Below are positions 1 to 42,592 of a DNA stretch of 42,592 nucleotides, one piece after another; positions within the stretch are counted from its first letter, which is position 1; each line of letters begins with the position of its first letter. The stretch is from contig JAZDIN010000035.1 in assembly GCA_043804895.1 (NCBI GenBank), positions 1 to 42,592 on the forward strand, given 5' to 3'. Below the pieces are notes generated by a model. The model was not told where the DNA came from. It was given only the letters and a program-made list of their open reading frames with translations, and made no database searches. Both the position numbers and the translations under genes were made by a program. This DNA is from Candidatus Altiarchaeota archaeon (GTDB taxonomy: Archaea > Altiarchaeota > Altiarchaeia > IMC4 > SCGC-AAA252-I15).

Positions 1-546
1 GTCGGCGCATGCCAGCGCACAGTAGACTACTGTGTTGGAGGATATCCGACGCAGTGCCAGGAAGGCGCTCCAGTATCTGAGACCTGTGACGGAGTCGACA
101 ACGACTGCGACGGCACAGTTGACAACGGCGTATGCGGTGGCGGCCCAGGTGGCGGCGGTGGTTACCAAGTGAGTACTCGGGAATACAGGCCGACTGAGGA
201 GGAGAGGCCTGTTCCGTCTGAGGAGGAGCCTGAGGAGCAGCCTGAGGAGCAGCCTGAAGAGCAGTCGACTACTCCGACGCAGCCTACCACAACTCCGACG
301 CAGCCTACGACTCAGCCAACCTTAAGCCAAACTGAGGAGGTTAACCCAGTCGTCGAGTCTGGGGTTACCGTGCCTGAGGAGGAGCCGGGAATCATCGGTT
401 ACGCGGCCTTGCCGTTCGACTACATGTCGTTTAGGAACAGCGGATTCAGGAACCTGTTAATCCTGCTCATACTAATAGCAGGATATACGACTTGGGCTGA
501 GAACACAAGGCGCATGCGCGGCGCTGACAAGCACAAAGGCAAGTAA
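1..546 (+). CDS. 5'-truncated surface protein: MopE-like putative metal-binding repeat, Gly/Pro/Glu/Thr-rich stalk, C-terminal TM anchor
   Basis: Frame 1 is open from base 1 and reads VGACQRTVDYCVGGYPTQCQEGAPVSETCDGVDNDCDGTVDNGVC, which contains the ExCDGxDNDCDG motif. It continues in frame into the tracked ORF 169..546, with PEEQ/PTTTPTQ repeats, a hydrophobic LLILLILIAGY segment and a basic tail. Confidence 0.8.
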   Translation, partial: VGACQRTVDYCVGGYPTQCQEGAPVSETCDGVDNDCDGTVDNGVCGGGPGGGGGYQVSTREYRPTEEERPVPSEEEPEEQPEEQPEEQSTTPTQPTTTPTQPTTQPTLSQTEEVNPVVESGVTVPEEEPGIIGYAALPFDYMSFRNSGFRNLLILLILIAGYTTWAENTRRMRGADKHKGK

Positions 547-556
547 GCTGAACTGG

Positions 557-590
557 TGGGGGTTGAATCCCCCATTATTCTTCTTTTTTT
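557..590 (+). terminator. Hairpin plus oligo-T terminator-like signal
   Basis: TGGGGGTTGAATCCCCCA stem-loop followed by TTATTCTTCTTTTTTT just after the stop codon. Confidence 0.6.
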
Positions 591-623
591 ACTCCGGAAG
601 CTAATATCCTTTCTGGTTTTTCC

Positions 624-3600
624 ATGAAATGCTTAGCGTCGGCTTTGTTGCTGCTTATTCTTGCAGGGTTTGTTTCATCCGCGCCGCCGCTCATGTGGGA
701 GTACAAGACCGTCGGTACAGTCTCCACTGACTTGGTTGTGGACGACTACGGCGTGTACTTTGGAACGTCCTCTGGGAAGCTTTATTGGCTTAACAGGACC
801 ACTGGCGCTCTAGTGATGAACTACACCGCAACTTCCGGCATATACTCGACTCCGGTCGTCGCAGGGGATATGGCGTACTTCGGCTGCGACAACAGTATAA
901 TATACGGCCTCAACAAGAGCAGTGGGAAGACTTTGTGGACTTCCATGGTGAAGGGTAAGGTCCGATCCTCTCCCGTGGTTTATGGTGGTTCCATCTTTGT
1001 CGGAAGCGATGACAATCACCTTTACGCGCTCAAGGAGTCGAATGGGAGGATCCTATGGAGGTTCAACGTCGGTTCCCCGTTGGGGTCCGCGCCTGTAGCT
1101 GACAACTGGAAGGTGTACTTCGGGACCTTGGATACGAGGGCTTACTCCCTAAGCAACGTCAGCGGCGAGGTCATCTGGAACAGGACTCTCGGGGGCGCTT
1201 TGAAGTCTGCTCCTGTGATATACAAGGACGTAGTATATTTTGCTTCAGGGGACAAGAGGCTGTATGCTCTTGACAGGTATGACGGTGAAGTGCTTTGGAA
1301 TTACACACTCAACGGGTCCATCTCAGGTTCGCCTGTGGTCTCTGGTGATAATGTACTTCTCTCGGGTGGTGATAAAAGGGTGTACTCACTCAACGCATAC
1401 TTCGGAGACCTAGTGTGGAATGTCACGTTAAACGAGACCCCCCAGACGACCCCGCTAATAAATGATGGCTTAGCTTATGTGGGTGCTGGAAGTAGGGTCT
1501 ACGCCATCAACGAATCCACTGGTGAGCTGATATGGGTTTTGAACGCCTCATGGCCTGTGAAATACAAGCCCTCGTTTTCTGATAAGGTGTTGTATGTGCC
1601 TGCAGGCTCGTATGTGAAGGCTTACGGGGGCGTGGCTGATGTTACAGTCGCTAGTATCACGCCTAAACCGATGGTCGCGGTCGCTGGCAGACCGTTCACC
1701 CTTGAGGTTGAACTTATGAACCTGGGCAACACCATGGCGTTTGACGTTCCGGTTGAGGTGTACGTTGACAGGGTGAACGTATCCTCCCATAAAGTCACCA
1801 TCGGCCCCGGTTCTTCGGTCAAGCTTGAGGAGGGGATTTCAGTCTCATACGGCAGGCATGTAGCCGAGGTTGTCCTAGACAAGGACGACAGGCTTGTCGA
1901 ATCCAACAACTCCAACAACCGCATGGGGGTCGTATTCTCAGCTGTGATTGATTGGCCTACACTGCAGCAGAACAACAACCGGACTGGTTTGTTCGACTCT
2001 AAGGAAAAGTACGTTGGAAGGAATATCATGGCGAAGTGGACTTGCAACACGAACATCACAAACAGGACTCTGGCCGACGTCGGCTTCCTGTTGGGTGCGG
2101 TCAACTCCACCCGGGGCTTCCGTCTTGCTGACCTCAGGTTAAATTCCACATGCCAGATTTCACAGAGCCGAGGCTACTTCACTGGGAAGGTCTACTCCAA
2201 CTGGACGTGCAGGCCGTACAACACGACCGGATACTCTGACAGGAATTTCATCGCATTGGTTGACTACTTGAACTCGTTCAATGAGACGGTCTACAACATT
2301 TCCCTCAGGCACAGGGCCATTTACTACACCTACAACCTAACGGACTTCAGGGTGCTTTTCAACTGCACATCAACTGTGAATCCTGAGATTCCCACCCCCC
2401 AAGCCGCATTCTCCTGGGACTGCAGGGTCAGGAGGGACTTAAATGCGACACCCTACAACATAACCGGCGCATGGTCATGCGCTACCAACTACTACACCAA
2501 CAGCTCATTCGAGGACTTGGCAGAATTGAAAGGCTACCGTGAGGTCGGTAGGTTCAACAACTTCACAAGCAGGATAGGCCTTGAAGAATACCGCCAAAAA
2601 TGGAACTACACCACCAGCGGGAAGGTCGAGTCCTCCCCGATACTCGTGGATTTGGATTCGAGTGGCGACGGGCTTTTAGAGGTAGTATTCGGTTCATACG
2701 ATGGGAGCGTGTACGCGCTGAACCCTGACGGCAGCCTAATATGGCAGACGCATCTTACCGGTGGCGTCCACTCAATAGCTTCTGCGGATTTGGAAGGAGA
2801 CGGTCAATTCGAGATACTAGCCGGAAGCCTTGATGGCAAACTCACATGCCTTGATTCGAAGGGCAACGTCAGATGGTCATACTCCACGAGAGGTCAGGTC
2901 ACCTCAACCCCGATGGCATTGGATATTGACAATACGCCAGAGGAGGAGGTAATATTCGGGTCAGCTGATGGGAGGATAATCGCATTGGACGTTCGGGGGA
3001 CTCTTCTGTGGGACTACAGGACATCTGACAAAGTCTCCTCCACAGCCACTGCAGCTGATGTTGATGGGGACGGCATGAATGAGGTGATCATCGGCTCAGG
3101 CGACAACATCCTCTACGTTTTGCGTACGCCGCCGTACAAGGTTTGGATGTACCAGACGAACGGGGACGTAAATGCAGCCCCTACAATAACCTACTCTTAT
3201 AGCGGCAGGAGCCCTGAAATCATCGTCCCCTCGGCTGATGGGAAACTCCACGACCTATACTACGGGTCAGCTGGGGAGGAGGGGGCGGTTAGGGTGTGTG
3301 GTCCGGAAGGCTGCAGCAGGGAGGGGGTTGCGAAGACCCGCCTGAATGCGCGCTGGAATTTCACTGCCGATGCTGGTATAGAATCATCGCCTGCCGTCGC
3401 TGACTTGGACGGGGATGGAAGGGTCGAGTTCGCGTTCGGCTCACTAGACCACAACCTCTACATCCTGAACAAGACCGGCCATAGGCTTTTGAGGTACAGT
3501 ACTGACGGTCCAATCTACTCGTCGCCTGCGGTGGCGGACTTGAACGGCGACAGGTTGCTTGAGATTATCATAGGCTCCGATGATGGGAGGGTGTATGTCA

Positions 3601-4010
3601 TAAACGGCAGCGGAGAGGCGGAGTGGACTTACCGGACTGGCGGTTTCGTGCGCTCCTCACCTGCTGTTTCAGATGTGAACAACGATGGCATGGTGGAGTT
3701 CGCCATAGGTTCAGACGACGGCAGACTGTACATGTTCAGCCCCAAGGAGTCTACGACCACGACCACCATAACCACTTCGACCACCACGACAACTGAGATG
3801 TCCACAACGACAACATCATCCACCACAACGTCAACAGCGACCACTTCAACGTCCACGACGACGCAGCCTACCGCGCCAGGGAGGGTCTTCCCGTCTGACA
3901 GCAACGAGTTGGGTGTGTTCATCCTCCTCATATCCCTACTGGGGTACTATTTCCTCACAGTCATGCACCCGCCTGCGCACACCAGGGAGAGCAAGCTAAA
4001 AAATGCATAA
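624..4010 (+). CDS. Large surface protein: signal peptide, PQQ/BamB-like beta-propeller, CARDB, Cys/Asn-rich region, FG-GAP/VCBS-like propeller, Thr-rich stalk, TM anchor
   Basis: Repeated SSPVV...VYFGSxDxxLYAL...G...W units; ADVTV...ESNNSNN CARDB-like segment; DLDGDG-type Ca-binding motifs; poly-Thr region at 3750-3870; C-terminal hydrophobic helix. Confidence 0.85.
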   Translation: MKCLASALLLLILAGFVSSAPPLMWEYKTVGTVSTDLVVDDYGVYFGTSSGKLYWLNRTTGALVMNYTATSGIYSTPVVAGDMAYFGCDNSIIYGLNKSSGKTLWTSMVKGKVRSSPVVYGGSIFVGSDDNHLYALKESNGRILWRFNVGSPLGSAPVADNWKVYFGTLDTRAYSLSNVSGEVIWNRTLGGALKSAPVIYKDVVYFASGDKRLYALDRYDGEVLWNYTLNGSISGSPVVSGDNVLLSGGDKRVYSLNAYFGDLVWNVTLNETPQTTPLINDGLAYVGAGSRVYAINESTGELIWVLNASWPVKYKPSFSDKVLYVPAGSYVKAYGGVADVTVASITPKPMVAVAGRPFTLEVELMNLGNTMAFDVPVEVYVDRVNVSSHKVTIGPGSSVKLEEGISVSYGRHVAEVVLDKDDRLVESNNSNNRMGVVFSAVIDWPTLQQNNNRTGLFDSKEKYVGRNIMAKWTCNTNITNRTLADVGFLLGAVNSTRGFRLADLRLNSTCQISQSRGYFTGKVYSNWTCRPYNTTGYSDRNFIALVDYLNSFNETVYNISLRHRAIYYTYNLTDFRVLFNCTSTVNPEIPTPQAAFSWDCRVRRDLNATPYNITGAWSCATNYYTNSSFEDLAELKGYREVGRFNNFTSRIGLEEYRQKWNYTTSGKVESSPILVDLDSSGDGLLEVVFGSYDGSVYALNPDGSLIWQTHLTGGVHSIASADLEGDGQFEILAGSLDGKLTCLDSKGNVRWSYSTRGQVTSTPMALDIDNTPEEEVIFGSADGRIIALDVRGTLLWDYRTSDKVSSTATAADVDGDGMNEVIIGSGDNILYVLRTPPYKVWMYQTNGDVNAAPTITYSYSGRSPEIIVPSADGKLHDLYYGSAGEEGAVRVCGPEGCSREGVAKTRLNARWNFTADAGIESSPAVADLDGDGRVEFAFGSLDHNLYILNKTGHRLLRYSTDGPIYSSPAVADLNGDRLLEIIIGSDDGRVYVINGSGEAEWTYRTGGFVRSSPAVSDVNNDGMVEFAIGSDDGRLYMFSPKESTTTTTITTSTTTTTEMSTTTTSSTTTSTATTSTSTTTQPTAPGRVFPSDSNELGVFILLISLLGYYFLTVMHPPAHTRESKLKNA

Positions 4011-4040
4011 TTTTTTAAGGATGATTCAATATCCTATCCT

Positions 4041-4922
4041 ATGACTGTCGTGTTGGAGACTAACCTGGAGGCGAAGCTTTCAGGTCGCGGTAAGGTGAGG
4101 GACATATACGACCTCGGTGATAAGCTCCTCATCGTCGCAACGGACAGGATAAGCGCCTTCGACTGCGTGCTCCCGAATGGAATACCCTACAAGGGAGAAG
4201 TGCTCAACAGACTGTCTGCTTACTGGTTCGACCAGACGAGGGACATAGTCGGAAACCACATGATATCAATCGACTCCAAGAAATTCCCAGCGGAACTGAA
4301 GCAGCACTCGGGAATCCTGGAAGGTAGGAGCATGCTCGTTGCTAAGGCTAAGCCGCTGACTGTGGAGTGCGTCGTCAGAGGATACCTCTCAGGCTCAGGG
4401 TGGAAGGAATACAGGAAGACGCAGAGCGTGTGCGGAGTCAAACTCCCCCAAGGCCTCGTAGAATCAGACAAGCTGCCCGAGACTATCTTCACGCCGACAA
4501 CCAAGGCTGAAAGCGGCCATGACTTGGGCATGACATACGGGCAGGTTGAGGCTGCGCTCGGGGCTGAGACCGCAGCGAAGCTGAGGGACACCGCAGTGAG
4601 GATTTACGAGAAGGCTGCAGTCCATGTGGAGTCGAAGGGTATCATAATAGCTGACACGAAGTTCGAGTTCGGGTTGAAGGATGGGAAGCTCATCCTGATA
4701 GATGAGGCGTTAACTCCGGATTCCTCAAGATTCTGGCCTGCAGGCTCATACAAGCCTGGGGGGCCTCAGAAGAGCTACGACAAACAGTATGTGAGGGACT
4801 ATCTGGAGTCTATCGGGTGGGATAAGAGCCCCCCAGCGCCTAAACTGCCTGAGAACGTGGTTTTGGAGACTAGCAGGAAGTATGTCGAAGCATATGAGAT
4901 AATAACCGGCGGGAAGCTCTAA
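4041..4922 (+). CDS. purC: Phosphoribosylaminoimidazole-succinocarboxamide (SAICAR) synthase
   Basis: Motifs GKVRDIY, ATDRISAFD, ECVVRGYLSGS, ADTKFEFG, DEALTPDSSRFW and SYDKQYVRDYL. Confidence 0.97.
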   Translation: MTVVLETNLEAKLSGRGKVRDIYDLGDKLLIVATDRISAFDCVLPNGIPYKGEVLNRLSAYWFDQTRDIVGNHMISIDSKKFPAELKQHSGILEGRSMLVAKAKPLTVECVVRGYLSGSGWKEYRKTQSVCGVKLPQGLVESDKLPETIFTPTTKAESGHDLGMTYGQVEAALGAETAAKLRDTAVRIYEKAAVHVESKGIIIADTKFEFGLKDGKLILIDEALTPDSSRFWPAGSYKPGGPQKSYDKQYVRDYLESIGWDKSPPAPKLPENVVLETSRKYVEAYEIITGGKL

Positions 4923-4980
4923 GGCTTCCGAAAATATACTGCATAACTTTTATTCCTAAACTACCCATGTTAATCAAACA

Positions 4981-5066
4981 AATCTCCACAGGCCGAGGCC
5001 TGTGGTATTTATACGAAAGCCACATAACCCACATTCATCCACAACATGAATATTGCGGTATTCTGT
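4981..5066 (+). mobile_element. IS200/IS605-end-like two-hairpin miniature element, degenerate copy 1
   Basis: Perfect hairpin CCACAGGCC-GA-GGCCTGTGG (4986-5005) and CATTCATCCACAACATGAATATTGCGGTATTCTG (5032-5065). Both are similar to the reverse complement of 28173-28266. Confidence 0.55.
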
Positions 5067-5106
5067 GACTTTCGTTATAAATCCTACCGTGGTTGGGGGG
5101 AACTAG

Positions 5107-6621
5107 ATGAAGGCTGTAATATTAGCGGGCGGTTTCGGCACTAGAATGCGACCCCTCACTTTCTCCAGGCCTAAGCCGCTAATGCCCCTCCTCAACAGGC
5201 CTGTGACCGCCCACATACTAGACCACCTTAAGGGACATGGCGTCACAGAGGTTGCAATAACCACAAATTACCTTCGTGAGCAAATCCAAGCGCACTTCGG
5301 CAGCGAGTACCTTGGCATGAAGCTCACATACCCGTTCGAAGCACAACCCCTGGGGACAGCAGGCTCGGTGAAGAACATACAAGAATACTTCGACGACACG
5401 TTCATCGTCATGCAGGGCGACACCATAACCGACATGGACCTTACGTCGCTCCTTACGCAGCACAAGTACTACAGCGGCCTCGCCACCATCGCGGCTGTGA
5501 AGGTCGATGACCCGTGGAATTACGGCGTCATGGAGCTTGGCGACGATGGTAGGGTGAGGCAGTTCTTCGAGAAGCCGATGATAGACGAGTGCAAGACTAA
5601 CATGGCGAACACTGGGATATACGTGCTTGAGCCTGAGGCGTTGGACCATATCCCAGCCAACACGTTCTACGACTTCGCTAAGGACCTGTTCCCGAAGCTC
5701 CTTGAAAGGCAGAGCCTATTCGCTTCGCAGACGGACGGGTTCTGGGTGGACATCGGCAGGCCGGAAGGGTACAACAGGGCGAAGAAGTGGATGATGTCGA
5801 GGATAGAGTCTGAGATACCGGATTCATCAATCCTAGACGGGAGACTCGAGGGGAGGATACGCATAGGACAGAACGTGAAGATAGGAATCCACTCGCACCT
5901 AATAGGCCCGATAGTCGTCGGCGACAACGTCACAATAGACAAGGACTGCGTCATAGGCCCGTACACGGTTTTGGGTTCCGGCTCTGAGGTCAAATACCAG
6001 ACCGTCCTAAACGGCGCGGTCCTCTTCGAGAACATAAACATCGGGGCAGGAGGGGACGTGGGCAACGGGTTCATAGCCGAGAACTGTAAGATAAGCCTCG
6101 GCGCAAGGATCCAGTCTGACACTATCATAGGTGGCAATTGCACGCTCGAAGAGAACGTCTCGGTGATAAACGGCTCAAGGATATGGCCTAACATCGGCGT
6201 TTCAAACGATTCGATGGTGAGCGGGACAATCAAGAGATTCGTCCCAGCATTTGAGGTCCATTACGACCCGCAGTGGTCCCTTAGGAAGGTGACGCCTGAT
6301 GAGGCGTTCTACTTCAATAAGCTAGAAGGCAACCGCGTCATGTTCACAGGAGCTAGGGCGCTCAGCCTCACGGACTTCAACAGCATACTCAAGCACATAG
6401 ACGCGTCCTCTGTGAAATACCATATGAGGTCTGAAGTCAACGACTTCGAGCAGTGGTCCCAGTACGTGTTGTGCGACCTGAAACTTGCCGAAGCCTTCAG
6501 GGAGATAAAGCGCGAATACGCGAGAATGGACGCCCCAGTGATAAGGCACACAATGGTTGACGCAACGACCCGCCGCCTGAACGAACTAATAGATACAATC
6601 AAAAGAAAAGGATACGCCTAA
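5107..6621 (+). CDS. Sugar-1-phosphate nucleotidyltransferase (NDP-sugar synthase) with hexapeptide repeats and a C-terminal DUF5752-like domain
   Basis: MKAVILAGGFGTRMRPLT..RPKPL, PLGTAGSV, FEKP and WVDIG motifs; left-handed beta-helix repeats; tail AFYF...ALSLTDF...IDASSVKYHM...NDFEQW. Confidence 0.85.
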   Translation: MKAVILAGGFGTRMRPLTFSRPKPLMPLLNRPVTAHILDHLKGHGVTEVAITTNYLREQIQAHFGSEYLGMKLTYPFEAQPLGTAGSVKNIQEYFDDTFIVMQGDTITDMDLTSLLTQHKYYSGLATIAAVKVDDPWNYGVMELGDDGRVRQFFEKPMIDECKTNMANTGIYVLEPEALDHIPANTFYDFAKDLFPKLLERQSLFASQTDGFWVDIGRPEGYNRAKKWMMSRIESEIPDSSILDGRLEGRIRIGQNVKIGIHSHLIGPIVVGDNVTIDKDCVIGPYTVLGSGSEVKYQTVLNGAVLFENINIGAGGDVGNGFIAENCKISLGARIQSDTIIGGNCTLEENVSVINGSRIWPNIGVSNDSMVSGTIKRFVPAFEVHYDPQWSLRKVTPDEAFYFNKLEGNRVMFTGARALSLTDFNSILKHIDASSVKYHMRSEVNDFEQWSQYVLCDLKLAEAFREIKREYARMDAPVIRHTMVDATTRRLNELIDTIKRKGYA

Positions 6622-8042
6622 AGCCCCAGCCGACTCTTGAGTTCGCTAATCTTCACCCTCTCCTGGTTTTTACCATCCCTACTCCTGACCGTAACAGTGT
6701 CGTCCTTCATAGTGTCGTAGTCCACGGTCACACAGTATGGGACACCAACCTCATCAGCCCTCGCATACCTCTTGCCTATGCTGCCGGCATGGTCCAGGAA
6801 GACGTAAAACCCCGACTCCTTGAGGGTGTTGAAAACCTCCTCTGCCTTCTCACCAATCCCATCCTTCTTCACAAGCGAGAATACACCTGCCTTGTATGGC
6901 GCAACCCTTGTTGGGAAGCTGAAATACTCCCTATCGCCGTCCTGCCTGAAACAGCTCTCCAACATGCAGTAAATCGGCCTGTCTATGCCGTAGGCGACCT
7001 CTATGACATGGGGCACGAACTTCCTACCCTCTATGTTCACTGACATGTCCTCTCTGCTGTGTTTCATGTGCTGGCTGAGGTCATAGTCAGACCTGTCTGC
7101 GACGCCAACAAGCTCTATTGCGCCGAATACGTCGCTCTCGTACTCCACATCCCAGGTGTCGCTTGAATAGAACGCCCTCTCATCAACCCTATGCTGCCTC
7201 AACCTCAACCTCTTGCCGTCTATGCCCATCTCCTCAAACACCTGCAAAGCCTTGCCAAGATGGTATGCGATGAATCCGATACCGATGACCCCTTCCTTTA
7301 AGGCCTCTCCCAGGGTGGTTTCAAAGGCTTTCCCGTCCTTATCAGTTATCCTCACCCTCCTCATAGCCATATCCTCTAATCCTGGCCCCCCCTTATCATG
7401 GGGGTCGACGAAATACTGTATCTCAGCCTGGTTGAACTCCCTCAACCTGACCATGCTTTGCCTTGGGGAAATCTCATTCCTGAACGAGCGTCCAATCTGT
7501 ATAACGCCGAATGGTAGCTTCCGCCTTGCGAACTCCCACAGCCTCCGAAACGCCAGGTAAGTCGTCTGGGCTGTCTCAGGCCTCAGGTATGCGACCTTCC
7601 GTTTGCTGCCTGTGCCGACAGCTGTCTGAAACATGAGGTTGTAGCTGTAAGGCTTCGAGAGCGCGCCCTTACACTCCGGGCACACTACCTTGTTCCTGGC
7701 CAAGAGCTCGCCGACCTCATCAGCAGACTTCCCCTCAACATCCTCCAGCAGCTTATCAGCCCTGTAGCCTTCGCCGCATTTAGTGCACTCGACCAATAAA
7801 TCAGCGAAGCTTTTCACGTGTCCTGACGCAACCCAAACCTCCTCAGGGCTTAACACCGGGCACTGCACCTCAAGGCAGCCTTCAGAAATGACATAATGCC
7901 TCCTCAGAAGGTCCTCCACATTCTGCTTTATCCTTGAGCCGACTGGGCCGTAGTCTATGAATCCGCCTACGCCCCCATACAGCTCAAAGGACGGGTAGAC
8001 TATGCCCCTGCGTTTAGAAATGTCAAGAATGCTATCGTACAT
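6618..8042 (-). CDS. glyS: Glycine--tRNA ligase, alpha2 archaeal/eukaryal type
   Basis: YGGVGGFIDYGPVG, YLRPETAQ, SFRNEISPRQ, REFNQAEIQYF and PHVIE motifs, plus anticodon-binding GSIGKRYARADEVG. The ATG at 8042 is preferred as start. Confidence 0.96.
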   Translation of the reverse strand: MYDSILDISKRRGIVYPSFELYGGVGGFIDYGPVGSRIKQNVEDLLRRHYVISEGCLEVQCPVLSPEEVWVASGHVKSFADLLVECTKCGEGYRADKLLEDVEGKSADEVGELLARNKVVCPECKGALSKPYSYNLMFQTAVGTGSKRKVAYLRPETAQTTYLAFRRLWEFARRKLPFGVIQIGRSFRNEISPRQSMVRLREFNQAEIQYFVDPHDKGGPGLEDMAMRRVRITDKDGKAFETTLGEALKEGVIGIGFIAYHLGKALQVFEEMGIDGKRLRLRQHRVDERAFYSSDTWDVEYESDVFGAIELVGVADRSDYDLSQHMKHSREDMSVNIEGRKFVPHVIEVAYGIDRPIYCMLESCFRQDGDREYFSFPTRVAPYKAGVFSLVKKDGIGEKAEEVFNTLKESGFYVFLDHAGSIGKRYARADEVGVPYCVTVDYDTMKDDTVTVRSRDGKNQERVKISELKSRLGL

Positions 8043-8043
8043 G

Positions 8044-9909
8044 TCACTTCTCCTCAAGCTTGCCTCTCTCAGCCTCTATGAGCCTCCGAAGCTCGTCATC
8101 GACCTTGGACTTGGTGTCCTCCTCTACCCTAAGTGAAAGCTCCTCGTTTCTCCTTCTCATATCCTCCTCCCCCTGCTGGCTCCTAGTCTTCAGGTCCGTC
8201 TCCATGACTCTCTTACTCCTCAAGTACTGTAACGCCAAAAACACGGCCACAATCCCTATGACACCTATAAGTATCATAGTGTTCCTGCTCTGGCTTGATT
8301 GCTTGTCTAACTCTTCCCTGCTCGTGTCGATGACCTTCTTCGACTCGTCGACTCCTATGGTGTAGTTCACCTCCACATACAGCTTGTTCGCTGCTTCAGC
8401 GCTCGTTAGGGTGTTTCCGTAGTCTGACGCCTGCAGGTAATTCAACGCCTTGTTGAAGTTCTTGTTAGCGCTGTCAAGTTTGTCCATCCCATCCCTTATC
8501 GCCTGCACCAGCTCGCCTACCTTCTCGGTGTTGTCATTGTCGTGCATGTCAGAGTAAAGGCGTCCGGCTCTGCTTGCATCCACCAACGCCTCATCGAAGT
8601 TCGCGCTCATCGAAAACGCCTTCGCGCTGGCAACAAGGGACTCAGCCTCGCTGCGCTGCCTCATCACCATCTTTATCTGCTCTATGAGCGTGTCCGACTT
8701 CGAAACCCCGACGTAGTTCTTCAGCTGGAAGAAAATGTTTCTGGCACTGTTCGCATACGACAGGGCCTCATTCAGGTTCAATTGGAGGTAATACTCCTGG
8801 CTCGTCCTGTAATACGTCTCTGCTATGATTAGCATCCTCTCTGCGCTGCACGTGTCCTGTATCTTGGACATGAGCGCGTTGACTTCGCCAATGTACGTGT
8901 CGTACAGTTTCACGGTGTACTGCTGGCTCTTCGGAAGGTTACCCTCCCTCTGCAAAGCAAGGTCCCTCAGCTGCTGGTATATGCTCTTCGCCTTCGAAGC
9001 CCTGTCAGTGGCGTTGAAGCAATCCCCTATCAGGGAGAAGCGTTTCGCCTCCTCAGAATACGCTTGAGCCTGCTTTTTCATGCCCTGCTCCCACCTGTCT
9101 CCAGTCTCCTTACACCTGGATAGGAGCATTGTCGCGGCCGAATATCCCTCAGAGTCATCTATGCTCGTGTACAGTCCCTGCGACGCGCCCGCGTACTGTA
9201 TGCACAGTTTAGTGTCGCCTGCGGTGTAATACTGTATAGCCTTGTCATAGCTTGCCTTCGCGTTAGTCCTTATCTCATCTATCTTAGCGTTAATCGATGA
9301 CAAAAGCAGTGCGCTCTTGTCCACCCCCGTCTGGTAGGGGCAGGCTAGATACCTTGCGCTGGCATTGGAGGCGTAAATCTTCGCGGTCACATAATAGTCT
9401 GAGAAGAAGCTATTTTGAGCTTTAGCGTACAGGTCGTCTCCCTCACGTATGCAGGAGTTCACGTTATCGTTTATCTCCTGGCTAGCCTCGTTGATGAGGT
9501 CCTCGCATTTTAAAATCCCAGATGAGCCGACAGTACCTCCGATGCTAGCGTAAATCTTCTTAGCCTCCTGTGCCATCATGATGGCCCGGCTTAGGTCGAA
9601 TGTGTCCTTATTAGCGCGCGTGAAATACTCCCCTGCGATGCCGTAGTAGGTGTCCGCAAGCTGGGTCGGGGTCAACACCAACCCTATCTCCCCTATTAGT
9701 TTGTCGCATTTGTCGACGCCCCACCTCTGGCCGATCGCCCCGTAAGCTTCCTTGCTGAGGTAAGCGCTTGCGAGCGCGTTCTGGTACAGTCCAGAGCGGT
9801 AGCTTCTCTCAGCTGTCTGGTAAAGGCTATCAGCCTCAAGGCTCGAATACTCCGCTGATGCGAAGAACGCAATCAACAGCACGATGCATAACGCGCCAAC
9901 CCTACTCAT
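8044..9909 (-). CDS. Membrane-anchored extracellular helical (TPR/SNAP-like) repeat protein
   Basis: Signal peptide; repeated A..Y..A...Y....Y..A...A..A...Y...G...GV.KC..L units; TM helix MILIGVIGIVAVFLAL; charged coiled-coil tail. Confidence 0.75.
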   Translation of the reverse strand: MSRVGALCIVLLIAFFASAEYSSLEADSLYQTAERSYRSGLYQNALASAYLSKEAYGAIGQRWGVDKCDKLIGEIGLVLTPTQLADTYYGIAGEYFTRANKDTFDLSRAIMMAQEAKKIYASIGGTVGSSGILKCEDLINEASQEINDNVNSCIREGDDLYAKAQNSFFSDYYVTAKIYASNASARYLACPYQTGVDKSALLLSSINAKIDEIRTNAKASYDKAIQYYTAGDTKLCIQYAGASQGLYTSIDDSEGYSAATMLLSRCKETGDRWEQGMKKQAQAYSEEAKRFSLIGDCFNATDRASKAKSIYQQLRDLALQREGNLPKSQQYTVKLYDTYIGEVNALMSKIQDTCSAERMLIIAETYYRTSQEYYLQLNLNEALSYANSARNIFFQLKNYVGVSKSDTLIEQIKMVMRQRSEAESLVASAKAFSMSANFDEALVDASRAGRLYSDMHDNDNTEKVGELVQAIRDGMDKLDSANKNFNKALNYLQASDYGNTLTSAEAANKLYVEVNYTIGVDESKKVIDTSREELDKQSSQSRNTMILIGVIGIVAVFLALQYLRSKRVMETDLKTRSQQGEEDMRRRNEELSLRVEEDTKSKVDDELRRLIEAERGKLEEK

Positions 9910-11777
9910 ATCCCCTCCTCCGGTTTAGGCATCTCAAACGGTTCATCAAGCACCTGCTGCCGCCCCCCACTGCTCCTCCTCCTAAGATATAACGCCAGCA
10001 AGACTATAAGTAGAACGCTGAGAAGCAGGTAGTTTTGCATGTTCATCACGCCATCCGCTGCCGGAAGCGTGGTGGAAGTCGACGGCCTGTAAGGTATCGT
10101 CCCCCCAACATCGCCCAGCCTCTTCTCAATCTGAAGTTTCAACAGCTCGCACTTCACGACACCCTCTTGGTTCCCGAATTCCGAATATATGGCCTGCGCC
10201 TTGTTCACGAACGACTGTGAGCTTGTGTAATCCTCGCTGAAAAATAATTCCTGAGCCTTCGAATAATATATGTCAGCCTCCCTCCTCCTCTCTTCCAGCA
10301 TGTTGGTCTCCATCCTGAATATGAACGACTGCGATTCCTGCACGCCCCGCTCGTATCCGAGCCTAAGGTACAGCGCCTTAGCCTCCTTGAAGTACTCTAT
10401 CGCTCCCGTGGTGTCAGATGAGATGAACGCCTCCTGACCGAGGTTGAAGAGCGTGTCAGCCCTCCTCCTCACAGTGTACGTCTCATTGACTATGTATGCC
10501 TTAGCCTTATAGTCCTCAGAAACAGCGATTATTCCCTTCGTCCCATCCTCTAACATATTGCCTGCAGAAACAACCATGAGCGGCGAACCTGTGTTATACC
10601 TCCACTTGAAGTCCCCGCTAGCATCTAAAAGATAGATTGAACCGCTTGAAACAGCCACGAGAATATCCTCCATCCTGTCCCCATCGACGTCCTCGAGTGA
10701 AATGTCATTCGGTTCCCCGTCCAGGGGATAATCCCAGAGGACGAGGCCATTGTTGTCCACGGCATAGACTTTGTTGTTGGCGCATGCCACGAGCGTCTCC
10801 ATCGCGTCGTCGCCGTCCAGGTTAGCCAGGATGGCGTCCCTTACGCTGCACTTCAAATCAAGCGTCCACTTCACGCTCAAATCTAAGGTGGTCGCCGTCC
10901 TTTTCTGCCCTGTGGGGCTGGTGTAGCCTACTCCTTCTGCCTTATCGATCCCGACTGCAACAATTTTGTCCGAGTCCGTCACTGCGATTGTGGTCGGGTA
11001 GTTGCTGTTAACCCCCTTCGCAGCTGATACGAACTTGAAGCCCCTCTTCCGTATGTCGACGTTCGGCTCAACGTCTATCTTACCCATCAGCTTCCCGCTC
11101 GCGTCGATGTAATAAAGCGCGTCCGAGCCTGCGATGACGTCTCCTACTCCGTTCTTGTCGACATCGTATATGTACACCGCGTCAGTCGACACGTTAAGTA
11201 CTCCCTCACCGCGCGGCGGATACATCCATATGTTCTCCCCATAGCTGCGGAAGAGGAAAATCCTCTGCTTGGAGCCTCCCACAATCTCATAATACCTGTC
11301 CTCCTCCATGTCCCCCACATACATGCTGCCCATGACAGCGCTGGAATCGTACTTCCTCAAAGTCCTACCCTCGCTCCCCATGACCCTGACAGTCCCCCGC
11401 TGTATGTTATTCAACTCCTCTCCGCTTGCCACGACCAACTCCAGCCTCCCGTCGTTGTCCACGTCAAAGAGGGCGGCGCTGGATATCCTCTCATCGACTT
11501 CAATCTCCCACAAGACAGAGCCGTTAACGCTAAAAACGCTCACATGGTTCTTCACGTCCCCGACCATGCGAAAAATCCTGGGGCCGGACAGGACGACAAC
11601 GGCCTCCCCGCGCCCGTCAGCGTCTATGTCCTTAACCCATGCACCGACTACTATGACGTTATCGTCCACGGACGGCATCAGAGGTTGAGTCCAAACAGGA
11701 CTTAAGACATCTGTCTGCTGGGCTGAAACCGCCTGTAAAACGGCTAAAATCAAAACCAAAAGCCTGACACTCCTCAT
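9906..11777 (-). CDS. Surface protein with FG-GAP-like beta-propeller, helical repeats and TM anchor
   Basis: Signal peptide; DIDADG/DVDNDG/DVDGD motifs; helical repeats like those of the downstream gene; C-terminal LLLSVLLIVLLALYL-RRR. Confidence 0.8.
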   Translation of the reverse strand: MRSVRLLVLILAVLQAVSAQQTDVLSPVWTQPLMPSVDDNVIVVGAWVKDIDADGRGEAVVVLSGPRIFRMVGDVKNHVSVFSVNGSVLWEIEVDERISSAALFDVDNDGRLELVVASGEELNNIQRGTVRVMGSEGRTLRKYDSSAVMGSMYVGDMEEDRYYEIVGGSKQRIFLFRSYGENIWMYPPRGEGVLNVSTDAVYIYDVDKNGVGDVIAGSDALYYIDASGKLMGKIDVEPNVDIRKRGFKFVSAAKGVNSNYPTTIAVTDSDKIVAVGIDKAEGVGYTSPTGQKRTATTLDLSVKWTLDLKCSVRDAILANLDGDDAMETLVACANNKVYAVDNNGLVLWDYPLDGEPNDISLEDVDGDRMEDILVAVSSGSIYLLDASGDFKWRYNTGSPLMVVSAGNMLEDGTKGIIAVSEDYKAKAYIVNETYTVRRRADTLFNLGQEAFISSDTTGAIEYFKEAKALYLRLGYERGVQESQSFIFRMETNMLEERRREADIYYSKAQELFFSEDYTSSQSFVNKAQAIYSEFGNQEGVVKCELLKLQIEKRLGDVGGTIPYRPSTSTTLPAADGVMNMQNYLLLSVLLIVLLALYLRRRSSGGRQQVLDEPFEMPKPEEGI

Positions 11778-11803
11778 CCTAAAAATATTTAAGATACGCC
11801 ATT

Positions 11804-11917
11804 ATATAGTCGAGAGCATAACCTTTTTGGCTTAGGTTCCATGCTCTCGAATATATCTGAGGGCACAAGGCTTGATATGCCCCCTATGATGTCTGACGAG
11901 TTATGTCCTCAGCTATA
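11804..11917. repeat. 114-bp double-hairpin dispersed element (MITE/REP-like), copy 1
   Basis: About 100 of 114 nt are identical (manual count) to 38211-38324. Stems TCGAGAGCAT/ATGCTCTCGA and CTGAGGGCA/TGTCCTCAG; ends TATAG...CTATA. Confidence 0.85.
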
Positions 11918-11920
11918 TAC

Positions 11921-12874
11921 TCACTTCTGCCTGTAGAACTCGGCTGCAGCCTCCGGCGCCATCGTGTTGATTATCATGTCTGAGCCGAGCTCGAAGCCGG
12001 CCCACGTCGACAGCTTAGGCAGTATCTCAACGTGCATGTGCAGGTCATCGCCTGCTGGGCTCACATGGAAGTACAGGTTATACGGTGGGTCGCTGAGTCC
12101 CCCCTTCAGCTTCGAAAGTATGAGTTTGATGCCTTTCGCCATGCTAAGCCTCTCATCAACATCCAAATCATCAAGGCAGCGCACATGCCTTTTCGGCATC
12201 AACCACGCCTCGAAGGGGCTTCTTGAAGCGTACGGGGTGAAACAAGCGATATACTCATCACCGTAGACAGCCCTCGGCCCCTCATCTTCCTTCCTCCAGG
12301 CGTCGCACAACGGGCACGAACCCTTCTCTTGGAGGAACCTTTCTGCCGCCTCAGCCTCCTCCCTAACAAGTTTAGGCACTACAGGCAGGGAAATAATCTG
12401 CGTATGGGTGTGCGCCAGGGAGGCTCCCGCAGCCCTACCATGGTTCTTGAACACAAGAACATACTCTACCTTATCGTCAGTAAGGAGCGACTTGACGCGC
12501 TCAGTATAAACCTCCAACACCTTAGCTATCCTCTCAACACTCAAGTCACCCACACTCTTATCATGGTCTGGCGTCTCAACTACCACCTCATGGCGGCCGT
12601 AAGCTGGCATAAGATACTCGCTTCCCTCACCGGCCTCAGGCGTAACAGCAGGGAACTTGTTCGGAAACACCCTAACAATCCATTTGCCCGCCTCCTCAAC
12701 CCTACTTATCTCAGGAGGCGTACTACTCTCATTCCCAGGGCAGAAGAAACACTGCTTACCCCCCTCAACCTCAACAGAACCTATGTGAAGGAAGTCATTA
12801 GGCCTCTTACCACGGCCCACAGCAATAATCACATACCTGTCCAAGAAATAGTCCCTACGCAACTCATTCAGCAT
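11921..12874 (-). CDS. galT: GalT-family hexose-1-phosphate nucleotidyltransferase
   Basis: NELRRD...R.KRP, CFFCPGNE, VFPNKFPA, HEVVVETPDH, FKNHG.AAGASLAHTHTQ (HxHxQ catalytic motif) and AGFELGS. ATG at 12874. Confidence 0.88.
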   Translation of the reverse strand: MLNELRRDYFLDRYVIIAVGRGKRPNDFLHIGSVEVEGGKQCFFCPGNESSTPPEISRVEEAGKWIVRVFPNKFPAVTPEAGEGSEYLMPAYGRHEVVVETPDHDKSVGDLSVERIAKVLEVYTERVKSLLTDDKVEYVLVFKNHGRAAGASLAHTHTQIISLPVVPKLVREEAEAAERFLQEKGSCPLCDAWRKEDEGPRAVYGDEYIACFTPYASRSPFEAWLMPKRHVRCLDDLDVDERLSMAKGIKLILSKLKGGLSDPPYNLYFHVSPAGDDLHMHVEILPKLSTWAGFELGSDMIINTMAPEAAAEFYRQK

Positions 12875-12935
12875 GAAAAACATTAGGCGTAAGCATATTA
12901 AACCGGATTTAAGCAAAGAAAACGCGATATATTAC

Positions 12936-13934
12936 ATGGCAGACCAAACAGTCTCGGATGAAAAGCTAGTTAATATGCCTCCCAAGAGGGTTTACGAGAA
13001 ACTCTCCCCTGAGGAGTTGAAAAACCTTCTCACGACCGATTTAGGGCCTGCGATTAATAAACTTGAATTAAAGGATATCCCAAGATTTGAAAGAAAAGTA
13101 GAAAAAGGTGAGAAAGTTACACAAGAAGATATTGCAAAGATAGAAACTAGCATATTAGATACTCCAAATACTCCAGTTTCGAGACAACGTTCGAATCTAC
13201 TCTTCCAAGGGGGTATTGGTCAAGATATCATCCACTCAAACATTGCCATTGACCATGTTGACGAAAACATAAAAGAACCCAATATCGGAGAATTGGATGC
13301 TTCATTAAAAGATGCTACTCACTTGAATCCCGGCGGTAAGGTGACTCCTCTTCAAGAAGAAGAGATGGTTCATGCTGCTGGTGGGGCTAACCCTAAAGAT
13401 TTTGTAGAATCTGATAAGCTACCTCAACATGTCAAGGAAAATCTCATCTCAGAAATATCTAATAAAATAGATGACTTTAAATCAAGCATCGGTACAGGCA
13501 ACATCAATTACGCGGAGACGGATGCTACTGATGCAATAAAAGAACGGAATTTAACTATTGGGGCATTTGCTGGCGTGAATGCGAGGTTGGACGGCCTCAA
13601 CATCAATGACCCGGGTAGGCGGGTGGCCGCTCTTAACGACATCAGCTCGATAGGCCTCAAGTTCGGCGTCCAACCTGATGAGATGATTGACGCTGCAGTG
13701 GATGCCGCCCGAGAGCTTTCAAAAAAATTAGGCCGGGAAGTGAAGGCTGATGAGGTATTGGAGAAGTCGGCCAAGGCGATTGAGGATACTGAACGGGCTA
13801 AGCAGGATGGTTCTTTCGAGACCCTGAAGCAGTTCCTCCTCAGTCTAAAACAGAAAACGCCGAATAACGTCGACCTTGCGAAGTGGGTTGAGGGCATGTT
13901 CTCTGACAGACAGGAACCGGCCAAGGTTGTTTGA
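12936..13934 (+). CDS. Hypothetical charged, helical protein
   Basis: Long ORF divergent from galT with no recognisable motif. Start is 12936 or 12975. Confidence 0.65.
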   Translation: MADQTVSDEKLVNMPPKRVYEKLSPEELKNLLTTDLGPAINKLELKDIPRFERKVEKGEKVTQEDIAKIETSILDTPNTPVSRQRSNLLFQGGIGQDIIHSNIAIDHVDENIKEPNIGELDASLKDATHLNPGGKVTPLQEEEMVHAAGGANPKDFVESDKLPQHVKENLISEISNKIDDFKSSIGTGNINYAETDATDAIKERNLTIGAFAGVNARLDGLNINDPGRRVAALNDISSIGLKFGVQPDEMIDAAVDAARELSKKLGREVKADEVLEKSAKAIEDTERAKQDGSFETLKQFLLSLKQKTPNNVDLAKWVEGMFSDRQEPAKVV

Positions 13935-14035
13935 TATCAATATCCAGTAGCTGAAACCACTGGTTTGTTAAGCCTGAAACCGCAATAGTAAATACATGGT
14001 TTATCGCCGCTAAAGTGAGGGCGGTTTCATCGCTT

Positions 14036-14929
14036 ATGGATTTTGGGCATTCTGTGAGGGTTATGGGTGTCGGCGGTTCAGGTTGTGCTGCGGTTGAGCG
14101 GATGGCTGGCTGCGGCGGGTGTGACCTAATAGTTGTTCATACCGATGCTTCTTCGCTTTTGGAAAGGAAGGTTGCGACCAAGATTCTCATAGGTCGTAAT
14201 GTCACGAGGGGTCGGAGTACTGGGAATAACATTAAGTTGGGTGAGGAGGCTGCGTTATCTGACTTGGATATGGTTAAGGCTGTTTTGGATGGTGCGAAGG
14301 TCACGTTCGTTATAGCTGGCCTTGGCGGTGGCACTGGTGCCGGGGCTTCGCCTATTGTCGCCGAGGCTGCGAAAAGCAAAGGCAGTACTGTTATAGCGTT
14401 CGTGAACATACCGTTCACTGCTGAGGGTAAGGTGTGCAGGACTAATGCGATTACCGGCCTAGAGCACCTGAAGCCTTATTGTGACCTGATTGTGGTGATA
14501 GAGAACGACAGGTTCCTGAAGACTGTGCCGAACCTTTCAATAAGGGATGCGTTCACGAAAGTCAACAACATGCTCTTGGAGGCGGTCCGTGGAATGGTCA
14601 AGTTGATAGTCGACTCAGGGGTTGAGAACCTCAAACCGATGCTCACAGGTTATGCAACGTTGGGTTACGGTGCCAGTTACACGTTAGTCAAGGCGGTGGA
14701 GGCAGCCCTCGACTCCCCCTTAATCGGCGCTGACCTGAAGGAGGCCGCGGGGGTCATGTTGAATTTCACAACCCATTCTGCGCAGGTTGATGGGTTGCAG
14801 GAGTCTTTGGATATCATCCCTGCGAAAACGAACAACACTGCTGGGATAATCTGGACGAACACAGTGGATGACACGGCTGAGGGAGTTGAGGTCATCGCCT
14901 TATTCTCGGGAGTTAAACCAGCTTTTTAG
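14036..14929 (+). CDS. ftsZ: Divergent FtsZ/tubulin-family GTPase paralog
   Basis: GVGGSG, AGLGGGTGAGASP (tubulin signature), PFTAEG and IENDR. The canonical T7 loop and C-terminal tail are missing. Confidence 0.85.
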   Translation: MDFGHSVRVMGVGGSGCAAVERMAGCGGCDLIVVHTDASSLLERKVATKILIGRNVTRGRSTGNNIKLGEEAALSDLDMVKAVLDGAKVTFVIAGLGGGTGAGASPIVAEAAKSKGSTVIAFVNIPFTAEGKVCRTNAITGLEHLKPYCDLIVVIENDRFLKTVPNLSIRDAFTKVNNMLLEAVRGMVKLIVDSGVENLKPMLTGYATLGYGASYTLVKAVEAALDSPLIGADLKEAAGVMLNFTTHSAQVDGLQESLDIIPAKTNNTAGIIWTNTVDDTAEGVEVIALFSGVKPAF

Positions 14930-14951
14930 GTTCGTATTCACAATACTCTGC

Positions 14952-16832
14952 ATGGGGGTCCTAGAGGATTTCAATTTCCGCGGGTGCATGATACTCCAAC
15001 CCCGTCAACTGGGTTTGGATTCCGCCCGTCGGATTGAATGGCTGATCCCCAACGGAATCGGCGGATACTCCTCCTCCACAATCCTCGGCCTAAACACCAG
15101 AAAATATCACGGCCTACTCGTCGCCTCACGCGGCCTACTCGACAGGAGGGTCGTTGTCGAGTCGCTGGTGGAGGAATTACTGTTCGGCGACATTGTCTTC
15201 AACCTATCAGTCGACGAGTACGCTGGCGGGATGGACTCCCGCGGCCTGCCTTACATTAAGCGGGTTGTGAAGGCGGTTGAACACGTTAAGTTCGAGTATG
15301 ACGTTAACGGGACGAACGTGGTAAAGATAATACACGCAACCCGCGGCGTAAACGGTCTCATAATATCCTATGGTGTTAGGAACAACTTCGGCGGCAGCGT
15401 CAGGCTTAGGGTGAAGCCGCTCGTCAACTGCAGGAGCGTCCATGAACTCAACCCTCAGGGTCGTGATTTCAAATCATCCCTACAGGATAGGGCGTTGGTT
15501 GTAGAATGCGGCCAAGAGCACACGATATTCGCAAGCAGGGAGATGGTCGCTGAATCCGCAGGCGCCTGGTGTAAGGACATGCACTATTGGATGGAGGCTG
15601 AACGAGGAGAAGCCTCCAATGAGGATGTGTTCAATCCTGGGTCGCTTACCCTAACGGTCCCACCATACGGTCTTGCCGAGGCTGAGGTTCGGGTAGCATG
15701 GGGTATGGGCAAAGATGATGCCTTAAGGGCGTATAAGGCGCTAGTTGAGAGGCCTTACCAGACGTTTGAAGCAGACCCGGCATCGATTCTTGACGCAGCG
15801 GCAAGCTCCTTCATTATTGATGCAGGAGGCAAAAAGACCATCGTAGCAGGCTACCACTGGTTCTCAGACTGGGGTAGGGATGCGATGATAAGCCTCCCAG
15901 GGCTTTGCCTGGTCAGCGGGAGGTTGAATGAGGCCGAGGCTGTTCTTTCAAGGTTCATCGATTACATGCGCGATGGGAGGATCCCCACTCAAATCACAGT
16001 CGACGGGCCAATCTACTACGATTTTGACGGCACATTGTGGATGCTTGACAGTCTGAATGAATACTGCAAGTACGCCGGGCAGGAGAGGGCTCTGGGCTTC
16101 ATCAGACAAAGGTGGGGTAGCATAAAATCAGTCATAGAATGGTACTCGAAATTAGTGGAGGGAGGTCTTCTGAGGCACAGGTCTGGCACGTGGATGGACA
16201 CTATCGAAAGGGATGATGCGGTTGAGGTGCAGGCGTTGTGGTATAATGGTCTCAACGTCGTGGAGGAGCTTTCGAACCTCATAGGCGAACCTGTGGATTA
16301 CTCTCTCATGAAATCAGATTTCGAATCAAGCTTCATGGAAAAGTACTGGAACGGCAGCTACTTGAACGACTGCCTCAACGACGACTCGCTCAGGCCTAAT
16401 CAGGTGATAGCAGCCGGGTTGGAGTACTCCCCAGTCCCGAAGAACGAGGCTGCTCAGCTAATCAAGGCAGTCAACGAGGAGCTTCTGACCCCTTGCGGCC
16501 TGAGGACGCTCGGCAGGAAGGACCCGCAATATCGCCCACAGTATGTGGGAGGATTCGAAGATAGGGCTCACGCATACCAAAACGGAACCGTGTGGCCTTG
16601 GCTTTTCGGCCCATATGCCGATACTGTGGTTAGGTTGGGTGGGGCCAGGGGCAGCAGGCATGCAATCAAAGTCATCACCCCCCTCCTAAACAGGGTGTGC
16701 GACAACTGTCTCGGGACATTGAATGAAATCTACGACGCAGAGGAGCCTCACACGCCGCGCGGCGCAGTCAGCCAGGCGTGGAGCGTTGCCGAGATTTTGA
16801 GAGTACTGCAGGAGAATAAGCTGGCAAAGTGA
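14952..16832 (+). CDS. Amylo-alpha-1,6-glucosidase (glycogen debranching enzyme, archaeal type)
   Basis: EWLIPNGIGGYSSST..GLNTRKYHGLL, AGYHWFSDWGRDAMISLPG, TWMD, VEVQALWYN, AYQNGTVWPWL and QAWSVAE. Confidence 0.93.
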   Translation: MGVLEDFNFRGCMILQPRQLGLDSARRIEWLIPNGIGGYSSSTILGLNTRKYHGLLVASRGLLDRRVVVESLVEELLFGDIVFNLSVDEYAGGMDSRGLPYIKRVVKAVEHVKFEYDVNGTNVVKIIHATRGVNGLIISYGVRNNFGGSVRLRVKPLVNCRSVHELNPQGRDFKSSLQDRALVVECGQEHTIFASREMVAESAGAWCKDMHYWMEAERGEASNEDVFNPGSLTLTVPPYGLAEAEVRVAWGMGKDDALRAYKALVERPYQTFEADPASILDAAASSFIIDAGGKKTIVAGYHWFSDWGRDAMISLPGLCLVSGRLNEAEAVLSRFIDYMRDGRIPTQITVDGPIYYDFDGTLWMLDSLNEYCKYAGQERALGFIRQRWGSIKSVIEWYSKLVEGGLLRHRSGTWMDTIERDDAVEVQALWYNGLNVVEELSNLIGEPVDYSLMKSDFESSFMEKYWNGSYLNDCLNDDSLRPNQVIAAGLEYSPVPKNEAAQLIKAVNEELLTPCGLRTLGRKDPQYRPQYVGGFEDRAHAYQNGTVWPWLFGPYADTVVRLGGARGSRHAIKVITPLLNRVCDNCLGTLNEIYDAEEPHTPRGAVSQAWSVAEILRVLQENKLAK

Positions 16833-16838
16833 TTCTGA

Positions 16839-18638
16839 TCAATATCTCATGTTTTTCGATGCTATTGTGTAAGCCTTGAAGTAGTTCTTGACGAGTATAT
16901 GCCAGTCAGCGAGGCCTGCGAGCTCCTTCGCATTCATCCTCCTCCTGGTCAGCTCCTTCTTTTCCATATTCACTATCTCATAGAGTCTCGTGTAGAGTTC
17001 GTCAACGATTTTCCCGTACTCGACGTTGTCCATGCTCAAGACCTGTATGCCGTCCCCCTTCCCGCTTATGAACTGTCCGAAACCGGCCAGGTCCGATGTC
17101 ACAGCCAGCGTGCCCTGTGCTGCGGTCTCAAGTGGCGTGTAGCCCCAAGGTTCGTAGAATGACGGGAACACTCCCACGTCACATGTCAGGGTGGCTGCGT
17201 TATACTCCATCGCAATCAGCCTGTCTGCAGAGGAAAGGTATGCAGGATAGAATATCACCTTCACCTTGTCCTCTTCCCTATTAAGCAGTTCGTTCCGCCT
17301 GAAAGCCTGTATAATACTGTCCTGGTCCTGTGGGTAGCTCAGCTCGAACGCGCAAAGCGGCGCGGTTTGGCCTTTCTTCTCAGTGAAGTGTATCGAAAGC
17401 GTCTTCACATCCTGCTTGAACTCCTCAGACAGTATCCTCCCGTCCGGAGTTTCCCCCCTAATTATCGTCTCAATCAGTTTATCCCTTATCTCCGGCATCC
17501 AGTCCTCAACCTGGTCGTGTATGTCCTCATACAATGCCTTGTTCTTCAAAACCTGAATGTCTTCCCCGTGCGTGCCGCTCGGGACGAATATGAACGCTAC
17601 GACGTTCTTCTTCGCCTTATCTACCTTCAACTTCCTGTTCAGCTTCCCCAGGGCGTCTATGTAAACGTCTAACCCCTTATTGTGGAACTCGTAGCGGCCA
17701 GAGAGGAACATGCTCCTGATGTTGTAGAAGTCCACGTTATAGTACCTGCAGAAATACGCGAGGAGGAACTCTCTCATCTGGTCCCTGTACTTCTTCCTCA
17801 GGATGGACAGGTCCTCAGCCTCCTTGTACTTGCTCATGTCAAGGCCGTTGAACAACAGGACGTCCGGCTTCTTCCCGTACATGTATTCTGCCTCCCTGCC
17901 GGTTATCTCACTCACTGTTGTGAAGGCGTTAGCATTATTCGCGCAAGCCACTTCCATGCTATGCTTGTCCTCGCAGTTGTATCTCCTCGCGAGGTCGATA
18001 CTGGCCTTCTCCTTCCGCTTGATGCCTTCGTTCACCATCCTGTAGAGGTCGCCTCCACCTCCGCTGATGCTCCTGCCGAGCATCGTTGCATGGGTCGTGA
18101 AGACGGTCGCTATCGGTAGCTTGTTGTTGTGGATGTGGAGGAGGCCGAATCCTGACAGCCACTCGTGGAAGTGTCCCACAATCTTCTTGCCCTTGTATGG
18201 TTCCTCCTTCGAGAGCTCCTCAAGTAGTCTGCCGGTGGCTGTCGACCAGATGAGCGGGTCGTTAAACCACGCATCAGACTTTATTGAATCAATCTTATAC
18301 TTCTCCCACAGTTGCTTCTTCATGTCGTTTATGCTTGCCTTATAACCCTTAGCATCGACGAGTATCGTGTTCGGCCTCCCTGGAATCAGCCATGTGCCGA
18401 AGTAGCACTTTATGCCTTCAGACTCAAGCCTTTTGAAGGCTTTCGCCATGCCTGCTGAAGGAGCGGTCTCATCGAACTCTATCCTGGCCTTATCTTGGTC
18501 GAAGTAGCCGATTGCATGGTATCCGTCGCCGTATTGTTCGACCATCCGGGCCGCCTTCGACCTGATGACCGTGTATATCCCCCCAACCTTGTTGCACACC
18601 TCAAAGGATGTCTCGAAAACGTAGTCCACTTCTTTCAT
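16839..18638 (-). CDS. Glycogen synthase, GT3 family
   Basis: FETSFEVCNKVGGIYTV, HFHEWLSG, FTTHATMLGR, SGRYEFHNKG and GVFPSFYEPWGYTPLE. Confidence 0.93.
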   Translation of the reverse strand: MKEVDYVFETSFEVCNKVGGIYTVIRSKAARMVEQYGDGYHAIGYFDQDKARIEFDETAPSAGMAKAFKRLESEGIKCYFGTWLIPGRPNTILVDAKGYKASINDMKKQLWEKYKIDSIKSDAWFNDPLIWSTATGRLLEELSKEEPYKGKKIVGHFHEWLSGFGLLHIHNNKLPIATVFTTHATMLGRSISGGGGDLYRMVNEGIKRKEKASIDLARRYNCEDKHSMEVACANNANAFTTVSEITGREAEYMYGKKPDVLLFNGLDMSKYKEAEDLSILRKKYRDQMREFLLAYFCRYYNVDFYNIRSMFLSGRYEFHNKGLDVYIDALGKLNRKLKVDKAKKNVVAFIFVPSGTHGEDIQVLKNKALYEDIHDQVEDWMPEIRDKLIETIIRGETPDGRILSEEFKQDVKTLSIHFTEKKGQTAPLCAFELSYPQDQDSIIQAFRRNELLNREEDKVKVIFYPAYLSSADRLIAMEYNAATLTCDVGVFPSFYEPWGYTPLETAAQGTLAVTSDLAGFGQFISGKGDGIQVLSMDNVEYGKIVDELYTRLYEIVNMEKKELTRRRMNAKELAGLADWHILVKNYFKAYTIASKNMRY

Positions 18639-18695
18639 ACAGGTAATAAATTACCACAACACTTATAAAGAGCCCTGTTTCATTATATACCCGCT

Positions 18696-19232
18696 ATGGA
18701 CGACCCAAGTAGGCGCAGGAGGAGGTTCTTTGAAGGAATGTTCGACGACGACTTGTTCGACATGTTCGACGAGGAGGTACGGAGGATGGAGGAGCATATG
18801 AGCTTCCTGTTCGACGAGATGAGCCGGCGCCCTGAAGGCGGGGGCATGAGGAAATACGTCTACGGCTTCACGATGCGCCCAGGACCTGACGGCAGTCCAG
18901 TTCTCGAAGAGTTCGGAAACGTCCCGAGATCAGCGGGAGAGCAAATCCCAGGAGAACGTGAGCCGCTAGTGGACGTAATAGATGGGAAAGAAGAGGTCTC
19001 GGTAATAGCAGAGCTTCCGGGAGTGGACAAGAAGGACATCGACCTGGAGGCCGACCAGCGCACGCTCTCGATATCAGTAGACACACCTAACCGGAAATAC
19101 CACAAGGAGCTGAGGATACCCTCCGAAGTCGACCCTGAGTCTATAAAAGCCGCCTACAAGAACGGAGTACTCGAAGTGAAGCTGAAAAAGACTAATGGAA
19201 AATCTGGCGGGAAGAGGATACAGGTCGACTAG
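18696..19232 (+). CDS. hsp20: Archaeal small heat shock protein
   Basis: YVYGF...GPDG.P..EEFGNV, EPLVDVID, AELPGVDK.DI and YKNGVLEV. TTATAAA lies about 27 nt upstream. Confidence 0.93.
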   Translation: MDDPSRRRRRFFEGMFDDDLFDMFDEEVRRMEEHMSFLFDEMSRRPEGGGMRKYVYGFTMRPGPDGSPVLEEFGNVPRSAGEQIPGEREPLVDVIDGKEEVSVIAELPGVDKKDIDLEADQRTLSISVDTPNRKYHKELRIPSEVDPESIKAAYKNGVLEVKLKKTNGKSGGKRIQVD

Positions 19233-19957
19233 ACCACCTTCCTAGCCACAGTGATAAACCCAGTATGACCTAACATCCTAGTATCTGGGCTCATCTTATC
19301 AGCCTTCCAGTCTCTTAGCATGCACTCGAATGTCTCGTGCATGTACCCTCCCTCCAACACATCCACTAGTTGGCGGCTCTGGTTTATGCTCGGACTGTAC
19401 GACACCAATATTCCACCGACTTTCAGCGCGTCCTTGACATGCGGAACTGCAAGCCATGGCTCAGCAAGGTCGAGGAACACGGCGTCAAGGCCCCTCTCAT
19501 CCACTCCTGCGTAGATGTCCCGAACCTCAAGCTTCACATTCTTCACCCCGAACCGTTCGAAGTTCTTTCGCGCGATATCTGCGAAATCCTCCCTGACCTC
19601 GTACGTCACAACCGTCTCAGGCGCAACGACATAGGCGAGATACAAGGTGAAAAGTCCTGAACCGGTCCCGGCCTCCAACACCCTGCTGCCGGAACGTATC
19701 CCAGCATACCCTACCTCGATGCTCATGTCCTTCAAGGTCATCGCCTGCGGACCCCGTTTCGCCTTCGCTATATAATCGAGTATGTTCGGCTCCAAGACCC
19801 TGAACTTCTGGCTTGTGTTGCTCTCCACCATACCACCAGGCTGTGTTGAGGCGATATCAGATGCGGAAACCTTACCCCAGTTGCTGTGCAAGTCCTCCCC
19901 GTCCTTGACAAGGTACCTCCTCCTTTTCCTATCGATTAGAATTTTCATGTCAATCAC
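19229..19957 (-). CDS. trmI: tRNA (adenine-N1)-methyltransferase
   Basis: KRGPQ, VLEAGTGSG, YEVREDF, DAVFLDLAEPW and GHTGF. Confidence 0.92.
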   Translation of the reverse strand: MIDMKILIDRKRRRYLVKDGEDLHSNWGKVSASDIASTQPGGMVESNTSQKFRVLEPNILDYIAKAKRGPQAMTLKDMSIEVGYAGIRSGSRVLEAGTGSGLFTLYLAYVVAPETVVTYEVREDFADIARKNFERFGVKNVKLEVRDIYAGVDERGLDAVFLDLAEPWLAVPHVKDALKVGGILVSYSPSINQSRQLVDVLEGGYMHETFECMLRDWKADKMSPDTRMLGHTGFITVARKVV

Positions 19958-20178
19958 TAACGCCTGAATACCAGATAATATGCTCCCATCAACAAGAGGC
20001 CTATGACCCCTACTGTAACTGCACTCTGCCTGTCTGAGCCGAAGACTATCGGAATCGGACCGAGGAACACAACAGCGCTGCCTTTGACTTCACTCCCCTT
20101 CGAAGAAAAGACGCCGACGACTATGACAATGAAACCGATTAACACTAGCATAATGCCGAGGCTCACCAACGAATCCAT
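19957..20178 (-). CDS. DUF131 (TIGR00304-like) small membrane protein
   Basis: Two TM helices flanking VKGSAVVFLGPIPIVFGSD. Confidence 0.85.
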   Translation of the reverse strand: MDSLVSLGIMLVLIGFIVIVVGVFSSKGSEVKGSAVVFLGPIPIVFGSDRQSAVTVGVIGLLLMGAYYLVFRR

Positions 20179-20212
20179 AACCCTTATTATATCCTGTATG
20201 CTATTTATAACA

Positions 20213-22345
20213 ATGCCTCGGGACTATATTGCATTATCTATAATCCTCCTAATGGCATCCTACTCCTCAGCCGCAGCCACAGCCCCCTTCCAAGACTCCT
20301 TCGAAGAGATGTGGACCGCAGACCTCGGCGGAGAAGTGAACTCCCTGAGGATATCTGACATCAACGGCGACGGGATGGGGGAAGTCATAGCAGACAGCCT
20401 GTTCCTAACATCATACGGCAGAAGCGGCACACTATTCTCATTGGATAAAAGCGGGACGCAAAGCTGGAAATACTTCGCAGGCCTTCTCAAGGACTCATAC
20501 ACAACTCAGAGGGGATACACCATCCTTGGCGCAGGACCATACGCGGAATTCGTCGCCCCCGACGGAGTTGCAATATGGAAGCGCTCAACCCGCTCCTCCC
20601 CGCTGCAGAGCATAGACTCCCAGAGCGTCTACGCCTCAGACCTAAACAACGACGGAAAAGACGATGCAATCATCGGCACTAACCTCGGCTCCAAAGGCAG
20701 CTACCTGAGTATAAGGAACGACCAAGGCGATGAACTGGTTGAGATAACCTTCAAGGGGAATGAAGCCCCCCATGCCATATATAGTGCAGACTTGAACGGC
20801 GACGGCATACACGAGATAATGGTCGGCACAATCCGATACACGCCAAACACCGTAAGCGGCTCACAGCAGGCAGCATACAGCAAACCAACCACATTCAGGG
20901 TGTTCAACATAGACGGCCTCCTAACATGGTCAGACGAATACGAGAGCGCCGTGACAGCAGTGAAGTCATGCGTACTCAAGGAAGATGAGGGACCTGTTGT
21001 AATAGCAGGAACCGCTAACCGCTTCAAAGTCTACGATACGAAAGGACAAAGACTCTGGGAGGGCAACGTCAACGGCCAGGTCACTGCAATAGAGTGCGGC
21101 GACATCGACGGAGACGGCGCTCTAGACATCGCAGTCGGGTCCAACACCCTCTACGCCTACAAAAACACCGGAGAACAGCTTTGGAGCTACAACTCCGGCA
21201 CAGTATCTGCGATACGTGTAGCCGACCTTGGGAAAGACGGTAAACCGGAGGTCATCGTCGCATCAAACTCTATCCGAGTGTTCAACGACAAAGGGGAAGT
21301 CGTATACCGCTCAGACAACTACGGTACAATAACCTCGCTAGACGTGGCCGACACAAACGACGACAACTACGAGAACATAGTCTTCGGCTCCAAAGACCAC
21401 AAGGTCAGGGCCTTGGACACCAAAGCATACTCTCAGGAGGTTATGGCAGACCACTACTACAACCAGGCTGAGAAAGCCTACACAGCCCAGGACTACAACC
21501 TCACAGTATACTCGGCCACGGAAGCCAGAGACATCTACGGCGCAATGGAAAAGGAGTCTGACAAGAACAAGGCAGTGAAACTGATAGAAAAGGCCACAGC
21601 ATATTCTGACGGCAACAGGTACTATAACCTATCCCAATACTACTTTGACAAGACTGAATACGGTGAAAGCGTCAAATACGCTGACAAGGCGTTGGAAGCC
21701 TACAAACCACTGAACGATGTGCGAAAAATCACCGAAGTCGACGGGCTGAAGAAGAAGGCTCAGATGCTGCCGAACGCCGAAGTCAACCTGAACTTGTCTC
21801 GGCAGTACTTCCTCCAAGGAGACTACGATAAGGCGCTGGAGTACTCAGCTAAGGCAAAGAGCGGATACGACTACCTTGGCAACGCAGCACTCAAGGAGGA
21901 GGCGAGCACAATAAACGCGAAATCGACGCTATACTTGGAGTATCACAACCAACTCGACATAGCCTACAACTACTCACTAGCCAACAACAAAGCCAACGCC
22001 ACATACCACCTTAAGCTCGCGCAGGACATATACGACCGGCTGAACGACACGTCCCTGAAGCCAAGGTACGAGAACGTGAGCAGCGTCCTCACGAACATCA
22101 AAAGGAAAGAGGACGTGATAGTCTACGGCGGCATAGGGGTCGTAGCCTTCATAATACTCCTAATAATCGCGTTCATCGTGCTCATTGCGTTATACTTCAA
22201 GCAGAAAGGTGGATTCGAGGCCATCAGAATGCTCGTAAACTCTTACAGCAACAGGTCTGAAGGCAGAGGGAAGGGTGGAGACAGCGGCCTTCGGGAGCTT
22301 CGCGGCAGGACGGGGGAAAGCATCGGAGACTCGTTCAAGAGATAG
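20213..22345 (+). CDS. Surface protein with FG-GAP-like propeller, helical repeats and TM anchor (architectural paralog of 9906..11777)
   Basis: A signal peptide from ATG 20213; DINGDG/DLNNDG/DIDGDG repeats; ADHYYNQAEKAY-type helical repeats; long C-terminal TM. Confidence 0.8.
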   Translation: MPRDYIALSIILLMASYSSAAATAPFQDSFEEMWTADLGGEVNSLRISDINGDGMGEVIADSLFLTSYGRSGTLFSLDKSGTQSWKYFAGLLKDSYTTQRGYTILGAGPYAEFVAPDGVAIWKRSTRSSPLQSIDSQSVYASDLNNDGKDDAIIGTNLGSKGSYLSIRNDQGDELVEITFKGNEAPHAIYSADLNGDGIHEIMVGTIRYTPNTVSGSQQAAYSKPTTFRVFNIDGLLTWSDEYESAVTAVKSCVLKEDEGPVVIAGTANRFKVYDTKGQRLWEGNVNGQVTAIECGDIDGDGALDIAVGSNTLYAYKNTGEQLWSYNSGTVSAIRVADLGKDGKPEVIVASNSIRVFNDKGEVVYRSDNYGTITSLDVADTNDDNYENIVFGSKDHKVRALDTKAYSQEVMADHYYNQAEKAYTAQDYNLTVYSATEARDIYGAMEKESDKNKAVKLIEKATAYSDGNRYYNLSQYYFDKTEYGESVKYADKALEAYKPLNDVRKITEVDGLKKKAQMLPNAEVNLNLSRQYFLQGDYDKALEYSAKAKSGYDYLGNAALKEEASTINAKSTLYLEYHNQLDIAYNYSLANNKANATYHLKLAQDIYDRLNDTSLKPRYENVSSVLTNIKRKEDVIVYGGIGVVAFIILLIIAFIVLIALYFKQKGGFEAIRMLVNSYSNRSEGRGKGGDSGLRELRGRTGESIGDSFKR

Positions 22346-22361
22346 TAATATGAGGTGACGT

Positions 22362-22538
22362 ATGGCATCTAAGTCGAAAAAACCAGCAAGCCAGTTGGAC
22401 AAGGTCAGCCGTGACATCCGAAAAGACAACAGGCCGACCCTGTTCGGCAAAGGCAAAGCCAGTGGAAAATACAAAATAGGGAAGACGAAAAAGAATAAGC
22501 ATGCAAAACGCAAGCACGCTCGGAAAAGAAAAACCTAA
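22362..22538 (+). CDS. Small very basic protein (58 aa), absent from the ORF track
   Basis: GAGGTGA Shine-Dalgarno-like site, then ATG: MASKSKKPASQLDKVSRDIRKDNRPTLFGKGKASGKYKIGKTKKNKHAKRKHARKRKT. Confidence 0.7.
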   Translation: MASKSKKPASQLDKVSRDIRKDNRPTLFGKGKASGKYKIGKTKKNKHAKRKHARKRKT

Positions 22539-22550
22539 AAACGGGTTGGT

Positions 22551-22775
22551 CTATTTCTTTGCCGTGCTGAATCCTAGCAGGCTGTAAGCCGTGCAGTGCC
22601 TTGTCATGCTCGTGAACAATCCGGCAAAAGCCAACAAGGCAAGCACTACCTTAATCGGCCAAAATTCGAAGAAACCCCAAGCCAGTATTATCATGGCCAA
22701 AGTCCCTACAAACGCCCTCAACATAAGGTCTACCCCCCCAACATTCTCCCCATACAAAACCCTTCCAAAATCCAT
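22551..22775 (-). CDS. DUF2892/YgaP-like small membrane protein
   Basis: NVGGVD...R, two TM helices and C.AYSLLG.ST. Confidence 0.85.
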   Translation of the reverse strand: MDFGRVLYGENVGGVDLMLRAFVGTLAMIILAWGFFEFWPIKVVLALLAFAGLFTSMTRHCTAYSLLGFSTAKK

Positions 22776-22882
22776 AATTCACCTCAAAAATACATCTGGA
22801 TATACTATCCCTCCTTAACGGAATTAAATAGGATAAGGGCACCGCATTAGCCACCTCCCTCCAAGCCGTGTCCGGTAAATCC

Positions 22883-22914
22883 TTTATTAAGGTTCTATGA
22901 CTAGGTATTACCTA
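22883..22914 (+). promoter_or_regulatory. TATA-like box and operator-like palindrome upstream of the aro leader
   Basis: TTTATTAA at 22883-22890, 23 nt before ATG 22914. The palindrome TAGGTA-T-TACCTA spans 22902-22914. Confidence 0.5.
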
Positions 22915-22991
22915 TGCGACTAGGGAACAGCAGTCTGAAAGTATTCACTCGAGGATTCCCTAGCTTCGGCTATTGCTCGTATACTTATTGA
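22914..22991 (+). CDS. Putative Phe/Tyr-rich leader peptide of the aroF-aroB operon
   Basis: MRLGNSSLKVFTRGFPSFGYCSYTY*: 3 Phe and 3 Tyr in the last 15 codons, directly upstream of DAHP synthase. Confidence 0.65.
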   Translation: MRLGNSSLKVFTRGFPSFGYCSYTY

Positions 22992-22994
22992 ATT

Positions 22995-23051
22995 CAGGAC
23001 TCATATCCTGTTTTCTTGATAAACATGTCCTCAACAACAAAAATGTTTTTT
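22995..23051 (+). terminator. Candidate attenuator: hairpin and T-tracts
   Basis: CAGGA-CTCATA-TCCTG followed by TTTTCTT, with a second T6 tract at 23046-23051. Confidence 0.45.
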
Positions 23052-23155
23052 AACCCGATGGCGGGCGTCAGCTTCATGGCATGCCTAGTCTACAGTGCAG
23101 CCAAACTGGCGCAACTGAAGCCTACGGGATTAGATGCAGCGTGTGAGGTGGAAAA

Positions 23156-24172
23156 ATGATAGTAGTAATGGGCAAGCGTGCGACTTCGCAAGATGTGGAA
23201 GCACTCTCGCAGTGGGCCAAGGCAAAGGGAATAAAGGTTCACTTGTCGCAGGGTGAGGAGCGGACAATAGTCGGCCTCATTGGCGATGTGAGGCAGCTGA
23301 CAAAGGAAAAAATCGAGATGATGGGCGGCGTGGAGAAGGTAATGTCCGTGTTGAAACCCTACAAACTCGTCTCAAGGGAGTTCCACCCTCAAGACACAAT
23401 CATACAGGTCGACGGTGTCGAGATCGGCGGAAACGATTTTGTCGTAATTGCCGGACCCTGTGCCATCGAATCTGAACAGCAGTTGTTCGAAACAGCCGAC
23501 AGGGTGAAAAAAGCAGGCGTGAAAATATTCAGGGCGTCGGCATACAAGCCGCGAACGAGCCCATACTCGTTCCAGGGTCTTGGGCTAAAGGGTCTGAAAA
23601 TGCTGAAAAAACTCAGAAAAGAAACAGGATTGATTGTGGAGACTGAAGTGATGGACATCAGAACCCTTGGTAGTGTCGTAAAACACGTGGACATAATCCG
23701 GATAGGGGCGAGAAACATGCAGAATTTTGATCTCTTAAAAGAAGTCGGAAAAATCAACAAACCCGTCATACTCAAGAGGGGGATATCAGCGACTATCGAG
23801 GATTTCCTCCTTTCAGCTGAATACATCGCAAGCGAAGGAAACGAGAAAGTGATACTGTGTGAGCGAGGCATAAGGACATTTGAAACTGCGACAAGGAGCA
23901 CACTGGATTTAAGCTCCGTGCCTGTCGTGAAGGAGCTATCCCACCTGCCCATAATCGTAGACCCAAGCCATGCCGCCGGAAAATGTTCACTAGTGGCGCC
24001 CCTAAGCAAGGCGGCCTTGGCCGTGGGCGCGCACGGCTTATTAGTTGAAGTGCATTGTGACCCTAATACGGCCCTTTGTGATGCGCAGCAGGCTTTAACA
24101 CCAGACGACTTTGATAAGCTGATGCTGGACCTAAGACGGATAGGGAAGGCATTGAAGAGGGACATCTCATGA
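23156..24172 (+). CDS. aroF: 3-deoxy-7-phosphoheptulonate (DAHP) synthase type I-beta with N-terminal regulatory domain
   Basis: IAGPCAIES, AYKPRTSPYSFQG, IGARNMQNF, LCERGIRTFE and DPSHA. N-terminal MIVVM...HLSQGEERTIVGLIGD. GAGGTGG ribosome-binding site. Confidence 0.96.
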   Translation: MIVVMGKRATSQDVEALSQWAKAKGIKVHLSQGEERTIVGLIGDVRQLTKEKIEMMGGVEKVMSVLKPYKLVSREFHPQDTIIQVDGVEIGGNDFVVIAGPCAIESEQQLFETADRVKKAGVKIFRASAYKPRTSPYSFQGLGLKGLKMLKKLRKETGLIVETEVMDIRTLGSVVKHVDIIRIGARNMQNFDLLKEVGKINKPVILKRGISATIEDFLLSAEYIASEGNEKVILCERGIRTFETATRSTLDLSSVPVVKELSHLPIIVDPSHAAGKCSLVAPLSKAALAVGAHGLLVEVHCDPNTALCDAQQALTPDDFDKLMLDLRRIGKALKRDIS

Positions 24173-25293
24173 ACTCTGAGGAAAAAATACGGGTGGGGTT
24201 ATCTCCCAACTACGATATTCTCGTATCGGATAAACTCACATGTCTTGTCGAGAAGCATCTTGCCAAGAAGGTCGACGCAAGCTGTTTTGTGATCGTCTCG
24301 GATCCCAACATCCTGAAAATCGGGAAGGCTGTCGGAGAAATCCTTGAAAAAAATAAATGCAAGGTGTTCGTCCTGGAAATCAAGGGTGGCGAAGAGAATA
24401 AAAACCTGAAGAATGTCGAGTCAATGATAGAAAAAATGCTAGAAGTCGGTGCTGATAGGAAGTCAGTGATTGTTAGCGTCGGCGGCGGTATTGTGGGGGA
24501 TACGAGCGGGTTCGTCGCCTCAGTATTCATGAGAGGGATACGTTTCGTGCAAGTGCCCACCACCCTATTAGCGATGGTTGATGCCAGTATAGGCGGCAAA
24601 GTAGGGGTAAATGCTCCTCAATGCAAAAATGCCATCGGAAGCTTTTTCCAACCTATGGAGGTTTTAATAGGGTTGGATGTGTTAGAGACATTACCTCAGA
24701 AGGAATGGAAAAATGGGCTGGCCGAGGTTGTGAAAACAGCAGTCTTAGGGGATAAGGACTTTTTTTCGTTCCTGGAAAAAAATCATGATGAAATAGGGTG
24801 TAAAAGAATCAACATCATAAGGGAGATTATCCTCTCATGCTGTAAAATAAAAGCAGGCATCGTGGAAAAGGACGTGAAAGAAGCCAACCTCAGGCAAATA
24901 CTGAACTACGGGCATACCATAGGCCACGCTATTGAAATAGCTACGGATTATGGGAAGGTATCGCATGGTGAAGCTATTGTTGTCGGGATGGAGGTGGAGG
25001 CGATTATCTCCAACAGAATGGGTTTTTTCCCTAATGCGGATTTAACTAGGCAGCACAATCTACTTCATAAACTCGGTTTAGAAACAATACTGCCCCCGGA
25101 CGTAAGTGCTGATAGAATAGTGGAGGCCTTAAAACATGATAAAAAGAATTTAGGCGGCAAAATCATATTTTCTCTGCCAGCTGAAATAGGCCGGATGAAA
25201 GAAATTGGCGGCAACTTCGGGATAAGCGTCCCACGGGATGTGTTAAATGCATCAGTTAAAGAGTTCCTTTCTGATGACAGACCTGCGTCTTAG
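24169..25293 (+). CDS. aroB: 3-dehydroquinate synthase (bacterial AroB type)
   Basis: GGGIVGD, VPTTLLAMVDASIGGKVGVN, GLAEVVK, LNYGHTIGHAIE and HGEA. Confidence 0.96.
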   Translation: MNSEEKIRVGLSPNYDILVSDKLTCLVEKHLAKKVDASCFVIVSDPNILKIGKAVGEILEKNKCKVFVLEIKGGEENKNLKNVESMIEKMLEVGADRKSVIVSVGGGIVGDTSGFVASVFMRGIRFVQVPTTLLAMVDASIGGKVGVNAPQCKNAIGSFFQPMEVLIGLDVLETLPQKEWKNGLAEVVKTAVLGDKDFFSFLEKNHDEIGCKRINIIREIILSCCKIKAGIVEKDVKEANLRQILNYGHTIGHAIEIATDYGKVSHGEAIVVGMEVEAIISNRMGFFPNADLTRQHNLLHKLGLETILPPDVSADRIVEALKHDKKNLGGKIIFSLPAEIGRMKEIGGNFGISVPRDVLNASVKEFLSDDRPAS

Positions 25294-25298
25294 TCTGC

Positions 25299-25942
25299 TC
25301 ACGGCCTTTTGGGCGATTTGTCTTGCAGTATCGCAGCTGGCAGGTCTAATACTCCCTCAAGTTTCCTTATCAGCGCAGAATCCGATGTTGCTGTTGTCTT
25401 ATTGAGTTTGAGTATCGTACCGTCTGCGTTTTTCGCAGTATTCGCGTCGCCTTCCAGTCCGGCCTCCGTCATCCTTTCGCGGACGTACTCCGCGAGTCTT
25501 CCGCTTTTCGGTATCTGGCTGTCGAAGACCCATGTGATATGGGATGGTCTGTGTTTGGCGAGTGCCTGAACAACGGCATCAACCGCGTTTTCAGTCCCCT
25601 CTCCCACCTTGTAGTTGCTGAAGGCCATCGTGTTGTCTCTCATCATCCCGTCCTGGCATGGGAATACTTCGCCGCCTGAGCGGCCGGCTTCGACTGTGAT
25701 TACCACATTGAATCCGTCGATTACTAGCTCCCGCCCTTTCACGGCTTCTATCGGCTTCAGTTTCGCCTTAGTCGACTTCATCTCATCGTAGGAGTACACT
25801 TCACGCAGTAGCCTGTTCCTCTGCCTCCTATCCAGTCTATAATGGTCTGAGATGAAAGAAAGAGCGGAGCATTTGCGGTAGCCCCTATCTAATAAAATCC
25901 TGATGTCCTCTCTCGCATCTTCCAGGTTACTGGCATCGGCCA

Positions 25943-25943
<1 letters not shown>
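25299..25943 (-). CDS. DUF434 domain protein
   Basis: AREDIRILLDRGY...AL.FISDHYRL, IDGFNVVITVE, DGMMRD, KSGRLA and ATSDS. Confidence 0.85.
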
Positions 25944-27007
<1,064 letters not shown>

Positions 27008-27016
27008 TCACCCCCC

Positions 27017-28290
<1,274 letters not shown>

Positions 28291-28425
28291 TAACCTGTCT
28301 TGTTTTCACTTGCTTTTGTATTGCTTTGTGGTTTTATGGCAGAAATGTCATGTTTTCGTACATTGTACTCATTTATATACTAGTTCTACCAAGTATAATC
28401 AAATAAATAATGGATTCTTTAGTGG

Positions 28426-29061
28426 GTGGTTGGTGTGATTGAAAGTATAGTATTGCTCGGAGCTTTGCTTGTGATGGGTCTTTGCTTCCATCATGGGATG
28501 TCCATCTCAGGCCTTATGAACGACAAGTCCATGTACTCCAAGACGATAGTTTCTAAGATGTACTCTAACGTTCTGCCCCCGCTGAAGAACGGCCACATGT
28601 GTCCGAGGACTAAGAAGCAATGTCACTACAATGACCATCTGGGTTGCAAACACTTCCAGACCCTGGATACTAAAAAGAACAAGATTGTCTGCAACTTCAC
28701 GCACGGCGGTGTGAAAAAGGGGTCAGACCAGGAAAAGGCGCTGGAATTCAGTAAAGTCGACTATGCGACGCATGACAGGAAGAAGCTGGTGACTGACATA
28801 GACCGACTAGCTAACGTCCTGGAAAAGCACAAGAGGGTTGTCTTCGACATGAAACTGGCCGACCACCTGGGCGTGCCATCAAAACAGCTATCTACCCACA
28901 TCAACTGCCTGGAAAAATACAAGTTCATCAGGACTTACATAGACCCGGTCGACGGTATGACAATCGTCTGGGAGGATAAGACCGACCTGATAAAGAACGG
29001 CTACTCGCAGGAATTCATAAAACAGGAACTGCAAAACAGAAAAAAAGTCAACCTGTACTGA
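28426..29061 (+). CDS. Hypothetical protein: N-terminal TM, Cys/His cluster, C-terminal winged-HTH-like region
   Basis: IVLLGALLVMGLCF; CPRTKKQCHYNDHLGCKHF..C; LADHLGVPSKQLSTHINCLEKYKFIR. Confidence 0.65.
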   Translation: MVGVIESIVLLGALLVMGLCFHHGMSISGLMNDKSMYSKTIVSKMYSNVLPPLKNGHMCPRTKKQCHYNDHLGCKHFQTLDTKKNKIVCNFTHGGVKKGSDQEKALEFSKVDYATHDRKKLVTDIDRLANVLEKHKRVVFDMKLADHLGVPSKQLSTHINCLEKYKFIRTYIDPVDGMTIVWEDKTDLIKNGYSQEFIKQELQNRKKVNLY

Positions 29062-29125
29062 ATAAACCTCGTTCAGTCAAACCTTTATACTGATGTCACC
29101 TAAGTGTTAGCCAGCCAGGTGACGT

Positions 29126-29566
29126 ATGGATGATTCAAATCCAATAGGGAGCGTATCAAAGCCGCCGAAAGCGTCGGGCAATCGGTTCCCGAGATATTCC
29201 CCTCAATTCCTGTTAGCAATCCTAATACTATCTCTCCTTGCTACATACTACCTCACGTTCACGACAATCATAGACTACCTGAACCACCCCACTCCGACTC
29301 CTGAGCCTATGATAACCCCCGCTACGACATTGCCCACCGACGCAAGCGAGCCAGTCGAGCAGGTGGAGAATGAAGTTCAGGAGCCTGTGGGGGGCGGTCC
29401 CTCAGGTTTCGGAAGTCGAATCTCCTCCACGACACTGAAACCGCAGATTAATAATCTGCTCGGGGATAGTCTGCCCGGATTCTCAGTGACTGTCGCGCTC
29501 GGATTCATACTCCTAGTCATAGTCGCGGACGCTATCAGAGTCTACTACACAGAAAAACGTAAGTGA
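29126..29566 (+). CDS. Hypothetical two-TM membrane protein with Pro/Thr-rich loop
   Basis: Two hydrophobic helices separated by a PTPTPEP...TTLPT linker. Confidence 0.7.
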   Translation: MDDSNPIGSVSKPPKASGNRFPRYSPQFLLAILILSLLATYYLTFTTIIDYLNHPTPTPEPMITPATTLPTDASEPVEQVENEVQEPVGGGPSGFGSRISSTTLKPQINNLLGDSLPGFSVTVALGFILLVIVADAIRVYYTEKRK

Positions 29567-29567
29567 C

Positions 29568-30077
29568 TCAGTCAGTTCTCCTGATGATGTACTCAGGGAC
29601 GATACCTAATCTAATATACTCTCCCTTGACCTCTTTCGGCAGGTGTTTGAAGTCCCGCACACTCTTCCTGCATTTCTTATGGCCGCAGCCGCATTCCATC
29701 TCCCAGTCGTCCTCGTCCATGGTGGTCGAATAGTCCCAGGTGACTTCGTCGCCTTTTTTGATATTCCTGATTGCTATCAGCTGCGCCTTACCCTCTGCTA
29801 TCCTCAGCCCGGCGTTGGGATTGCATGAGTGGTTCATGTAATCGTCGAAGCTGCCGGAGGGGCCGAGGTACAGGTCCTCGCTTATCTGCACGAAGTAATC
29901 CTCATCTTCCTTATAGTGGGCTTCAATCTCATCGTAGGTGGCGGTTTTCCCGCCGAAGTCCATTATCTTCTGCCCTTTCTTAAACCCTTTAGTGGCGTAA
30001 ACGCCCCTCCCATGCTTGGATTTACCTACCCTCAAACAGTCCATCGGAATAATAACCTCATCTCTACAGCAACTCAT
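29568..30077 (-). CDS. SET-domain protein lysine methyltransferase with post-SET Cys motif
   Basis: GRGVYA, YMNHSCNPNA, IKKGDEVTWDY and CGCGHKKCR. Confidence 0.92.
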   Translation of the reverse strand: MSCCRDEVIIPMDCLRVGKSKHGRGVYATKGFKKGQKIMDFGGKTATYDEIEAHYKEDEDYFVQISEDLYLGPSGSFDDYMNHSCNPNAGLRIAEGKAQLIAIRNIKKGDEVTWDYSTTMDEDDWEMECGCGHKKCRKSVRDFKHLPKEVKGEYIRLGIVPEYIIRRTD

Positions 30078-30366
30078 TATCTATTCTAGCAGCAGGGATA
30101 AATATCAGGCCCTCCTCGTCTGACATATCTATTGCCGTCCTGTCGGGTTATATACACACAAGACCTTTATCAGGGGCCTATTCTTCGACCCTCAAACTGG
30201 GTGGCCTCCACTCGGCTGTGAAGATTCTTGGGGGGTGAACTTAGACGATACTTAAGAAAGGGCGAAAAGACTAAAATCACGGGTGCTTTGGGAGTTCGTA
30301 GACAGTTTAGGTGAGGTTTCAGCCGTACGTTATCTTTTATTAGTCTACACTGCCCAAAATCCTACT

Positions 30367-42592: not shown

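Follow-up and report, generated by a model that had tools for sequence, protein, structure and literature searches.

Organization of the aroF-aroB locus

In the window, that is, the whole stretch of 42,592 nt analysed in this work, two overlapping genes of aromatic biosynthesis lie on the plus strand behind a short upstream open reading frame (uORF) rich in Phe and Tyr codons. The product of aroF is a type I-beta DAHP synthase with an N-terminal ferredoxin-like domain, showing Pfam matches to DAHP_synth_1 (2.2e-82) and DAHP_snth_FXD (6.6e-22) and a match over its full length to PDB 1rzm (4.4e-117), and that of aroB is a 3-dehydroquinate synthase (DHQ_synthase, 3.9e-45; DHQS_C, 3.1e-44). A search of the host genome (1.58 Mb) detected TBP and no sigma-70, as is proper to an archaeon, and also revealed chorismate synthase and EPSP synthase, so that a pathway exists to be regulated. 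The native archaeal entry route into aromatic biosynthesis is kept alongside aroF-aroB, and the pair is an additional, acquired entry into the shikimate pathway. All the motifs that the initial annotation had listed (the uORF, an 8-bp stem, a hairpin, a GTCCT sequence, a T6 tract, a palindrome and a TATA-like box) were found where it had placed them, and the features of the locus are as follows.

22883-22890, plus strand: TATA-like box TTTATTAA, whose end lies 23 nt 5' of the uORF ATG
22902-22914, no strand: perfect palindrome TAGGTA-T-TACCTA, between the TATA-like box and the ATG
22914-22991, plus strand: leader uORF of 25 codons, ATG at 22914 and stop TGA at 22989-22991, probably leaderless
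22920-22927, plus strand: 5' arm of stem P1, CTAGGGAA (transcript nt 7-14, codons 3-5)
22956-22963, plus strand: 3' arm of stem P1, TTCCCTAG (transcript nt 43-50), with its end 25 nt short of the stop
22995-23010, plus strand: stop-adjacent hairpin CAGGA-CTCATA-TCCTG, arms CAGGA (22995-22999) and TCCTG (23006-23010)
23011-23017, plus strand: T-rich tract TTTTCTT, immediately 3' of the hairpin
23027-23031, plus strand: GTCCT, alternative pairing partner of AGGAC (22996-23000)
23046-23051, plus strand: T6 tract, 54 nt past the stop and a candidate for an archaeal oligo-T termination signal
23145-23150, plus strand: Shine-Dalgarno-like GAGGTG, 5 nt 5' of the aroF ATG
23156-24172, plus strand: aroF
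24169-25293, plus strand: aroB, with a 4-nt overlap with the aroF stop

The uORF, which lies 164 nt upstream of aroF, encodes the peptide MRLGNSSLKVFTRGFPSFGYCSYTY, and the count of six aromatic residues among its last 15 codons made in the initial annotation was correct (F11, F15, F18, Y20, Y23 and Y25, the last of them directly before the stop); five fall within the last 12 residues and no two are adjacent. Over 22944-22991 six aromatic codons are read in frame 1, as against 0 and 1 in the other two plus-strand frames, and since Phe is written as TTC there is no T run within the uORF. No Shine-Dalgarno (SD)-like motif precedes this frame, and SD-like motifs stand before 79 of 696 genes of the genome. 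The 23-nt gap to the TATA-like box, which we infer to be the promoter, agrees with the genome's own TATA-to-ATG spacing (mode 21-26 nt).

A chance origin of the 25-codon uORF is unlikely. When the 380-nt intergenic stretch was shuffled with its dinucleotides preserved, 14 of 5000 shuffles yielded a plus-strand ATG ORF of 15-60 aa whose last 15 residues included six or more aromatic ones, and the same aromatic count was reached by 5 of 856 comparable ORFs from 391 crudely delimited intergenic regions of the genome. The two strands of the whole genome contain 9760 ATG ORFs of 18-35 aa; 63 of them have a TATA-like 8-mer at -36 to -18, and three of these carry at least five aromatic residues in the last 12; the window uORF is one of the three and the only one with an internal stem. 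Another aromatic uORF (contig C17, 1524-1583), located 5' of a gene that by eye is ATPase-like, was taken as a chance occurrence.

RNA structures in the leader

Stem P1 consists of eight Watson-Crick pairs, with a computed pairing probability of 0.98 in the free RNA, and its 3' arm adjoins the densest aromatic codons on their 5' side. A stem as good was obtained at that position in 31 of 1000 segment shuffles, and its score was equalled by 2 of 54 control ORFs of the genome. The stop-adjacent hairpin has a 5-bp stem with three G-C pairs whose first paired base is nt 4-5 past the stop; taken alone it does not exceed chance, since its best fold (-6.8 kcal/mol, z = -1.63) was matched in 15 of 200 shuffles, and an equally good hairpin was present in 28 of the 54 control ORFs. 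When both structures were considered for the 54 ORFs with their flanks, the window uORF alone combined a P1 score of 8 or more with an equally stable, stop-close hairpin. A scan for terminator-like sites, by a rule that may not fit archaea, returned 3 sites against 1.3 ± 1.2 expected, a yield within the range of chance, and flagged the hairpin together with TTTTCTT; oligo-T termination by archaeal polymerases reportedly needs no hairpin. No Rfam match at gathering score was obtained in the window.

Folding of the leader with a simulated ribosome footprint, a check put forward in the initial annotation, gave a divided outcome. The overall fold of 22914-23160 was not above chance (z = -0.94, with 34 of 200 shuffles folding equally well), whereas the hairpin responded to the position of the ribosome: its probability of 0.97 in the free RNA fell to 0.00 when the A site was placed on Y25 or the stop, and to 0.22-0.39 with the ribosome on F18 or Y20. 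With the ribosome on Y23 it stayed at 0.97, and direct occlusion would therefore be limited to the last one or two codons. The pairing of AGGAC with GTCCT, which had been offered as an alternative structure, involves sequences that are indeed present, but it reached a probability of 0.70 solely with the ribosome on Y23 and at most 0.01 elsewhere, so that its role as antiterminator is unsupported.

Related leaders in archaea and alternative readings

A comparison of aroF upstream regions, likewise foreseen in the initial annotation, revealed an upstream frame with at least six aromatic residues among the last 12 (range 6-10) at 35 of 69 archaeal aroF loci. Under strict criteria such leaders were found in 27 of 67 forward sequences versus 0 of 67 reverse complements and 0 of 28 in-gene controls, and the difference between the two strands indicates that the leader architecture is strand-specific. 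The class assembled in this analysis belongs to Woesearchaeota-type archaea and consists of aromatic-rich, leaderless uORFs of 20-31 codons with an aromatic C-terminus that precede aroF or an aro operon; in most cases the ATG follows a TATA box at 22-26 nt, and the aro gene, led by an SD, begins 66-360 nt beyond the uORF. In the 33 non-redundant archaeal leaders, a TATA-like box was present in 29, an SD before the uORF in one, and the downstream gene was preceded by an SD-like motif in 28; among the 53 leaders from outside the archaeal clade, a TATA-like box was seen in 3 and an SD in 33. These uORFs have composition and position in common, their sequences differ, and they always lie directly 5' of aromatic-pathway genes. 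Where a leader is far from aroF, the intervening gene resembles, by eye and without a family scan, a prephenate dehydratase (L171), a transaldolase (L190) or a chorismate mutase (L215).

The two structures that the initial annotation had picked out, the 8-bp stem and the hairpin next to the stop, have counterparts with statistical support across this family. For P1, defined as pairing of codons 2-6 with a segment whose end lies about 19-33 nt 5' of the stop, the summed score was 207 versus 178.5 ± 6.8, a value reached by 0 of 1000 shuffles. For the post-stop hairpin, defined as a stable hairpin whose 5' arm begins 1-4 nt past the stop codon, the summed minimum free energy was -355.7 versus -205.3 ± 13.7 in shuffles. 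In an unfitted alignment of six sequences, 78.8% of the cells of the stop-adjacent stem were paired (58.4 ± 5.4 in shuffles; 0 of 500 reached it) and 7 of 10 pairs showed two-sided changes; in a six-sequence alignment the covariation of P1 was weak, with three pairs showing two-sided changes, matched in 79 of 500 shuffles. Runs of at least five T within 60 nt past the stop occurred at 11 of 32 family loci, as against 4.2 ± 1.8 in shuffles. Masking of the SD was ruled out as a general mechanism, given that in the family the accessibility of the aroF SD was alike for a stalled and a stop-codon ribosome (18/28, p = 0.48). A 6S RNA was the sole Rfam match across 12 leader-bearing loci. RNAalifold predicted zero pairs on MAFFT alignments of the leaders, which were out of register, and for this reason positional shuffle tests were used instead of a covariance model.

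The window shares with this family the TATA spacing and the lack of an SD before the uORF, the length and the terminal Tyr, the position of P1 and the downstream SD-led aroF. Its AroF falls within a 17-member archaeal clade with 99% local support (FastTree only), and 11 of the 16 other members have aromatic-rich uORFs. Across the genome and metagenome contigs scanned, identity to this AroF did not exceed 61%. Judged by its architecture, the element is one of a recurrent class, the leaderless aromatic-rich uORFs of small (DPANN-type) archaea, and the leader probably came along with the horizontally acquired aroF-aroB module. The central proposal of the initial annotation, an aromatic leader with attenuator-like structures ahead of DAHP synthase, is thus strengthened by the recurrence of the architecture at other archaeal loci and by the placement of AroF; the palindrome as an operator and the alternative pairing as an antiterminator are not. 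The window copy is the weakest of the leader set: its aromatic density of 5 in 12 lies below the 6-10 in 12 of every other counted leader. A nucleotide profile of 28 leaders run with nhmmer against the genome placed none of its 15 best matches at the site, all of them having E of at least 11, and a peptide HMM of 32 leaders ranked the uORF 320th among the 9760 small ORFs (E = 120). The likeness to the family is therefore architectural and possibly convergent, and a likeness of the peptide to those of L011 and L217 around SFGY, noted by eye, was likewise unsupported by the DNA and peptide profiles.

These same observations (the low aromatic density, a hairpin and an overall fold within the range of chance, and the lack of profile homology) would be expected of a decayed or never-functional relic, in which the uORF and stems arrived with the aroF module or by chance and control is exerted solely by the promoter and by allosteric feedback via the ferredoxin-like domain. 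The nearest relatives of AroF point in the same direction: the two closest (L006 and L007) have no leader, aroF lying there 3' of a transketolase-like gene. Against this, the TATA spacing, the length, the frame-specific aromatic codons and the position of P1 are jointly unique in the genome, the frame is intact, and its six sense codons exceed those of some proven attenuators, such as the AroR leader of Corynebacterium glutamicum, given as Phe-Tyr-Phe in the extracts of PMC11802643. We consider a relic unlikely, though it is the alternative that deserves the most weight.

Control by a protein, with the palindrome at 22902-22914 over the predicted start serving as a repressor operator and the uORF being incidental, appears improbable, and it would in any case be compatible with the attenuation reading. 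The perfect 6+1+6 palindrome does sit precisely between the TATA box and the start, and it occurs once in the genome versus 0.087 copies expected. However, no second copy was found in the genome, not even close to the remaining aro genes of contig C1, hence no regulon is visible; no palindrome was seen at the corresponding place in other archaeal leaders, and by arithmetic estimate about 0.4 palindromes with 6-bp arms and a 0-3 nt spacer are expected per 380 nt. The operator role proposed in the initial annotation is thus unsupported, the sequence itself being real.

It is more doubtful still that a second ORF at 23025-23159 (44 aa from its ATG) is the relevant cistron, whether through translational coupling or as the remnant of an upstream transketolase. 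This frame has 48 open codons, its stop overlaps the aroF ATG as ATGA, and in the sister loci L002 and L007 the same terminal overlap is made by a transketolase-like gene. Nevertheless, nearly all homologues begin with ATGAT, so that conservation of the AroF N-terminus accounts for the ATGA overlap; the estimated chance of 48 codons staying open is about 0.1, and the family does not characteristically carry an ORF of this kind. As for 23016-23159 being the 3' relic of a transketolase, this was rejected when three transketolase C-termini were compared by tblastn with 22346-23200, the best hit (E = 0.37) being located elsewhere. That the uORF encodes a small protein with its own function instead of a sensor has next to no likelihood, for although the ORF is intact and its promoter geometry is typical of the genome's real genes, the traits shared by the family are those of composition and position noted above.

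Proposed role of the leader and its significance

Being built like many mini-genes of small archaea, the uORF probably allows the ribosome to gauge the aromatic supply, and we favour, with somewhat better than even confidence, the hypothesis that it acts as a leaderless first cistron whose translation would attenuate aroF-aroB. In this hypothesis, the transcript would start at or next to the uORF ATG, about 23 nt past the TATA box, and extend through aroF-aroB. Under a shortage of charged Phe- or Tyr-tRNA, a ribosome translating the uORF would stall on the aromatic codons at its end, and its footprint would mask the 5' arm of the stop-adjacent hairpin; with the hairpin blocked, RNA polymerase could traverse the T-rich tracts at 23011-23017 and 23046-23051 and the SD-led aroF would be expressed. 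When the supply is ample, the ribosome would complete the uORF and depart, the hairpin would fold, and most transcripts would end, or remain silent, before aroF. The hairpin and the T tracts thus have putative roles here, and P1 may serve as a pause or synchronising hairpin.

Several bacterial systems resemble this arrangement. In the aroR-aroF attenuator of C. glutamicum (Neshat et al., 2014, as reported in the extracts of PMC11802643), stalling at the leader codons increases transcription; that system is bacterial, with a sigma-factor promoter, an intrinsic terminator and downstream structures unlike those of the window, whereas the window has an archaeal TATA box at leaderless spacing, in a genome with TBP and no sigma-70. 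The uORFC-13-1 motif of Acholeplasma and environmental sequences, as described in PMC8632094, is a uORF with Phe codons found exclusively 5' of aroF beside a terminator stem and has been proposed to sense how fast Phe is incorporated; the motif is bacterial and has -10 and -35 elements, and its likeness to the window is one of description. The leaders trpL, pheL-pheA and pheM-pheST, named in the extracts of PMC11802643, share with the window a uORF rich in codons for the product, stems that overlap or follow it and a T-rich tract before the gene. Such enterobacterial attenuators have an SD-led uORF, tandem regulatory codons, 1:2, 2:3 and 3:4 hairpins and a strong terminator; the window, in contrast, has a uORF that is probably leaderless, spaced aromatic codons, a hairpin right at the stop and an antiterminator that is at most putative. 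In the mycobacterial polycysteine attenuators, as described in bioRxiv 10.1101/834739, a leaderless short ORF heads a polycistronic transcript and abounds in codons for the amino acid served; these are bacterial, with a mechanism so far described in bacteria alone, and concern cysteine, whereas the window is archaeal and concerns aromatic residues. Closest in build are the Woesearchaeota-type leaders, which are like the window in TATA spacing, lack of an SD, length, aromatic C-terminus, P1 position, post-stop hairpin and AroF clade; the window differs from them in belonging to another phylum, in its fewer and non-adjacent aromatic codons, in its TTC codons for Phe, which leave the uORF free of a T run, and in its much weaker hairpin.

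A full-text literature search found no published archaeal case of aromatic leader control, and the aroF examples that it returned were all bacterial. Leader-peptide attenuation is regarded as a bacterial invention, and few cis-acting RNA controls are, to our knowledge, known in Archaea. We give roughly equal weight to either side of the broader proposition, namely that the element represents leader-peptide attenuation in Archaea in a rebuilt form, with a TATA-driven leaderless mini-gene, a hairpin at the stop and an internal stem, which moved with the acquired aroF-aroB into a second archaeal phylum or re-evolved there. Attenuation sensed by the ribosome requires transcription and translation to be coupled on one RNA, and a working archaeal example would therefore be a natural reporter of coupling. 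It would also constitute a new regulatory class, based on leaderless mRNA and on archaeal rules of promotion and termination. If the proposition is true, the coupling of ribosome and polymerase in uncultivated archaea becomes directly testable, and the acquired second entry into aromatic biosynthesis would have brought or gained its own supply-sensing switch while the native route was retained.

The aromatic-rich uORF upstream of aroF

All elements listed in the initial annotation, which proposed a Phe/Tyr-rich leader peptide with attenuator-like structures before the DAHP synthase gene aroF, were found at the positions given there when the sequence was checked. Because the upstream YgaP-like gene lies on the other strand, the interval 22776-23155 is a divergent promoter region.

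Elements upstream of aroF and the neighbouring gene
22551-22775, minus strand (opposite to aroF): upstream neighbour, YgaP-like membrane protein of 74 aa
22883-22890, plus strand: TATA-like box TTTATTAA, read from the sequence
22902-22914: palindrome, read from the sequence
22914-22991, plus strand: leader uORF encoding MRLGNSSLKVFTRGFPSFGYCSYTY, 25 codons, the last one Tyr, then the stop
22920-22927 / 22956-22963, plus strand: P1, the 8-bp stem internal to the uORF, CTAGGGAA / TTCCCTAG, read from the sequence
22995-23010, plus strand: hairpin CAGGA/TCCTG, starting 4 nt past the uORF stop, with TTTTCTT directly 3'
23027-23031, plus strand: GTCCT, read from the sequence
23046-23051, plus strand: T6 tract, read from the sequence

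The aromatic codons are specific to the frame of the uORF, with six between 22944 and 22991 against 0 and 1 in the other two plus-strand frames. This degree of aromatic richness is uncommon: dinucleotide shuffling of the 380-nt intergenic stretch reproduced it 14 times in 5000, and it is reached by 5 of the 856 ATG ORFs from intergenic regions of the genome. Genome-wide, 63 of 9760 ATG ORFs of 18-35 codons carry a TATA-like box, and three of these 63 have at least five aromatic residues among the last 12, namely the leader uORF, an ORF that lies within a gene and another that precedes an ATPase-like gene; of the three, only the leader uORF reaches a P1 score of 8 or more. The spacer before the ATPase-like gene (C17:1440-1600, on another contig of the genome) is AT-rich and contains several GTGACTTAT / CATGACTTAT-like words, together with an ORF whose aromatic richness is put down to chance.

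The gap of 23 nt between the TATA-like box and the uORF ATG equals the modal spacing of the genome's own genes (peak at 21-26 nt). No SD-like motif precedes the uORF, GAGGTG precedes aroF, and such motifs occur at only 79 of the 696 genes of this genome. P1 comprises eight Watson-Crick pairs (nt 7-14 with 43-50 of the uORF), ends 25 nt before the stop and has arms nearly identical to those of another aroF locus, L177 (CTAGGAA/TTCCTAG). T tracts start 19 and 54 nt past the end of the stop codon, and aroF lies 164 nt downstream of the uORF. The fold of the whole leader is no better than that of shuffles (z = -0.94), the three sites given by a terminator-like scan are not above expectation (1.3 ± 1.2), and the 5-bp hairpin is not distinctive, being equalled by 28 of 54 control ORFs in this genome of 52% G+C. 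The interval 23025-23159, considered as a gene or a transketolase remnant, holds a 44-codon ORF (47 from a TTG at 23016) with an ATGA overlap with aroF, and neither identity is supported.

Leaders of related aroF loci

Even the closest AroF sequences share only 55-61% identity with that of the window. When the best uORF was taken from each of 162 aroF loci, at least six aromatic residues in a 10-residue window were counted at 55, four or five at 13 and three or fewer at 94, and the uORF of the window scored four; aromatic-rich uORFs are common upstream of this enzyme family. A scan of 12 loci gave no Rfam family for these uORFs. The SD-led aromatic-rich uORFs of 55 of the 162 loci (e.g. ...FYFMFWGFYFSAGYFFCKK) come mostly from Clostridia, Oscillospiraceae and some Thermodesulfobacteriota; examples from the uORF scan of the bacterial set L008-L165 are L008:2738-2875, L145:1520-1609 and L089:162-260. 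A hairpin and T run lie 3' of the uORF in the three loci read closely (L011, L089 and L145).

In a FastTree phylogeny of the 162 sequences, the AroF of the window grouped with sequences of archaeal MAGs with good support, and two loci of this group, L011 and L100, have strong leaders. The genome of L011 has TFB and no sigma-70, and AroF was found at E ≤ 1e-60 in 84 of 401 genomes of its GTDB order, a tally that takes in three unpublished genomes, on which none of the other results depends. From the archaeal set of 69 upstream regions, with two unpublished loci left out, 35 have a frame with at least six aromatic residues in the last 12, and one further locus has five, as does the window. Strict criteria (an ATG ORF of 18-35 aa, a TATA-like 8-mer at -36 to -18 and at least five of the last 12 residues aromatic) matched 27 of 67 forward sequences, 0 of 67 reverse complements and 0 of 28 segments inside aroF. 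A second tree, of 188 sequences, placed the AroF of the window among 17 sequences that form a clade (99% local support), and leaders occur at 11 of the 16 other members. Its immediate sisters, L006 and L007, have no leader because aroF there follows a transketolase-like gene. Where the leader lies far upstream, the intervening genes, judged by eye from translations, are prephenate dehydratase-like (L171), transaldolase-like (L190) and chorismate mutase-like (L215); therefore, leaders mark the starts of aromatic operons.

A TATA-like box, usually TTTAWATA with a gap of 22-26 nt to the ATG, lies at -36 to -18 in 29 of 33 non-redundant archaeal leaders, in which an SD-like motif precedes the uORF in one of 33 and the downstream gene in 28 of 33, whereas leaders outside the archaeal clade have SD-like motifs in 33 of 53 and a TATA-like box in 3 of 53. 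Thus, the archaeal uORFs are probably the first cistrons of leaderless transcripts. The P1 of the family pairs codons 2-6 with a segment whose end lies 19-33 nt ahead of the stop, in sequences that differ between loci, and its summed score of 207 (178.5 ± 6.8 in controls) was reached by none of 1000 segment shuffles. The post-stop hairpin starts 1-4 nt past the stop in most loci, with a summed energy of -355.7 against -205.3 ± 13.7 kcal/mol. In an unfitted MAFFT alignment of six sequences, 78.8% of the cells of the stop-adjacent stem are paired (58.4 ± 5.4 in controls, 0/500; 29-57% in slid controls) and seven of ten pairs changed on both sides, figures favoured by the derivation of the structure from the same six sequences; P1 covariation is weakly supported in this small alignment. 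T runs of at least five within 60 nt of the stop occur at 11 of 32 loci of the family (4.2 ± 1.8 expected, 1/1000).

The P1 arms of the archaeal leaders nearly always share a CTA(A/G) ... (C/T)TAG core, the rest of the helix being variable. Many of the archaeal uORFs also share the 3'-end string TTCTATTTTTATTTT, so that T5-T8 runs of the coding strand arise from the aromatic codons themselves. In the uORF-aroF spacer of L167, L168, L170, L173, L174 and L182, a CTAAATCTTAAGG-like segment inside the stop-adjacent stem complements, by eye, a 3' CTTAAGATTTAG-like segment; both resemble P1 arms, and the complementarity points to a pseudoknot or to pairings that alternate in a chain. The stem of one subclade encloses further alternative pairings, likewise judged by eye.

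The uORF of the window fits this class less well, its aromatic codons being fewer than the family's and none of them adjacent. Homology was found neither with the family DNA profile nor with the peptide profile, in which it ranked 320 of 9760. Therefore, its membership is one of architecture and gene phylogeny rather than of demonstrable descent in sequence, and it represents a divergent, weaker copy of the class that belongs to another phylum and is attached to an acquired pair of genes. Convergence or decay may also lie behind this copy; that the uORF is a relic or a chance ORF we regard as unlikely. The core proposal of the initial annotation, an aromatic leader before DAHP synthase, is supported by the comparative evidence; its detailed hairpin scheme, in which AGGAC could alternatively pair with GTCCT, and its reading of the palindrome as a possible operator are not. 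On balance, we consider it rather probable that the uORF is a functional aromatic-sensing leader.

The downstream genes and their host genome

The product of aroF is a DAHP synthase of type I-beta that carries a ferredoxin-like domain at its N-terminus and matches PDB 1rzm and 1vr6 over its full length, and aroB encodes 3-dehydroquinate synthase. The host genome, 1.58 Mb in 71 contigs and 88.7% complete, is archaeal, with two TBP genes and no sigma-70 region 2. The aroF-aroB pair is accessory. AroF occurs in none of four same-genus genomes, and the 40 relatives searched gave a strong match in one further genome only (5.9e-119) and weak partial matches in three others; across the phylum, two of 61 genomes, that of the window included, have it at E ≤ 1e-40. 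The IPMDH-DUF434 neighbour pair is conserved in three same-genus genomes, where AroB/AroF are absent beside it. The archaeal type II dehydroquinate synthase is kept in all five genus members, including this genome, in which chorismate synthase and EPSP synthase are encoded on another contig.

The genome has two shikimate-pathway entries, the acquired bacterial-type aroF-aroB (23156-25293) and the native archaeal type II dehydroquinate synthase on contig C22 (C22:2569-3585); a further genome region concerned, C1:35951-41391, lies on the contig of the other aro genes. Two adjacent paralogous genes of the isocitrate/isopropylmalate dehydrogenase family (351 and 389 aa) lie at 25943-28186 on the minus strand, beside a DUF434-DUF5616 gene with conserved synteny in genomes of the same genus. 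One 22-kb stretch holds three large beta-propeller proteins of FG-GAP / PQQ-like type (624-4010, 9906-11777 and 20003-22345), and an ORF of 1869 aa lies at 30283-35892.

Proposed mechanism and known systems

With the aromatic codons at the very 3' end of the uORF and the hairpin starting at its stop, direct occlusion offers the simplest model, in which a ribosome stalled at the last aromatic codons would cover the 5' arm of the hairpin. Under a simulated footprint of -15/+12 nt around the A site, hairpin probability in the window was 0.97 in free RNA, 0.00 with the ribosome at Y25 or the stop, 0.22-0.39 at F18 or Y20 and 0.97 at Y23, and P1 re-formed behind the ribosome with a probability of 0.98. 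The trp 1:2 hairpin is a pause hairpin, and by analogy P1 may keep the polymerase waiting for a ribosome to load. In archaea, oligo-T tracts terminate transcription by RNA polymerase, and the factor FttA/aCPSF1 brings about termination where the RNA is free of ribosomes; the off state could come from oligo-T termination (TTTTCTT, T6) or from FttA/aCPSF1. A clear T run is present in only a third of the family loci, and masking of the aroF SD as the output of the hairpin is unsupported across the family.

The aroR leader of Corynebacterium glutamicum, with its Phe-Tyr-Phe sequence, attenuates aroF in response to Phe limitation (PMC11802643), leader-peptide attenuation of aroF has been proposed for the uORFC-13-1 motif of Acholeplasma (PMC8632094), and leaderless short ORFs sense amino acids in mycobacteria (10.1101/834739). 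Both aroF cases are bacterial, whereas that of the window is archaeal. No case of archaeal leader-peptide or ribosome-mediated attenuation was found in the full texts searched. The leader of the window would represent the classical logic of attenuation in an archaeal implementation.
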